A stretch of DNA of 64,000 nt from an uncultured Pseudobdellovibrio sp. (GCA_966250225.1 CBINGM010000004.1:86457-150456), one strand, 5' to 3'. Positions 1 to 64,000 are shown, counted from the first letter of the stretch. Numbers and translations are program-made. Notes: a model not told the origin generated them from the sequence alone.

Positions 1-745
1 CCGTCGGCTGAGGCGCCGTTGTTTCAGAAGCAACACATGTTCCGTTATCGTCTCGGTATCCGCCAGCACAAATACATCCGCGTGTAATCAGATTATAAAC
101 CTGATGATCCTCAGCGCGACACATACTTGGACATAACTGATGCGTTCCGCGCTCAATCGCATAGTTTGCATCATTATCACATTTACAATAATTACCTTCA
201 CTTAATGGACGATCTAAATCTGGTGTTGTTCCACGAGGACAAGGTGCCACGGCGCAAGCTCGACCATCCCAGATACCATTGTTAGCTGTGCATGTTTCTT
301 GAGTTGTACACTTAGACGGAAAATTTTTAGAGCAAGTTCTGGCAGGTGCAGTTACAACGACTTCTTGCAGTGTGCCGCCATCATAAATTCTATCGTCGCT
401 ACCGGTTTTCATACATCGCGAAAATGCATCTGAACTAATATCTTCAATTGTTTTTTTACATGTAATAAAAGTAGGATTTTGTGGATGATATAATTGTGCG
501 TAACTACCACCCTTTTGTAAAATAACACCATTATCATTTGCACACTCAGCGTAAATCGCATTACAACGGCCTAATGCATCTTTAGCAGCTTGGCTTTGGC
601 GTCCTTCATGGCCGTACTTCGCACCATAATCTGTCATACACTGGTTCATAAGAGGGGCACAGGTCTTATTGGATGCCCACTCAGCATAGGCAGACCCACT
701 CAATAATATTGATGAAATGAAGAATAGAAATAGAATATATCTCAT
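1..745 (-). CDS. Cys-rich secreted protein, partial (3' end runs off the window start); tandem paralog of 852..2951
   Basis: Not in ORF track. Manual translation from ATG at 745 gives MRYILFLFFISSILLSGSAYAEWASNKTCAPLMNQCMTDY..., open to base 1. It has a signal peptide and shares the Cys pattern of the 699-aa neighbour (CSKNFPSKCTTQETC vs CSKQYPEKCTTELTC). Confidence 0.85.
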   Translation of the reverse strand, partial: MRYILFLFFISSILLSGSAYAEWASNKTCAPLMNQCMTDYGAKYGHEGRQSQAAKDALGRCNAIYAECANDNGVILQKGGSYAQLYHPQNPTFITCKKTIEDISSDAFSRCMKTGSDDRIYDGGTLQEVVVTAPARTCSKNFPSKCTTQETCTANNGIWDGRACAVAPCPRGTTPDLDRPLSEGNYCKCDNDANYAIERGTHQLCPSMCRAEDHQVYNLITRGCICAGGYRDDNGTCVASETTAPQPT

Positions 746-767
746 GAACTCAATTCCCTCAGTAAGC

Positions 768-795
768 CTTTCGGACGAAAGTCATACGGAATTGA
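768..795 (-). promoter_or_regulatory. sigma28 (FliA)-like promoter
   Basis: Minus strand TCAA-N16-TCCGAAAG, 23 nt upstream of ATG 745; resembles consensus TAAA-N15-GCCGATAA. Confidence 0.4.
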
Positions 796-851
796 GTCAA
801 TGTCTCAAATTAATACAGGACTTTTTTTTAAAGTATTATAGAAGTTTTAAA

Positions 852-2951
852 TCAGTTTTTCTCTCCAAATATAAATAAATCTTTTTGATCTTGAACCTTG
901 TAACGTTTATTCATAACTCGCCAAATATCTTCAAACTTACCTGCAAGCTCAGTGTCAGCACCGGATGCAAGTCCGCGCACCATTTTACCCGGGCGCCATT
1001 TTTTGGTATCTACGGAATTACCGTTGGCATCTAGTCCGCTGCCAAAAGCACCAGATTTTGTAGCCTCGCTACCGCTTCCTTTTTTATCGCCGAATAAATT
1101 TCCGATAGCGCCTTTTGCCGCATTAAACATTCCGCCAATTTTTGAATTCAATGAAGAATCTTCTTCGCCTTGAGATGCATTTTCACCGGAACCAAAATTA
1201 CCACCCACACCAGGGCCACCAGCCGCACCTGCAACACCAAAGGGAGATCCGCCGTCAGCAGTTGCTGTTCCTGAAGAGTTCATAGCTGAAACTTCGCTTG
1301 AACCTAAATTTCTTAAATCGTCGCCACTCAGATCAATACCAGCTTTTCCACCGACACTTGTTTCACCAATTCCATTTGTTGGCGTTACGCCACCAGGACC
1401 CGCAAAACCATTCAGATTTGAATTTGTATTCACTGTTGGATTAGCGGCAATGTTTTTACATTCATTGCTGTTGGGATCTCTGAAACAAACACACTTAGGT
1501 GACGTATCAGCAGCGTTTAAACAATTCACTTGCGCACTCGCACAGCCAGCTAACGTAGGATCAGCTGCGCAATCTTTCGGACCCACTAAATTAGCACAGT
1601 TGGCACCGCCAGAATTTAACTGGCATTCGCACTGACTGGCCGCTTTAAATGTGCTGTCCATATCGGTCATGTAACTACTTACTTTTTCACGGTTCGTAAC
1701 AGCTGTTCCTGATTCGCACTTCGTATTGTTACTGGCAACACTGCTTTGCATTTCTTGAATTTTTTGTTCGAAGGGAGCTTTATTCACTTTATCCCATTCG
1801 GCATTCCATTCAGGCTCGGTAAAAGCCGTCGGAAACGGGTTATCAAAACGACAGCTTAAAAAATCATACTGCTTTTTACGGCAAGCTTGATAAACACGGT
1901 CTTTGTTAGCATTAATGTATGAAGTCGCATCTGCGCAACTTGTTTTACAACTTCCGATTTCGGTATCGCATTTACCACGCAATTCATCTAAGGCGTAATA
2001 ACCCGTCGATCCCGCAATCGCTGCTTGAGCACATTTTTCTGAAGCACCCATAACTCCCGTCGCCCCTTTTAATAAATTTTGCAGCGATGTGATAGTGTCG
2101 TCATTTTCACGGTCGGGATTACACTGATTAACAGCTGTTGTAGCTGCTGAATTACATGAATTCACTTTTTCTTGGATTTCTCGTAAACATTCATCTGCTG
2201 TCTCAGATGGTGGTGTCGGTGTCGTGACAGCTATACAAACCATAACATTATTTGTACTGCCTGATGGATCACGATAGCCATCGGCACACGCACAACTTTT
2301 AGTTGGTCCGTCATAAATTTTATGGTCTTCAAAACGACATGTGCCTGGACACTGTTGCTGCGACCCGCGCTCGATAGAAAGACTGATATCACTTAAGCAC
2401 GTACATCTTTCAGGAGAAATATTGTTCGCCACTGATCCTTCAGGACAAGCAGCTGCTGTGCAGGTTTTTCCGTCCCACTGTCCATTATTAAAAGCGCAGG
2501 TAAGTTCTGTCGTACATTTTTCTGGATATTGTTTCGAACAACTTCCGATCACGATCTTTGGTTGTGGAATTACATTTAATTCAGCTTTTTCAGTTTTTTT
2601 AGGAGTACTCTGTACACGCCCGCGCATGCAGGCTGTAAAAGCATCTGAATTTGGGTCAGAAATTGTTTTACGACATTCAATAAAATCAGCGTTGGCCGGA
2701 TTATACATCTGTGCAATACGACCACTTTTTTGTGTGATACCACCGTTAGCCGCCGTACATTCATTAAATCGCGCTAAACATTGCGCCTGAGCCACTTCAC
2801 GATCAGGATTAATTCTTAAACCGAATTTTCTTTTGACGTCAGCCATACAAGCTGTCATTTCAGGATTACAATTTCGATTAACAATATCGGCAGCCGCATT
2901 CGCATCAAATGAAAAGAATATTGCTACTAGCAGAAATAAACTAAATCTCAT
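852..2951 (-). CDS. Cys-rich secreted protein with Gly/Ser/Asn-rich C-terminal region, function unknown
   Basis: 699-aa ORF with N-terminal signal peptide (ANA-A), many Cys, low-complexity tail ending RGLASG...DIWRVMNKRY. Confidence 0.85.
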   Translation of the reverse strand: MRFSLFLLVAIFFSFDANAAADIVNRNCNPEMTACMADVKRKFGLRINPDREVAQAQCLARFNECTAANGGITQKSGRIAQMYNPANADFIECRKTISDPNSDAFTACMRGRVQSTPKKTEKAELNVIPQPKIVIGSCSKQYPEKCTTELTCAFNNGQWDGKTCTAAACPEGSVANNISPERCTCLSDISLSIERGSQQQCPGTCRFEDHKIYDGPTKSCACADGYRDPSGSTNNVMVCIAVTTPTPPSETADECLREIQEKVNSCNSAATTAVNQCNPDRENDDTITSLQNLLKGATGVMGASEKCAQAAIAGSTGYYALDELRGKCDTEIGSCKTSCADATSYINANKDRVYQACRKKQYDFLSCRFDNPFPTAFTEPEWNAEWDKVNKAPFEQKIQEMQSSVASNNTKCESGTAVTNREKVSSYMTDMDSTFKAASQCECQLNSGGANCANLVGPKDCAADPTLAGCASAQVNCLNAADTSPKCVCFRDPNSNECKNIAANPTVNTNSNLNGFAGPGGVTPTNGIGETSVGGKAGIDLSGDDLRNLGSSEVSAMNSSGTATADGGSPFGVAGAAGGPGVGGNFGSGENASQGEEDSSLNSKIGGMFNAAKGAIGNLFGDKKGSGSEATKSGAFGSGLDANGNSVDTKKWRPGKMVRGLASGADTELAGKFEDIWRVMNKRYKVQDQKDLFIFGEKN

Positions 2952-2968
2952 GGCCCCTCACCTGTTAA

Positions 2969-2995
2969 GTTTCGGTCAAAACAACAACAGGCTGA
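2969..2995 (-). promoter_or_regulatory. sigma28 (FliA)-like promoter
   Basis: Minus strand TCAG-N15-ACCGAAAC just upstream of ATG 2951. Confidence 0.45.
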
Positions 2996-3016
2996 AGGTC
3001 ACAACGTAAATAATAT

Positions 3017-4156
3017 TTATTTCAAAACAAAAAGTGCTTTTTCTAAATCAGTTTCTGTGTTGAATGCGTTCGGTGTGAAACGTAATCCCGGACCACGAAG
3101 CGCATGAAAAATCTTTTCTTTGTTTAATTTATCTGAAAGTTCTTTGAGAGTCATTTCTCCTCGAGGCTTAACATTAATAAACGGCGTTGAGTTGACGCGT
3201 TCACCTTGATACGGAGAAACAATTTCGTAACCTAAGTTCAATAATCCCTGACGAAAAATTTTTGCTAATCGCAAGGCTTCGGTCTCGATATTTTTTATTC
3301 CAGTTTTCTGGAGCACTTCGATCGAAGCGCCCATGGCTGTGATTTCTAAAACCTGTTTTGAACCTGGTTCAAATTTCAAAGCATCACGTTTTGGTACGCA
3401 CGCAAAATCTGATGGATCATCGCAGGTTCCATAAGTGTACATGCCGATCACATGCGGTTTAAATTTTGGAATATGATTTTTACGTAATGCTAAGTAGCCA
3501 ACACCCACTGGTGATGAAAGCCATTTATGACTTCCACCCATTACTGCGTCAGCTCCCCAGTTCCATATTTCACAAGAATGAAGACCAAAACCCTGAATGA
3601 TATCTACAGAAACAAAAATTCCTTTTTGTTTCGCTGTTTCGATCACGTGTTTAATATCTTCCATTTGGCTTCCGGCCTGAAACTGCACCCAGCTAAAAGC
3701 GATCACTTTTGTTTTTGGTGTAATCGCTTTTAAATATTTCTCCATCGGAGTGGATAAGTTTTTTTCTGATTCAACGATAACAAGATTGGCCCCTACCTGG
3801 TCACAAGCAGCTTTCCACGGGTAAAGGTGGCTTCCATACTCTTGATCCCACATTAAAACTTCGTCGCCAGCTTGCAAACCGCACGAAAAAGCCACTTGGC
3901 TAATAGCTCCCGCTGTTGAAGAAAAGAAAGCCACTTCACCGGCTTCACAGCCAATCATATTGGCTAAGCTTGCGCGTGTGTGAGTTACATCAGCGGCGTA
4001 ATCTTTATCGGTGTTATAACCTTCTTCCCAGAAGCGGCGCGACCAATAATCAATTTTTTCACGGGCCGCGCGTGTGATGGGCTGCAAGCCCGCATTGTTT
4101 AAATGCACTAACTCATTTCGGTTAAACTGAGCCTTATAAGCTTCTAAGCTAGACAT
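3017..4156 (-). CDS. Class V PLP-dependent aminotransferase / cysteine desulfurase-like enzyme, probable C-S lyase
   Basis: HLNNAG start motif, VDIIQGFG, and GGSHKWLSSPVGVGYL with PLP lysine; overlaps the upstream gene by 8 nt. Confidence 0.85.
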   Translation of the reverse strand: MSSLEAYKAQFNRNELVHLNNAGLQPITRAAREKIDYWSRRFWEEGYNTDKDYAADVTHTRASLANMIGCEAGEVAFFSSTAGAISQVAFSCGLQAGDEVLMWDQEYGSHLYPWKAACDQVGANLVIVESEKNLSTPMEKYLKAITPKTKVIAFSWVQFQAGSQMEDIKHVIETAKQKGIFVSVDIIQGFGLHSCEIWNWGADAVMGGSHKWLSSPVGVGYLALRKNHIPKFKPHVIGMYTYGTCDDPSDFACVPKRDALKFEPGSKQVLEITAMGASIEVLQKTGIKNIETEALRLAKIFRQGLLNLGYEIVSPYQGERVNSTPFINVKPRGEMTLKELSDKLNKEKIFHALRGPGLRFTPNAFNTETDLEKALFVLK

Positions 4157-7100
4157 GTAATCCTTCTTTGATCAGCTGGATAAGCTCTTGCACCTGGGCA
4201 AAATGCAAACGGTAACCTAAAAGACAAATACGAATCGAATAGCAGCCGCCGATTTCACAGCCACTTAAGAAAATTTTGTTCTGAGAATTAATCCAGCCTA
4301 AAAGTTTTTTCGTTTTTTCTGAATTACCTAAATTAAAAGTTTGAATTGTTAAGTGTGGTTCAGAAATCACTTTCACTAATTCAATTTTTTTAAGTTCAGC
4401 ATTTAAGTATTCAGACAGTTTAATTTTTTCTTCTAAATTCAACTTAAATGGTCCAACACCAAACGCTTTTAGCGGAAGCCATACACGCAAGCCTCTTGGG
4501 TCACGTGATAATTCCGGCGAAATATCAGCAAAATCAATCATGCTAAATTGTTCATCGTGAAGGCCCGGCGATGGTGGCATGTATGAACTGCTTCCGGCAT
4601 ACTGCGTTTGCAGATCACTTTTATTTTTAATTAATAAACAACCAACACCGTATGGGATTTGTAAAGCTTTATGCGGATCAAGGGCCACCGACTGCGATCG
4701 CTCAATGCCTGATAAAACTTTTTGGCCTTTTTCAGTTAACATAAATAAAGCGCCGTAGGCACCGTCCACGTGAAACCACATTTTATTTTCTTCACAAATA
4801 TCAGCGATTGTATTTAGCGGATCAACTGCGCCCGTATTTGTTGTACCTGCTGTTCCGATCGCAGCTACAGTGATAAATCCATTTTTCTTATCTTCAACAA
4901 TCGCCTTTTTAAGTTCAGAAGCGATCATTGAATAATTTTGATCAACCGGAATTAACCGTAAACACTCTTTCGGAAACCCTAAGAAAGCTAAAGCTTTACC
5001 GATACAGTGATGCACTTGTGTTGAAGCGTAAAAACGCGCTTTAGATAAATCATTTTGATTGGCAAATAATTTATTTCTGGCCGCAGCTAAAGCCATCATA
5101 TTAGCTTGGCTTCCGCCACCGGTTAAAATACCTGTGGCTGTAGTGTCCGGGTATTTCATCATGGTCGTAAACCAACGAATCACTTCCATCTCTAAAGTCA
5201 CTAAACCCGGAGCTAAGCTAAAATGACCGGTGAATTGATTCATCGTCATAGCTAAAGCCTGTGCTGGAGCACTTAATGGATTTGCAGCACCTGCCACATA
5301 GGCCATGTAACCTGGATGCCCTGGTTGTTGCCCCAGGGGTGCAATATCTTGTGCTAAAAACTGCACCAGCTTTTCAAAGTTTTCAGGATTTTCAGGAAAG
5401 TTTTTCGTTGTTTGATACGGTCTACGGTAATCTTTTTTAATATCATTCGTATAAGGATCAAGTGCTGATCCCATCGGCGAAACATCTTTGCGGTTTTGTT
5501 CAAAGTTCGTCACAAACTTTTCAACCGCTTGATAAGCTTTTTGAATTTCTTCGTCTGATAGTTCCATCGGCTGTTGAACCGAACGCCACCAGTTTTCATT
5601 TTGCATTTGATCTAAAACATTTTCACGGCGCGTGTGAACATATTCGCCGTTTTGTTTTAATCTAACAGCGGCGTTATCAGTCGAACCATCTAAAGTCGCT
5701 GCCATACGAAATCCAGCATGCTGGAAAAAATGCGGGCGAAAGTGAAAACGTGCATTCACACTGGCTTCATGTCCACAGCTGATAAAACTTCCGCCTAAGA
5801 TCATCTGATGTTTGCCATCAAAACAAGGTGTTGAAAAATCGTCGTAAAGTTTATTAATTTTAAAACCTTCAAGCGGATTAAACTGATCTTCGGCCCATTG
5901 CCATACGTTACCGAATAAATCATAAACGCCATCTTGCAATTGCCCTGCATTTACCGGACGTGGCGAAGCATGGTGATAATTGAAATTAAATTTTTCAGAC
6001 ATTTGATCAGAAGATTTTTTATATTCTTTCTTTTGTAAAACGTCGTCTTCTTTTAAATTTAATTTTAAAGAGACAAATTCAGCTTCAGTGATCAAACGGT
6101 AATGAAGTGTTGATTTATCTTGTTCTTGTTTCCAGCGGCAGTAAGCTTGTGCTTCGTGATAGTTCACTTCAGCCGGCCAATCCCAAGGCATATCGATAAT
6201 TTCAAAAATTGTACGTAATTTATAATCGTGCAAACCTTCAGGCCCGTAAGCCACCCAAAATGTTGGGCGTTTCGTGTTACGAAACTTACGCCACATTAAA
6301 CCTTCAGCTTGCCAGTATTTATCTTCAGTGTAAGCCCCACTAGCTACGAAGTCATAATACTCACCGTTACTGATCAAAGCTTGAGTCATTTGAAAATCTT
6401 TTGTTTTAGAATTTCTATGACCGTACTCGTTATCCCAACCAAAACTTGGAGCCGTTTCTGGTTTACCATAAGACACAAGCCCGCCTTGATGTTTGCTCCA
6501 CACATTGACCGGAAAATCTTTACCGGCCACAGGCTTTGCTGTCTTTGAAGATTTCGTTCCGTAAAGTGGAGCCCAGTACTTCGGTGTTTCAACTAACTCG
6601 ATCGGAAGCTCACGCATTAAAACACTGCTTGTTTCGAAATGGATTTTTTCATGCTCAAAACCCATAAATAAAGCCCACAGCGGATGTTGTGGCCCCAATT
6701 TAATGTTTTTAGCTTTACGTGTTTCTAAATCTAAATCCGGATGCGTCTGAATTAAATTTTTAATCAGATTATAAATTTTCTGACGGTACTCATGAATTGT
6801 CGCAACTGATGGCCATTCCATCTCGTTCTTCGACATATCATCCCAGCTCATTTCATCAACGCCGGTTTCAAGAACTTTCTCGAGATATAAATCCACAGGG
6901 TTGTCCACAACACCTGCTAAACGAAGTTTATTTAAAAATAAAACCGCTGGATGGCCGTAATAAAAAGCCAATGGATGGCGCAACTGATGGTACGGAGGAC
7001 GCACATACGTTGATTCATGCTTAAGACTTGAAAATAAAATTTCTGTCAGCGTCCATGTGTTATCGAAATAATCTAAAACATCTTGGCGTGTGCAGATTTC

Positions 7101-7301
7101 TAAATTGATCAGTGGCAAGGCTGCTAAGTATTTTTTTTCACGATCAAAGCCCACGCATTTTTCAGGGTGAACACCGGTCCACCAACGATCACCGAATTTT
7201 TGCTGCACTTCGTTTGGCGAACTGCGGTCAACTTTCGGCGCCGACAAATTGGGATTACGAGTTAAAGATACTGTTTGCGGTGTGGTATTTAAATTCGACA
7301 T
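4149..7301 (-). CDS. OvoA-type 5-histidylcysteine sulfoxide synthase (DinB-like + FGE-sulfatase domains) fused to a group II PLP-dependent decarboxylase
   Basis: OvoA-like motifs LRHPLAFYYGH(117)PA, GVDEMSWDD, EH(217)EKIH(221)FETS, LY(486)DDFSTP, HFFQHAGFR. From about residue 579: HPGYMAYV, GGSQANMMAL, WFHVDGAYG, DPHK(878). No SAM-methyltransferase motif seen. Confidence 0.9.
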   Translation of the reverse strand: MSNLNTTPQTVSLTRNPNLSAPKVDRSSPNEVQQKFGDRWWTGVHPEKCVGFDREKKYLAALPLINLEICTRQDVLDYFDNTWTLTEILFSSLKHESTYVRPPYHQLRHPLAFYYGHPAVLFLNKLRLAGVVDNPVDLYLEKVLETGVDEMSWDDMSKNEMEWPSVATIHEYRQKIYNLIKNLIQTHPDLDLETRKAKNIKLGPQHPLWALFMGFEHEKIHFETSSVLMRELPIELVETPKYWAPLYGTKSSKTAKPVAGKDFPVNVWSKHQGGLVSYGKPETAPSFGWDNEYGHRNSKTKDFQMTQALISNGEYYDFVASGAYTEDKYWQAEGLMWRKFRNTKRPTFWVAYGPEGLHDYKLRTIFEIIDMPWDWPAEVNYHEAQAYCRWKQEQDKSTLHYRLITEAEFVSLKLNLKEDDVLQKKEYKKSSDQMSEKFNFNYHHASPRPVNAGQLQDGVYDLFGNVWQWAEDQFNPLEGFKINKLYDDFSTPCFDGKHQMILGGSFISCGHEASVNARFHFRPHFFQHAGFRMAATLDGSTDNAAVRLKQNGEYVHTRRENVLDQMQNENWWRSVQQPMELSDEEIQKAYQAVEKFVTNFEQNRKDVSPMGSALDPYTNDIKKDYRRPYQTTKNFPENPENFEKLVQFLAQDIAPLGQQPGHPGYMAYVAGAANPLSAPAQALAMTMNQFTGHFSLAPGLVTLEMEVIRWFTTMMKYPDTTATGILTGGGSQANMMALAAARNKLFANQNDLSKARFYASTQVHHCIGKALAFLGFPKECLRLIPVDQNYSMIASELKKAIVEDKKNGFITVAAIGTAGTTNTGAVDPLNTIADICEENKMWFHVDGAYGALFMLTEKGQKVLSGIERSQSVALDPHKALQIPYGVGCLLIKNKSDLQTQYAGSSSYMPPSPGLHDEQFSMIDFADISPELSRDPRGLRVWLPLKAFGVGPFKLNLEEKIKLSEYLNAELKKIELVKVISEPHLTIQTFNLGNSEKTKKLLGWINSQNKIFLSGCEIGGCYSIRICLLGYRLHFAQVQELIQLIKEGLHV

Positions 7302-7494
7302 ATAACTTTTCTCTATTCAGTTATAACTAAAGGTTTTCATCTTTAGAAATTACTAGAATATCTTACAATAAAACTGCTATGATCAGTAGGAATAATCATT
7401 TAGCATTCGACTAACTTGATCATCTGATAGGTACAAACTATCACTCTGGTCAGAGTAGAACTTCAGATGCAAATTATCCGCAAGAGAGGACCAT

Positions 7495-7983
7495 ATGAAA
7501 AAAAGTTTTTTTGATTTCACAGTGAAGAATGCCCAGGCCAAAGACTATGACTTAGCACAACATAAAGATAAAGTTGTTTTGGTTGTGAACGTTGCCAGTA
7601 AATGTGGTTTTACTCCACAGTACAAAGGGCTAGAAGCATTGTATCAAGAACATAAAAATGAAAACTTCACAATTCTTGGATTTCCGTGCAATCAATTCGG
7701 TTCACAAGAACCAGGATCAAATGAAGAAATTCAATCTTTCTGCGAAATGAATTACGGCGTGACATTTCCTGTTTTAGGAAAAGTTGCAGTTAATGGTTCA
7801 GATGCTGACCCGGTTTACAAACACTTAAAAGAAGAAGCTCCAGGAATTTTCGGCACCGAAGCCATCAAATGGAACTTCACAAAATTTTTAGTTGGTAAAG
7901 ATGGTAAAGTGATCGAGCGTTTTGCGCCAAACACTGAACCACAAGATATCAATGAAGCCATTAAGAAAGCGTTAGGTAAGTAA
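7495..7983 (+). CDS. Glutathione peroxidase family protein (Cys-type)
   Basis: NVASKCGFT, LGFPCNQFGSQEPG, WNFTKFLV; the catalytic codon is TGT. Confidence 0.95.
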   Translation: MKKSFFDFTVKNAQAKDYDLAQHKDKVVLVVNVASKCGFTPQYKGLEALYQEHKNENFTILGFPCNQFGSQEPGSNEEIQSFCEMNYGVTFPVLGKVAVNGSDADPVYKHLKEEAPGIFGTEAIKWNFTKFLVGKDGKVIERFAPNTEPQDINEAIKKALGK

Positions 7984-7984
7984 T

Positions 7985-8566
7985 ATGAAAAATTTAGCAA
8001 AAACTTTGTGTGTCGTCTGTCTTTTCGCTACTCAAACTTTTGCTAAGTCTACGTCCGACAATGTCGAGCCTGTGTCGGCGCAGCCGACTCAGGCACAGCC
8101 ACAAGTTCAACAAGCTGATGACTGCACGTATGATTTTCTAAATGCAAAATCAGCTCTTGATCAAAAATCAAAAGATTTTTTAGTCATTAAAAAAGTAGTT
8201 AAGAACAATAAAGAAAAAGTTCTGACTCAAAAAGCTGTTTTCAAAAAAGATAAAGTCAAAGTTGAATTCACTACCGGCGGCTGCGCTCATTATGGTTATA
8301 GTTTTACTTATTCAAACCTAGGCCAACCTGAATTTACAGCCGACCAAGCTTTTAAAAAAGCGATTGAAATGTTAAAAGCCACACCAACAACAGTTGAAGG
8401 CCAGGCTTTAACAAAAACCTTAATTGAAAACTTAGAATCAGCAGCGATGAATAAAATCTTTAGACCACCGAATGCGGCTTATGATGTACCCTGTGGCGAT
8501 GCTCAATGTAGTTTAGATGCCTCAGTTAAGGGTCAGCTTAAAGCCAGCTATAGCTTCGCTTTATAG
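7985..8566 (+). CDS. Secreted hypothetical protein
   Basis: 193-aa ORF with signal peptide (TFA-K), starting 1 nt after the peroxidase stop. Confidence 0.75.
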   Translation: MKNLAKTLCVVCLFATQTFAKSTSDNVEPVSAQPTQAQPQVQQADDCTYDFLNAKSALDQKSKDFLVIKKVVKNNKEKVLTQKAVFKKDKVKVEFTTGGCAHYGYSFTYSNLGQPEFTADQAFKKAIEMLKATPTTVEGQALTKTLIENLESAAMNKIFRPPNAAYDVPCGDAQCSLDASVKGQLKASYSFAL

Positions 8567-8603
8567 TTTTAAATCTTTGCTTTAAAAAGATTGTCTCAAA
8601 AAT

Positions 8604-8637
8604 AAAAAGCCCCGGTTCACCACCGAGGCTTTTTTTA
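8604..8637 (-). terminator. Intrinsic terminator for recA, probably bidirectional
   Basis: Minus strand GCCTCGGT-ggtga-ACCGGGGC followed by a T run; A/T runs on both sides. Confidence 0.75.
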
Positions 8638-8661
8638 TTTTTATAGGTATAAACTAGTTAA

Positions 8662-9831
8662 TTAGTTTAATTTTTCTTTAGCAGCTTTAGCTTCTTTTGC
8701 TGGAGCTTCTGCTTCTGCAGCTGCTTTTCCTTTTTTAGCTTTTTTCGGAGATTCTAATTCAACAGAATCTTCACCCGCTACTGCATCAGCCATATCGTTA
8801 GTTAATAATAATTCACCGATACCGTTTTTAGCTAAGATAGCATTACGTAATTCAGTTTTAACAGCTGGATTTGCTTTTAAGTATTCTTTAGCTTGGTCGC
8901 GGCCTTGGCCTAAACGTTCACCTTTGTAAGAGTACCATGCACCTGATTTTTCAACCATGTTCGCTGTTACGGCTAAATCTAATACATCACCTTCTTCAGA
9001 AATACCTTCACCGTACATTAAGTCGAATTCAACTTTAGTAAATGGAGGAGCCATTTTGTTTTTCACAACTTTAACAGCTGTTCTATTACCAGTTACATCT
9101 TCACCGTTTTTGATTGCGCCAACACGGCGTACATCTAAACGAACAGAAGCGTAGAATTTAAGAGCGTTACCACCCGTTGTAGTTTCAGGGTTACCGAACA
9201 TAACACCGATTTTCATACGGATTTGGTTGATGAAGATAACTAATGTGTTTGAACGAGAGATAGCTGCAGTTAATTTACGTAAAGCTTGTGACATTAAACG
9301 AGCTTGAAGACCCATGTGTGAATCACCCATTTCGCCTTCGATCTCAGCACGTGGAACTAACGCCGCTACTGAATCGACAACTAATACGTCAACTGCGCCA
9401 GAGCGAACTAAAGTTTCAGTGATTTCTAAAGCTTGTTCACCAGTATCTGGTTGAGAGATTAATAAATCAGAAACGTTAACACCTAATTTACGAGCGTAGT
9501 TTGTATCTAAGGCATGTTCAGCATCTACGAAAGCAACAACGCCACCTTTTTTCTGAGCTTGTGCGATTGTTGATAAGGCTAAAGTTGTTTTACCAGAAGA
9601 CTCCGGGCCAAACACTTCAATGATACGACCTTTTGGAAGACCACCAATACCTAAAGCAACGTCTAATGATAATGAACCTGTAGAAATAACTTCTACGTCT
9701 TTATGTAACGAATCACCGTTACCTAAACGCATGATTGAACCTTTACCGAATTGTTTTTCGATAGTAGAAACTGCTAGGTCTAATGCTTTTAGTTTTTCGC
9801 CTTGGGCTTTGCTGTCTTGTGGATTTGCCAT
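8662..9831 (-). CDS. recA: Recombinase A
   Basis: GPESSGKTT Walker [32 protein letters not shown]; Lys/Ala-rich C-terminal tail. Confidence 0.99.
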
Positions 9832-9879
9832 TTGTGATACCTCTCTTATATATGTATTAAAAATATCTTTTAAAAAAAA

Positions 9880-10431
9880 TTATTTTAAAGTCTCGATCAG
9901 ATGTTCAAGAGCTACCGCGGCCGCGGCAGCCTGAATCTCCTCGCGAGACAAAGTTTTATTGTTAGTAGTTACGAATTCGTGATGAAAAATCTGAGTTGCT
10001 ATCTTCGTACCAGCCACCGCGAAAAACACAGTACCTACAGGCTTTAATTCTGTTCCGCCTGTCGGACCTGCGATCCCCGTGACCGCCACCGTAACCACAT
10101 CTTTCGATGTTGTCTTTTTGATTTGTGCGGCCAATCCCTCAGCCATCTGTTTCGCGCATTCAGAACTTACCGCTCCGAACTGTTTGAACACAGATTCTTG
10201 CACACCCAAAAAAGTACTTTTACTTTCATTCGCGTAGCTCACAACCGAACCCCAGAAAATATCTGAAACCCCAGCTTTTTTGCTCAACGAACTTGATAAA
10301 AGTCCTCCGGTACAGCTCTCAGCAAACCCCACTAACAAACCCTTGTCACGAACAACCTGAATAGCTTTTTCGAGGGCATTTTCCCCTCGAGAATTCAGAT
10401 TTTCGATTTGCACATTAGTTAGTGTCTTCAT
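9880..10431 (-). CDS. cinA: CinA C-terminal domain protein (nicotinamide mononucleotide deamidase PncC family)
   Basis: AESCTGG, VSSECAKQMAEG, VTGIAGPTGG. Start placed at MKTLT (10431) because the track's extra N-terminus lies in a tandem repeat. Confidence 0.9.
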   Translation of the reverse strand: MKTLTNVQIENLNSRGENALEKAIQVVRDKGLLVGFAESCTGGLLSSSLSKKAGVSDIFWGSVVSYANESKSTFLGVQESVFKQFGAVSSECAKQMAEGLAAQIKKTTSKDVVTVAVTGIAGPTGGTELKPVGTVFFAVAGTKIATQIFHHEFVTTNNKTLSREEIQAAAAAVALEHLIETLK

Positions 10432-10446
10432 GCTTAATCCGTAATT

Positions 10447-10490
10447 ACTTTCATATAACTTACATATGAACTTACATATCACTTACACAT
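10447..10490. repeat. Four phased imperfect 10-bp direct repeats (ACTTWCAYAT)
   Basis: ACTTTCATAT at 10447, ACTTACATAT at 10458 and 10470, ACTTACACAT at 10481; periods 11, 12, 11. Confidence 0.75.
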
Positions 10491-10518
10491 ATGTAAAGAG
10501 GTTTTTTAAACAAAACTA

Positions 10519-11004
10519 TTATAAGGTCTGGGTTTGCGCCCCAAGCCATGGCGTGTAGGTATAAACCAGCTGAAGAATAATATTGCACACGATTCCAGCA
10601 GCAATATCATCGATCACCACACCAACTCCACCTTTTACTTTTTGATCAAGTTGTCTGATCGGAGGTGGTTTTACAATATCAACAATACGAAACAAAATAA
10701 ATCCGGCGATCAAACTTTGCCAAGTTAGGGGAAGCCAAGTCATCGTAATTAAAAATCCAACGACTTCATCAATCACAATTTCTTTTGAATCATGCGTGCT
10801 CGTCATATTTTCATAAGCTTGTGCAATTAAAATCGCAGCAACACAAAGTAACAACACGACAACCATATAAGGAATCGCATGCAATTGGGCTAGCACATAC
10901 CAAAGAGGAATTGTCGCCAGCGTTCCCCATGTACCCGGAGATTTTGGTAATCTTCCGGAACCAAAAAACGTAGCTAATAATGTAATGGTTTTTTTATTCA
11001 TCAA
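10519..11004 (-). CDS. pgpA: Phosphatidylglycerophosphatase A
   Basis: PKSPGTWGTLA, HDSKEIVIDEVVG, LFRIVDIVKP, GVVIDDIAAG. Confidence 0.95.
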   Translation of the reverse strand: MMNKKTITLLATFFGSGRLPKSPGTWGTLATIPLWYVLAQLHAIPYMVVVLLLCVAAILIAQAYENMTSTHDSKEIVIDEVVGFLITMTWLPLTWQSLIAGFILFRIVDIVKPPPIRQLDQKVKGGVGVVIDDIAAGIVCNIILQLVYTYTPWLGAQTQTL

Positions 11005-11034
11005 AGCTAGTTTGTTACTGACTGAAGCGTGAGT

Positions 11035-12102
11035 CTAGTTCTTTCTGATGCCAAGAAATCCTGCGATAGAATTGTTTTTACTTGTAACAGGTTTGTTTAA
11101 ATTAAGCTTCTGCCCCTGAGATACGCCATGATTGTAATCACTGCTTGAAATCTGACGGGAAGATGAGCGTAAGCTTCTTAAACGCGGAAAATACTCATGC
11201 ACATAATCTTCAAGCTCGGCTTCAGCACGCACCATTAACGATTTTTCCTGCGGCAAATGATTCACCACTTGGCCTTTAAGTTTTTGCGCAAAACCATCCA
11301 ACAAACCAAGCTTCATTGAAGTGCCCGGATACGACTTACAAGCGCGCAGTAAAAAATGATAAACATATTCAGCCATCAAAGCGTTTTCTTTTAAACCAAT
11401 CACTTCTAAGGCCTGATAATGCTCGAGTGTTTTTGCATTAAACTCATGAACTACAATGACTTGCACGAAGTAAAATTCAACTAACATCGAGATAATTTTC
11501 TTTTCAATTAAAGATAATCTTTTTTTGCCCGTTGAAATCAGAATATGAGAGACATCACTTTTTTGGCCACCCAAGCTAACAAGATCTGCTTGTTCAAGAT
11601 TATATTTCAAATACAATTCACGCACTTTCGTGGCTGCAAGACTGGCTTCATGTTCATTTGAAGAGCTGGCTAAAGACATGAGCTTTTTAACTTTTTCGAT
11701 GAGCGGGTTTGCCACTTCTTCAACTGAAAAATCAGGATTCTCCGAAGCTAATTCAACTTTCGTAGAGCGGTACTGACTATGCAGTTTTAATTTCTCACAA
11801 GCTTCGTGAAATTCTTTTCCGTGCGCTGTCACATCACTATTAGGATAATTTTCAAAAACCCACTGATGAGCCATTTCATGCTTAAGGACTCCTAAAACAT
11901 GCGCCCAAGAAAACTTCTGCACTAAAGTTCTTGAAAGAGAAATTGCGCGCGCACCATGATCGTATTCGCCCCACTTCGTGGCCGAATCAAAAAGCTGAAT
12001 ATTCGCCAACTGAAATTTCATTTTGCGGGTTTTCGCAATTTCAAGAAACTCACGGCGAAGTTCTAACAGAATAATTTTTTCGGAATCGAAATTTTTATGC
12101 AT
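11035..12102 (-). CDS. SprT-like metalloprotease domain plus DUF2786 domain protein
   Basis: HEMAHQ zinc motif, HGKEF, and KVKKLMSLASSSNEHEASLA (DUF2786-like). Confidence 0.8.
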   Translation of the reverse strand: MHKNFDSEKIILLELRREFLEIAKTRKMKFQLANIQLFDSATKWGEYDHGARAISLSRTLVQKFSWAHVLGVLKHEMAHQWVFENYPNSDVTAHGKEFHEACEKLKLHSQYRSTKVELASENPDFSVEEVANPLIEKVKKLMSLASSSNEHEASLAATKVRELYLKYNLEQADLVSLGGQKSDVSHILISTGKKRLSLIEKKIISMLVEFYFVQVIVVHEFNAKTLEHYQALEVIGLKENALMAEYVYHFLLRACKSYPGTSMKLGLLDGFAQKLKGQVVNHLPQEKSLMVRAEAELEDYVHEYFPRLRSLRSSSRQISSSDYNHGVSQGQKLNLNKPVTSKNNSIAGFLGIRKN

Positions 12103-12229
12103 CTTTAACAGTATACTTTTTCTACCAGCCGAAGGTCCAGCCCGAAGGCTTCATTGCTGGACGAAAAAGTGATTAGAAATCATACTGATTCAAGTTTATT
12201 TGCCATTTGGCAAAAGTTGAAAGGTACAC

Positions 12230-12550
12230 ATGAAAAAAATTATCGCTTTATTAGCATTAGCATCTTTATGCGGCTGCGCTTCTGTACAACCTGTTGGTGG
12301 TTTAATCTACGCTGACGTTCAAGGCCCTGTGGCTACAACTCACTTACCTAAAGGTCCTTTACGTGGTGAAGCTTGTGCAACTGGTTGGTTCGGTTTATTT
12401 GCAACTGGCGATGCTTCAGTAGCTGAAGCTGCAAAAGCTGGTGGTATGTCAATCGTATCTCACATCGATCAACACAGCACAAACATCGTCGTTTACACTA
12501 AGTACTGCACGGTAGCTTACGGTTATAAAGGCGGAGCGAAAGCTCAATAA
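12230..12550 (+). CDS. TRL-like family lipoprotein
   Basis: Lipobox LCGC; GEACATGWFGLFATGDASVAEAAKAGG. Confidence 0.8.
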   Translation: MKKIIALLALASLCGCASVQPVGGLIYADVQGPVATTHLPKGPLRGEACATGWFGLFATGDASVAEAAKAGGMSIVSHIDQHSTNIVVYTKYCTVAYGYKGGAKAQ

Positions 12551-12566
12551 TTCTTTTTGATTTCAT

Positions 12567-12613
12567 GAGCGGGCGGTCAAGTAAACTTCAACGACTGCCC
12601 GTCTCGATTTTTT
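12567..12613 (+). terminator. Hairpin/terminator between convergent genes
   Basis: GAGCGGGCGGTC...GACTGCCCGTCTC followed by a T run. Confidence 0.5.
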
Positions 12614-12615
12614 TC

Positions 12616-13203
12616 TTACTTCTTTTTTGATCTTTCAGCCATCATTCCAAAATCTTTGTAACGTTCACAGGCTGCTTTAATATCCATATCAGAAATATCA
12701 ACACATTTTCCGTCGCTGACAATACCCCATACGCGATCAGTTTCTACTTGGGCCAATTTTTCGCAATCAGTATTACCATCAATAGCCGCGATTAACTCTG
12801 AAGGTTCGCAACGATCACTGTGATAAAAGAAAGTTGCATCAGAAGAACCAGCCGCTTTGTATTTCACACACGCTTTTGGCGTATCTTCGTCTGAAATATC
12901 AGAACAAACTCCGCGCACACGCACAGCCCAAGTTCTTGGTGCCGATGAAATTACGCTGCTTGAACAATCTGTGCTTGAACGAAGATTCACAATTAAATCA
13001 CCTTCGTTGCACGAATCCGAATGATAAAGAGCTGTCTTTGATGGTTGCGGTGTAACTGGTGGAGGAGTGGCTCCACTGCAGTTCACAAGAATCTGCTGTG
13101 CTGCGCGAACACACTCCGCCGAGCAACTGCTCATACAGTTTTGTTGAGCTGAAGAAATATTAGCCCAAAAAAATAACAAAATAGCGATAAAAAACTTTTT
13201 CAT
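12616..13203 (-). CDS. Secreted Cys-rich protein with two internal ~60-aa repeats
   Basis: Start MKKFFI after a GGGGG SD; repeats YHSDSC...TDC...W...GVCSDISD...AC and YHSDRC...TDC...W...GKCVDISD...AC. Confidence 0.8.
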   Translation of the reverse strand: MKKFFIAILLFFWANISSAQQNCMSSCSAECVRAAQQILVNCSGATPPPVTPQPSKTALYHSDSCNEGDLIVNLRSSTDCSSSVISSAPRTWAVRVRGVCSDISDEDTPKACVKYKAAGSSDATFFYHSDRCEPSELIAAIDGNTDCEKLAQVETDRVWGIVSDGKCVDISDMDIKAACERYKDFGMMAERSKKK

Positions 13204-13279
13204 GAATCCCCCCAATGGTCGTTGTGACACTTATACAACCGACCAAAGCAAGGATCAGACCAGAAATGAGTAGCTAAAA

Positions 13280-14218
13280 TTAAGCTCTACCAGATTTTGT
13301 ATTCGCTAACGATGTCATCTGTTTCATCGTTCTTTCTAAACCATCTGATGAACCATCTAAGAAGATCGTGTTACCTTTACCGTTTTCAGCAAAGTGTTTG
13401 ATCGCATCTGTCCACATTGAAAATAAAATAAATGAAGAATCTAAGCCCGCGTTTTTCATTTCGTCAGCAGCTTTTGCCATACCTTTTGCAACCTCTTCAC
13501 GGAAAAGTGCAATACCTTCACCGCGAAGTTTAGAAGCTTCTCTTTCAGCTTCGGCAGAAATTTTAATCGCCATACCATCAGCTTCAGCGGCTTTGGTTTT
13601 TTTGATTAATAAAGCTAACGCTTCATTCTCAGCAGCCGCTCTTAAGTTTGAAGAAGCCACGACTTGCGCCATTGATTGCATGATTGTTTCATCAAAAGTG
13701 ATGTCATTTAACTGCATATCGATTAAGTGGTAACCCCACGATTTTAAATCTTCATCTAACTGCGCTTTAACCGCATTTACGATATCTTTGCGAAGTCCTA
13801 AAATTTCATTCTGGCGCTTAGTAGCCACGAAACCACGCACTGAACCTTCAACTGTTCTGTTTAATGTTTGCATTAAAGAACCGAAGTCGATGAATTTAAA
13901 AGCCACATCTTTAATTGTCGCTTCAGTTTGATCGATCACTGAATAAAGTAATAAAGCTTTGAAGTTTACATTCGCCTGATCTTGTGTGATCGCCTGGAAT
14001 TGTAATTCAACAGATTGGTTTTGCACTGATACACGGCGAAAAATCACTTCAAAAAATGGAATTTTAAAATTTAAACCTGGGTACATGATACGGCGGTATT
14101 TACCGAACATTGTAACAACAGACACTGTTCCTTGGTTAACGGTGACGAATAATCCGCCAACGAAAGACAGAACGATTAAAGCAATAATAATTGTTGAAAA
14201 ACTTAAAGTTTCAAACAT
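13280..14218 (-). CDS. SPFH / band 7 domain protein
   Basis: N-terminal TM helix, GKYRRIMYPGLNFKIPF, coiled-coil with AEA repeats; ATG 14218 follows a GGAG SD. Confidence 0.92.
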   Translation of the reverse strand: MFETLSFSTIIIALIVLSFVGGLFVTVNQGTVSVVTMFGKYRRIMYPGLNFKIPFFEVIFRRVSVQNQSVELQFQAITQDQANVNFKALLLYSVIDQTEATIKDVAFKFIDFGSLMQTLNRTVEGSVRGFVATKRQNEILGLRKDIVNAVKAQLDEDLKSWGYHLIDMQLNDITFDETIMQSMAQVVASSNLRAAAENEALALLIKKTKAAEADGMAIKISAEAEREASKLRGEGIALFREEVAKGMAKAADEMKNAGLDSSFILFSMWTDAIKHFAENGKGNTIFLDGSSDGLERTMKQMTSLANTKSGRA

Positions 14219-14260
14219 AAACACTCCCGATGTTGATCGTGTGATTATGTTAGGTTGCTC

Positions 14261-15463
14261 CTAATCTTCCGGCAAGTACTTCTCGATAAACTCTAAGTAT
14301 TCCCACGTCATTCTTTTTACGCCTTCAAAGATTTCACCGTTTTTATCGGCCTGTAATGCTTTAAGATAAGAAACTGCGTTCTTTTGCTGACTTACCATGC
14401 GGCCTTTGTACCACGCATTATAAAGACTTAAATCTTGAAATTCTTCTTGTTGGCTCATGGTTTTTGCCTTATTCGCGTAGTCATAAAAATAAAGTGGTTT
14501 CGGGCGTAAAACAAAACGTTTATCGCCATCGATATTTACATTCACCTCTTGATAGTTTTTATCTGTTTGTCCTTTGCCAATCACATGAAAATCTAAAATC
14601 TCTTGTAAAGACCCATCCTGCGGTTGGTAATTTTCAATGCCCGATTCAAAATCTTGTTTTAATTCGTACAGTGTATTGCGGCCATCTTTACCTTTTACCA
14701 AAGCGATAAAACGTAACGCTCCACCTTCACCGTTAACTGAACCTGAACCGCCGCCTTCTTTTTCACGGCCGCCCACATCTAAAACTTCTAAACCTTCAGG
14801 TAAATTTCTTCTAAAAACTTCCATCACAAGATTATACGTTTTTTTATCAGCAATTTTTGTCGAACGTTCGCCATCGTTAATCAAACGATCACCGTTAGAA
14901 AATTTTAAAGCTTTTTTCACTTCCATATTGCGAAATTGTTCAGGCGACATTTCTAAAAGTTCAGTGATACGTTTTGGAGGATTTTTATATTCTTTACCTT
15001 CGATACCACGTTGATATTGCTCCCATAGATCAGAAGCTTTCACTTTTTTCACGCTATCGACGGCCTTAGTCGCAATTAAAAATTTAGCAAAATCTAGAAT
15101 GTATGGCCCACGACCAGCATCGTCGTAATCTAAAGAACGCCATTTCACTTTACCGGCTACGACTGTGGGACCGTAATTTCCGTTATGCGGGTCACCTTCG
15201 ATCATACCTTCATATTTCAAAATGCTTTCTGGAAGAAAATCACCCGAATACTTTTTAAACCAAGCCCAAGACTGTGGAGCATTACTTCTGGCTAATTTGG
15301 TTAATTTATCAGAGCTGATAGCGACCTTGACCTGTTCATAGGCAATAGGCGGATTTTTGGTACCAAATAAGCTTCCACAGGTTACCGTTGCTTTGGCCAT
15401 AGGAGCCAAAAACAATACAGCTAGAACTGAGTGTCTCATTGTGAAACGCTTGGCATTTATCAT
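14261..15463 (-). CDS. DUF2252-like (kinase-fold) protein with predicted signal peptide
   Basis: EGDPHNGNYG and LDYDDAGRGPYILDFAKF resemble DUF2252 GDxHxxNFG / DFDE motifs; AGAGGTG SD; signal-like VLAVLFLAPMAKA. Confidence 0.65.
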   Translation of the reverse strand: MINAKRFTMRHSVLAVLFLAPMAKATVTCGSLFGTKNPPIAYEQVKVAISSDKLTKLARSNAPQSWAWFKKYSGDFLPESILKYEGMIEGDPHNGNYGPTVVAGKVKWRSLDYDDAGRGPYILDFAKFLIATKAVDSVKKVKASDLWEQYQRGIEGKEYKNPPKRITELLEMSPEQFRNMEVKKALKFSNGDRLINDGERSTKIADKKTYNLVMEVFRRNLPEGLEVLDVGGREKEGGGSGSVNGEGGALRFIALVKGKDGRNTLYELKQDFESGIENYQPQDGSLQEILDFHVIGKGQTDKNYQEVNVNIDGDKRFVLRPKPLYFYDYANKAKTMSQQEEFQDLSLYNAWYKGRMVSQQKNAVSYLKALQADKNGEIFEGVKRMTWEYLEFIEKYLPED

Positions 15464-15528
15464 AAAATCACCTCTTGATACCTACAAACAATTGCAGCTT
15501 TCAGACCAACCCGCTAAAGTTGATTTCC

Positions 15529-16059
15529 ATGCGACGCCTGCCACCCCGAAAATTAGATCCTAACTACGTAGCACCTATGCTGACCCTGAATCAGGGTAAA
15601 GACCGCTTGGTGGAAATGTTCGGCGCGCGCGATTACACATTGAAAGAAATCGAGAAAAAATTAAAAAAGCGCCTCGAACCACAGCTGATGAAAGAGCTTT
15701 TAGAGTGGGTCGCCGTTCAGTCGTGGTTTCCCACAGAAGAAAACATGACTGAACAGTTCGTGCGTGCTTTGGGCCGTCGAAAAAAAGGGCAAAATTACAT
15801 TAATCAAAAACTCAAAGCCGCAGGCCTTAAATCAGTGAAGATTTCAGCCGAGGTCGAGCTTGAAAAAGCCCTCGAACTGCTAAAAGTTAAGTGGGATGAG
15901 ACCGAATTCTTAGGTTTGGGCTTTAAAGAGCTGCAAAAACAGAAAGCCAAGGTCATTAGATTCCTCGCTGGACGTGGATTTAACCTTTCCACAGCAAGTC
16001 AGGCCTATAATTCTTATTTTAAAACAGGTAAGGTAGACAACTATGATGAAGAATACTGA
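15529..16059 (+). CDS. recX: Regulatory protein RecX
   Basis: ARDYTLKEIEKKL, RKKGQNYINQKLK, KVIRFLAGRGF; overlaps the alaS start. Start codon uncertain (15475, 15529 or 15577). Confidence 0.8.
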   Translation: MRRLPPRKLDPNYVAPMLTLNQGKDRLVEMFGARDYTLKEIEKKLKKRLEPQLMKELLEWVAVQSWFPTEENMTEQFVRALGRRKKGQNYINQKLKAAGLKSVKISAEVELEKALELLKVKWDETEFLGLGFKELQKQKAKVIRFLAGRGFNLSTASQAYNSYFKTGKVDNYDEEY

Positions 16060-18793
16060 AGTTAGAAATGCATTTGTTAATTATTTTAAAAAAAATGGCC
16101 ACACCCACGTTGCCAGCTCAAGTTTAATTCCTGAGAACGATCCGACATTACTTTTCACGAACGCGGGTATGAATCAGTTTAAAAACTGCTTCTTAGGTTT
16201 AGAAAAACGTGATTACACAAAAGCTGTTACATCACAAAAATGTGTGCGCGCCGGCGGTAAGCATAACGATTTAGATAACGTTGGTTTCACAGCCCGTCAC
16301 CACACTTTCTTTGAAATGTTAGGAAATTTTTCTTTCGGTGATTATTTCAAAAAAGATGCGATTCACTACGCTTGGGAATTTCTAACTGTTGAATTAAAAA
16401 TTCCAAAAGAAAAATTATACGTCACAGTTTTCTTAGACGATGATGAAGCGGCCGACATCTGGCACAAACAAGAAGGCGTACCTAAAGATCGTATTTTTCG
16501 TTTAGGTGAAAAAGATAACTTCTGGAGAATGGGTGACGTTGGCCCGTGCGGTCCATGTTCTGAAATTTTCTACGATCACGGCCCAGATTTTGGAAAAATC
16601 GCTGATCCTTTTGAATCTATCAAAGCCGGTGAAGATCGCTACGTAGAAATCTGGAATTTGGTTTTCATGCAATTTGAAGAAACTGCTCCAGGTCAAATGA
16701 CTCCGCTTCCGAAACCTTCTGTAGATACAGGTTCTGGTTTTGAGCGTTTAACAGCAGCGGTTCAAGATTGCTGGAATAACTACAACACGGATTTATTCCA
16801 AGAAATTATCAAAACGGGTTTATCTAAAGCGAATTCAAAACTTGATTATAATGAAATGATGAAGTGGGAACGCGCTAATATTAAAACTTTAAATTCAGGC
16901 GCTGCTTTATCTGCTGAACAAAAACAAAAGTTTGAAGATCTAACTGCAGTTCGTGTATTAGCAGATCACTGCCGTTCGACTTCATTTTTGTTGGCTGACG
17001 GCGCTCTTCCGTCAAACGAAGGCCGTGGTTACGTGTTACGTCGTATCATGCGTCGTGCGATTCGCTACGGACGTAAAATTTCAACTGAAAAATCTTTATT
17101 ACTTCCGATGTCTGAAGCCTTAATTGTTGCGATGGGTGATTTCTATCCAGAATTAAAACAACGTAAAGATGTTATTCTTTCAACGATTCGTGATGAAGAA
17201 GCGCGTTTCTTACAAACATTAGATAACGGAACAGCGATTTTTCACGACGAAATAAAAAAATTAAAAGCCGCTAATAGCAAAACGATTTCTGGCGAAACAA
17301 TTTTCAAACTTTACGACACTTACGGATTTCCGGTAGATTTAACAGCGTTAATGGCTGCCGAATTAGGTTTTGCCGTAGATGAAGCTGGTTTTGAAAAAGC
17401 AATGCAAGCTTCAAAAGAAAAAGCCAAATCATCTTGGAAAGCTAAATCATTACAAGCTGATGAAAAACACGTGATCGAGTTCGGTCAAAAGCATTCTTCT
17501 CAGCCAACGAAATTTATTGGTTACGACCATTTAGTTTCAAAATCAAAAGTGATTGCCTTATCAAACGGTTCAAAAGAAGTAGCATCACTTAAAGCTGGCG
17601 AAACGGGTTATGCGATTTTAGACACAACACCTTTCTATGCTGAAGGTGGCGGTCAGGTTGGTGATCATGGTTTATTATTATCAACTAACGTAGATGCAAA
17701 AGTTCACGACTGCGTAAAACAAGGTTCAGTGTTCTTGCACCAGATCGAAGTTGTAACCGGTGAATTAAAATTAAATGAAACTGTTAACGCCCACGTTGAA
17801 TCAAAAGAACGTCGTCAAACAGCAAGCAATCACTCGGCAACTCACTTAATGCATTCAGCTTTAAGAATCGTTTTAGGTACTCACGTAACGCAAGCGGGTT
17901 CATTAGTTGATAGCTCAAAAACGCGTTTCGACTTCACTCATAATAAACCGTTAACGGCTGAAGAGATTAAAAAAATCGAAGAGTTAGTGAACACTGAGAT
18001 TTCTCATGCTCACACAGTTAAAGTTGAAAACATGCCACACAAAGCGGCCATTGATAAAGGCGCTATGGCTTTATTCGGTGAAAAATATGGTGATGAAGTT
18101 CGCGTCTTAACAATGGGTCAGCCGGTGTTAGCAGCGAATGAAAAACCGTTTTCAATCGAATTATGCGGTGGTACGCACGTTCATAATACAGCTGAAATCA
18201 GAGCGTTCAAAATCACCTCTGAATCAGGCGTAAGTGCTGGTGTTCGCCGTATTGAAGCCATCACTGGTGATGCGGTGATTGAGTTATTTATGAAAAACAC
18301 TGAAGAAGTTAAACAGGCACGTCTTGCAACTGGTTTAGCTTCTGACAAATCTATCGTTGAATGGATTGAAGCTAAAAAAGAAGAAATTAAAGATCTTCAA
18401 AAACAAATCAAAAAAGCGCAATCAGGCCAAATTAATGTGGATGAAATTGCAAAAACAGCGCAAACATTTGCCGGTGACGCCAAATACGTTTTTGCAGATC
18501 TTGCTTTAGATGATCGTGAAGTGCTTTCGCAAATTAACGACCAGTTAAAAAACAAAATTCAAAAAGGCGTTGTAATCGTGATGGGTTCTGGCGAAGCCAC
18601 TCATCCAGTGATTATTTCTGTTACTAAAGATTTAACATCGCAGTACCAAGCGGGAACTTTATTAAAAGATTTCGCACAAGTACTGGGTGGTAAAGGTGGC
18701 GGACGTCCTGACTTTGCGCAAGGTGCAGTTCCTGATCGTTCTAAGATCAAAGAAGCTAACCAAGTTGTTCACACTAAATTGGGAATTAAGTAG
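16043..18793 (+). CDS. alaS: Alanine--tRNA ligase
   Basis: DPTLLFTNAGM, HHTFFEMLGNFSFGDYFK, NHSATHL, ELCGGTH, GGKGGGR. Confidence 0.99.
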   Translation: MMKNTEVRNAFVNYFKKNGHTHVASSSLIPENDPTLLFTNAGMNQFKNCFLGLEKRDYTKAVTSQKCVRAGGKHNDLDNVGFTARHHTFFEMLGNFSFGDYFKKDAIHYAWEFLTVELKIPKEKLYVTVFLDDDEAADIWHKQEGVPKDRIFRLGEKDNFWRMGDVGPCGPCSEIFYDHGPDFGKIADPFESIKAGEDRYVEIWNLVFMQFEETAPGQMTPLPKPSVDTGSGFERLTAAVQDCWNNYNTDLFQEIIKTGLSKANSKLDYNEMMKWERANIKTLNSGAALSAEQKQKFEDLTAVRVLADHCRSTSFLLADGALPSNEGRGYVLRRIMRRAIRYGRKISTEKSLLLPMSEALIVAMGDFYPELKQRKDVILSTIRDEEARFLQTLDNGTAIFHDEIKKLKAANSKTISGETIFKLYDTYGFPVDLTALMAAELGFAVDEAGFEKAMQASKEKAKSSWKAKSLQADEKHVIEFGQKHSSQPTKFIGYDHLVSKSKVIALSNGSKEVASLKAGETGYAILDTTPFYAEGGGQVGDHGLLLSTNVDAKVHDCVKQGSVFLHQIEVVTGELKLNETVNAHVESKERRQTASNHSATHLMHSALRIVLGTHVTQAGSLVDSSKTRFDFTHNKPLTAEEIKKIEELVNTEISHAHTVKVENMPHKAAIDKGAMALFGEKYGDEVRVLTMGQPVLAANEKPFSIELCGGTHVHNTAEIRAFKITSESGVSAGVRRIEAITGDAVIELFMKNTEEVKQARLATGLASDKSIVEWIEAKKEEIKDLQKQIKKAQSGQINVDEIAKTAQTFAGDAKYVFADLALDDREVLSQINDQLKNKIQKGVVIVMGSGEATHPVIISVTKDLTSQYQAGTLLKDFAQVLGGKGGGRPDFAQGAVPDRSKIKEANQVVHTKLGIK

Positions 18794-18856
18794 CTCTTTA
18801 ACTAGGGCTTAATTCCCCGTCTATTTTTTACATTCGCATGAGAGCTCTATGGCGAT

Positions 18857-18872
18857 TGGCATAGAGCTGGCA
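18857..18872 (+). promoter_or_regulatory. sigma54-like -24/-12 element
   Basis: TGGCATAGAGCTGGCA has GG and GC at canonical spacing; an equivalent motif precedes the paralog. Confidence 0.5.
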
Positions 18873-18922
18873 TTTCCGAAAATTTCTAAAAAAATTCTTC
18901 GGAAATGAAAGGAAAAAATCTC

Positions 18923-19708
18923 ATGCAGTCTTTAATTAACAAAATTTTTACCATCCTATTTCTTGTTTTTGCCACGACGTTTGCGCAAGCAGCGCCTTGG
19001 GGCACAGTGCATGGTTACAAGTTCAATGATTTAAACGGTAACGGTGTTGATAATGGCGAACCTCGCTTAGGTGGCATCACTATTTCAATTCAAGGTAATG
19101 GCGTGCAAATGTCTGACATCACAGACGCTATGGGCCGCTATGATTTCACGAATCTTCCTTTTCAAGAGTACATCGTCTGCGAAGTGTTAGGTATTAATTC
19201 ACCTTGGACACCGACAACCCCTCAATGTGTCGAGATTGAACTGACTCCAAAAGATTCAAGTGACATGGTAATTTTTGGCAATAAACGTAAACCTGAAGAA
19301 GACAAAGGTTGCACGCGCACGCAAGGTTTCTGGGGCAGTAGCCCTCAAGGCCAAGCTTTAGTAAAAGCGTTCTTCCCACCACCATCAACGTTAGCTTTAG
19401 GTGGTCACGGTTATACAGCGGCGCAATTAGATAGTATTTTAGATGCTCCTGTGGGAGGAAACGCCATCATTAATTTAGCGCACCAGTTAATTGCAGCTAA
19501 ATTAAATCTTTTAAATGGCGCAAGCTCAGCTCCGATTCTTACAACTATTAACAATGCCGATACAGCGATTGGCGCCCTGATCATTCCACCGATTGCAGGC
19601 GGCGCTGTCGTTTCTCCGGCATCACCACTGGGAATGACCATGACAAGCTTAGCTTCAGATTTAGATAAGTATAATAAAGGTGAAGCAGGAGTACCTCACT
19701 GCAACTAG
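18923..19708 (+). CDS. Secreted protein with SdrD-B/Cna-B-like domain and helical C-terminal domain (TQGFW motif)
   Basis: Signal peptide (AQA-A), GYKFNDLNGNG, GRYDFTNL, GCTRTQGFW, LAHQLIAAKLN. Start placed after the AAAGGA SD. Confidence 0.8.
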   Translation: MQSLINKIFTILFLVFATTFAQAAPWGTVHGYKFNDLNGNGVDNGEPRLGGITISIQGNGVQMSDITDAMGRYDFTNLPFQEYIVCEVLGINSPWTPTTPQCVEIELTPKDSSDMVIFGNKRKPEEDKGCTRTQGFWGSSPQGQALVKAFFPPPSTLALGGHGYTAAQLDSILDAPVGGNAIINLAHQLIAAKLNLLNGASSAPILTTINNADTAIGALIIPPIAGGAVVSPASPLGMTMTSLASDLDKYNKGEAGVPHCN

Positions 19709-19764
19709 ACAGACATTAATTCCCCATTCATTCACCTATTATCGCATGGGATTTCTATGACCCT

Positions 19765-19780
19765 TGGCCCAAATCTGGCA
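19765..19780 (+). promoter_or_regulatory. sigma54-like -24/-12 element
   Basis: TGGCCCAAATCTGGCA; same spacing and about the same distance (~51 nt) to ATG as the 18857 motif. Confidence 0.5.
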
Positions 19781-19831
19781 TTGAGGTACAGAGTTCGCTG
19801 AACTTTGCCCCGATGAAAGGAATAGAAAACC

Positions 19832-20626
19832 ATGCGATTATTAAATCATAAAATCATTACGATTCTTTTTTTAGCGTTTGCTTCTATAACTGCAGCCCAA
19901 GCTGATACAACCGGCTCAGTCCAAGGCTACGTCTTTCATGATGCCAACAACAATGGTTCAGACGATAGCGAAATGCGCTTACCGGGTTTTACGATTGTTT
20001 TAAAAAACCTGACAGGTTCAACGATTCGCATGGCTGATTTATCCAGCGTCGATGGTGGTTTTTCGTTTAAAGATCTGCCTTTTCAAAAATATCTTCTCTG
20101 CGAAGTTTTTCCAGCTGATTCAAAATGGATAACCACAACGGCGCAATGCCAGGAAATCGAAGTTTCAGAAATGAATGCAGCCGTCATGATTACTATCGGA
20201 AATCGCCCAAGATTAGAAACCGACATCGGCTGTGTGCGCTCGTATGCAACATGGACCGGAACCCCTCAGGGACAATTGTTATTTAGATTTTTAGTTCAAG
20301 ATCCAACAACAATTACACTCGGAACAGCGAAATATAATTCGCCACAGTTAATCACGCTCTTATCAACGCCACCCGGTGAAAACGCCTTACTGACTCTAGG
20401 GCACCAGCTAATCATTGCAAAAACAAATATTATGGCAACAGCCAGCGGAACTTCGGTTGCAGCCTCGATTGCTAACGCCGACACAGCTTTAGCCGATTTA
20501 TCGATGCCCTTAGGAAATTCAAATTTTATTGATGCTAAAACACCTGAAGGAAGAAAAATGCTAAGACTTGCCAACGAGCTTAATAGATATAATGACGGCA
20601 AAGCCGGCGTTCCGATTTGTAATTAG
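19832..20626 (+). CDS. Tandem paralog of 18923..19708 (SdrD-B-like secreted protein)
   Basis: GYVFHDANNNG, GGFSFKDL, GCVRSYATW, LGHQLIIAKTN; same Cys positions as the paralog. Confidence 0.8.
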   Translation: MRLLNHKIITILFLAFASITAAQADTTGSVQGYVFHDANNNGSDDSEMRLPGFTIVLKNLTGSTIRMADLSSVDGGFSFKDLPFQKYLLCEVFPADSKWITTTAQCQEIEVSEMNAAVMITIGNRPRLETDIGCVRSYATWTGTPQGQLLFRFLVQDPTTITLGTAKYNSPQLITLLSTPPGENALLTLGHQLIIAKTNIMATASGTSVAASIANADTALADLSMPLGNSNFIDAKTPEGRKMLRLANELNRYNDGKAGVPICN

Positions 20627-20630
20627 AAAA

Positions 20631-21194
20631 TTATTGGCCGCAAGTTAATTGCGGTAATTGGTTACGAACAGAATCAATCCAGCCTTTTAAAACGCTGGAT
20701 TGATCTTCGCAAAGATCAACCTTATTAGATCCACAGGCATCAGAAGCCGAACCTAGTTGAATCACATCATTAGAAGTAACTACTTCGGCGTAAGGTTCTT
20801 GAATCACTTGTGCACAGGCTTCAGTCGCCGAAGGACCACCACGGCAGACCGATGAACGCGAAAGAATCGAACGCACATCAGCTAACAAGTCATGAGATAA
20901 ACAATAAGTTTTAAAATCGCCGCTGGCTTCATCATGTTCAGCTAAAACGCCTGATTCAGGATCTAAAACGTAATTCAATTTCGTCTTCACATAAAACTTA
21001 TGTGAGCCTTTTTGCATTTCTGAATTTTGTTCAGTGAAAAATTTTAATTGCTGCACTTGCAGGTCAGATAAACTTTGCCCGTCGACTTTGTTATCGAGCT
21101 GTTGCGAAGTTTCATCGGCGAAATTACCGCGTGAACAGTTTTGATAAGAGAACAATAAAATTAGAACCAAAAAAACGATGTATTTAGTTTTCAT
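20631..21194 (-). CDS. Probable lipoprotein with Bdellovibrio-type (F/Y)QNC N-terminal motif
   Basis: MKTKYIVFLVLILLFSYQNCS; Cys-rich C-terminal half. Confidence 0.75.
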   Translation of the reverse strand: MKTKYIVFLVLILLFSYQNCSRGNFADETSQQLDNKVDGQSLSDLQVQQLKFFTEQNSEMQKGSHKFYVKTKLNYVLDPESGVLAEHDEASGDFKTYCLSHDLLADVRSILSRSSVCRGGPSATEACAQVIQEPYAEVVTSNDVIQLGSASDACGSNKVDLCEDQSSVLKGWIDSVRNQLPQLTCGQ

Positions 21195-21221
21195 TTTAAA
21201 GCCCCTTTTCACCCAGACTTC

Positions 21222-21248
21222 TTATCGGCATAAGTAAGACGTATCTAA
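21222..21248 (-). promoter_or_regulatory. sigma28 (FliA)-like promoter
   Basis: Minus strand TTAG-N15-GCCGATAA with a perfect -10 box. Confidence 0.6.
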
Positions 21249-21262
21249 ATGGGAAAAAGAGT

Positions 21263-21318
21263 AAAAAAAATAACTCCCTCAAAGGGTTGGTTTTAAAAAC
21301 CGGTTCTTGAGGGAGTTA
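21263..21318 (-). terminator. Intrinsic terminator downstream of the XRE regulator
   Basis: 12-bp stem TAACTCCCTCAA/TTGAGGGAGTTA followed by T8 on the minus strand. Confidence 0.7.
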
Positions 21319-21399
21319 TAAAATGTGATAGAGAATTTTTGCATTTGAGAGGCCGGACCGAAGTCCGGGTCTCTATTGTTACGGCTTTACGCCTTTGAA

Positions 21400-21720
21400 C
21401 TATCCGCCGTGAGTAGCTTCTGTGCCTGTGCTTGCAGAGGCATAGAATTTCTTTTTAAGATCTACTTCAACCTGAGCTACTGTCGCTTTTAATAAAACTT
21501 CAAACATCTCTTCTGGGTTGATTTTGTAAAGCTGAGATAAGCTTCTTAAAGTATTTAACGGTGGATGTGAAATACCTCTTTCCCAGTTCGAAATAAATTG
21601 AGAAGTTGAGTAGCCTAATTTTTCAGCAACGTCCTTTTGCGATAAGCCGGATTGTACGCGTTTTTCTTTTAAGAACTTTGCAAGGATCTCTATCTGATTT
21701 GTTCTTTCTGTTGTTAGCAT
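21400..21720 (-). CDS. XRE-family helix-turn-helix transcriptional regulator
   Basis: LKEKRVQSGLSQKDVAEKLGYSTSQFISNWERG; AAGGAG SD before ATG 21720. Confidence 0.92.
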   Translation of the reverse strand: MLTTERTNQIEILAKFLKEKRVQSGLSQKDVAEKLGYSTSQFISNWERGISHPPLNTLRSLSQLYKINPEEMFEVLLKATVAQVEVDLKKKFYASASTGTEATHGG

Positions 21721-22339
21721 TGCGCTCTCCTTCAAGTAACTTTTCCTAAATAAAATCATACCTACAGGAAAATTCCGTGGCTTGACCTGTTACTTGAATA
21801 CAGTTTAGCAACAAGGACTCATTTAATAAAGCATTATTGTCAAAAACCTGTTAAGTTTTCTACACAGAGTTTTGTTGAAATCTCGGCTCGCAAAATGCCC
21901 AATATTTTCGCAAACTTACCGCAGGACGCATTTAATTCGATTACGCCGGAAACAGATATGAAATTATGTCAAAACTAGACCTTTGACGGGAAAATCTCAC
22001 ATTGAGTCACATCTTAACAGCCCAAATATTATGTTAAGAACCCACAATTTACCCTCCCCAAAAAGGAGGGGTGCCTTAACAATAAAAAATAGCAAACGTG
22101 AGTTTAAAAACTTATTCAACTAAATTTGTTTAACAAATTTTTAATGTTAAAAACATGTTAAATAGATTTCTATTTATAATATTAAAGACACAAAAAACGA
22201 CGCAAATCCAGACCAAGCCAGGCAAGCAAACCCAGGCCTTTTCAAAAAAGATTCAACCGAGAAAATTCAGCAATAATTCTTCAAACCAGATTTTTGAACA
22301 CAAGTTTTTCACACTAAATTTTTACGAAGCCAGTAATTT

Positions 22340-22470
22340 TTCTGAAGAATCGAAAATACAAAAATAGCAGGGCACGCAGCCCGCGATGCTATTTTTGCGC
22401 GAGCCAGAGGGGCGTAGCCCCGGAGCTTTAGCGGAAGGGTTTTGGGCAGGAGCGCGGACGGCTAGTCCCA
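22340..22470. repeat. GC-rich palindromic (REP-like) intergenic element
   Basis: Multiple short hairpins (GGGGCGTAGCCCC); 12-mer TAGCCGTCCGCG shared with 42404-42415. Confidence 0.35.
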
Positions 22471-22474
22471 AAAC

Positions 22475-22502
22475 AAAAAACCCACTCTTTCGAGTGGGTT
22501 TT
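22475..22502 (-). terminator. Intrinsic terminator of rplM-rpsI
   Basis: Minus strand AAAACCCACTC-GAAA-GAGTGGGTTTTTT. Confidence 0.85.
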
Positions 22503-22552
22503 GAGAAAACCATCTTTGGAATGTCTTTCTGTATTCGGACAACTCGCAACGA

Positions 22553-22951
22553 TTAACGTTTTGAGTATTGACCTCTACGACGAGCACCACGGATACCGTA
22601 TTTTTTACGCTCAACCATACGAGGGTCACGAGTAACGAAGCCAGCTTTTTTAAGCTCGCCTTTGAATTCAGGATTGAAAGCGATTAATGCACGAGTAACA
22701 CCGTGACGGATAGCACCCGCTTGACCAGATTCGCCACCACCAGAAACCATAACGCGTAAATCAAATTTACCAGCTTGGCCTAATAGTTCGATTGGTTGCA
22801 TGATCACCATGCGAGATTGTAAACGAGTTAAATAGCTATCAGACGCTTTACCGTTGATAGTTACTTTGCCTTTACCTGGTTTTAAGTAAACACGAGCTGA
22901 ACTCGTTTTTCTTCTTCCAGTTGCGTAAAATAATTTTTCAGCTGCTGCCAT
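22553..22951 (-). CDS. rpsI: 30S ribosomal protein S9
   Basis: [44 protein letters not shown]. Confidence 0.99.
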
Positions 22952-22965
22952 ATTCATTTACCTTC

Positions 22966-23409
22966 TTATTTGTTCTTAACTTTTACAGTGTAAGCTTGAG
23001 GTTTTTGAGCAGCATGAGGATGCTCAGCACCTGGGTATACTTTTAATTTTGTAATTAATGTTTTTGAAAGTTTGTTAACTGGTAACATACCTTTTACTGC
23101 ATCTTCGATGATGAACTGAGAGTTATCTTGTCTCATGATTTCTGCAGATTTTTCTTTTAATGAACCAAAAAAGCGAGAGTGTCTGTAGTACTTTTTTGTG
23201 TTCCATTTGTTACCTGTCATTTCGATTTTGTCAGAGTTGATAACAACAACAAAACCACCAGCGTCTTGATTTGGTGTGAATGTAGGTAAGTTTTTACCAC
23301 GTAGGATGTTCGCTACGTGAGTCGCTAAGCGACCTAATCTTAAACCAGATGCGTCTACGATGAACCATTGACGATCAGTTTCTTCAGTTTTTGCGTTCCA
23401 AGTTTTCAT
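22966..23409 (-). CDS. rplM: 50S ribosomal protein L13
   Basis: WFIVDA, LGRLAT, LRGKNLPTFTP, LKVYPGAEHPHAAQKP. Confidence 0.99.
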   Translation of the reverse strand: MKTWNAKTEETDRQWFIVDASGLRLGRLATHVANILRGKNLPTFTPNQDAGGFVVVINSDKIEMTGNKWNTKKYYRHSRFFGSLKEKSAEIMRQDNSQFIIEDAVKGMLPVNKLSKTLITKLKVYPGAEHPHAAQKPQAYTVKVKNK

Positions 23410-23436
23410 TTTTTCTCCAAAGATAGAATGAGTGTT

Positions 23437-24234
23437 TTAAAGTTGACGGCACCTGTTGTCAAGGTCTTGGGGATAGAAAACTCGCATTAAATATAGACCC
23501 CGGGCTTCAGCTGGTGGACCGGCCTTGCGACGGTCCTGCGCCATGAGGATTTCCTGCATAGTTTCTGGCTTCCAATCCTTGCGAAATGCCAATAATTGCG
23601 TTCCCACGATATTTCTGACCATTTGTTTAAGGAATCCAGAGCCTGTGATTGTAAATTGTGCAACCTTAGGATTGCGCCAATTCCAGTGCGCGGAATGGAT
23701 AGTTCTGACCGTATGAGCCACTTCAGTGCCTACAGATTGGAAGCTTTTAAAGTCATGTTCGCCGATAAAATACTTCGAACACTCATTTAAATAGTCTAAA
23801 TCCATCGGTTTTCGCATCCAACTCATATTACGAGCGTTAATTGCACTCGGTTGCGGTTGGTTTAAAATTAAATAACGATAAGTTTTTTTCTCGGCCGAAA
23901 TTGTCGAGTGAAAATCATCCGGCGCAAGCCACGCTTTTTTCACAACAATAGATTGAGGAAGTTTGTGCTCAACCGCTCGAGCCAGATTGAAATTTTTTAA
24001 TTTCTCCTCTGACCAAGTTGTATCGAAGTGACAAACCTGATTAAGAGCATGAACACCAGCATCAGTTCTGCCTGAAGCATTCAAATAAACATCATGACAA
24101 AACACTTTCTCAAGCGCATTCGTGATCGTCTGAGAAACACTGGGTTTCGTGTTGTTTTCATGAGTGGCCGTCTGACGTTGCCAACCACAAAAGTCGGTTC
24201 CATCATAACTAACAGTAAATCGAATTCTAGGCAT
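23437..24234 (-). CDS. truA: tRNA pseudouridine(38-40) synthase
   Basis: YDGTDFCGWQRQ, SGRTDAGVHA, FLKQMVRNIVG, GLYL. Confidence 0.97.
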   Translation of the reverse strand: MPRIRFTVSYDGTDFCGWQRQTATHENNTKPSVSQTITNALEKVFCHDVYLNASGRTDAGVHALNQVCHFDTTWSEEKLKNFNLARAVEHKLPQSIVVKKAWLAPDDFHSTISAEKKTYRYLILNQPQPSAINARNMSWMRKPMDLDYLNECSKYFIGEHDFKSFQSVGTEVAHTVRTIHSAHWNWRNPKVAQFTITGSGFLKQMVRNIVGTQLLAFRKDWKPETMQEILMAQDRRKAGPPAEARGLYLMRVFYPQDLDNRCRQL

Positions 24235-24453
24235 GCAGAGGGTGTATTATAACTAAGCCCCCAAGTCCAAAATAATTATGAAAATCCAATCAGATTAAAC
24301 CAAAGACGAAGAAAAAACTTCCAAAAGATAATTCAATTTCAAATCATAACAAAAAAAATCTACGATTGTAGCACCAAGGACGCCGGAAGGCGGCCCTTCA
24401 GAATAAGGTCTGCCGGAGGCAGATCAAAACCAGAAGCTCGGCTCCGCCCTACC

Positions 24454-26640
24454 CTAGAAATCGAAACCCATACCGGCTTGAACATACCCATTCTCGAGAG
24501 AGAAAGCTTCCGAGCTAACGCTTAAGAATTTGTATTCAACGCTTAACCATAAGTTTTTGATATCGTATTCCGTAGAAAACTCAGCCCCTAAATCACGATC
24601 GATCGCTGAAAGATTTAATAAACCGCCCCCAAAAGCATAAAAACCTGGAGCACCGATACCTTTAACGTCTGATTTATCTTCACGCTTTTCGGCAAGCACA
24701 GTGTAAACACCACCGCCACCAAAATACGGAACTAAAATCTGACGGTCACGGTATTCAAAACGATAAATACCACCGGCAAAAAGAGGAACAGTTAAGAAAG
24801 AATACGATTCAACTGATTCTGTATTTAAATTTGAAACTAAGCGGCCTTGGCCTTGAGCGTAGCTGATAGATATACCTAATTGTAAACCCAGCTTTCCGAA
24901 ATTTACGCCATTATCAGTAAAGAAAAAGTTTTCGTAAACATATTCAAAACCCATTCCAGAAGCGCCCGAGTAGATATCATCGAAAGTGATTGTTTGGCAG
25001 TTCTGATCGTTCTCATCACACACTTCTGATTCAACATCAGGATTTGAAACCATACCTAAACGCACATGACTGGCTTGTTTTACGTTTTGTGGTTCTGGCT
25101 TGTAGATGTAAACGCCGTCTTTATCGATTTTTACTAAACCATCAGCCTGAGAGCCTTTACGCTGCACCGTTTTTTGATTTGGAAAAAGCTGAGCATAAGC
25201 TTTAGTTTGCGCTAAAAATGCGACTGAAAATAACACTAAAAAGATTTTTAAGCGGTTGCGGTTACTTACCCCGAAAGTTTTCCAGAGCTGAATAAAAAAT
25301 TTCATTTGGCGTAAAAATAAAATCGTCATCACTAATCCTAAAAGCGCATATAAGAAACCGAATTTAAGACTTAATAATGAAAAGAAATAAAACGGATACA
25401 GCATCACACGCGCTGCAAATCGTAACACTTCAGACTGGGCGATAAATTTTGCCGCCGGTGGAGAATATTTGTAATACGCTTTTACAAATTCACGTCCAAA
25501 ATCGTACGGAATTAAAAAATGATTGCGAAACTGTCTGAACGTTTCAACTTCTTTGGCCATATCAGAACCAAAAGCAGCCGTTGAAATAAAACAGCTTTTA
25601 TCATCAAGTAAACCTACAACCTCTGAGGGCTGCCCACAGTTTTCAGCGGCAGTTCCCCCAGTGGTTAAATAAAAAATATTCTGTGCTTTATTGATATTAC
25701 CCATGATCAGGCAATAATCGTGGTAATTTGTAAAACCATTTAACGTCGCATCGATACTGTAATCTTTTGTATCGTAGGCTTTGATAATCGGATCACTGCT
25801 GGCCGTTGAAACATTCGCTGGGTTTAATGCTTGTCCGGTTTGATCTTGAGAAAAGAACGCAACGCCGTACCAGTCAGGCGCACCTGAAGGCACTAATGGT
25901 GTTGACGAAGACAAAATCAAATCACGCATAAATAGTTTTTCATCGCCGCCCACATCAAGTGTGAAACCGCAGGCTCCGAATTTTGTATTATCTTGTGAAG
26001 CGCACACAGCCTGCTGGTTGATCGCGGCCTGAGTGATATCGATATGGTGTAAATAGATCGGAAACGAAGCTGTCTCAGACTCTTCAACACCATCACCGTC
26101 TACATCAATACCCACAAAAATTCGACGCCCTGATTGAAATGATTGCCCCGTTGTAGGATTTGATGTCGGCGTACACGCGGCAGATCCGAAATTAGTGTCT
26201 TGAGCACAAACATTACCCCAGGTTACTGTCACAGGAACAGTTACTGTTGAACTAGCAGCTGCAGTAATTGTGTTATTTGTTGTACCGATTTGAATGGGAT
26301 TTGCTGTATCGAAGTTTGTACCTACACCCGTGTAAACTTTAATCGCACGATTTGTAATCGCCGTGTTCGTTGAAATCGTGATTCCGATTTGTAAAGCCGC
26401 ATGAACACTTGTTGGGTTACAGGCCACTGCCGGAGTTGTTGTGCTCGTGCAGGTATTACAAGTGCTGCCCGAAGAGGGACTTGCACAAGTTCCAGCGATA
26501 CCGCCGTAAAGAGCTATTCCGCTAGATTCCGTATTTTCAGCGAAGCTTCCGCCGCTCACACCGTTAATAGTGAAATCAGCGGCATGAACTGCCGAGAAAA
26601 ATAACAAAATAGATAGGATTAAACTACGCTGCAACATCAC
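24454..26640 (-). CDS. Secreted protein with CFI-box-CTERM-like segment, followed by a second signal-peptide-like segment and a C-terminal outer-membrane beta-barrel
   Basis: SCFISTAAFG...FRQFRNHFL...FVKAYYKYSP; internal RLKIFLVLFSVAFLAQTKAYA; amphipathic strands ending GMGFDF. Confidence 0.8.
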   Translation of the reverse strand: MMLQRSLILSILLFFSAVHAADFTINGVSGGSFAENTESSGIALYGGIAGTCASPSSGSTCNTCTSTTTPAVACNPTSVHAALQIGITISTNTAITNRAIKVYTGVGTNFDTANPIQIGTTNNTITAAASSTVTVPVTVTWGNVCAQDTNFGSAACTPTSNPTTGQSFQSGRRIFVGIDVDGDGVEESETASFPIYLHHIDITQAAINQQAVCASQDNTKFGACGFTLDVGGDEKLFMRDLILSSSTPLVPSGAPDWYGVAFFSQDQTGQALNPANVSTASSDPIIKAYDTKDYSIDATLNGFTNYHDYCLIMGNINKAQNIFYLTTGGTAAENCGQPSEVVGLLDDKSCFISTAAFGSDMAKEVETFRQFRNHFLIPYDFGREFVKAYYKYSPPAAKFIAQSEVLRFAARVMLYPFYFFSLLSLKFGFLYALLGLVMTILFLRQMKFFIQLWKTFGVSNRNRLKIFLVLFSVAFLAQTKAYAQLFPNQKTVQRKGSQADGLVKIDKDGVYIYKPEPQNVKQASHVRLGMVSNPDVESEVCDENDQNCQTITFDDIYSGASGMGFEYVYENFFFTDNGVNFGKLGLQLGISISYAQGQGRLVSNLNTESVESYSFLTVPLFAGGIYRFEYRDRQILVPYFGGGGVYTVLAEKREDKSDVKGIGAPGFYAFGGGLLNLSAIDRDLGAEFSTEYDIKNLWLSVEYKFLSVSSEAFSLENGYVQAGMGFDF

Positions 26641-26672
26641 CTAAATATTGCAGCACTAAAGTTTAGGCTTTG

Positions 26673-27677
26673 CTAGGAAAAAATGCGTTCTGCGATCTGT
26701 AAACCGTTTAGAGCAGCACCTTTTTTAAGATTGTCTGAAACCACCCACATTAACCAACGATTTGGGTTATGACGATCTTGGTGAATACGACCTACAAACA
26801 CTGGATCTTCACCAGAAACATCAATCGCTGTCGGATAATCGTCTTGCATAACAGCTAACCCTTCAAAAGAACCTAAAGTGTTGATCACTTCATCTTTTGT
26901 GGCTGGTTTATTTAAAGTGACCCACACCGCTTCAGAGTGAGCATTTAAAGCTGGAATACGCACTGTAAAGGCAGACACTTTAATTTTATCATCACCCATG
27001 ATTTTGCAAGTTTCGTTCATGATTTTAGTTTCTTCAGTACAGAAACCATCAGCGCCGAAACCACCAATTTGTGGAATACAGTTAAAAAGAATTTGTTTCG
27101 GAAAAATTTTAGCTGCGTGATCAGGAGTTTGAAAGTTTCTTGTCTGATCTAATAACTCATCAAAACCTGGAAGACCTGCACCGCTTACCGCTTGGTAGCT
27201 TGATACAGTCACATCAGAAATTCCGAATTTATCGTATAAAGGTTTAAGGGCTACCACTAACTGAATTGTCGAACAGTTAGGGTTAGCAATAATTTGTGGT
27301 TTTGAATTTTCATTTAATAAATGACCATTCACTTCAGGAACAACTAAGTTGATACCTTGATCCATACGAAATGCATTTGAATTATCAATCGCAAATGCAC
27401 CAGATTTCACAGCTTGCGGAGCCCATTCTTTTGAAATGTCATCACCAGAAGAGAAGAAAACCATATCAAGGCCATCGAAGCAGCCTGGTTTTAAAACCTG
27501 ACAAGCCCACTCTTTACCGGCTAATTCTAACTTAACACCTAAAGATTTATCCGAAGCAAAAGGACGAAGTTCAGCAATAGGAAACGCGTACTCTTCTAAC
27601 ATGTTGATGAATGTCTCACCCACAACGCCAGTAGCACCTACTAAACCAACTTTTAAAGCCTTTTTCCAGGGTTTCAT
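26673..27677 (-). CDS. asd: Aspartate-semialdehyde dehydrogenase
   Basis: VGATGVVG, IANPNCSTIQ, SYQAVSGAG, DNLKKGAALN. Confidence 0.98.
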   Translation of the reverse strand: MKPWKKALKVGLVGATGVVGETFINMLEEYAFPIAELRPFASDKSLGVKLELAGKEWACQVLKPGCFDGLDMVFFSSGDDISKEWAPQAVKSGAFAIDNSNAFRMDQGINLVVPEVNGHLLNENSKPQIIANPNCSTIQLVVALKPLYDKFGISDVTVSSYQAVSGAGLPGFDELLDQTRNFQTPDHAAKIFPKQILFNCIPQIGGFGADGFCTEETKIMNETCKIMGDDKIKVSAFTVRIPALNAHSEAVWVTLNKPATKDEVINTLGSFEGLAVMQDDYPTAIDVSGEDPVFVGRIHQDRHNPNRWLMWVVSDNLKKGAALNGLQIAERIFS

Positions 27678-28495
27678 TAGTCGACCTCTTCTTGTAAATC
27701 GTTTTCATTCGTGTTTGCCGGAGCATAAACGCTAGCTGGTAATTGTTTACGGTTTTTTCCCCAACGGAAAATTCCGAACACAGCACCTAAAGCCGCATAG
27801 CCAAAGAATAATACGAACAACATCACTTCAGGACGAAGTGCTACGATAAATAAAACAATTACACCGGCGATTAAATATCTAAACGGTAAACGTTGTTTTA
27901 AATCGATGTCTTTGAATGAGCGGTATCTGAAGTTAGAAACCATCACGAAAGCTAGTAAGATGGTAACAACTAATAAAGCGATATTGCCTTCAGCAGGCCA
28001 GCCCATATCTTCAAACGCTAAGAATGCTGAAGCGATGATACCGGCTGCCATCGGAATTGGTAAACCTTGGAAATAGTTTTTTTCAACGACGCCCACTTGC
28101 ACATTAAAACGCGCCAAACGTAAAACACCGCACGCTGCGAATAAGAATGAAGCCATGTAACCTAAACGCCCAAACGGTTGTAATGACCAGAAGTACATTA
28201 ACATACCCGGTGCTACACCGAAACTGACAGCGTCACATAAAGAATCAAGCTCGGCACCGAACTTAGAAGTGGCGCGAGTCAAACGAGCTAAACGACCGTC
28301 TAATTGGTCAAAGATCGCAGCTACTACGATCGCAATCGCTGCGGCTTTATAATCTTTTTCAAAAGTTTTAATAATCGAAAAAAATCCACAGAATAAGTTA
28401 CCGATCGTTACTAGATTCGGTAAAATATAAACGTACATTCCCAGGCGTTTGCCTGATTTTGTTTTCTCTTCAAGCTCATCGAATGAATCAACCAT
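27677..28495 (-). CDS. pssA: CDP-diacylglycerol--serine O-phosphatidyltransferase
   Basis: LPNLVTIGN, DQLDGRLAR...FGAELDSLCD, LRLARFN, FQGLPIP. Confidence 0.93.
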   Translation of the reverse strand: MVDSFDELEEKTKSGKRLGMYVYILPNLVTIGNLFCGFFSIIKTFEKDYKAAAIAIVVAAIFDQLDGRLARLTRATSKFGAELDSLCDAVSFGVAPGMLMYFWSLQPFGRLGYMASFLFAACGVLRLARFNVQVGVVEKNYFQGLPIPMAAGIIASAFLAFEDMGWPAEGNIALLVVTILLAFVMVSNFRYRSFKDIDLKQRLPFRYLIAGVIVLFIVALRPEVMLFVLFFGYAALGAVFGIFRWGKNRKQLPASVYAPANTNENDLQEEVD

Positions 28496-28511
28496 AATTT
28501 ATCCTATGCAA

Positions 28512-29189
28512 TTATTTTAAATGCTGAAAAATATTAAAAAAAGTAAAAACGCAATATAACCCGATGCTGCTAAGAACCGGCATCGTAAAGTTATCATCAA
28601 TCTTAGCTACCGGAACTAATTCCGCTAAAGCGCCGATTAAACCGGCGATCAAGCTTACCACTAAGATATAATCGCTGATATTTTTAAAGTATAAGTAAGC
28701 AAAGGTAGCGATAAAACAAACAACGTACGCCGCTACAAAACCTTGAACCGATTTATGGCCAAAGATTTTATCTTTACCATAACGAATTCCCACATAACTT
28801 GCGATCGGGTCAGCAAAAGCTAAGAACAATAAACTTAAACCCACGATCTCAACCGGAAATAATAAGCCGATAAAAATCACACCCGTTAAAAGGTATGTTG
28901 TACCGGCCGGACGATCGAGTTCATTTTTACGCATAATTGGGCGAAACCAACGCGTAAGAATGCGATTTAACTGAGGATTGTATAAACGAATCAAATCAGG
29001 CGGAACAAATAAAAACCACCCTAAGATCAACAAACCCATGCTGATCCAGTACGGAAGAAACGTCCAACCTAAAAAGAAGATCGTAACGCCAGTCATATGC
29101 CAGATTTTACGCGCGATATGAACGTCGGAACGTTTTTTAAATTCGCCTTCGTAGCTGTTTAAATTTTGAGAGCTTTGAGTGTTATTCAC
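28512..29189 (-). CDS. Diacylglycerol/polyprenol kinase (CTP_transf_1 / SEC59-like) membrane protein
   Basis: RKIWH, FADPIASYVG, KSVQG, DDNFTMP; multiple TM helices. Confidence 0.85.
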   Translation of the reverse strand: MNNTQSSQNLNSYEGEFKKRSDVHIARKIWHMTGVTIFFLGWTFLPYWISMGLLILGWFLFVPPDLIRLYNPQLNRILTRWFRPIMRKNELDRPAGTTYLLTGVIFIGLLFPVEIVGLSLLFLAFADPIASYVGIRYGKDKIFGHKSVQGFVAAYVVCFIATFAYLYFKNISDYILVVSLIAGLIGALAELVPVAKIDDNFTMPVLSSIGLYCVFTFFNIFQHLK

Positions 29190-29256
29190 AACCGCATAAA
29201 ATTATGTAAAGCAAGCGGCCCTGTCACCCAAAAAAGGGTCTAAAATAGCGAATAGC

Positions 29257-29787
29257 TTACTCAATCCGCTGAATTTTGAAGATTTGTAGTTTTTTTTGCC
29301 CGTCGTTTAGGCTGATTTCAAATTGAAGCTGATTTAAGCCTTTATCTAACTGAATAAAATCAGAGTTAAATTCGGCCTTATTCAGCTTAAATAATTGGGC
29401 ATTGTACCCATTTGTTGTGTTAATCAGTTCGATTTTTTTGAACTGCGATAAAGCCGTATTACAGCGCGAAAGTTTTAAAATTACATGGTCTGAAGAAACA
29501 CTGGCCGAAACCAGTTTTGTATTATCGACTAAAAGATCGTGGCAATCTAACTTCAATGTCGTTTCAAATGGTGTGGGCTTTTTAACTTCTTCTAACGCAA
29601 AAAAAGTGGGTTCTTCTTTGACGATTTCAACAGGTCGGATCGAAGCCGGTGTACGGCTTGAAAAATTTTGCATCGTCACTTGATGGCTCGGCTTAAAAAT
29701 ATAATAGCCGCTCACGACTGATGTCACCATCAGGCAGAACATAGCCACGATTATACTTTTATGTCGGCGTCGAAGTTTTTTGATCAC
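29257..29787 (-). CDS. Hypothetical membrane-anchored protein
   Basis: GTG start, N-terminal TM helix, RTPAS motif; preceded by a sigma28-like promoter. Confidence 0.7.
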   Translation of the reverse strand: MIKKLRRRHKSIIVAMFCLMVTSVVSGYYIFKPSHQVTMQNFSSRTPASIRPVEIVKEEPTFFALEEVKKPTPFETTLKLDCHDLLVDNTKLVSASVSSDHVILKLSRCNTALSQFKKIELINTTNGYNAQLFKLNKAEFNSDFIQLDKGLNQLQFEISLNDGQKKLQIFKIQRIE

Positions 29788-29793
29788 AACTTC

Positions 29794-29821
29794 TTATCGG
29801 TTTTGGTCTGGTTGAAATTGA
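29794..29821 (-). promoter_or_regulatory. sigma28 (FliA)-like promoter
   Basis: Minus strand TCAA-N16-ACCGATAA; the flanking CCGATAAGAAGT is shared with the 21222 promoter. Confidence 0.55.
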
Positions 29822-29967
29822 ACAACCATTGAGGAATTGTTCTTCATGCACCGTCTCGAAATAAAACAAACCCAGACTTAAAATGCCCCATTCTGGGACA
29901 ATTGACTCGGTACTTCGATTTGCTCCTAAAAATTCGGTTACAGACAAAGACAGACAAGGAGGAGTTT

Positions 29968-30558
29968 ATGACAAATAGAATTACGGCGTTTATTACCAAA
30001 ACGTTATTAGTTGTTATAACGTCATGTGCTTTATTCAGTTTCGCAGCCAACGCTCGTGATGAAGATTCAGGTTTATTAAGTATGAAAAAACCTAACATGT
30101 TTACTTCAGAATATAAACCTTACGTCGGCATCTTAGCGGGTATGACAACCCCCGAAGGCGATGGTGACGATGAAGGCGAAGTAGGTATTGATCTAGGTTA
30201 TTCACCTACAAAAGCCAACTTCATGTTAGGACTCGAATACAGTCATGCGCAATTTGACGATGTCGCCATTAACGACGAGATCGACCGTGATACTGTATTG
30301 TTAAAAGCAGTATGGGGCTTCGGAGGCCAAACAGATGCCATGTTCTTAAGAGATAGCTGGATCGGCTTAGGGGCTGGTGCAGTATTTACTGATGATGACA
30401 CTGTCGGTGTTGCTTCACCAATGATCGGTTTTGATATTCCGGTGACTAACACAGAAACCGAATATCTGACTCTAGGCTTAAATGCGCGCTACAACTTTGT
30501 CGAAGCTGATGAAGTGGATACTGGAAACATTTCTGGTGCTGTGAAGTACTGGTACTAG
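29968..30558 (+). CDS. Small outer-membrane beta-barrel protein (OmpA-like membrane domain)
   Basis: AGGAGG SD, signal peptide (ANA-R), alternating strands, C-terminal VKYWY. Confidence 0.85.
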   Translation: MTNRITAFITKTLLVVITSCALFSFAANARDEDSGLLSMKKPNMFTSEYKPYVGILAGMTTPEGDGDDEGEVGIDLGYSPTKANFMLGLEYSHAQFDDVAINDEIDRDTVLLKAVWGFGGQTDAMFLRDSWIGLGAGAVFTDDDTVGVASPMIGFDIPVTNTETEYLTLGLNARYNFVEADEVDTGNISGAVKYWY

Positions 30559-30592
30559 CGTACGGTGTATAACGCCAAATTACATTTGAATT

Positions 30593-30637
30593 AAAATAAA
30601 AAAGGGTGGTCTTGCTTAGGCCACCCTTTTTTATTTT
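30593..30637. terminator. Bidirectional intrinsic terminator
   Basis: AAAATAAAAAAGGGTGG...CCACCCTTTTTTATTTT between convergent genes. Confidence 0.85.
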
Positions 30638-30653
30638 AAATTTTTAACTGATC

Positions 30654-31058
30654 TTATTTTTTATCGATGCTGATGGCGAATTTTTTTACGCCGGCGCCTT
30701 TAACGATATCTAATACAGAAACCACGCGGCCGTGAGGCACGTCTTTATCTGCAGAAATAATCGCTTGGATATCTGGATTTTTTGCGGCTTCTTCCTGCGC
30801 TTTGGCTTGCACCTGCGCGTCTTCAACCATTTGCCCATCTAAGTTTAATTTACCATCGCTACCGATTGTAATATTTAATTTAGACGGCGTTGTGGCTTCA
30901 CCAGACGCTGCTTTTGGAAGATTCACATTGATAGACGGTTTCATAATCATCGGTGCCGTCACCATGAAGATAATCAAAACAACCAGAATAACGTCGACTA
31001 ACGGTACGACGTTGATCTCTGACATAATTTCATCGTGTTGGTCAGCTTTAAAAGCCAT
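30654..31058 (-). CDS. ExbD/TolR family biopolymer transporter
   Basis: SEINVVPLVDVILVVLIIFMVTAP, ADKDVPHGRVVSVLD. Confidence 0.95.
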   Translation of the reverse strand: MAFKADQHDEIMSEINVVPLVDVILVVLIIFMVTAPMIMKPSINVNLPKAASGEATTPSKLNITIGSDGKLNLDGQMVEDAQVQAKAQEEAAKNPDIQAIISADKDVPHGRVVSVLDIVKGAGVKKFAISIDKK

Positions 31059-31065
31059 ATATCAC

Positions 31066-31692
31066 CTATTTAGTTTTCTTTGCGTAAGCCATACCTAATT
31101 CTTTAACAGAATCAACGCTGACTAAGATTGTGCGTACTTTACGAGTAAAGTAGTTAAAGCACATACCGGCAGGGATTGCCACGAATAGACCTGCCGCTGT
31201 AGCTACTAGAGCTGTCGAGATACCGGCCATAACTGTTTGTTGGCCAGCTTCTGGAGCCATCGCTAAATCGTTAAACGCTTTCATGATACCTAGTACTGTA
31301 CCAAATAATCCGATGAAGGGTGCATTTGATGCAATTGTAGCTAATACCGGTAAGAATTTTTCTAAATCAGGTTTTTCAGTTAACACGAAAGAGTTAAACA
31401 CTTCAGAAAAACCTGCTTCGCCGTGCTGTTTAAAATGTTTCATCGCTTGGCCTGCTGCGCGGCCTTCGATTGAAGATGGATCTTTAGCAATATCTTCGAA
31501 ATCATTAACTGACCCTGATTGTAAAGCCATACGGATACGTGCGCGAACACGTTCACTTTCACTGGCAACTTTTTTTAGCGTCATGAATCTTTCGAAAATC
31601 ATGGCGATTGAGATAACGCTCATTAACACTAATACGAATAAAACAAATTGATCCGCATAATGAGCTACAGCAAATATTTTTTCAGTGAACAT
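31066..31692 (-). CDS. MotA/TolQ/ExbB proton channel family protein
   Basis: LATIASNAPFIGLFGTVLGIM, GISTALVATAAGLFVAIPA. Confidence 0.95.
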   Translation of the reverse strand: MFTEKIFAVAHYADQFVLFVLVLMSVISIAMIFERFMTLKKVASESERVRARIRMALQSGSVNDFEDIAKDPSSIEGRAAGQAMKHFKQHGEAGFSEVFNSFVLTEKPDLEKFLPVLATIASNAPFIGLFGTVLGIMKAFNDLAMAPEAGQQTVMAGISTALVATAAGLFVAIPAGMCFNYFTRKVRTILVSVDSVKELGMAYAKKTK

Positions 31693-31747
31693 GATGGCTC
31701 CTTTAATAACCTTTACATTTAGTACTTAGTCATTATGATGTTAGTTC

Positions 31748-33424
31748 ATGAGCCGGTCAAAAAATCTGAATTTTACACAATATACCAAAGTCTGGGGCAG
31801 ACCATTTTTTGTCACCGCTTTGTTTATTATGTTGTTTCTTTTCCAGACCTCGTGCCAAACAGAAACAAAAAAATCTGTGTTAATACTGGCATTTGACCAA
31901 CTTGATAATGAACGTTTGAACTGCTCTGAAGATAAAAATGACGACAACTCTGGTATTGCTTTGATTTGTAAAGAGTTCATGCGCTTTACTCACGCTTACA
32001 CAACTTCACTGCAACCGGCAGCGGCGATGGGTTCAATTTTAACCGGACAATATCCGCTAATTCACAATGTGCACCGCAGTTATGATTCTTTACAAGTGCC
32101 AATGACCACGGTGCAAGAAGCGGCTTATCACAAAGGTTACCGCACAGGTTTTTTTGCCGGCAACCCACATATTCTTAAAAAAACAGGTTTATCAAAATAC
32201 TTTGAAACTTTTGATGATTCAGCCGCAGCTCAGTATTCAAATCAAATCATTAAAGATTTTAAAATCACTTCAGATAGTTTTTTAGACTGGCAAAAAGAAG
32301 ACAGCACACCGTTTTTTGCTGTGATCACTAACTCAGAAATCGAAGCCTTAAACGAACAAGACACTTCGACAACAAATATCGAAAAGCTCGATGAAAAACT
32401 TTTTAATTTTATTAACGAATTAAAACATCGCGGCATCTGGGATAAAACCTATGTGTATGTGGTGGGTCTTCGCGGCGGTAATAACTATAACCGTTTAAAT
32501 GAAACACCTTTTTTAAATCTTCACTCTGAAAACACGCTGGTTTCATTATTGATTAAACCACCACGCATGTCGGGCGATGAAGGTATTTCGTGGAAAAACG
32601 ATACTCCGATCACTTTGGCTGACATCGGGCACACGCTAAAAAGTTTTTTTGGTGCTGATGAGCCTTCAGCATTAGAGGGCTTTCCGTTGTTAAATTTAAC
32701 GCCGTTTTACAGTGAAGCTTCGGCCGATAGCAAAACGAATCCCCGTTATCTTTTAGTTGAAGCCGCTAACGCTTGGATTAAAAAGCCGCTTCAATTAAAT
32801 TTTGCCGTGATTACACCGACTTTACTGATCATTGATCGCAAAGAAGAAACCGAAGTCTTTAGCTTAGCGACTGATAAATTTGAAGTAGTTAACCTGTACA
32901 AAAAAAATAGTGAACAAGATATTCCAAGCCCGCGCCGTTTGTTTGTAACAAGCATTATACCACCTGCCGATAACGGAATGACATTAGCTAAAGATTATTT
33001 AAAAAATACTTTACCCGCTGCCGATTTTTTCTCGGTGAAAATTGCAGAAACACATCCGCTTTATTTGTACTGGTTAAACCAGCAATTAAAAGCTAAGCAG
33101 ATTGAAAAAATGGATTTAACTAAGCTTGATATGGCTTATAGCGGTTGTTTAAATTTAATTAGCAAACCACCCGTGGTGATTTCGCAGCTTAAATCTTGCC
33201 ATGATAGTTTATTCGTTGATTATTTAAAATATAAACATGCTCCACAGTTTGATTTAAACACTGAAAAAACAAAGCTTGCTTACGAGTTAAACCGTAAAAA
33301 ATACTTTGAAGAAATTAAAATCGCTAACTGGAATTTAGCTATGGAAAATATCTGGGGCTTATATGAACCGAATAAAACCTGGTATCACCCGTTGATCTTC
33401 GTTGATCCAAATTTTGTACAGTAA
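31748..33424 (+). CDS. Sulfatase-like / alkaline phosphatase superfamily protein with degenerate active site
   Basis: FTHAYTTS...SILTGQYP, GYRTGFF, FETFDD, ITLADIGHTL; N-terminal TM/lipobox-like segment. Confidence 0.7.
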   Translation: MSRSKNLNFTQYTKVWGRPFFVTALFIMLFLFQTSCQTETKKSVLILAFDQLDNERLNCSEDKNDDNSGIALICKEFMRFTHAYTTSLQPAAAMGSILTGQYPLIHNVHRSYDSLQVPMTTVQEAAYHKGYRTGFFAGNPHILKKTGLSKYFETFDDSAAAQYSNQIIKDFKITSDSFLDWQKEDSTPFFAVITNSEIEALNEQDTSTTNIEKLDEKLFNFINELKHRGIWDKTYVYVVGLRGGNNYNRLNETPFLNLHSENTLVSLLIKPPRMSGDEGISWKNDTPITLADIGHTLKSFFGADEPSALEGFPLLNLTPFYSEASADSKTNPRYLLVEAANAWIKKPLQLNFAVITPTLLIIDRKEETEVFSLATDKFEVVNLYKKNSEQDIPSPRRLFVTSIIPPADNGMTLAKDYLKNTLPAADFFSVKIAETHPLYLYWLNQQLKAKQIEKMDLTKLDMAYSGCLNLISKPPVVISQLKSCHDSLFVDYLKYKHAPQFDLNTEKTKLAYELNRKKYFEEIKIANWNLAMENIWGLYEPNKTWYHPLIFVDPNFVQ

Positions 33425-33433
33425 ATTTATTGC

Positions 33434-34012
33434 TTAATCAAACTGGCTGACTGTCGTTGACCAATAGGTATTCTGGTCAAACTTAGAACTGATCTGAATT
33501 GACGACAGATCACGTGTTGAAACAGACGTGCACTTAATATCCACTTCACGCTCAATGCCTAAAAGATCTGTCGGAAGTAAGACTAAGTCGTCTAAAAATC
33601 CGCCTGATTCAAACATCAAAAACTTTTTATCTTTCTTTTCTGCCGTAAAAGCAAAACGACCGACTGAACCAAGGCTAATTTCTTTATTGTGTTTATAACA
33701 AATCGCAATCTCAAAACCTTGCGAATATTTTTCTTTGTTATCAATGTATAAAGCTTCGTTGGCCAGCAACAAGGCTACGCGCACTTTATTTGAAAGTGAC
33801 GATAAACTTTCGATATAATCAAACGGTGTTGTAACTTCTAAGTCCGCATCAGCTGCCGAAAGATAACGTAGAATTTCATCGACGGCTTTTTGTTCGGCTT
33901 CAGGGCCACTCCATAAACGAATACACACTAACAGATTGTCATTTAAAAGGCTGTGAACATGCGTTTGTGGAAATTTCTGCTGGCCGTTATGCGAACTGAC
34001 TTTTGATTTCAT
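33434..34012 (-). CDS. Hypothetical protein resembling a degenerate PP2C/SpoIIE phosphatase fold
   Basis: ALLLANEALY...GFEIAICYKHNKEISLGSVGR parallels PP2C AF..AN...GTT.......L.VAHVGDSR, but without the Asp residues. Confidence 0.55.
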   Translation of the reverse strand: MKSKVSSHNGQQKFPQTHVHSLLNDNLLVCIRLWSGPEAEQKAVDEILRYLSAADADLEVTTPFDYIESLSSLSNKVRVALLLANEALYIDNKEKYSQGFEIAICYKHNKEISLGSVGRFAFTAEKKDKKFLMFESGGFLDDLVLLPTDLLGIEREVDIKCTSVSTRDLSSIQISSKFDQNTYWSTTVSQFD

Positions 34013-34014
34013 GA

Positions 34015-36096
34015 CTAGAAAACTCCGTAACGTCTAAGTTTAATGAAGGCCTTACGGTAGTAATCACCATCTTCAAGATCAATTTCGATAATTTTTTTCC
34101 ATTTATCTTTGGCGCCCGGTCTATTATCAGAGCCATCGACGTAACCGAAATTTTCATCGATGATAGATTCTTGGTACATCACTTTAACCTGATTTCTTAA
34201 ATCATTCGAATAACGTTCGATCTTATCTTTGATCGTTTGGTTATCGGGATCAAACAACAAGGCGGCACGTAAAGCCATAATACCTTCTTTAAGTTTTCCG
34301 TCTTTCAGGTAAACTTCGGCGCTGCTGATATTGTTTTGATTACGCTCTTCTAATTTTTTTTCGATAAACTTAATACGTTGTTTTGAAATATCTTTATAAC
34401 CGTCTGGATCCGGTAAATCGCTGGCTAAAACTTCGTTATAAGCTTTGATCGCTTTTTTCGGAAAACCCGTTTTATGAACTTCTTCAGCACGTTCAAAGAT
34501 AGCCTTCATATCTTCGCGCTGTTGTTTAGCAACACGTTCAGCGTCTTCTTTAGCTTGGCGGTCAGCAATCGTTTGACGAACTTTGCTAATCATTCTTTCG
34601 GCGTCAGCATTTGTTGGATCATTGATTGTTACTGGCGCTAAACACTCTTGCAAACCTTCAGGTGTTGTTTCTGGCACAATTGATTTTTCACACTTCTCTA
34701 AAGTGGATTTAATTAATGCCTGCAGTTCGGCCTGTTCCTTATCGCGGCGTTCAGTTTCTTGTTGTGTTAACAGAGTTTGTTCACCGTTTAAGGCTTCAGC
34801 TTCATAAAGTTTAGAATCTTTATACCCTAAAGGTAAAAGTTTATGAATATTATCTAAGTTTTCTTTAGCAATCGTAAATGCCTGCTGACGTAAAGCTTTT
34901 TCGGCGTTGTTATACCAGAGACTGATATTTTCACGTTCTTCAGGTTTTAAACGCGATAAAGGATCATCCGGATTAAACGCCTGCTGCTGGGCTACTTTTT
35001 GTGGAGCAGGTTCGTTTAACATTTCACTTAAGAAATACATACCCACCAGAAAAAGTGCGACGACAGAATAAAAAACCGGTTTGTTATTTTTGAAACGAGT
35101 CCAAGCTTGTTTGATCGGGCTTGGTGGCGGGCCTTGTTGTTCAGGTGCTGCGCCCTCTTGACCTTGCATGGTGTAATAGTCGCCTTGCATTTGGCCTGGA
35201 GGCATACCCGTAAACGGTGAACCATCCGGGTTTAATTGATCTTGATAGTAACCTTGATCAATTTCCTGCGGATAATTCATATCCTGATTCGGATCGTATT
35301 CTTCTTCGTAAGGTACTTCTTCAAGAGGAACTTCTTCAATAACGTCATCTACACCTGCGCCACCCATTTGCAGTGGCGGAACCTCGATGCGCTCCATACG
35401 GTACTGAAAGTTCGGATCATGAAGTTCGAAATACATCGTATTATCAAGAACTGTAATCGCATCGCCTGATTTTAAAGGCTGTGGATCAGTGCTTGAAATC
35501 GGTGAACCGTTTAAGAAAGTTCCGTTCACACTTGTTAAATCGATAATCGTGTAAATACCGTTAATTTTTCTGACTTCAAATTGACGACGAGAAACACGTT
35601 GATCAGGAATAATAATTTGGCACGAAGGATCGCGGCCCGCAGCCCACACATCGCCCACTTCTAAACGAAGCATTTCGCGCACTTGGCCGTCAGACGACAT
35701 CATTTTGATGTACGGCACTTGTTGAGCCACACCGATCACGGTGCGCTCATTCTCACCGGCTTCCGGCATTTCACTCGCATTCACTGAATCACTGACTGAA
35801 TCAGGAACATCACTTAATATAAATTCATAAGGTGGAATTTGAAAAACTTGGCCATGCTCAAGAGGCGTTGATTCAACCCGCTGGCCCATAGAGAAAATTT
35901 CGCCGAAACGTGATAACGACGTTAAAACCCAACGGCCTTCTTCAAATTTTAATTTGAAATGTTCGCGCGAGATTCCTTTTTCAGGTTGCAAACGGATATC
36001 ACAACTTTCCTTACGCCCACCCACGTATTCACGGTCCGGGCTAAGGTTTAAGTCACTGATCTGTGCTCCCCTTAGTAATACTTTTAATCTCGACAT
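34015..36096 (-). CDS. Protein with two FHA domains, a TM helix and a TPR-like/coiled periplasmic region
   Basis: GGRKESCDI...ISREHF; GRDPSCQI...VSRRQF...SVNGTFLNG; TM segment VFYSVVALFLVGMYFL. Confidence 0.88.
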   Translation of the reverse strand: MSRLKVLLRGAQISDLNLSPDREYVGGRKESCDIRLQPEKGISREHFKLKFEEGRWVLTSLSRFGEIFSMGQRVESTPLEHGQVFQIPPYEFILSDVPDSVSDSVNASEMPEAGENERTVIGVAQQVPYIKMMSSDGQVREMLRLEVGDVWAAGRDPSCQIIIPDQRVSRRQFEVRKINGIYTIIDLTSVNGTFLNGSPISSTDPQPLKSGDAITVLDNTMYFELHDPNFQYRMERIEVPPLQMGGAGVDDVIEEVPLEEVPYEEEYDPNQDMNYPQEIDQGYYQDQLNPDGSPFTGMPPGQMQGDYYTMQGQEGAAPEQQGPPPSPIKQAWTRFKNNKPVFYSVVALFLVGMYFLSEMLNEPAPQKVAQQQAFNPDDPLSRLKPEERENISLWYNNAEKALRQQAFTIAKENLDNIHKLLPLGYKDSKLYEAEALNGEQTLLTQQETERRDKEQAELQALIKSTLEKCEKSIVPETTPEGLQECLAPVTINDPTNADAERMISKVRQTIADRQAKEDAERVAKQQREDMKAIFERAEEVHKTGFPKKAIKAYNEVLASDLPDPDGYKDISKQRIKFIEKKLEERNQNNISSAEVYLKDGKLKEGIMALRAALLFDPDNQTIKDKIERYSNDLRNQVKVMYQESIIDENFGYVDGSDNRPGAKDKWKKIIEIDLEDGDYYRKAFIKLRRYGVF

Positions 36097-36109
36097 CTAA
36101 CGATTTTCC

Positions 36110-37375
36110 TTATCGAATTCCCTCAGCGGCCAGACCACATTTTTCTGACATGCTTTGGGCAGTTTGATAACTTTGATCGTTGTTTTTTCCCTGAAGCATA
36201 ATCAAAACTTGCTGGTACATCGCCTGGCACATTTTAAAATTATGCTTCTGATAATAACTTTCTCCAAGTGCTAATTTTGCTTTTACGATTTCATCGAAGC
36301 GAATTTTAGCTAAGTATAAATGACGGCGGGCCATCACATGACTTGCATCTAAGTTTAACACCACCTGAAAAAAGTCTAGGGCGCGCGTGTAATTACCTAA
36401 TTGATAATCGCGCATGCCTTTTTGAAAGTTCTCTTCAACACGTAAATTGGTCGGCGACATCTTTTGTTCAAGTTTGGCCTTACGCTTTTGGTCCAGTTCT
36501 TTTTCAGCGACCGAATTTTGCTTAAGAAGATATTCATCTTCGTATTTCAAAGTCGATTTAATTTCATTCGACTGCGGCTTTTTCGGCTCTTCAGTATTTA
36601 ACCAATAAACTAGACCTAAGACTAACGCTCCAACGATTAAATAAAAACGCGCTTTTGGATTAGCTAATAATCCACCACCGCTATTAGCTTGCGAAGATGC
36701 TGCCGGACGTGGTGCTGCCATTCCCATTTCTGGAATAAATTGCGGCCCCATTTGTTGATTCGGTCGCGGCATCATTTGTCCTTGCGGACCTGGTCTTCCC
36801 GGTTGCATCTGACCGCGCGCTTGCACTTGCCCCTGGCGATTTGCAGGAACTTGCTGACGATTCGCTGGAGGCGGCATCGGTCGCTTGCGCGGCGCTTGTT
36901 GTAGCTGCGGTGAAACCGGTGGCGCTTTTTTCGCTTGCGGCTGCGGTGTTGCATTCGGTGCTGGCGGCGGATTCAAATCTAATCCCGCAGGCACAGCTGG
37001 TAAATCCATGCGCACTAACTGCGGCCCTGGCGTCATCGGTGTTAATTTTTCAATTTCAAAGGCGATTTGAATTTCAGTATCACCCAATATAAAAGTTGAA
37101 TCGTTGATCAGCTTCCATTTTTGAATTTCTTCTGATCCCACCATCACTTTATTTTTCTTCGATAAATTGATGATCTCGATATCTTGGCCAACCACCTGAA
37201 GTCTTGCATGCTGACGGCTGATTTGCGGGTCATTAATTAAAACGACCTCATTCTCTGGGCCACGACCCACAGTAAATGAGCTCTTTGAAAGGTGAAAAGA
37301 CTGCCCTTCGTGCGGTCCTTTCAGCACTTTCAATTTAATCTGAACTGCGGGTTGTAGCTTTTCAGCCGTTGACAT
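36110..37375 (-). CDS. FHA domain, Pro/Gln-rich linker, TM helix and TPR protein
   Basis: VGRGPENEV...ISRQHARL; TPR-like FQKGMRDYQLGNYTRALDFF. Confidence 0.88.
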   Translation of the reverse strand: MSTAEKLQPAVQIKLKVLKGPHEGQSFHLSKSSFTVGRGPENEVVLINDPQISRQHARLQVVGQDIEIINLSKKNKVMVGSEEIQKWKLINDSTFILGDTEIQIAFEIEKLTPMTPGPQLVRMDLPAVPAGLDLNPPPAPNATPQPQAKKAPPVSPQLQQAPRKRPMPPPANRQQVPANRQGQVQARGQMQPGRPGPQGQMMPRPNQQMGPQFIPEMGMAAPRPAASSQANSGGGLLANPKARFYLIVGALVLGLVYWLNTEEPKKPQSNEIKSTLKYEDEYLLKQNSVAEKELDQKRKAKLEQKMSPTNLRVEENFQKGMRDYQLGNYTRALDFFQVVLNLDASHVMARRHLYLAKIRFDEIVKAKLALGESYYQKHNFKMCQAMYQQVLIMLQGKNNDQSYQTAQSMSEKCGLAAEGIR

Positions 37376-37385
37376 TGCTTAAACC

Positions 37386-39059
37386 TTACTCCTGATTCAC
37401 CTTAGATAAACTTACAAAGAAGTACTCTGGTGCTCCGGCACTGTCTAAAAACGCTTGTAAATTAATTTCGCACTCAAATTGCGAGAACGGAATTTTATCT
37501 CTATGCGTTTCATAAACAGATTCTTTTGCACGCGCGATTAAACTTTCAATATTTTGCACCATCGCAGGGTCTACAATCGTATTGTAGTTTTGCGATACTA
37601 ACGCTTCTGGCGATGTTTGCACCAGTGTTGCAAATTGATGGTTACATGAAACCACCGAACCATTCACATTAATCACCGCCGCAGGTTGCGTGATCATATT
37701 GACCATTTGTGAAAATTCCACATCGCGGTTTTGTGTAGGCTTCATATTTTCTGAATCGCTTAAACCATTCCATAGACGGTTTAAAAGTAAATTCACATTC
37801 GCTACAGTTTTTTGTAACTCTGGATAATCAAAGGCCACTTCAGTGCGATCTGTTTTTTCACGCAAGGCCGTATCAATTTGTTTGTTCAATGCACGTAATG
37901 GAAATTCGATTAAGCGTGCAAATAATAGATATAAAGCAATACCAAATAAAGCTGAGATAACTAATGTCTGCATGAATAAACTAACCACGCGGCCATCATC
38001 TACATTTAATGAACTCACATCATAAAATACGATAGCTACATATTTAACAGCTGTTTCACCCGATAAAGGATCGTAAGCTGCAATCGGATGACTTGCACCG
38101 ATAGTGTTGTCATCAACTTGGGCGGCCATTGCGCGCGGTTCTTTACGCGCTTGAATGACGAAGCCTTTAGACATATCACGGCCCACTTTTTCAGTTGGAG
38201 CAACAATAGCCCCGTCAGATTGTTGGATAATGATCGCTTCTTTAATACCATCTTCTTTTAAAGCTTCGCTGACATTTAAGTTATTTAATTGTCCTGACAA
38301 TAAAGCCTGCTCATTAATACGAGCCATCGCACGCGCCACACTTTTCGCGCGTTTTGAAGCTTCATTAAAGTTTGATTCTTTTAAAATAGTTGTCAGAGGA
38401 AAGATCGATGCCATTGTGACAAACACCACAAACAGAATCATCATACCCATTAACACTTGTTTAAATGGAAACACCACCGACATTTTATAAAATACCGGCA
38501 TCACTACATTTTCCATGTAGTCATCAATGCGTTCACCCAATGTTTTTTGCGGTTCAACAGCTGCACCAAAGTTATTTTGCTGTGGTGGCACACCTTGAAG
38601 CGGTGGCATTTGCTGCTGATATTGAGCTTGCATCGCAGCTCCACCTTGCATCGGAAATGCAGGAGGTTGCTGATACATCTGCTGTGGTGGCATATGTCTT
38701 GGTGGTGCTGGCGGACGAGGGCGCGGCGCTAACGGACGCGGTGCCGGAGCTGATGGTTTTGGACGAATATCCGGAGACGGAATCACATCCATAATCACAT
38801 CGAACACGCTGACTTTATCACCTAATTTAATAATTGAATTCTGAATTTTTACGCCGTTAACGAATGTTCCGTTACTTGATTTTAAATCAACCACGATCAC
38901 TTTATCTTTATAGACGTGAATCTCGCAGTGCTCTTTCGAAATACCGCCTGAGGTGATTTTAAAATCACAGCTCATACCACGACCTAACAGGTTTTTTCCC
39001 ATCTTTAAATCAAAGATCTGTCCGGTTTGTGGGCCGGACAATACTCTAACTGACCACAT
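37386..39059 (-). CDS. FHA domain membrane protein with periplasmic, HAMP-like and PAS-like regions
   Basis: LGRGMSCD...ISKEH...SSNGTFVNG; two TM helices; PLRALNKQI; PAAVIN...CNHQF. Confidence 0.85.
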   Translation of the reverse strand: MWSVRVLSGPQTGQIFDLKMGKNLLGRGMSCDFKITSGGISKEHCEIHVYKDKVIVVDLKSSNGTFVNGVKIQNSIIKLGDKVSVFDVIMDVIPSPDIRPKPSAPAPRPLAPRPRPPAPPRHMPPQQMYQQPPAFPMQGGAAMQAQYQQQMPPLQGVPPQQNNFGAAVEPQKTLGERIDDYMENVVMPVFYKMSVVFPFKQVLMGMMILFVVFVTMASIFPLTTILKESNFNEASKRAKSVARAMARINEQALLSGQLNNLNVSEALKEDGIKEAIIIQQSDGAIVAPTEKVGRDMSKGFVIQARKEPRAMAAQVDDNTIGASHPIAAYDPLSGETAVKYVAIVFYDVSSLNVDDGRVVSLFMQTLVISALFGIALYLLFARLIEFPLRALNKQIDTALREKTDRTEVAFDYPELQKTVANVNLLLNRLWNGLSDSENMKPTQNRDVEFSQMVNMITQPAAVINVNGSVVSCNHQFATLVQTSPEALVSQNYNTIVDPAMVQNIESLIARAKESVYETHRDKIPFSQFECEINLQAFLDSAGAPEYFFVSLSKVNQE

Positions 39060-39402
39060 ATAATTGATCTCCTACCTGAAGGTTCCACTTTTCTGCATTG
39101 CCAGCGGCTGTTTCTACAACTGACGAGGCTTTCCAAAAAGGCCCAATGATCTTATAGGGTTTTACAACTGAAACAATTTTTTCAATTTCCATTTTCTTAT
39201 TCACAAAAATGCAATCGATCGCAAAATTCATAAAAAAAGTGTGAATGTTGTTACAAGGCTTAATCCATAACGCCGAATTCGGGCTTAAAGATTTTCGGCC
39301 TAGTAACCCTTTACCACGGGCAAAAAATGATTCGGCTAGCTCTAGATTTTCAATCAGAAGCTCGGCTTTATCCCCATGTTGAATCTTGTAAAGTTTTGCC
39401 AT
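39046..39402 (-). CDS. DUF192 domain protein
   Basis: FFARGKGLLG, IHTFFMNFAIDCIFV, VVETAAG. Confidence 0.88.
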   Translation of the reverse strand: MAKLYKIQHGDKAELLIENLELAESFFARGKGLLGRKSLSPNSALWIKPCNNIHTFFMNFAIDCIFVNKKMEIEKIVSVVKPYKIIGPFWKASSVVETAAGNAEKWNLQVGDQLYVVS

Positions 39403-39405
39403 CTT

Positions 39406-40314
39406 TTAATTCTTTCCGTACACAAAGCCTAAAATCACTGGTCCGAAAACCATGATAAATACGGCTGGTAAAATAAATCCCATTAATGGAAGTAAAATTA
39501 ATTGCGAAGCCCGCGCACCGGCTTTTTCTGCACGCACGAAGCGCTCTAAACGCATTTGCACCGATTGGTCTTTTAACACCTGTGAAATCGAAGCACCGGT
39601 GGCTTCGGCATCGATTAACACGGCCACAAAAGAAGTGATCTCTGGCATATCTAAACGCGCGGCCATTTCTTTTAAGGCGTCTGTTTTTGATGAACCGATT
39701 TTGATATCTTTTAAAACAGTTTTAAATTCTTCAGCTAACACCGAATTTTCATCAGCCACTTTATCCACGATTTTTTGAATAGCTCCGAAGAAATCAAGAC
39801 CCGCTTCAACCGATAGTGCAAGTAAGTCGATAAAAAACGGCATGTCTTGTTGAACGCTTAAAGTTCTTATGTTTTTCTGGGCCTTACAGTGCATCTGTGG
39901 CATGAACCATCCCACAACACCTAACATGGCTAAGATCAGCGGAGAAAATCCTAAGTCTAATGAAAAGTTCATGATGATTAAAAAAATCGGAAACGCGATA
40001 CCTAAGAAAATCTGGTAACCGATAAATTCATCTTCGTTCATCTCAGATGTCATGCCGCCCACTTTAATCAAGTGACGGATTTTTTTACGATAGCTTTCAG
40101 ATTTAAATTTTGCCGCATGCTGCAGAGTGAACTGATGCACCATCGGACGGCAAAGATTGATGATTCCATTTTTAGATTTAACTGGTTCAGTACCGCTGGC
40201 CCATTGCAATTGCGCTTCGCCGGGCTTACCCGCCAAAATGGAAGTCATGAAAAGATATACCGCCACACCCGCTAGGATGAGACCAGTAAATAACATGAGT
40301 TCAGCACTACCCAT
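39406..40314 (-). CDS. tadC: Type II secretion system F family / Tad pilus assembly protein TadC
   Basis: PFFIDLLALSVEAGLDF, EATGASISQVL, RAEKAGA; TM helices. Confidence 0.88.
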   Translation of the reverse strand: MGSAELMLFTGLILAGVAVYLFMTSILAGKPGEAQLQWASGTEPVKSKNGIINLCRPMVHQFTLQHAAKFKSESYRKKIRHLIKVGGMTSEMNEDEFIGYQIFLGIAFPIFLIIMNFSLDLGFSPLILAMLGVVGWFMPQMHCKAQKNIRTLSVQQDMPFFIDLLALSVEAGLDFFGAIQKIVDKVADENSVLAEEFKTVLKDIKIGSSKTDALKEMAARLDMPEITSFVAVLIDAEATGASISQVLKDQSVQMRLERFVRAEKAGARASQLILLPLMGFILPAVFIMVFGPVILGFVYGKN

Positions 40315-40345
40315 AGATCCTCTTTTGGTTTATAAATTTGGTTGA

Positions 40346-41566
40346 ATGAAAAAAATTGTCCTAGCTTCGCAATCTCCGCGGCGCGCAGAAATTCTGAAAA
40401 AAGCCGGTTATTATTTTGTCTCATTCCCAGTCTTCATATCGGAAATTCCGAATGAAAACCTAAGCTTAGACGAGCAGATAATCGACATTGCGAAACGAAA
40501 AGCCCTGGCTTGCCTAGACCTATGTCCTGACAAAAATCCGGGCAATATTATTTTGGCTTCAGACACCATGGTTTGTTTAGGCAATTCAGCGATTGGAAAA
40601 CCTGAAAACGAACAGGATGCATTTGATACTTTGAAAAAACTTTCAGGCAAAATGCACGAGGTAAAGACCGCGATTATCCTGCTAGACCAAAGTACTAAAG
40701 AGATCACGTCTCATATCGAGACATCGCAAGTTTTTTTCAAAAATTTGAACGACCAAGACATCTGGGATTACATTAAAACCGGTGAACCGATGGATAAAGC
40801 CGGCTCTTACGCCATTCAAGGTTTAGGTGGAAAGTTTGTGGAAAAGTTTGTTGGCGATTACAACAACGTCGTTGGTCTTCCACTTTCGGCCTTAGAAAAA
40901 ATCTTTATCGCTAAAAATTGGTCGTTTGAAAAATCACCGCTTTCACAAATTAAAGCCAAACTTAATTCTGACCAGCATTTACTGGCGGTCAGCAAATTAC
41001 AACCGTTAGAAAAAATTCGTGAACTGGCCTCGCAAGGGCAAAAAGCTTTTGGTGAAAACTATATTCAAGAGGCTTTAGAAAAAGTTGAAGCCTTAAAAGA
41101 ATTAAATTTAGAATGGCATTTGATCGGCCCGATTCAAAAAAACAAAGTAAAGTATTTAAAAAATAACTTTGCTTATTTGCACGCCATTGATTCTTTAGAA
41201 TTAGCCGAATTAGTTTCAAAAAAAGCGTCTGAAATCGGTTTTGTGCAAAAAGTTTTTATCCAAGTAAATCTAGCGAACGAGGCCACCAAAGCGGGTTTCG
41301 TTGAGGAAAGCGTTATCGCCGCCTGGGATAAGTTGACGCAATTGACTCATATAAAAATCGTGGGGCTTATGACCATGCCTCCCCTGCAAAATGAGGCTTT
41401 AGACAATCAAGTTCATTTTAAAAAATTAAAAACTTTGGCCAATCGCTTACAAGTTAAAGAACTTTCTATGGGAACCAGCCACGATTACGAAGTCGCTTTG
41501 AAAGAAGGTGCGACATGGATTCGAATCGGCACGGTTTTGTTTGGCGAAAGGCAAAAAGTAAAGTAG
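40346..41566 (+). CDS. Maf nucleotide pyrophosphatase fused to YggS/PLPBP pyridoxal phosphate homeostasis protein
   Basis: N-half LASQSPRR, SDTMV, DKAGSYAIQG, NVVGLP; C-half LAVSK, FGENYIQE, WHLIGPIQKNK, GLMTMPP, LSMGTSHDY, RIGTVLFG; no stop between. Confidence 0.92.
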   Translation: MKKIVLASQSPRRAEILKKAGYYFVSFPVFISEIPNENLSLDEQIIDIAKRKALACLDLCPDKNPGNIILASDTMVCLGNSAIGKPENEQDAFDTLKKLSGKMHEVKTAIILLDQSTKEITSHIETSQVFFKNLNDQDIWDYIKTGEPMDKAGSYAIQGLGGKFVEKFVGDYNNVVGLPLSALEKIFIAKNWSFEKSPLSQIKAKLNSDQHLLAVSKLQPLEKIRELASQGQKAFGENYIQEALEKVEALKELNLEWHLIGPIQKNKVKYLKNNFAYLHAIDSLELAELVSKKASEIGFVQKVFIQVNLANEATKAGFVEESVIAAWDKLTQLTHIKIVGLMTMPPLQNEALDNQVHFKKLKTLANRLQVKELSMGTSHDYEVALKEGATWIRIGTVLFGERQKVK

Positions 41567-41575
41567 TCTTTTTAT

Positions 41576-42406
41576 ATGACTCATCCTTTACTTAAGACGT
41601 ACAAAGTTGGTTTCATCGGCGCAGGACACATGGCTCAGGCTCTTATCAAAGGAATGGTAGAGTCAAAATTACTAAGACCAGATCAAATCTTAGTTTCGAA
41701 CCGTACTCCGGGTAAGCCTCTTAAGTTAAAAGAATTATATCAAATTCAAGTTCGTGAACATAATGAACAAATCGTTGAAGAGTGTGACATCGTGATCTTA
41801 GCGATGAAACCACAGGATCTTCCGCAAGCTATGGCTAACTTAGCTTCAGCGTTCAACGAAAATCAAATCGTGATCTCGCTAGCAGCGGGAATCACAATGC
41901 GTTCATTACAAAAAATGATTCCACAACCTAGATTAGTTCGCTTAATGCCAAACACGCCATCACTTATCGGTCGCGGTGTTTTAGGTGTGTTAGCGAATAA
42001 AAAAGATGAAGTTGTGACTGAAATCACAAAAGATTTATTTTCAGGTTTAGGTGTGATCTTAGAATTAGAAACTGAAGATCAATTCGATGCTTTAATGATC
42101 TCTTGCTCAAGTGGCACGGGTTTCGTTTTTGAAATGATGATGTACTGGCAAGATTGGATCATCGAACACGGTTTTACCCCTGAACAAGCTAAGATGATGA
42201 CGATTGAAACTTTCGTTGGCGCTTCTCTTTTAGCCGCCCAATCAGCTGGTGTTGATATTGAAGAATTGCAACAGCGTGTGACTTCTAAAAAAGGAGTGAC
42301 GGCTGCCGGACTAAATTCGATGCGCGAATTAGAAATCGAACGCGCACTTCGCATAAGCTTTGAAAAAGCTGCTTTACGCTCACAAGAAATCGCCCGCCAG
42401 ACGTAG
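41576..42406 (+). CDS. proC: Pyrroline-5-carboxylate reductase
   Basis: GFIGAGHMA, LAMKPQ, VRLMPNTP, VTSKKGVTAAG. Confidence 0.95.
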   Translation: MTHPLLKTYKVGFIGAGHMAQALIKGMVESKLLRPDQILVSNRTPGKPLKLKELYQIQVREHNEQIVEECDIVILAMKPQDLPQAMANLASAFNENQIVISLAAGITMRSLQKMIPQPRLVRLMPNTPSLIGRGVLGVLANKKDEVVTEITKDLFSGLGVILELETEDQFDALMISCSSGTGFVFEMMMYWQDWIIEHGFTPEQAKMMTIETFVGASLLAAQSAGVDIEELQQRVTSKKGVTAAGLNSMRELEIERALRISFEKAALRSQEIARQT

Positions 42407-42577
42407 CCGTCCGCGACGTAGGTCTGGCTTCCACACAAAGCATTACGACTTTTGTCGCTCAACCTAAAGTACAGGATATAAGCACATCCTTGGACTCGAC
42501 TTTTTTTTAGGGCAAGTATTACCTATACTAAAATAGTGAACCACGGGTTTCGTTAATTTGATTCATGGAGGAATTAA

Positions 42578-43063
42578 ATGAAATTTTACCCTACTGAAAT
42601 AGCAAATAAGACCTTCGATCGTAAGATGATGGGCTTTGATCCTGAACAAGTAGTTAACTTTCTAACTGTTATTGCTGCGCAAACTGAAAACTTAGCGCAA
42701 CAAATTCAAACATTAACTGAAGAATTAAAAGAAAAAGAATTACAGCTTCACGAATACCGTGACCGCGATAATATTTTACGTAGCGCGATTACCCAAGCTA
42801 CTAAAATGACTGATCAAATGAAAGCAGAAGCTGAGCACGAAGTGAAAATCATTATTTCAGATGCCCAACAAAAAGCTGAAACAATCACTCGCGATGCGAA
42901 AGATTCTTTACGTAAAATCTATCAAGAAATTTCTGATCTTAAAAAATCAAGAATGCAATTTGAAGCCAACCTAAAAGCCATGGCGCAAGCTCACTTATCT
43001 TTACTTGAGCAAGCTGAAGCCTACATGCCGAAAATGCGCATGCAGCACATGGATCTGGAATAG
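42578..43063 (+). CDS. divIVA: DivIVA domain protein
   Basis: PTEIANKTFDRKMMGFDPEQVVNFL plus coiled coil; GGAGG SD. Confidence 0.92.
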   Translation: MKFYPTEIANKTFDRKMMGFDPEQVVNFLTVIAAQTENLAQQIQTLTEELKEKELQLHEYRDRDNILRSAITQATKMTDQMKAEAEHEVKIIISDAQQKAETITRDAKDSLRKIYQEISDLKKSRMQFEANLKAMAQAHLSLLEQAEAYMPKMRMQHMDLE

Positions 43064-43152
43064 TTCTAAAATAAAATAATAATCCAAAACCAAATCGCCC
43101 CTCCCCAACGACGATTTACAACAAGATGAGAGCAAAAAAAAAGGAACTGGTC

Positions 43153-43404
43153 TTAGTTAAGATCCCAGTTCCTACTGCAAGCATAGCTACCGTTGATTTC
43201 TTCCGGTAGCTTTCCTAATTCGTGATGTTTTACCAAATAGTTGGCGTTTAATAAAAACCCGATCGCTAATTTCACAACAGCGTGAAGGCAGTAAGCGATC
43301 AGGTTAATACACTTGAGAACACTTTTCCAAAGGCGCCAAAGCTCCTCGGCGTTTGAATTTTCCCAATTTTCATAGTGTGCTAAATAGTTTTTAGCGTTTT
43401 TCAT
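43153..43404 (-). CDS. Small hypothetical protein (83 aa)
   Basis: AAAGGA SD before ATG 43404 (MKNAKNY...); central hydrophobic stretch. Confidence 0.5.
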   Translation of the reverse strand: MKNAKNYLAHYENWENSNAEELWRLWKSVLKCINLIAYCLHAVVKLAIGFLLNANYLVKHHELGKLPEEINGSYACSRNWDLN

Positions 43405-43649
43405 AAATAGTCCTTTTTGTGCTTTCTCAAGCACGGTTAAATAAAAGTTATTTGTAAGTTTTGATTTTTAAGAACGAAATGACCGTTGAGAAAAAATCAC
43501 AACGAAATTAAACGATGAAAATAATTATCGTTTTCAAATTCATTCTTTTATTTTTTGGTTCTTCTATTAGTTGCTTTTATTGAAGCTATCTAACTTTATT
43601 CAGGTTTCCGCTTAAAAGGAATTTTCCCTCTGGGAAACAGTCTTTTTTG

Positions 43650-43757
43650 CTAGAATTGCTGCGACTTAGGAGAACCGGTCATATCTGCTGCTACATTCAT
43701 ATCAATAGCTTCAACAGAAGTAAGTCCTAAGGCGGTAATATTAGTATGTGTAATCAT
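43650..43757 (-). CDS. Small ORF, 35 aa (MITHTNITALGLTSVEAIDMNVAADMTGSPKSQQF)
   Basis: Not in ORF track; AAGGAG SD 8 nt before ATG; followed by a small hairpin. Confidence 0.55.
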   Translation of the reverse strand: MITHTNITALGLTSVEAIDMNVAADMTGSPKSQQF

Positions 43758-43783
43758 ATGCGATTCTCCTTTCATAAGAATGA

Positions 43784-43815
43784 AGACAAGTTATCTAAGA
43801 ATAGAAAACTTGTCT
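43784..43815. promoter_or_regulatory. Perfect 9-bp inverted repeat, operator-like
   Basis: AGACAAGTT-N14-AACTTGTCT, overlapping a TAGACA -35-like box upstream of the 35-aa ORF. Confidence 0.5.
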
Positions 43816-43878
43816 AGATTTATTTTGTTATGATTGTGATAAGAAACGCTACTGTGGCGAATTGCCCGTTGAAATGAA

Positions 43879-45078
43879 TTACTGATTCTTCTTTTTCTTT
43901 TTAAGCTTCTTTAATTTGATTGTATAACCGAGCTGATCTAAATCCTGCTGCGTTGAAGATTCAGAATTCGGATTAACACTTGAGCTGGTTCCATTTTGGG
44001 GCGGCTGTTCTTCTTCAAGAGGTTGCACATAATCATCGTTACTTGGATCAACTGATTTAAAATAATTTTGATCTACACCATCATTCGTATCTTCACGAAA
44101 TCCATTATCAACGGGCTTAGCTTTTGTTTTCTTCGTTGTTGGACGTGCTCTGCGAACGACAGGTTCGTCCTCGTGGCCGCTACCATAATCAAGAGTAAAA
44201 GTTAAAGCAGCTCCCACAAAAAAACCTTGAGAATAATTTGAACCGGTCACATCGGCGCCACCGTAAGCTTTAAATTTAATAAAATCTGTCATCGCAAAAT
44301 TAACAAAAAGTTCTGCAGCTAAGGCGTTTGGATTGATCGAATAAAATCTTTTACTTCCGCCATTCACACGTGTTGTGACAGCGTCACGACGAGAAGCTGA
44401 ATTTGTGTATTGATCATCTTTAACAGAACTAAAACCATCTAAGGCGGCACCTAATCCCAATTCAGAAAAACGAAACTCTCCGCCCACGCCATAAGTTAAT
44501 AACGTCGATAAACCTTCAGAGCGAATATTTCCGCCCAAATACGCGTAAGGATAAAAACTTCCTAAATCCATACGCATAATCGCTGTCGGTTTAATTTCGC
44601 TAGCGCCATTGCTGTTTAAGCTGTCATCGCCCGTTTCACTGACTTTTTCCATAGGGTGCGAATATTCAAAATCTAAAATCGTCTGAAAGTTGTCGTAGTT
44701 GAGCAATTGGTAATCAGCGCCCACATCAATGCGATTAAAAGTTGAGTTGTTGCGCGTATTGATCGGGTCAACAGATTCTGCAGTCCCCACGTTTCCACCA
44801 ACACGTACTCCAAAATCATGGAACATTCCCCAGCGCAATTGCGGTGTCACATCAATAAGCTGGTAGCTGTTTTCAAAAGGCAGATCTTGCTTTTGGCCGC
44901 CAGAATCAAAGTTGGCCGTGGTTTTGTAGAATTGCGTATCAATCGCCAGATCGAATCTTTGCGAGCGATAAACCTGATAAGGATCAAAAAATGCCTTAGC
45001 TTGAGCAGTCGAAAAAAGAGCCAATCCAAGAATGGCTAAATTCACCTTAGAACGCAGTGTAGTGGATGTTTTTTTCAT
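43879..45078 (-). CDS. Probable outer-membrane beta-barrel protein with charged low-complexity C-terminal tail
   Basis: Signal peptide (AKA-F), alternating aromatic strands, poly-Lys end. Start moved to MKKTST. Confidence 0.75.
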   Translation of the reverse strand: MKKTSTTLRSKVNLAILGLALFSTAQAKAFFDPYQVYRSQRFDLAIDTQFYKTTANFDSGGQKQDLPFENSYQLIDVTPQLRWGMFHDFGVRVGGNVGTAESVDPINTRNNSTFNRIDVGADYQLLNYDNFQTILDFEYSHPMEKVSETGDDSLNSNGASEIKPTAIMRMDLGSFYPYAYLGGNIRSEGLSTLLTYGVGGEFRFSELGLGAALDGFSSVKDDQYTNSASRRDAVTTRVNGGSKRFYSINPNALAAELFVNFAMTDFIKFKAYGGADVTGSNYSQGFFVGAALTFTLDYGSGHEDEPVVRRARPTTKKTKAKPVDNGFREDTNDGVDQNYFKSVDPSNDDYVQPLEEEQPPQNGTSSSVNPNSESSTQQDLDQLGYTIKLKKLKKKKKNQ

Positions 45079-45142
45079 AGCCACACCAGTGTAACCGAGT
45101 TTATATACTAAGAGCAGAAGACAAAGGTCCAGATCGGCTAAA

Positions 45143-46372
45143 ATGAAAAACCCTAATGCAAAACCACTTATCGTAATTTTTTTCACAGTTTTTATTTACC
45201 TTTTAGGATTCGGAATGATTATTCCAGTCCTTCCACTCCTAAGCACACATTACGGAGCAACACCTTGGGTGGCCGGCCTTTTAATGTCGTGTTATTCATT
45301 AATGCAATTTATCTTCGCGCCTTTTTGGGGAAAACTTTCAGACCGCTATGGCCGCCGCCCGATTTTAATGTACTGCCTTTTGGGTGAAATGATTTCTTAT
45401 TTAGTTCTGGCGTGGTCACGTTCACTAGAAATGCTTTTTGTCGCACGTATCATGACAGGATTTTTTGGCGCATCGATTTCTACAGCGTCAGCTTACGTGT
45501 CAGATGTAACGACTCCAGAAAATCGTTCAAAAGGTATGGCCGTGATTGGTGTAGCTTTTGGTTTAGGATTTTTATTTGGCCCAGCCATCGGTGGTGGTTT
45601 AACAGTGTGGGCTGAAACGATGTCATCAGATATGGGCTTTATCGCAAGCTTTTCTGCTTATGGTGTTGCTTTACTGTGCTTGTTCACATTTATTTTTGCG
45701 TTCTTTAATTTAAAAGAATCTATCAGCGCTGAAACAAGAGCTAAAAATAGCTCTGAAAAACAAAAAAAGTTTACTCATTTGGTGCGCTACTTTCATATGA
45801 AAACAGTAGGACCGTTAATTACTGGCTTTGCGTTAGCGACTCTTTCAATGGCTTTAATGGAATCAACTTTGGTTCTTTACATGAAAGATAAATTTAACTG
45901 GAATATCAAAGAAGTCAGCTTTGGTTTTGCATACATCGGTGTGATTATTGTTTTCACGCAAGGGTTTTTAGTTCGCCGTTTACTTCCTAAGGTGGGTGAA
46001 AGAAAAGTTCTTTGTGCGGGTTTACTTTTATTAGGCTTAGGCCTTTTAGGAATCGCCTTTGCGCCGACTATTCCAGCGATGGGTATTGTGATGACGTTAC
46101 TTTCTTTAGGCCATGGTTTAACAAATCCATCTTTTATGGGAAGTGTTTCGTTATTAGTTCCTGCTGAAGAACAAGGTATTGCGTTAGGCACAACACAAAG
46201 TTTATCGGCCCTAGGCCGCGTGATCGGCCCTGCGATTGGTGGCTTTTTATTACAAAGCGCTTTTAAAGGGTCTCCGTTTGTTTTAGCTGGAGGCTTTACG
46301 TTACTTGCCTTAGCGATTATTTTTATGATTTTTAAAGATTTACCTGATCACGGCAAAAAGGTGGCGGCATGA
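45143..46372 (+). CDS. MFS transporter (TetA/DHA1-like)
   Basis: WGKLSDRYGRRPIL motif A, AYVSDVT, GFLFGPAIGG; about 12 TM helices. Confidence 0.95.
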   Translation: MKNPNAKPLIVIFFTVFIYLLGFGMIIPVLPLLSTHYGATPWVAGLLMSCYSLMQFIFAPFWGKLSDRYGRRPILMYCLLGEMISYLVLAWSRSLEMLFVARIMTGFFGASISTASAYVSDVTTPENRSKGMAVIGVAFGLGFLFGPAIGGGLTVWAETMSSDMGFIASFSAYGVALLCLFTFIFAFFNLKESISAETRAKNSSEKQKKFTHLVRYFHMKTVGPLITGFALATLSMALMESTLVLYMKDKFNWNIKEVSFGFAYIGVIIVFTQGFLVRRLLPKVGERKVLCAGLLLLGLGLLGIAFAPTIPAMGIVMTLLSLGHGLTNPSFMGSVSLLVPAEEQGIALGTTQSLSALGRVIGPAIGGFLLQSAFKGSPFVLAGGFTLLALAIIFMIFKDLPDHGKKVAA

Positions 46373-46698
46373 GCTACAACAAAATCGGCTATTACCAGTT
46401 AAACAACTTAATTGAAAACCGCGTTCCGTTTTTATTTTTCAATTACGGGACAGATTTAACCCCTTGGTACACGTCAATTCAGAAACTGCACGTTGAAGCT
46501 TGGCAGGTCTTGCTGACGGAAAGCCAGACTCAAAGCGAATTAGACGCACGTAAGATCCCTAAAGACTTCGCTATTTTGTTATTATGCCCTGATGGCAAGC
46601 AGTCTGAGCGCATCGCCGCTGATTTAGAAAAAAAAGGTTATACAAACGTCTATCTGATTGATGGCGGTTATCAGCAAATGGTGACTGACAGAGGCTAA
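46369..46698 (+). CDS. Rhodanese-like domain protein
   Basis: LLLCPDGKQSERIAADLEKKGYTNVYLIDGG. Confidence 0.85.
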   Translation: MSYNKIGYYQLNNLIENRVPFLFFNYGTDLTPWYTSIQKLHVEAWQVLLTESQTQSELDARKIPKDFAILLLCPDGKQSERIAADLEKKGYTNVYLIDGGYQQMVTDRG

Positions 46699-46717
46699 TT
46701 TGCTAGGCTATCTGCCT

Positions 46718-49417
46718 ATGACAAATCCAACTACATTGGCCGATAGATATAATCCACAAGACGTTGAAGCTACTGTTTACAAACAGTGGGAAGATAAGGG
46801 CTATTTCAAAGCTCAAGATCAATCAACAAAACCTCCGTTCTCAATTATTTTACCTCCACCGAACGTCACAGGTTTTTTACATTTAGGTCACGCGCTTGAT
46901 CACACGATCCAGGATTTATTAATCCGCTGGAAACGTATGTCTGGATTCAATGCCATGTGGTTACCAGGAACTGATCACGCCGGTATCGCAACTCAAACTG
47001 TTGTTGAAAAAGAATTAAAGAAAAACGGCGGCGTAACTCGTCATGATCTTGGCCGTGAAAAATTCGTAGAAAAAGTTTGGGAATGGAAACATGAATACGG
47101 TGATCGTATTTACCGTCAAATGCGCCGTTTAGGTGATTCATGTGACTGGGATCGCGCCACTTTCACTTTAGATGAAGGCGTATCAAAAGCCGTTCGTAAA
47201 GTTTTCGTTTCTTTATACAAAAAGAATTTAATCTACAAAGGTCAACGTTTAGTCAACTGGTCAGGCCCGCTTGAATCAGCGATCTCTGATCTTGAGGTAG
47301 AACACAAACAAGTTAAAGGAACTCTTTACCACATCAACTATCGTGTTGATGAAACAGGAGAACTTTTAACTGTAGCCACAACTCGTCCTGAAACAATGTT
47401 AGGTGATACGGCTTTATGTGTTCACCCGGATGATCCACGCTACAAACACCTCATCGGCAAAACTGTTACTGTTCCGTTAATTAATCGTAAAATTAAAATC
47501 ATCGCAGATACTTACGTTGATCTTAATTTCGGTTCTGGTGTTGTGAAAATTACTCCGGCCCATGATTTTAACGATTACAAAATCGGTAAAACTCACAAAT
47601 TAGATTTCATTAATATCTTAACTAAAAAAGCGACGATGAATGAAAACGCTGGTCCTTACCAAGGTTTAAAAGTTCAAGAAGCGCGTAAAAAAGTTCGCGA
47701 AGATTTAACAGCACTTGGTCTATTAGTTAAAGAAGAACCGCATATGATGTCAGTAGGTCACTGCTCGCGCACAGACGCTGTTGTTGAGCCGTTCTTATCT
47801 GAACAATGGTTTTTAAAAATGGAAGAACTGGCGGTTCCCGCTAAACGCGTGGTTGAATCAGGTACAATCCGTTTTGAACCCGAATCATGGACAAAAGTTT
47901 ATCTTCACTGGATGAATATCATCGAAGACTGGTGTATCTCGCGCCAATTATGGTGGGGGCATCGTATTCCTGCTTGGCACTGCGGTGACTGTGAAAAACA
48001 CACGGTAGCTGAACACACGCCAGAAAAATGTGAACACTGCGGAAGTACAAAAGTAACGCAAGAAGAAGACGTGTTAGACACATGGTTCTCTTCAGCGCTT
48101 TGGCCGTTTTCAACAATGGGTTGGCCAAATGAAGATCAACACTCTGTTGAAACACAAAAAACTTTCTACCCAACGAATTACTTAGTGACTGGTCACGATA
48201 TTATTTTCTTCTGGGTGGCCAGAATGATCGTCATGGGTGTTGAATTTAAAAAAGACGTGCCGTTTAGAACGGTATACGTTCACGGTTTAGTGCGCGATAG
48301 CCAAGGCCGTAAGATGTCTAAGTCGTTAGGTAACTCGATTGATCCAATTGATATGATCGATAAATACGGAGCCGATGCTTTACGTTTTAGTTTCTTAGCG
48401 CACTTATTTAGCGGTAAGGATTTTAAATTCTCTGAACAGCGTTTAGAGGGCTACCGTAACTTTATGAATAAAGTTTGGAATGCATCTCGTTTCGTATTAT
48501 CGAACATTGCTGATATGCCTATGCCAGCTGAAGGCTTAAAAGCTTTACCAAATAAAGCGCATACAAGTGTTTTTGACCAATGGATTATTTCAAAATTAGG
48601 CGAAGTGGAAAAGAAAGTTCAGGAATCTTTAGAAGGCGAAAAATTTTCTGAAGCCGCTTTAGAATTATATCACTTTATCTGGAATGAGTTCTGTGACTGG
48701 TATATTGAATTTTCAAAACCAATCATGCAATCAACAAACGTTGAAGAAAAACGTGCCACACAATTAGTGATGGCGCAGGTTCTAAACCGTATGATCAGAC
48801 TTCTTCACCCGTTCTGCCCGTTTATCACGGAAGAGATCTACGCAAAACTTCCGCTTAAAGGCGAAGCTTGTATCATTGATCAATACCCAACAACGGCTAA
48901 CGATAAAGAATTATTAGCTTTAGGTAATAAAAAATCTGAGCATGAAATTGATATCGTAAAAGAAGTGATCACAGCCATTCGTAATATCCGCGGCGAAAAC
49001 CGCATTAGCCCGGCTACGAAATTAACGGTTCGCTTAGGTGTGACTGAAGCTTCAGTTCAAAAAACATTAAGCGAAAACCGCACAGCGATTATGACAATCG
49101 GTCGTCTAGAAAGCTTAGATATCGGCGCTGATGGCAACTTAATGAAATGTGCCGTAGCTCCGGTTTCAGTTCGTGAAGCACAAGTAAAAGTGATTATCCC
49201 GCTTGAAGGCTTAGTTGATTTTGGTGAAGAGTTAAAACGTATCCAAAAAACAATCGAAAAGCTTGATAAAGACATCAACTTACTGACAAACAAACTTTCT
49301 AACGAAAAGTTCGTAGCAAATGCTGATGAAGACGTGATCGCAGCCGACCGCCAATTGCTGGCGCAATCAAAAGTGCAGATCGTTTCATTAAAAGAAGCGC
49401 TAACTCGCTTCCAATAG
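46718..49417 (+). CDS. valS: Valine--tRNA ligase
   Basis: PPPNVTGFLHLGH (HIGH), DWCISRQLWWGH, KMSKS. Confidence 0.99.
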   Translation: MTNPTTLADRYNPQDVEATVYKQWEDKGYFKAQDQSTKPPFSIILPPPNVTGFLHLGHALDHTIQDLLIRWKRMSGFNAMWLPGTDHAGIATQTVVEKELKKNGGVTRHDLGREKFVEKVWEWKHEYGDRIYRQMRRLGDSCDWDRATFTLDEGVSKAVRKVFVSLYKKNLIYKGQRLVNWSGPLESAISDLEVEHKQVKGTLYHINYRVDETGELLTVATTRPETMLGDTALCVHPDDPRYKHLIGKTVTVPLINRKIKIIADTYVDLNFGSGVVKITPAHDFNDYKIGKTHKLDFINILTKKATMNENAGPYQGLKVQEARKKVREDLTALGLLVKEEPHMMSVGHCSRTDAVVEPFLSEQWFLKMEELAVPAKRVVESGTIRFEPESWTKVYLHWMNIIEDWCISRQLWWGHRIPAWHCGDCEKHTVAEHTPEKCEHCGSTKVTQEEDVLDTWFSSALWPFSTMGWPNEDQHSVETQKTFYPTNYLVTGHDIIFFWVARMIVMGVEFKKDVPFRTVYVHGLVRDSQGRKMSKSLGNSIDPIDMIDKYGADALRFSFLAHLFSGKDFKFSEQRLEGYRNFMNKVWNASRFVLSNIADMPMPAEGLKALPNKAHTSVFDQWIISKLGEVEKKVQESLEGEKFSEAALELYHFIWNEFCDWYIEFSKPIMQSTNVEEKRATQLVMAQVLNRMIRLLHPFCPFITEEIYAKLPLKGEACIIDQYPTTANDKELLALGNKKSEHEIDIVKEVITAIRNIRGENRISPATKLTVRLGVTEASVQKTLSENRTAIMTIGRLESLDIGADGNLMKCAVAPVSVREAQVKVIIPLEGLVDFGEELKRIQKTIEKLDKDINLLTNKLSNEKFVANADEDVIAADRQLLAQSKVQIVSLKEALTRFQ

Positions 49418-49442
49418 TTCGAGATAACAAATTCAAAAAAGC

Positions 49443-49474
49443 AAAAGGGGCTGATTCAGCCCCTTTTATTTTTT
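49443..49474. terminator. Bidirectional intrinsic terminator
   Basis: AAAAGGGGCTGA-T-TCAGCCCCTTTT followed by a T run. Confidence 0.85.
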
Positions 49475-50588
49475 ACTCGAACATGAAACCCACACCCCAT
49501 TCATACAAGTAAGGCATTTTAGGAACTACCGTGCGGCTATAGTGCTTCCATAGATTTTTTGGTTTATCAGAAAAGCGGTTTTCTTTTGTAGGAATACGCT
49601 TTCCTTTATAGTCCTGCGGAATGATTAAATAGAACAATCTTTCAGTTTGCACCTGTGATTTATCATCAAAAGTAAATTCTAATGGTGCGACTTTATCTAA
49701 CTGCGCACTCGCTTGCGGGTATACACAGTATTTTAGAGCTTCAGGAATTTTTACCGACCAGTATTCAGCAAAGTCAGTTCTAGCTTGGTTCGGAAATTCG
49801 TATTTAGCCAAACCTTCCATCATGAATTTAAAAATTTCTTTTCTTGTTCCGCAGAAGCCTTGTGTACTTTGAAAATGTTCATCACTGACACGCGCATCAT
49901 AGAATAAGTACGGGTACCATGTGTTCTCAGAATAAATACTGCCTTTACGAAGTTCTCCAGTAATTTCTTTTTCTTTAAATGACGGAACTGTCGCTAAGAA
50001 ATTAAAATTATTTCCGGTAAATTTTAATTTAAATTTACCTTCGTCTTTTCCGGTTAAGTAAATGTTGGGTTTACCCATCGCAATGTTTCCACCGTGGGGA
50101 TAATAGTTTCCGCCACAGCCGTACATGCTCCAGCCACACGGGTTGTAAAAGTTTTGATTGAATTGTTGGTAACCCCAACCACCCCACCACGGCGATGGCC
50201 ACAAATTATAAGACATTGGATTAAAAACGGCCGGGTTTGCGTACCCCGCTGACGTTTCCATTCCTGTTGAAGCGGTTTTACGAACTGACTTTGCTAAGTT
50301 AACGTTGATTAATTTATTCGGCAGATCAGAAATCTGAATCACATCTTGAAACGAACAACCTTCTTTATTAACGGCATCGATTTGATAATTACCTGTTAAT
50401 AAATGCACTTGCCCTGTTCCATACATTGGAACTTCAAGTTGGTACAAAACCATTTTATCCTGGCTAACGACAACTTGAGACAACCCTTTGCAGGATTGAT
50501 CTTCAGTTTGCAATTTAAATTCGATAATTTCGGCTTGAGAAGTTAAAGATGCAAATAAGCCTACGAGTAAAAGGATTAAATTTCTCAT
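49473..50588 (-). CDS. Secreted hypothetical protein with KPxIYL-type C-terminal domain
   Basis: Signal peptide (SQA-E); GKPNIYL, YLFYDA, FAEYWSVKI, ERLFY; Trp/Tyr/Gly-rich linker. Alternative start at 50621. Confidence 0.75.
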   Translation of the reverse strand: MRNLILLLVGLFASLTSQAEIIEFKLQTEDQSCKGLSQVVVSQDKMVLYQLEVPMYGTGQVHLLTGNYQIDAVNKEGCSFQDVIQISDLPNKLINVNLAKSVRKTASTGMETSAGYANPAVFNPMSYNLWPSPWWGGWGYQQFNQNFYNPCGWSMYGCGGNYYPHGGNIAMGKPNIYLTGKDEGKFKLKFTGNNFNFLATVPSFKEKEITGELRKGSIYSENTWYPYLFYDARVSDEHFQSTQGFCGTRKEIFKFMMEGLAKYEFPNQARTDFAEYWSVKIPEALKYCVYPQASAQLDKVAPLEFTFDDKSQVQTERLFYLIIPQDYKGKRIPTKENRFSDKPKNLWKHYSRTVVPKMPYLYEWGVGFMFE

Positions 50589-50647
50589 GACTTCTAGTTT
50601 AGCGAAGTCATGAGATAACACCCAGAGTGTAGGTAAATATCTGGACC

Positions 50648-52201
50648 TTAGTTCATTCCTTTATAGGTTTGAATTTCATTCTGCGCTTCGGATTCAGCTT
50701 GGTCTAAATCATAAGGATTATAAACTTCGCCGTAAGTCGGACACACTTGCGCTAAACCAGAAGCCTGACCTTCACGTCCGCCCCAGCGACCAAGAATATC
50801 TTCATTCGGATTTGAAGATAAATAGCTCTTGAAAAGACGACGTTTAATTTCAGCCATATCTAAAGTTTCTTTACCGATTTTCACGCGGCAAATTGATAAT
50901 TCACTTGGCGCTACAGAAGTCTTTGCTAAATCAGACTCAGCTTTTGCTGATAATTCTGGATGAGCAAAAATTCTTTTAAATTGTTTTAAGCGAATATCGC
51001 TAAAACCTTTTGTTCCTAAGTGCTCAATACCATGCGTGAAGTAAGCACGCGCTAACATCACCGCATCAAATAAACGACGGTCACGGCTTGGTGTTGATAA
51101 CTGATCATATTGTTTCGCTACTAAACACTGCATGTTAGGTAAGTTTTTTTCTTCAGCTTTAAATTCTTTTAAAATATATAATAAATCTTCGTCTTCTTGC
51201 GCTAAAGGGCTTGCGCTGATTTTCTTTTGATTTAATTCAGCTTCTTTAACGATCGCGATTTTTAATTGTTTTTTATACTGTTCAGCTTCATCAATAGCCG
51301 TAATACGTTGTTTAACGTCATCACACGCATCTTTTAATAAACGCTCGACGATTTCTTGCAGCGATTCTTTTTTCGTCGCTAATTTAGTTTGGATTGTTTG
51401 CTTCCACGATTTTAGATCTAACTGATATTGGTCGTTGCTGTACTCTGAAAGCATACGTGGATCAGCTTGTAATTTATCAACCGGAATCCAGTAACGAAAG
51501 CCTGCGTAGCCATCATTAACATAAGTTGGAATTTTAATTTTTGCTGATAACGGATCTGCTGGGTTCGTTAATTTTTCATCGGGTTGAAAAACCCAGAAAG
51601 GATTTGGCCAGCTTGAACGCTGTTGTAATTTTGAGCCTGAAGCTTTACCCACTACAGAGTTATACACTAAACGGGGGTTACCTTTGGCATCGATGCCTGC
51701 GATTGTCCAAGAGTGGTGATTAATTTTAGCGGTTAAGATGATGACTCCTGGGCGAATGTTATTAATCGAAACTGGGTAAGTGTCATGCTGTAAGCTTGTC
51801 GTTGATACGATATCAAATAACATATTAAAAAACGCACGTAAGCGCGGTACACCTTCTGGATAATTATCAAAACGTTTCATCGATTGCGCGATGATGGATT
51901 TAGGATTCGCAGGGTTTTTAATGGCCCACGGTAAACCATTTTCAAAAGAGAAAATCACACGTAACGCATAAACTGTATCCGCGCAGTCAGTGGTCATTCC
52001 AAAGTAAGGATTTTTAACCGTCTTTTTTGTATCTAAAAATTCACGCGAAAACATATCCACGCGCGCATTGGTTTTTACCCACTCCGAGTACTTTGCTTCA
52101 AGTTCTGGGGTCCATTGTTGAGTTACAGTCCATAGATCTGCCGAAGCGGTCATGGCCTGTAATAGAATCGTTAAAAATAGGTATAATCCAAGCTTTTTCA
52201 C
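50648..52201 (-). CDS. Secreted hypothetical protein with DCAD...HHSW motifs
   Basis: GAGGA SD, GTG start, signal peptide (ASA-D). Confidence 0.8.
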   Translation of the reverse strand: MKKLGLYLFLTILLQAMTASADLWTVTQQWTPELEAKYSEWVKTNARVDMFSREFLDTKKTVKNPYFGMTTDCADTVYALRVIFSFENGLPWAIKNPANPKSIIAQSMKRFDNYPEGVPRLRAFFNMLFDIVSTTSLQHDTYPVSINNIRPGVIILTAKINHHSWTIAGIDAKGNPRLVYNSVVGKASGSKLQQRSSWPNPFWVFQPDEKLTNPADPLSAKIKIPTYVNDGYAGFRYWIPVDKLQADPRMLSEYSNDQYQLDLKSWKQTIQTKLATKKESLQEIVERLLKDACDDVKQRITAIDEAEQYKKQLKIAIVKEAELNQKKISASPLAQEDEDLLYILKEFKAEEKNLPNMQCLVAKQYDQLSTPSRDRRLFDAVMLARAYFTHGIEHLGTKGFSDIRLKQFKRIFAHPELSAKAESDLAKTSVAPSELSICRVKIGKETLDMAEIKRRLFKSYLSSNPNEDILGRWGGREGQASGLAQVCPTYGEVYNPYDLDQAESEAQNEIQTYKGMN

Positions 52202-52420
52202 AATACGTCCTCATCAACCCAATACGGGCTAATGCTTTTTACAGCAGAATACTGGCCAAAATAGGCTTAAATTTACGCGCATCTGATCGGCGATCGTCTA
52301 ATCAGATGACATATTTTTTTCGATATTTGTCACTTCGTGAAGTTAATCCCTGTCAGAATCATGACAGTAGAAATAGGGGTAATTTCGTTCTAAAAGAACT
52401 CTAAGAAAGGGGAAAATCCC

Positions 52421-52492
52421 ATGAACAATTTAAATATGTCATTAATGGTTGTACTAGCTGCACTTATCGTAACTCACATCGTGATCGCGTAA
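52421..52492 (+). CDS. Small hydrophobic ORF, 23 aa (MNNLNMSLMVVLAALIVTHIVIA)
   Basis: Not in ORF track; AAGGGG SD 8 nt upstream; single TM-length hydrophobic helix. Confidence 0.4.
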   Translation: MNNLNMSLMVVLAALIVTHIVIA

Positions 52493-52524
52493 GATCACGG
52501 TGTTTTACGTCGGTAGTGAGATTA

Positions 52525-53283
52525 CTACTCGACGCACTGGCAGTTGGATTCGATTTTATCTAATCCCGTACAGCTGACAGTTTTGCCGTTTTTCGAGATC
52601 GAAAAAGATTCAATAATACCGGCACGTTCAACAAGAACGACCTCTTCGCCTTCTTGGAAATAAGCGCGGCTTCCGCGTTCGTCTAACACCAGGTTGGCTC
52701 CACCACGTAAATAATTAATATAATCATCTGAAGGATTACGAGCTTTCTCGGGATCCACCTGTTGTAATTCAGGAAATCCCTGATCGTTGATATTGTAAAG
52801 CTGCGCGTACTTAACTGGCGCGTTTGGATTTTCGTAGTTTACTTCTGTACGGATTCTTTTACGAGTTCCATCCGGGTTTTGCAGGTCTAACTGAGTCCAA
52901 TCATCCATTTGCACCACAACTTCGCCTAAGCCCGGACGTAAGCTCACTAATAAATTATCGTAAGTTGGTTCAATCGTTGGATTATCAATCGCTGTAGAGA
53001 CTTTTAAGCATGTACCGATTGTTTTTAAATGATTGGCGAAGTTCTTAGAAATCGTGTCACGCGCTGTTCCTGGTTGTAATGCAGCCGATGCCGAAACTGG
53101 TGCACGGGTTACTTCAGCCGGAATATTTTCGTTTACAATTTTAGTCGTAGGGACATTGTAATCAGAATCTGAATCGATTTTATTTTTTTTGATATTTAAA
53201 GCTTCAGTGGGATGGTCAGCAAAATAAAAAAGAGCCATCGCGATTAACGTGGCTCCAATTCCTAGTAATAAATCTTTTCTCAT
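52525..53283 (-). CDS. Hypothetical membrane-anchored protein
   Basis: 252-aa ORF, N-terminal TM helix, terminal CQC. Confidence 0.75.
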   Translation of the reverse strand: MRKDLLLGIGATLIAMALFYFADHPTEALNIKKNKIDSDSDYNVPTTKIVNENIPAEVTRAPVSASAALQPGTARDTISKNFANHLKTIGTCLKVSTAIDNPTIEPTYDNLLVSLRPGLGEVVVQMDDWTQLDLQNPDGTRKRIRTEVNYENPNAPVKYAQLYNINDQGFPELQQVDPEKARNPSDDYINYLRGGANLVLDERGSRAYFQEGEEVVLVERAGIIESFSISKNGKTVSCTGLDKIESNCQCVE

Positions 53284-53322
53284 ACCCTACTCCGCCTATC
53301 ACAGCGAAGTGGGCCGTGATAG

Positions 53323-54300
53323 CTATTTAATTAAACCAATTTCACGAAGTCTTTGCATCAAAAATTCGTGACCAGTGATGTCTGGGTATTTAGCGCCCGC
53401 ACCACGGCAAGATGGTAAACAGCTTAATAAGCTTTCTGGATGCGGATGCATAAAGAATGGCATTGAATAACGAGACTGATTTGTTCCATCTTGAGGGTTG
53501 ATCACACGGTGTGTAGTCGATGGAATCACTTCGTTTGTTAAACGAGCTAACATATCACCCGCATCAACGATTAATGTTCCGAAATCAGATTCGATATCTA
53601 ACCAAGTGCCATCGCGGTCTTTTAATTGAAGACCTGATTGCGTAGCCGCCGGTAAGATCGTGATAAAGTTAATATCTTCGTGAGCCGCTGCACGAATGCA
53701 ACGAGGATCAGTGCCTTCTGGAATTGGTGGGTAATGAAGTAAACGTAAGATCGAGTTACCTTCTTGCACCATGTTTTTAAAATAAGTTTTTTCAACTTCT
53801 AATGGATACGTTAACGCTTCCATCATTTGAATGCCGGCTTCTTCTAATTTAGAGAATAATTTTTCAAACACCGGACGGAATTCAGGAATCGTATCATCGG
53901 GCCAAATGTTTTTTGGATAGTATTTAGAAAACTGGTGATCGTCTGGAACTTCACGACCCACGTGCCAGAACTCTTTTAAGTCTTTTACTTCAGCGCCCTT
54001 CGCGTGCTCTGTACCAAACGCCGTGTAACCACGTTGGCCGCCACCTTTTTCAGAAATGTAAGTGCGTTTTTTCGCATCTGGAAGCGCGTAGAATTTTTCT
54101 AAGATTTGATAAGATTGTTTAAGAAGGTCTTGATCAACATCGTGATCTTTTAACACGATAAAACCGTAATCTTTAATGCCTGTGAAAAGCTGATCGATGA
54201 ACTTCACTTTGTCGGCTTCAGAGCCTTTCGTGTAGCTTCCAAGGCTTAATGTTGGAACTTTACGTAACGTGGATTGAGCTTTATTTTCTTGCGTTTGCAT
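53323..54300 (-). CDS. 2-oxoglutarate/Fe(II) oxygenase, isopenicillin N synthase family
   Basis: LRLLHYPP, AAHEDINFITIL, STTHRV, RYSMPFF. Confidence 0.92.
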   Translation of the reverse strand: MQTQENKAQSTLRKVPTLSLGSYTKGSEADKVKFIDQLFTGIKDYGFIVLKDHDVDQDLLKQSYQILEKFYALPDAKKRTYISEKGGGQRGYTAFGTEHAKGAEVKDLKEFWHVGREVPDDHQFSKYYPKNIWPDDTIPEFRPVFEKLFSKLEEAGIQMMEALTYPLEVEKTYFKNMVQEGNSILRLLHYPPIPEGTDPRCIRAAAHEDINFITILPAATQSGLQLKDRDGTWLDIESDFGTLIVDAGDMLARLTNEVIPSTTHRVINPQDGTNQSRYSMPFFMHPHPESLLSCLPSCRGAGAKYPDITGHEFLMQRLREIGLIK

Positions 54301-54433
54301 GCAAATCTCCCCTACTTATCGTGTTTTTCAAACCTAACCAATAAACCATATCTTAGGCAAAATCTCTAGAAAATGGCGACGTGTTAAGCAAGTATTTGAC
54401 GATTTTTCAGGACTGTAAAGGAGTTGGACAGTG

Positions 54434-55603
54434 TTAGCTCACTATAATTGGAAGAGACAGTGAAATTTCAGTAAATTCATTAAGTATTGAATTAATCTCA
54501 AGTTTTCCATTGTGCTGTTTCAAATATTCATTTGCGCTAAACAGCCCTATTCCAGAACCGGATGTTTGGTGATTTTCTTTACCATGCGAAAGCCTTTCTT
54601 TACCCAAAGCTTTTAATATCGAATCAGGAATGCCTCGGCCCTTATCTTTTATTTTTAATACGCAAAATTGATTAGACCTCATAGTACTAACCGTAATTAT
54701 TTTACGCTCTTGCGGCATGCCTTCCAAAGCCTCGGCAGCATTATTTATAAGATTACTCGTGATCCTCTCCAGCTCTGACGAGTCAATTGCACATAATATT
54801 TTACTAGAATCTAGCTCCAGTTTAAAATCAATACTCTCTCTCTTATATAGAACTTCTTTTTCAGAAACTATTTTCGTTACTGCATAATTTACGTCTGTAA
54901 TGAGCTCTTTGGAAGTCGGCGACAATAGATCACTCGCAATATCTGTTATCCGATTAATAGCTTGATTAAATAAGTCATTTACTTCTTGTTCAGGTGATTG
55001 CAACCGAGAAGAAATTAGATTTAATACCGACAAAGGAGAGCGAATATCATGTGCTAATTTTAAAGAAATTAGTTCCTTTGCATTAGCGATCTCCTGCAAT
55101 CTATTAAGCTCAAGCTTTTTTCTTTTTTCATTTACGCTGAAGATAAGGCTTGTCATCGCGATGATAACCAAACCTATGAATCTCATCAACCACAGCGCTA
55201 TGAGAAAATAGTTGGTATTTGTAATTTGAAAAGAAAGAGAATATTCCGTACCACTTAGTGACTTAATGATTAGATCTTTATTGACATGATTTAATGTTAA
55301 GAAGCTGTGAAGGCTATCACATTCATCTTGAATGGACGTAAAGTCGATAATTACTCTCTGGAGATCTAATCTAGTAAGCTTACTACATCTAATATAATTA
55401 GAACGAGTAATGTCAGCCACCATATTTGATAGCTTTTGATAGTTATCTGAATAAAATTCACTTCTAAACTGGTTAGCCAGAGAAACGGTTATCTTCTCGG
55501 CGTAATGAGTTTGGATGGCATAGAAAATACATTGGCACAGCAAAAGCCATCCAAGAACAGAGCTAATAATAACGATCTTAAATGTATTCTTTTTGTACCA
55601 CAT
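54434..55603 (-). CDS. Membrane sensor histidine kinase, with no response regulator nearby
   Basis: Two TM helices, H-box LAHDIRSPL, N-box LINNAAEA, DKGRGIP, GSGIGL. Confidence 0.93.
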   Translation of the reverse strand: MWYKKNTFKIVIISSVLGWLLLCQCIFYAIQTHYAEKITVSLANQFRSEFYSDNYQKLSNMVADITRSNYIRCSKLTRLDLQRVIIDFTSIQDECDSLHSFLTLNHVNKDLIIKSLSGTEYSLSFQITNTNYFLIALWLMRFIGLVIIAMTSLIFSVNEKRKKLELNRLQEIANAKELISLKLAHDIRSPLSVLNLISSRLQSPEQEVNDLFNQAINRITDIASDLLSPTSKELITDVNYAVTKIVSEKEVLYKRESIDFKLELDSSKILCAIDSSELERITSNLINNAAEALEGMPQERKIITVSTMRSNQFCVLKIKDKGRGIPDSILKALGKERLSHGKENHQTSGSGIGLFSANEYLKQHNGKLEINSILNEFTEISLSLPIIVS

Positions 55604-55684
55604 GATAACAGTTATAACATTATTTCATGGGTTATTGTAATCCGAGATTTTTAATCCTATAAATAAGTCCTTATTGGAGAATTT

Positions 55685-56041
55685 ATGCAAAACAAAACAT
55701 TCGTACTTGCAGTTTCATTGTTCAACTTATTCAGCAATATTAAGGCCTTTGGTCAGGTTCAGACACAAGAACCTAAATTTGTTGAAGGTGATGCTATCGT
55801 TAGAGTAAAATCGGACAAAGTCCCAGATGTACGAAAAGCCTTGTCTAAGAACGGAGTTTACATTGATGAATTTAGCCAAGTGGTTACCCATCAAGAACAA
55901 AGTTATATTGATATTAAGTGTTTTAATTGTATTATTAATAATAAGCACTTTACTGACTACATCCAACACTCGGACAATGACATCGTTACAACTAAGAAAT
56001 ATGACAAAGACTCTAAAGTATCTAACAATTCGTGGAAGTGA
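55685..56041 (+). CDS. Small secreted protein (118 aa), possible precursor peptide
   Basis: GGAG SD, signal-like MQNKTFVLAVSLFNLFSNIKAFG, contains CFNC; the 3' part overlaps the next gene. Confidence 0.65.
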   Translation: MQNKTFVLAVSLFNLFSNIKAFGQVQTQEPKFVEGDAIVRVKSDKVPDVRKALSKNGVYIDEFSQVVTHQEQSYIDIKCFNCIINNKHFTDYIQHSDNDIVTTKKYDKDSKVSNNSWK

Positions 56042-57431
56042 TCCAAAAGAATTAGGCTCACTATCTTTAAGTCCAAAAACTTCAGATCAGGTAGATAATC
56101 AGGTAGTTTTAAACGCTCTGGTATCTACTTTAGTTAAGTATGGCCAGACTGGAAAAATCGAACCTTACTTAGCTAGCTCTTGGGATGTAACAGACGATGG
56201 ACTTGAATGGCTTTTTCATATTCGTGACCACTTTACGTGCGAAAATGGCCCTCCAATTACAGCTGAATTATTCGCTGCAAGTTTAAAAAGAAGCTTCAAA
56301 GGAAATATAGGAAAATCAGATAAAACTGAATTTAATAAACTGCTTGGCTGGTCACAGTTTATCAATGGCTCTGAAGATTTACCTGGACTATCATTTGATA
56401 ACAACACACTTAAGTTAAAATTTTTCTCCAAGCCAAAAGATATTCTTAATTTTTTAAGAATGCCCTATTTTGGTTTATGGTGTAACAACGAAACTGTTAA
56501 ATCTGAGTTTGATATTTCGGGGTTTCGGTCATCAGGTGCTTATAAGCTAAAACAAATTATCAATTCACATTTATTTCAATTAGAAATTCGAACAGATCAG
56601 CCAACCTACAGTATTGATGCACCTCAAGAGATTATCGTGGGCACTACTACTTCAAAAAGTTTAGTCCCAGATTCGGTTCCAACTATCTATAAATTGATTC
56701 ATGATGGAATGGATATGAAGATGGAACACTTTAACTCAATGTCTTCTCCGCCATCTATCTTTCAAGGCATCGTACTTCATCCAAATACAGTTTTTTTTAG
56801 CAAATTACATAATCGAAGAGTTTTTGCAGCCCGACTAAATTCTTTTTTGTCTGAACAAAGTAGTATGAAAATTTCTCCGGGAATGTATTTAGATTCTCAA
56901 AAAGTTATTCCAAGAAAAGATCAAAACGTATTCGATAAGCCCTCAAAACCTCTACGTATTGCTTTTCAATATAAATCGCCATTTCATGAATCTAATATCT
57001 TTTGGCAAAACATGCTCGAAAAAGTTCTTCACGATATTCCTTACGAAATCATATATCCAGACCCTCTAGATCCAATGTGGGTAAAACATATGTTAAACAA
57101 TCCAGATTTTGATATTAGAACGGCACATGTTTACGCTGGTACTACCTATAACTTAAGCACCATTAAAATGATGTTTTGCACTGATATGGGAATTTCTTTT
57201 CCAGACGTTAATAAAAACATGTGTCGTTTAGTAGAAAAATACGAAAGCCAATCGAGAGAAATAGACGAAGAATTTAAAAAAACTTTTGAAGTAAATCTTG
57301 AGGAAGATGCTACTTTGTTTCCAATTTACCACGCCAATGACCAATGGCTAATCTCAAATTTAATTTCTATGGAGTCTATGCCAACATCCATTATTTATCC
57401 TTTATTTGAAAATATTAGGTTCAAACAATGA
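55866..57431 (+). CDS. Family 5 ABC-type solute-binding protein (SBP_bac_5-like)
   Basis: LVSTLVKY...IEPYLASSWDV...WLFHIRD...G.PITAE, SSGAYKL. ATG 55866 has a GGAG SD and is followed by the hydrophobic anchor VILILSVLIVLLIIST. Alternative start at 56001. Confidence 0.85.
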   Translation: MNLAKWLPIKNKVILILSVLIVLLIISTLLTTSNTRTMTSLQLRNMTKTLKYLTIRGSDPKELGSLSLSPKTSDQVDNQVVLNALVSTLVKYGQTGKIEPYLASSWDVTDDGLEWLFHIRDHFTCENGPPITAELFAASLKRSFKGNIGKSDKTEFNKLLGWSQFINGSEDLPGLSFDNNTLKLKFFSKPKDILNFLRMPYFGLWCNNETVKSEFDISGFRSSGAYKLKQIINSHLFQLEIRTDQPTYSIDAPQEIIVGTTTSKSLVPDSVPTIYKLIHDGMDMKMEHFNSMSSPPSIFQGIVLHPNTVFFSKLHNRRVFAARLNSFLSEQSSMKISPGMYLDSQKVIPRKDQNVFDKPSKPLRIAFQYKSPFHESNIFWQNMLEKVLHDIPYEIIYPDPLDPMWVKHMLNNPDFDIRTAHVYAGTTYNLSTIKMMFCTDMGISFPDVNKNMCRLVEKYESQSREIDEEFKKTFEVNLEEDATLFPIYHANDQWLISNLISMESMPTSIIYPLFENIRFKQ

Positions 57432-58303
57432 CTCTTCTAGACAAGTTGGTTTTGCTTAACCCAACTGTCGTTGGAATTAATATACAAGAAATTCGATCTG
57501 ATAATGGCGAGCCGCTGGGGTGGAATGCCGTCGTTGAGACATCACGTAATTTAGCCTTTTCGGGCGGTACAAGCTCCGACAAAGACACTGCCATTCGTAT
57601 AGCCCTAGCTGAATGTTTCGAAAGGTCGTTATTTTTAAAAATCTATAACATGAAGACCCCTCTTTTTTCAGAATTGTTGCTGGATAAGCATCCCAGCTCA
57701 TCCGGATTTGCATGTGGATTTCAGAAATCTTCGACAAAATTTCGCTCAATTTGTGAAGGATTAGAGCGTTGGGCATGGTCTCAATGGATTGATAGCAAAT
57801 ACATAATGCCGAAAATATCATCGATTGATCATGCTTCTAAGTTAACGACATTTTTAGCCAGTAAATTTGAAAAACATAGTTTTTTTTCAAAAGAAATCTA
57901 TTTCGAAGGCAACAGATATAGATTCGTAATTTTTTTAGGCGAACACAAAAGTGGTATTTTTGCTGGATCCCGAGTCAGCACCTTCCTAGACTCTAACATT
58001 TGGGAACATGCACTGATTGAAGCCTATAGAAATCTTGAAAACTTTAAACTTTTTCAAAAAAATGGTACAGCTGAATTTTTCGAACAACTAGATATAATTG
58101 GTAAGCGCTCTAGATATTTTGGTTCACACGCAGAAGAAGCTTGGACGCAAATTAATGCTGCCGAAAAAGAATTATGGAAACAGCCAGTTGCTGAAGTTTC
58201 GAAATTTGTTGAAACAGAGATTGCTGATATTTACCTACATCGATGCCTTATGAAGGATTACATAGGCTGGCACAAAGGCGAACCGAATAGGTTTGTGTAC
58301 TGA
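57428..58303 (+). CDS. Short YcaO-like protein
   Basis: GGTSSDKDTAIRIALAECFER and SSGFACG...ICEGLER match the two YcaO ATP/Mg-binding motifs; ATGA overlap with the SBP gene; no C-terminal PxPxP. Confidence 0.8.
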   Translation: MTLLDKLVLLNPTVVGINIQEIRSDNGEPLGWNAVVETSRNLAFSGGTSSDKDTAIRIALAECFERSLFLKIYNMKTPLFSELLLDKHPSSSGFACGFQKSSTKFRSICEGLERWAWSQWIDSKYIMPKISSIDHASKLTTFLASKFEKHSFFSKEIYFEGNRYRFVIFLGEHKSGIFAGSRVSTFLDSNIWEHALIEAYRNLENFKLFQKNGTAEFFEQLDIIGKRSRYFGSHAEEAWTQINAAEKELWKQPVAEVSKFVETEIADIYLHRCLMKDYIGWHKGEPNRFVY

Positions 58304-58307
58304 TAAT

Positions 58308-58354
58308 ACAAAAAAGCTGTCGAGTTATCCCACTTACGGTTTTTTCATTTTTTG
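58308..58354 (+). repeat. Imperfect ~46-bp direct repeat, copy 1 (terminator-like hairpin)
   Basis: ACAAAAAAGCTGTCGAGTTATCCCACTTACGGTTTTTTCATTTTTTG; matches 59334-59378. Confidence 0.75.
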
Positions 58355-58468
58355 AGTCTTTTATTTTTCATCAAAAAATTCCAATCGAGCTTTCCACTTA
58401 AATCATTATCCAACTACTACAACTAACCATCTTTGAAGTACCAAAACATTATGATAATCTAAAAAAAT

Positions 58469-59026
58469 ATGGAAAAAGTTAGCTCCAAAGACATCATCAT
58501 AAAAAGCTGCACCTCTACAGATATCGAATTTATTGTAGAATATCTCAGTAATTGTTCAGAAGAATTCTTACGGTCTTTTGGTGCTGATAAGAAGAAAATT
58601 CCGCCTAAAGAAATTTTGACTGAAAACTTCAAAAAACTTTTGGATTCTCAAGGTATTATTAGAACTTTTGTGATTGTTTGGTACAAAAATAAAAGAATTG
58701 GTCATTTCAATGTAAATAATATTATTGAAAATGAAAGTGGTATATTTCATGGACAGATTTGGGACACGGCTCTCAGAGGTCTCAACATTGGTCTAATTTC
58801 GGGAATAATGGCTTGTGATCACTTTTTTAAAGAGCTAAATTTTAAAAAAATTATTTTCAAAGTACCTCTAATAAATGGCCCAGCTAATCGAGCGATTCAA
58901 AAATTGGGCTTTAGCAGTTTAGGTGTAGTTACATACGAGTTTGCTTTGATGATTGAACCTTTAAGCTGCAATCTCTACGAAGTAGATAAAAACAGAATCC
59001 AAGAGCTTAAGGCGGTTAAACTTTAG
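58469..59026 (+). CDS. GNAT (RimJ/RimL-like) N-acetyltransferase
   Basis: RIGHFNV, LRGLNIG, NGPANRAIQKLGF. Confidence 0.85.
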   Translation: MEKVSSKDIIIKSCTSTDIEFIVEYLSNCSEEFLRSFGADKKKIPPKEILTENFKKLLDSQGIIRTFVIVWYKNKRIGHFNVNNIIENESGIFHGQIWDTALRGLNIGLISGIMACDHFFKELNFKKIIFKVPLINGPANRAIQKLGFSSLGVVTYEFALMIEPLSCNLYEVDKNRIQELKAVKL

Positions 59027-59169
59027 GGGACTTCCCGACAGCTTTCGTCCCTGTAAAATCTGAACACACAAGGATTTTAAATCCCTCGTCCATAGGATGC
59101 CACGGCCACTGGGCCATGGTCTTGATTACAAATCAACATCTAAGAACAAACGTGCAACAAGCTAGATCA

Positions 59170-59280
59170 CTAAATACTTCGGACGACTATGATAATTCCA
59201 AGAATCATCATAACCAGTCTTAGGACTTCTTTAGAAATGCTAAGTAAGCGCCGATACTTTAGGTACGAAGACTTATTCAT
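59170..59280 (-). CDS. Small basic/hydrophobic peptide, 36 aa (MNKSSYLKYRRLLSISKEVLRLVMMILGIIIVVRSI), type I toxin-like
   Basis: Not in ORF track; AGGAGG SD 7 nt upstream of ATG; C-terminal TM-like helix. Confidence 0.6.
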   Translation of the reverse strand: MNKSSYLKYRRLLSISKEVLRLVMMILGIIIVVRSI

Positions 59281-59333
59281 ATGGCGACCTCCTCTCCGGA
59301 TCCGTTTAATCCGAAAGCTGGATGTCAGATAAC

Positions 59334-59378
59334 ACAAAAAGCTGTCAGGTTATCCGCCTACAGCTTTTTCATTTTTTG
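59334..59378. terminator. Bidirectional terminator; copy 2 of the 58308 repeat
   Basis: AAAAAGCTGT-caggttatccgcct-ACAGCTTTTT. Confidence 0.75.
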
Positions 59379-59405
59379 TACCTAATTTTTTTCTATGAAA
59401 TTTCC

Positions 59406-59861
59406 TTAATCCAGCTTTCCAAGCCCTAGATCATTGTGGCGCTCAAACGTTAAACCCGAAACTTGATCGTTCAGGTAAGTCTCAAAAGCCTGCTTTAAAT
59501 CAGCGAAAAACTTTTCCATCGCCGTTTCAAAATCGCAGCTATCAGAAAATGTGGTTTCAATTTTTCGTTCTAGCTGGTGACGCTTTTGATACTCATTCAG
59601 TAAGAAAAAACCCATCTCGCCGTCGTTCATGCGAAATTCGATTTCTATTTTTCGTTGCTGAACACGGTTAATAATAAAACTAAATTGAATCGTTAGATTT
59701 TTCTCTGCATGCGCGTAAATATAAAACATCGACTCTAAAGGTAATACCGAAGGATTTGCATAAAACGAATTTTTAAATTTATAACGGTAATGCAATAGAA
59801 CGGACTCAAACTTTTTTAGGTGCTTAACGAAAATGTCATGTTGTTCGTTAAGTTCCGTCAT
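59406..59861 (-). CDS. Hypothetical protein
   Basis: 151-aa ORF starting 2 nt after the trmO stop. Confidence 0.65.
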   Translation of the reverse strand: MTELNEQHDIFVKHLKKFESVLLHYRYKFKNSFYANPSVLPLESMFYIYAHAEKNLTIQFSFIINRVQQRKIEIEFRMNDGEMGFFLLNEYQKRHQLERKIETTFSDSCDFETAMEKFFADLKQAFETYLNDQVSGLTFERHNDLGLGKLD

Positions 59862-59863
59862 TA

Positions 59864-60649
59864 TTATTTCTCGCTCACAAATTTGATCGCAAATACTTCT
59901 GCCTTCGTTGGCGCTGTAAAACGAAAATGAATATCTCCGTCATACAAACGAAACGCATGGTCACTGCGGTACGGAGAATTACCCGACTCTTCAAAACCCC
60001 GGTAGACAACCGGACGAGGATCTTGTTTTAAAATATCGATGATCGTTTCTTCTAATTTAGAATTATCTAAACGCTCCATCCAATGATTTAAAACAGTGCG
60101 AGCTTCATCGTTAAAAGAAACTTCAATCGCCGCCACTTGATTTTCATCTTTTGTGGCCCAACCGCCACGCGCCGAAGGTAAAGATTCAAACTGCGGAAGG
60201 TACGGTTTAATATCTAAGATCGGTGTTCCGTCGACAAGATCTAAGCCACCTAAATAAATTTTTCCGCCTTCAATTTTTTCAACTGTGGCTAAAGATAATC
60301 CCAATGGGTTTGGTCTGTGCGGAGAACGTGTGGCAAACACACCGATTGTTTCACCTTTTAAGCGTGGTGGATGAATCTTCGGATGATATTTTGTGTTGGT
60401 GTTTAAGTGAAATACCCACGTCACCCACACATGCGAATACTCTTCTAAACCTTGCAAGGCAAACTCAGGCTGCCATTCAGGCAAGATCGAAAGCTCAGAC
60501 ACTGTTTGTTTAACAAGCCCCGATTGGCGAGGAACTCCGAACTTATCAGGATAGGCGCTTTTGATAAAGCCAATGGGTTTGAATGTGAAAGTGTTTAAAG
60601 TGTCGCTCACGCTTGATTTTATAAGGGAAATCGCAGCTCTGTGCAACAC
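59864..60649 (-). CDS. trmO: tRNA (t6A37-N6)-methyltransferase TrmO (TsaA)
   Basis: KFGVPRQ, GVFATRSPHRPNPLGLS, DLVDGTPILDIKPY, QDPRP. Start may be GTG 60610. Confidence 0.93.
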   Translation of the reverse strand: MLHRAAISLIKSSVSDTLNTFTFKPIGFIKSAYPDKFGVPRQSGLVKQTVSELSILPEWQPEFALQGLEEYSHVWVTWVFHLNTNTKYHPKIHPPRLKGETIGVFATRSPHRPNPLGLSLATVEKIEGGKIYLGGLDLVDGTPILDIKPYLPQFESLPSARGGWATKDENQVAAIEVSFNDEARTVLNHWMERLDNSKLEETIIDILKQDPRPVVYRGFEESGNSPYRSDHAFRLYDGDIHFRFTAPTKAEVFAIKFVSEK

Positions 60650-60736
60650 GTAAGCATTAATAAAAAAATAACTTGATGGCCCCTTAACAGCAAAGCCAAA
60701 CTAGCTGCTGAAAAAATAAGGGAAAGGGTCCTTTTT

Positions 60737-61828
60737 ATGTCATTAAAACTGTTTTCTTCGTTAACCGTTGTGGGTTTAGCCTTAAGTGCGCAAAATGCCC
60801 TAGCGTGGGGTCACCGCGGTCACCACACGATCTGTGAAGCGGCTGTTCACTTAGTGCAAGCAAAACCGCTTAAAGAATTTTTACTAAATAAAGAACACGT
60901 GATGGGTCATCTGTGCAATATTCCAGATATCTACTGGAAATCCTTATCAGCCGATACTCGTAAACACGGTGACGCTGGTCACTTTATCGATGTAGAAATT
61001 TTAGGAATCGGTATTAAAGATGTACCGACAGATTATAAAGCCATTGTTGAAAAATACACGGGTAAAGAAAACATGCATAAGCGCAATTCACGCATCCAGT
61101 CTATTCCACAAGATTTAGGATCTAACTGGTGGAGAGCCGATCAGTTTTACCGTTTAGCTTTAAAAGACGCCGAAGAAGTGGCTATGAATCCCACTCCAGC
61201 AAATAGCAAAGAAGAACAAAACGATGAATTACCATTTAACAAACATTTTTACTCAATGATTGTGAACATGGGTTTAATGGGTCACTTTGTTGGCGATAAC
61301 GCTCAACCGTTTCACACAACATCTGATTATGATGGTTATGAAGCCAACCACGGCGGTATTCACAGTTACTACGAAGAACAAACTGTAGCTTTCTTCGGAC
61401 CAGACATGACAGATCGTATTGTGAAAAAAGGCCAAACGTTAAAAGGCGCAAGCTTCATGAAACCAAAGTTATCTGTGGTTGAAAGAATGAGAGCCTTAGC
61501 CGAAATTTCAAATAAAGATGTTAAAACAGTTTTTAAACTTGATCCGATGACGGCTCCTTCAACCTACAAACAAGAAAAAGGAATCAGCCTTAAATCAGCA
61601 GCAAAACGAGCTTCAGCTGAAGAAGGTCACAAGAAGTTCGAAAAATTACAAATCGAACAAATGGCCAGAGCCGCAGCGCTGTTAGCTTCTTTCTGGGATA
61701 AGATCTACTTAGAAGCCGGAAGCCCTGAAGTGAAAGCGTATAGAAGCTATAAATACCCATTCACTCCTGACTTCGTAATGCCTGACTACTACGACACAAA
61801 AGCTGAAGACGAAAAGAAAGTTAAGTAG
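60737..61828 (+). CDS. Secreted S1/P1 nuclease / phospholipase C-like zinc hydrolase
   Basis: Signal peptide then AWGHRGH, HFVGDNAQPFH, IHSYYE. Confidence 0.85.
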   Translation: MSLKLFSSLTVVGLALSAQNALAWGHRGHHTICEAAVHLVQAKPLKEFLLNKEHVMGHLCNIPDIYWKSLSADTRKHGDAGHFIDVEILGIGIKDVPTDYKAIVEKYTGKENMHKRNSRIQSIPQDLGSNWWRADQFYRLALKDAEEVAMNPTPANSKEEQNDELPFNKHFYSMIVNMGLMGHFVGDNAQPFHTTSDYDGYEANHGGIHSYYEEQTVAFFGPDMTDRIVKKGQTLKGASFMKPKLSVVERMRALAEISNKDVKTVFKLDPMTAPSTYKQEKGISLKSAAKRASAEEGHKKFEKLQIEQMARAAALLASFWDKIYLEAGSPEVKAYRSYKYPFTPDFVMPDYYDTKAEDEKKVK

Positions 61829-61858
61829 TTTAAAGTTCTAAATAAGAATTAAAAATTT

Positions 61859-61895
61859 AAATCCCTGGTAGGAATCCCTATCAGGGATTTTTTTT
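61859..61895 (+). terminator. Intrinsic terminator
   Basis: AAATCCCTGGTAGG-aat-CCCTATCAGGGATTTTTTTT. Confidence 0.8.
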
Positions 61896-62012
61896 GGCTC
61901 TAATCTGGCCGCCATACTGCGAGTGAAAATCAGAGAGTATCTTTAGATAGGTGAAATAAAAAAATCGCCGGTGAAGCGATTAGAAAGAAAATCCGGAATA
62001 TTTCATACAAAT

Positions 62013-62043
62013 AAAAAAGGCCCGGTATAAACCGAGCCTTTTT
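62013..62043 (-). terminator. Intrinsic terminator of the porin genes
   Basis: Minus strand AAAGGCTCGGT-ttat-ACCGGGCCTTTTTT. Confidence 0.8.
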
Positions 62044-62067
62044 AGCTTTACATTTTCTAACTTAAAA

Positions 62068-63153
62068 TTAGAAAGCGTATGTTAAACCAACAGTACCTAA
62101 TAGGTCTGTAGAGTTAACTTTTTGAGTTCCAGCTAATAATGAACCGTCTAAAGAAAGTTTACCAAGTTTTAAACCAGCGCCAGCTGCGAAAGTTGTGCTG
62201 TTTTCGCCTGGAGCGAATTCAGATGTAGTAGCTGTAGCAGTCTCAGTTTTTTCATTTTGGATAAGAACGTTTTGAGTTACAGATCCACGTAATGTTAACC
62301 AAGAAGCAGCGTTAGCTTCAACACCGATGATTAAAGGTAACATTAAAGAAGTTTCTTTAATTTCAGCACCTTTTGAATCTTTAGATTGAGCTGATGCTAA
62401 AGCAGCACCCCAGAAAAATTCATTGCCTTCAGATTTAACAGTGTTGATAGCACCAACAGTGATATCAGTTGTTTTGATTTCAGAAGCAACTGTTCCAGCA
62501 ACTGTATCTTCATGACCACCCATAGCTACGTCAGCGTATGCGTACATGTCAGAAGCAACCCAGAAACCACCACGTACTGCTACGTTTGATTTACCTTTGA
62601 ATTCGTTGTTAGCAGCGTCTTCCCATTTGTCAGTTAAACCTAAATCAACTGTTGCATCCCAAGTAGAAGTAGCAGCACCGAATTTTAAACCCATTGTGCT
62701 TTCTTTCTCGTCTGCAGCTTTGTCGTTGTAGTTAGAGTAAACTAAAGTACCAGCCCAAGCCATGTCGCCAGATTTCATACCGTAAGTAACTTCGATTGGA
62801 TTTTGCTGAGCGATAGCTGCAGCAGAAACCGCTGAAGTTGAACGTTGAGAGAAAGATCTAACGTCATCGTGACCTAAAGATAAAGCCCATTTAGCATCGC
62901 CGTGTGAACGGATTAATAATGCTTCAGCACCAGTTGATGGGTTGTTAGCAGTAGCACCTGTAACTAAAGCTACATCTGTTAAACCAGATTCGATAGTTAA
63001 AGAGTCAGAAACTGTGAACATATCAGCAGGTTTAGCGTAAACAGTAGATGCGTCAGTTAAGTGAGCAGCACCTTGTAAAGCTGTGATTCTTGCGCGTGTT
63101 GCGAAAGCAGAAGTTGAAGCTAATACGATCGCTAATGTTAATAATGATTTCAT
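62068..63153 (-). CDS. Major outer-membrane porin-like protein (resembles the Bdellovibrio PopA/Bd0427 family)
   Basis: Signal peptide (AFA-T), mature start TRARITAL, beta-strands, terminal LTYAF; codon usage like highly expressed genes. Confidence 0.8.
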   Translation of the reverse strand: MKSLLTLAIVLASTSAFATRARITALQGAAHLTDASTVYAKPADMFTVSDSLTIESGLTDVALVTGATANNPSTGAEALLIRSHGDAKWALSLGHDDVRSFSQRSTSAVSAAAIAQQNPIEVTYGMKSGDMAWAGTLVYSNYNDKAADEKESTMGLKFGAATSTWDATVDLGLTDKWEDAANNEFKGKSNVAVRGGFWVASDMYAYADVAMGGHEDTVAGTVASEIKTTDITVGAINTVKSEGNEFFWGAALASAQSKDSKGAEIKETSLMLPLIIGVEANAASWLTLRGSVTQNVLIQNEKTETATATTSEFAPGENSTTFAAGAGLKLGKLSLDGSLLAGTQKVNSTDLLGTVGLTYAF

Positions 63154-63184
63154 GTTAATAAATCCTTTCAAATTACATGTTCAA

Positions 63185-64000
63185 TTAGAACATGTAAGTT
63201 AAACCAACAGTTGTTAATAAAGAGTTACCGTTTAAGTCTTGAGTAGCTGCACCACCAGTTAAACCTTCTAAAGAACCGTCAACAGTGATTTTGTTGAATT
63301 TTAAACCAGCACCGATAGCTGCTGTAGTGTTATTAACGCCTGGAGCAGTTTCAGAGTTAGTTGTACCAGCAGTTTCATCTTTAGCGTTATCTAAGATAAC
63401 TGTTTGAGTTAATGAACCACGTAAAGTCATCCAAGAAGTAGCTTCTGCTTCTAAACCAACGATAACTGGTAAAGATAATTGAGTTACTTTGTTATCAGAA
63501 GTTTTATCTTTTTGGTTGTAGCTAGCTAATTTAGCACCGTAGAAAAATTCGTTGCCATCTTTTTTGTGAGAAGAAACAACACCTAAGTTGATACGAGTAA
63601 CATCAACTTTAGCTAATTCTGCACCAGAAGTTTGGTTTTCCATTTTCGCGCCAACGATAGCAGCGTTACCGTAAACATAAAGGTTTTCCATAGTGTAACC
63701 AGCGCCTACTGAGTAAGAACCAGTACCTTTGAAATCTACACCTTGTCCACCGGCAGCAGTTTTATCTTCAACTTTAGATGATAAACCTACACCTGCATCG
63801 ATGTCCCAAGCACCCATTAACATACCGAAACGAACGCCAGCAGAATCTTCTTTGATTTCTTGAGCTTTATCGTTGTAGTTAGAGTAAACTAGAGTAGCAC
63901 CCCAAGTCATATCGCCAGATTTCATACCGTATGAAAATTCAACCGGATTTTGTTGCTCAGTTACGTTTGTAGCTGGAACTAAATCCATGATTCTTCTTAA
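63185..64000 (-). CDS. Paralogous porin-like protein, partial (5' end beyond the window)
   Basis: The frame stays open to base 64000 (..LRRIMDL..). Shares QQNP.E..YGMKSGDM.WG.TLVYSNYNDKA and WLTLRGS/WMTLRGS with the neighbour. Confidence 0.85.
   Translation of the reverse strand, partial: LRRIMDLVPATNVTEQQNPVEFSYGMKSGDMTWGATLVYSNYNDKAQEIKEDSAGVRFGMLMGAWDIDAGVGLSSKVEDKTAAGGQGVDFKGTGSYSVGAGYTMENLYVYGNAAIVGAKMENQTSGAELAKVDVTRINLGVVSSHKKDGNEFFYGAKLASYNQKDKTSDNKVTQLSLPVIVGLEAEATSWMTLRGSLTQTVILDNAKDETAGTTNSETAPGVNNTTAAIGAGLKFNKITVDGSLEGLTGGAATQDLNGNSLLTTVGLTYMF

Follow-up and report, generated by a model that had tools for sequence, protein, structure and literature searches.

YcaO enzymes have been described in antibiotic-type RiPPs and in a few housekeeping modifications of proteins; to our knowledge none has previously been tied to a sensor kinase. 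What, then, is a short YcaO-like gene doing next to genes for a sensor histidine kinase, a substrate-binding protein (SBP) and a small secreted protein? The question is raised by an island of five ORFs (Table 1) in the window, that is, the whole 64,000-nucleotide stretch of DNA from an uncultured Pseudobdellovibrio sp. that was analysed here. A preliminary description had read the island as a candidate signalling system, quorum-sensing-like in kind, based on a modified peptide. Four elements of that reading stand – the YcaO fold, the conservation of the unit, the secreted small ORF and the peptide-type SBP – but the GNAT acetyltransferase is not a core member, the proposed Cys-containing core is confined to one clade, and the kinase is not an orphan throughout the family. 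What recurs in Bdellovibrionota is a four-gene unit: YcaO, small exported protein, membrane-anchored peptide-binding receptor and sensor kinase. We propose that this module is a self-contained, phylum-restricted signalling unit built around a backbone-modifying enzyme.

Table 1. Features of the island, in window coordinates.
Feature	Position	Strand	Basis
Island of five ORFs	54434-59026	kinase (-), other four (+)	ORF calling
Sensor histidine kinase, 389 aa	54434..55603	-	Pfam, alignment of 18 orthologues
Divergent intergenic region between kinase and small ORF, 81 nt, presumed promoter region	55604..55684	.	sequence
Small exported protein, 118 aa, candidate YcaO substrate	55685..56041	+	ORF and homologous ORFs
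Dual-coding overlap, 176 nt, small ORF frame 0 / SBP frame +1	55866..56041	+	site variation
Membrane-anchored SBP family 5 (OppA-like), 521 aa	55866..57431	+	SBP_bac_5, GGAG, conserved anchor
Minimal YcaO-like enzyme, 291 aa, predicted cytoplasmic	57428..58303	+	fold model, Pfam, alignments
GNAT-like acetyltransferase, 185 aa	58469..59026	+	Acetyltransf_3 below cut-off

Conservation of the gene arrangement

All five ORFs lie where the preliminary description had placed them, and the contrast in composition with the flanks is borne out: GC content of the island is 0.344, the lowest among 119 sliding 4.6-kb windows (mean 0.398, sd 0.015). The genes were also expected to occur together elsewhere. 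Neighbourhood analysis finds kinase, small secreted ORF, SBP and YcaO together in ~36 loci, in two gene orders and in unrelated neighbourhoods. The YcaO gene is directly 3' of an OppA-like SBP5 gene in ~36 independent loci, and the kinase adjoins this pair in all loci with enough flank. Two placements of the kinase are seen, either upstream and divergent or downstream and co-directional with SBP-YcaO (14 loci have it 3' of YcaO on the same strand, with frames abutting or overlapping): side and strand switch between loci while adjacency is kept. The gene for a small protein with a Sec signal lies upstream of the SBP gene where detectable, and is unrecognisable in several loci. Only four families recur around YcaO in ~40 loci – SBP, YcaO, kinase and small ORF – and a search anchored on the SBP, in which YcaO was not used as anchor, recovered the unit in 19 of the 22 assessable loci. 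Every named carrier of the module belongs to the predatory Bdellovibrionota.

The partners reported as missing from the island are indeed missing. Neither E1/ThiF, TfuA, dehydrogenase, protease nor exporter is found in the island or recurs in ~40 related loci; the same is true of an ABC permease or ATPase, as had been said of the SBP, and of a separate response regulator. Among the called genes of 10 loci there is no Pfam family for an E1-like/Ocin-ThiF (RRE) partner or FMN dehydrogenase, TfuA does not appear among the annotated neighbours of the examined loci, and the ~40 loci contain no extra recurrent family, nor any recurrent metal transporter or metal-responsive regulator. A literature search returned no account of the YcaO/SBP/kinase/small-protein arrangement, in agreement with the earlier statement that none was known.

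The fifth ORF, GNAT-like (Acetyltransf_3, 21.8 bits; cut-off 25.4) and with weak PDB matches to AAC(6'), had been counted as part of the system. It is absent from L001 and L022-L026, relatives at 60-75% identity with those at 72-75% among them, and from the other loci except L038, a distant locus in which a homologue (38% identical) lies near the module. Missing in close relatives and present in 2 of ~40 loci, it is ruled out as a core member.

A minimal YcaO

Identification of the enzyme by the Pfam model PF02624 succeeds for the family but not for the window copy: 30 of 33 members match at E<=0.01 (best 3.9e-7) and some carry precomputed hits, whereas the window protein scores 16.9 bits, below the cut-off of 25.7. 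The YcaO fold that had been assigned to this gene is nevertheless recovered. An AF2 model (pLDDT 94.6, pTM 0.91) was compared with the PDB using Foldseek: ranks 1-38 are all YcaO enzymes (E down to 5e-7, probability 1.00), with fold overlap of TM 0.44-0.62 and identity of 10-14% in the fold alignments, and solved YcaO-substrate complexes are among these matches.

Both E-x-x-E-R motifs are kept, as first noticed. In hhalign, E62/E65/R66 fall on E75/E78/R79 of E. coli YcaO (EcYcaO), and E110/E113/R114 on E199/E202/R203, at a low alignment probability (10.6%); alignment with MJ1094 gives the same pairing. E62, E65, E110 and E113 are invariant in 33 family sequences, R66 and R114 are conserved in at least 90%, and in total the four Mg-binding glutamates plus 40 further columns are invariant across sequences 34-45% identical. 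Apart from R66 and R114, the family motifs AE62CFE65R66, CE110GLE113R114, GSRVS and H194..E198..R201N202 are invariant. The C-terminus lacks PxPxP, also as described, and ends instead in NRFVY (F289, V290 and Y291 invariant, R288 conserved in at least 90%). The family has Ala and Phe at the positions of EcYcaO S184 and N187, which we take to be part of the ATP site; the nucleotide site thus departs in part from the canonical form. The family, which has no name, comprises ~200 clusters (50% identity), each of 275-300 aa, and even the smallest solved YcaOs exceed the window protein by ~70-100 residues. Judged by its modelled fold and aligned motifs, the 291-aa protein is a genuine, very divergent YcaO.

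An anchored receptor and a dual-coding overlap

The YcaO start overlaps the SBP stop (ATGA), a coupling reported earlier and read directly from the sequence. The SBP itself retains its assignment (SBP_bac_5, 45 bits; cut-off 32.4), and its most likely start is 55866, where an ATG is preceded nine bases 5' by GGAG. The N-terminus then comprises MNLAKWLPIKNK and a 21-residue hydrophobic helix, and is predicted to act as an N-in signal anchor. Of the 20 loci examined, 18 keep the Met, the Lys-rich stretch and the TM helix in the SBP frame, and two (L004, L015) apparently have no anchor; L001 has no other in-frame ATG between the start of the TM anchor and the conserved N-terminal SBP region. Two near-invariant Cys (MMFC...C) mark the periplasmic domain. 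The closest solved relatives are OppA3, OppAIV, DppE, MppA and OppA, followed by NikA: the family profile matches OppA3 at 4.6e-28 and also other OppA, DppE, MppA and NikA chains, with peptide binders outscoring NikA, and the pheromone receptor PrgZ is among its matches.

Because the SBP starts at 55866, its gene overlaps the small ORF by 176 nt; overlaps of 92-176 nt are found in 16 loci. The small-protein motif DIKCFNCII, all of whose codons are NNT, lies on the same DNA as the SBP TM helix, with its NTN codons. In four relatives 17.6% of sites vary within the overlap, with no third-position excess in either frame; in SBP-only DNA 37-45% of sites vary, with a strong wobble excess, and in small-only DNA the figure is 62%. 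Wobble variation is suppressed from 55866 on. This dual-coding overlap couples expression of the SBP and the small protein. The overlapping TM-coding frame could also hold part of the small-protein motif in place.

The small exported protein

The small ORF is two genes upstream of YcaO and has GGAG seven bases 5' of its ATG; a consensus promoter scan of the intergenic region gave sites no commoner than expected by chance. Its product has a predicted Sec-type signal peptide (MQNKTFVLAVSLFNLFSNIKAFG|Q), then a conserved region (LSKNGVYIDEFSQVVTHQEQSYIDIKCFNCI), [S/A/P]-x-N ~15 residues on, and a variable tail. The small secreted ORF is real and conserved: counterparts with Sec signal peptides, identified by inspection and alignment, precede the SBP gene in 17 loci, and an HMM finds homologues in 7 metagenome loci, one of them a duplicate contig. 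Pfam and NCBIfam searches gave no family match, and the AF2 model is of low confidence (pLDDT 45.8).

The preliminary description had pointed to a Cys/Ser/Thr-containing region, SYIDIKCFNC, of the protein whose peptide would be modified. In the alignment the Cys pair of this region (CFNC) is restricted to one clade and S/T/D/H/I occupy the same positions elsewhere: Cys-azoline chemistry therefore cannot be the general reaction and, the pair being clade-specific, the small protein has no universally conserved nucleophile. Its conserved region is rich in His, Glu and Asp, with CxxC in one clade.

The sensor kinase

Pfam recognizes HATPase_c in the kinase (59 bits, 6.5e-16) and, weakly, HisKA. 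Between two TM helices lies a periplasmic domain that is specific to the family, spans ~100 aa and contains two invariant Cys; the 18 aligned orthologues conserve both this sensor domain and the H-box (LAHDIRSPL), N, G1 and G2 boxes. The kinase had been called an orphan. This is true of the window copy, which has no receiver domain and no response regulator beside it, but not of the family: a C-terminal receiver-like domain (DDD...LIDYE) is fused in 8 of the 18 aligned kinases, although Pfam Response_reg matches this extension at E=0.072 only.

A possible circuit

Taken together, the data suggest that backbone chemistry on a protein is part of a signalling circuit. The reading we prefer, at a probability of roughly 0.35, is that the small protein undergoes modification by YcaO prior to export, and that the SBP and kinase read the product out; substrate, chemistry, SBP ligand and signalling direction are what we infer here. 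The minimal YcaO, with ATP in the cytoplasm, would activate one of the backbone amides within the C-terminal conserved region of the pre-protein and so leave a thioamide, an azoline or an amidine-type group, perhaps by a different chemistry in the Cys clade than in the Ser/Thr/Asp/His clade. The protein would then be exported via Sec by its signal peptide and, whole or as a fragment, be bound in the periplasm by the anchored OppA-like SBP. The SBP would control its dedicated kinase through the family-specific periplasmic domain, and output would pass through the fused receiver-like domain if present, otherwise through an unlinked partner.

Several observations favor this circuit. The YcaO fold is kept and the catalytic glutamates are invariant; four gene families alone recur in ~40 loci, the kinase remains adjacent despite its moves, and the SBP-anchored search yields the unit in 19/22 assessable loci. 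The small protein alone among the components is wholly cytoplasmic until export and also has a conserved region that is non-enzymatic. Stand-alone YcaOs have whole proteins as substrates (uL16 for EcYcaO), solved YcaO-substrate complexes are among the fold matches, and bufferin precursors provide a precedent for a Sec signal combined with cytoplasmic modification (PMC11626156). The SBP is nearest to peptide binders, PrgZ included among the matches, and the Cys pairs in SBP and kinase sensor domain fit a periplasmic location. Other observations weigh against it. Modification of the small protein is read from gene context; its structure model is uninformative, it has no universally conserved nucleophile, and its motif is possibly constrained by the overlapping TM frame. 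The RRE/E1-like partner that usually delivers a peptide to YcaO is absent, the Ala/Phe substitutions leave the nucleotide site not fully canonical, and with ~95 aa the mature protein is a large ligand for a pocket of the OppA type. Finally, L004 and L015 apparently lack the SBP anchor and the small ORF goes unrecognised in several loci.

A stronger version of the same circuit is somewhat more doubtful: YcaO would be integral to signal transduction, with ATP-dependent backbone modification of the Sec-exported protein creating or gating the ligand of the anchored peptide receptor and its kinase, and with ligand and receptor genes locked together by the conserved dual-coding overlap of ~100-180 nt. 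If true, predatory Gram-negative bacteria would have an autocrine or cell-cell signal of a kind not recognised before, and the minimal YcaO would be a new functional class.

Alternative explanations

SBP-dependent kinases are well known (LuxP/LuxQ, TorT/TorS, ChvE/VirA), and it is possible, and only slightly less probable than the circuit above, that the anchored SBP detects an exogenous peptide, such as a fragment of prey cell wall or protein, and switches the kinase. The small periplasmic protein would be an accessory or inhibitor, and YcaO a kinase-controlled effector, or a modifier of the kinase or of an unlinked protein, rather than a signal maker. The SBP counts MppA (murein tripeptide) and OppA among its nearest solved relatives, the family is confined to predatory Bdellovibrionota among named organisms, and the 14 loci with the kinase 3' of YcaO, on the same strand with abutting or overlapping frames, fit such an arrangement, as do the tendency of known stand-alone YcaOs to modify proteins encoded elsewhere (e.g. 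uL16) and the lack of a universally conserved nucleophile in the small protein. However, we know of no precedent for YcaO as a two-component output; the cytoplasmic part of the kinase has ordinary H, N, G1 and G2 boxes and no mark of a substrate, and the co-inheritance and co-encoding of a conserved small exported protein with the SBP go unexplained.

Improbable, in our view, is a bufferin-type metal or stress buffer, in which YcaO would equip the small protein with thioamide or azoline ligands for chelating metal in the periplasm, and a NikA/OppA-like SBP and kinase would monitor the metal-loaded form. The His, Glu and Asp of the small-protein conserved region, with CxxC in one clade, the copper-binding of the Sec-exported, enzyme-modified bufferins, and the presence of NikA-type nickel and metallophore binders among solved SBP relatives are consistent with this; but peptide binders beat NikA with the SBP family profile, neither a metal transporter nor a metal-responsive regulator is recurrent in the neighbourhood, and the candidate ligand residues differ between clades.

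Very improbable is a YcaO-like protein that serves as a scaffold without catalysis, or a gene association without shared function: the sub-threshold Pfam score, the ~70-100 missing residues, the TM of 0.44-0.62 and some nucleotide-site positions unlike EcYcaO would accord with it, but four Mg-binding glutamates and 40 columns are invariant and the ExxER Arg is kept in at least 90% at 34-45% identity, and the association holds in ~36 loci, in two gene orders and many neighbourhoods, and through the SBP-anchored search as well.

Comparison with known systems

E. coli YcaO thioamidates Met82 of uL16 and is active in vitro with sulfide and without TfuA (PMC13063428); the missing TfuA is therefore compatible with thioamidation by the window-type enzymes, near which none is found. 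The E202A variant that served as a control in that study alters the residue equivalent to E113 here. EcYcaO and the methanogen McrA YcaOs (PDB 6ci7, 6pe3/6peu) share with the window enzyme the YcaO fold and both ExxER motifs, lack an E1-like partner, and act on whole-protein substrates – as proposed for the window YcaO – rather than on a short leader-core peptide. They differ in length (~360-590 aa, against 291 aa here), in the invariant C-terminus (RFVY here) and in having substrates encoded elsewhere, whereas here linkage to kinase, SBP and small protein is tight. Among azoline-forming (TOMM/cyanobactin) YcaOs (McbD 6gri_D, LynD 4v1v, TruD 4bs9), McbD gives the best fold overlap (TMq 0.62), and Cys and Ser occur in the conserved region of the candidate substrate in one clade; in contrast to those systems, the Cys is not family-wide and there is no PxPxP, E1/Ocin-ThiF or RRE partner, dehydrogenase, leader protease or ABC exporter.

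Bufferins are RiPP-like, with precursors of 80-120 aa that carry Sec signal peptides, are modified in the cytoplasm by an MNIO and bind copper (PMC11626156). Here, likewise, a small Sec-signal candidate precursor is encoded near a cytoplasmic modifying enzyme and Sec export involves no dedicated transporter, but the enzyme is a YcaO instead of MNIO plus DUF2063, an SBP and kinase are not described as fixed partners of bufferin clusters, and no sequence relationship of the small protein to bufferins was found in Pfam/NCBIfam searches. On the receptor side, a transporter-less SBP adjoins a kinase with a periplasmic domain, as in LuxP/LuxQ, TorT/TorS and ChvE/VirA, and the SBP falls in a peptide-binding cluster, the peptide-pheromone SBP PrgZ (4faj) being among its profile matches. 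Unlike these proteins it is predicted to be N-terminally membrane-anchored, is co-encoded with YcaO and constitutes a distinct subfamily with its own motifs; SBP-kinase binding is putative here.

Implications

Prey and kin sensing in Gram-negative predators is poorly understood, and with the module the idea that such organisms use a post-translationally modified protein or peptide as a signal in the periplasm can be tested directly. With the shortest YcaO domain in comparisons with solved structures, the family (~200 clusters) would help define the minimal catalytic core. In the long conserved overlap a predicted signal-anchor helix and a conserved protein motif share one DNA, which makes it a clean case of dual coding in nature. 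Genetics is feasible: Bdellovibrio sp. HCB337 (L010) is a cultured carrier with a complete genome.

Gene content and conservation of the module

All five ORFs claimed in the preliminary description were found where it had placed them, and the overlap of the solute-binding protein (SBP) stop with the YcaO start (ATGA) is legible in the sequence. Its claim of a compositionally distinct island also held: of 119 sliding 4.6-kb windows none has a lower GC content than the island (0.344, against a mean of 0.398 and an sd of 0.015). In NCBIfam neither the YcaO-like protein nor the small protein nor the GNAT (acetyltransferase-like) protein has a family, PADLOC returned no defence-system match, and promoter and terminator scans gave results at chance level. 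Among public sequencing runs the sequence is present in rhizosphere metagenomes only, and in no RNA-seq.

Features of the island, with positions on the window
Feature	Positions	Strand	Length	Basis
Histidine kinase	54434-55603	minus	389 aa	ORF call; Pfam HATPase_c and weak HisKA
Small ORF	55685-56041		118 aa	ORF call; no Pfam match
SBP family 5 ORF	end 57431; gene callers' start 56001, preferred start 55866			SBP_bac_5, 45 bits (cut-off 32.4)
YcaO-like ORF	57428-58303		291 aa	Pfam YcaO, 16.9 bits (cut-off 25.7)
GNAT-like ORF	58469-59026		185 aa	Acetyltransf_3, 21.8 bits (cut-off 25.4)

Judged by sequence conservation, the histidine kinase, the small ORF, the family 5 SBP and the YcaO form a unit: the co-occurrence expected of a system was found, with the same four genes around homologues at 37-75% identity, in unrelated neighbourhoods. 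When each species was sampled by a single genome, 17 loci were recovered. All but one, which comes from an unclassified uncultured-bacterium MAG, belong to Bdellovibrionota (16 loci), with Bdellovibrio (among them the completely sequenced Bdellovibrio sp. HCB337), Bacteriovorax, Pseudobdellovibrio and Oligoflexia as named carriers; at these loci tblastn placed both SBP and kinase beside the YcaO on every contig of sufficient length. The kinase gene lies divergently upstream in approximately 17 loci, and on the same strand after the YcaO in approximately 14: its adjacency has thus been kept through rearrangement, which argues for a functional link. A metagenome scan with the SBP alignment as query gave 26 loci, and in 19 of the 22 that could be assessed the YcaO is immediately downstream of the SBP; the three loci lacking it (L037, L043 and L047) carry lower-scoring, diverged SBP paralogues. 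Clustering all ORFs of 80 aa or more from every locus against one another yielded four recurring families – SBP (40 loci), YcaO (37), kinase (29) and small ORF (15 by BLAST, small-ORF counts being lower bounds because the automatic detector was too strict and missed ORFs visible by eye) – and, save for a spurious antisense ORF, no fifth family in more than three loci.

The GNAT, to which the preliminary description had given a possible part in the system, was rejected as a core member. Relatives at 60-75% identity have SirB and GMPPB genes after the YcaO and no GNAT, and approximately 38 loci in all lack it. The sole exception is a homologue (38% identical, E 4e-41) at a very distant locus (L038, 2141-2734), 0.8 kb past the kinase, a co-occurrence that could be accessory or coincidence; the GNAT is at most an occasional accessory.

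In the window the module sits between genes for a 2OG-Fe(II) oxygenase and TrmO (53323-60649), and in three relatives at 60-75% identity (L001, L022 and L024) it has RlmL or glyoxalase genes on one side and SirB, GMPPB, IF-1 and Tex genes on the other. This changed neighbourhood, together with the low GC content, suggests that the module was relocated or transferred. Further along the window, two tandem paralogous outer-membrane-protein-like ORFs (62068-63171 and 63185-63988, minus strand) both end in TVGLTY[A/M]F. Among the other loci, L034 (2-4242) has three extra family 5 SBP paralogues immediately 5' of its SBP-YcaO-kinase unit, and the SBP paralogue of L047 (254-1618) has lost the second conserved cysteine, and the gene after it encodes a TolC-like outer-membrane protein.

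The YcaO-like protein

The protein is a YcaO, very divergent and short. A search of the PDB with the single sequence gave no match, and the family profile gave marginal matches only (MJ1094, the M. jannaschii YcaO, at E 0.32); a comparison of folds was therefore needed. AF2 models the protein with high confidence (pLDDT 94.6, pTM 0.91), and Foldseek ranks 1-38 in the PDB are exclusively YcaO enzymes, including those of E. coli, M. kandleri and M. jannaschii, McbD (TMq 0.62), LynD, TruD and the YcaO peptidase 7u58; the proposed YcaO fold is thus upheld. Modelled fold and catalytic motif both place the protein in the YcaO superfamily. It is one of a family of uniform length: a word-indexed search returned 48 homologues, nearly all of 286-297 aa, and, among 1.84 billion representatives scanned in full by HMM, 202 clusters score at E<1e-30, almost all with lengths of approximately 275-300 aa. 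PF02624 is matched singly by 30 of 33 aligned members (best 3.9e-7).

These 33 members, which are 34-75% identical to the window protein, share 40 invariant columns, among them AE62xxE65(R), G93-F-A-x-G-F, C109-E110-x-x-E113-(R)-W-x-W-S-x-W-I-D, G180-S-R-V, H194/E198/R201/N202 and a terminal F-V-Y. Alignment by hhalign to the E. coli YcaO (sequence from NC_000913), which covered the first half of the protein only, at low probability, and served for motif register alone, equates E62/E65/R66 with E75/E78/R79 and E110/E113/R114 with E199/E202/R203 of the E. coli enzyme; the profile alignment to MJ1094 gives the identical register, so that both ExxER motifs are present as had been claimed. Ala and Phe stand at the positions of E. 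coli S184 and N187, which are reported to be ATP-site residues (Dunbar et al. 2014). The reported lack of PxPxP was confirmed: an azoline-type C-terminus was not found, the family ending instead in a near-invariant RFVY. PxPxP and an E1 partner are features of the azoline subclass, and the window YcaO has neither; the test for the TfuA subclass was also negative. In the recent study of uL16 thioamidation, E202A serves as the control variant (PMC13063428). At one locus (L049, 430-1308) an in-frame stop divides the YcaO-like gene in two (ORFs 430-1005 and 1006-1308), which reflects either a pseudogene or a misassembly; the kinase-like neighbour there is unusually long (875 aa).

Start of the SBP gene and its overlap with the small ORF

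Gene callers place the SBP start at the position equivalent to 56001, so that no signal peptide remains. The frame is open further upstream, and in 18 of 20 loci this upstream stretch has an ATG from which a Lys-rich stretch and then a hydrophobic helix (approximately 20 residues) would be translated, often with a Shine-Dalgarno (SD) sequence. The SD of the window copy, GGAG, is nine bases 5' of the ATG at 55866 and falls within the codons for a conserved N-G-V of the small protein. At L001 there is no alternative in-frame ATG between the start of the membrane anchor and the conserved N-terminal region of the SBP. Given this, the conservation of the upstream elements and the suppression of wobble variation from 55866 onwards, a cytoplasmic, anchor-less SBP as partner of the YcaO (start at 56001) was rejected; on the same grounds a programmed frameshift joining small ORF to SBP was judged less likely than independent initiation. 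A start at 55866 makes the SBP a predicted N-in, signal-anchored periplasmic protein, a location that its two near-invariant cysteines (MMFC...C) would fit. By family profile its nearest solved relatives are the peptide binders OppA3 (4.6e-28), OppAIV, DppE, MppA and OppA, then NikA, and the pheromone receptor PrgZ is also among the matches.

With the start at 55866, the 3' end of the small ORF is also shared with the SBP gene: the overlap measures 176 nt in the window and ranges from 92 to 176 nt over 16 loci. Among four relatives, 17.6% of sites in the overlap are variable (6/14/11 and 11/6/14 by codon position, neither frame showing a wobble excess); the figure for SBP-only DNA is 37-45%, mostly third positions (29/11/72), and just upstream of the overlap it is 62%. 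The low variation, with wobble excess in neither frame, indicates that both frames are under selection. Within 55866-56041, D-I-K-C-F-N-C-I-I of the small protein is written in NNT codons only, such that the +1 frame consists of NTN codons encoding the SBP anchor helix. At two loci (L004, 6063-6358; L015, 6421-6514) the SBP apparently has no N-terminal anchor; in the former SBP and small ORF do not overlap, and in the latter the small ORF was not recognised.

The kinase and the small protein

All kinase orthologues have a specific periplasmic domain of approximately 100 aa with two invariant cysteines, and intact H, N, G1 and G2 boxes. The kinase had been described as an orphan: this stands for the window copy, which has no receiver, and fails for the family, since 8 of 18 aligned kinases (L002, L004, L005, L006, L008, L014, L015 and L016) carry a C-terminal receiver-like extension of approximately 150-250 aa (DDD...LIDYE), on which the Pfam Response_reg match is faint (E 0.072). 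The L002 kinase may have two such units.

The small protein, for which Pfam has no family, is conserved and carries a typical predicted Sec signal peptide at every locus where it was found, in keeping with its description as a secreted precursor-like product. Its conserved region is roughly L-x-x-x-G-phi-x-x-D-E-x-S-x-phi-x-x-H-x-E-x-x-x-phi-D-phi-[STN]-[CSTD]-phi-[DN]-[CHD], followed in most members by [S/A/P]-x-N at a fixed distance. A cysteine-containing core, as first envisaged, is not general: the Cys pair is limited to one clade, others having Ser, Thr, Asp, His or Ile there. Homologue searches were nearly empty (three, then six proteins), and the AF2 model from six sequences (pLDDT 45.8) is unreliable and was left out of the evidence.

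Possible function

Full-text literature searches for YcaO with histidine kinase and solute-binding protein found no paper, and those for YcaO with Bdellovibrio, YcaO networks and two-component systems found nothing relevant, consistent with the suggestion that the arrangement is undescribed; public sources name the proteins "hypothetical protein" at most. The architecture is distinct and well supported; the mechanism put forward below is a proposal.

The small protein, the anchored SBP and the kinase sensor domain are predicted to face the periplasm, the YcaO alone being cytoplasmic and ATP-using; within the module its reach would extend only to the small pre-protein before export and to the kinase core. 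This limited reach, the modification of whole proteins by stand-alone YcaOs (PMC13063428) and the precedent of bufferins, small Sec-exported proteins modified in the cytoplasm (PMC11626156), favour the small protein as substrate. Our tentative reading, to which we give a probability of about 0.35, is that the YcaO would modify the small pre-protein in the cytoplasm, and that the protein would then be exported and read out by SBP and kinase. The main rival, only a little less probable, is that SBP, small protein and kinase sense an external peptide and the YcaO acts downstream. A bufferin-like role in metal handling is improbable, and that a YcaO with intact motifs and a regular place beside the SBP should be inert, or unrelated in function, is very improbable indeed.
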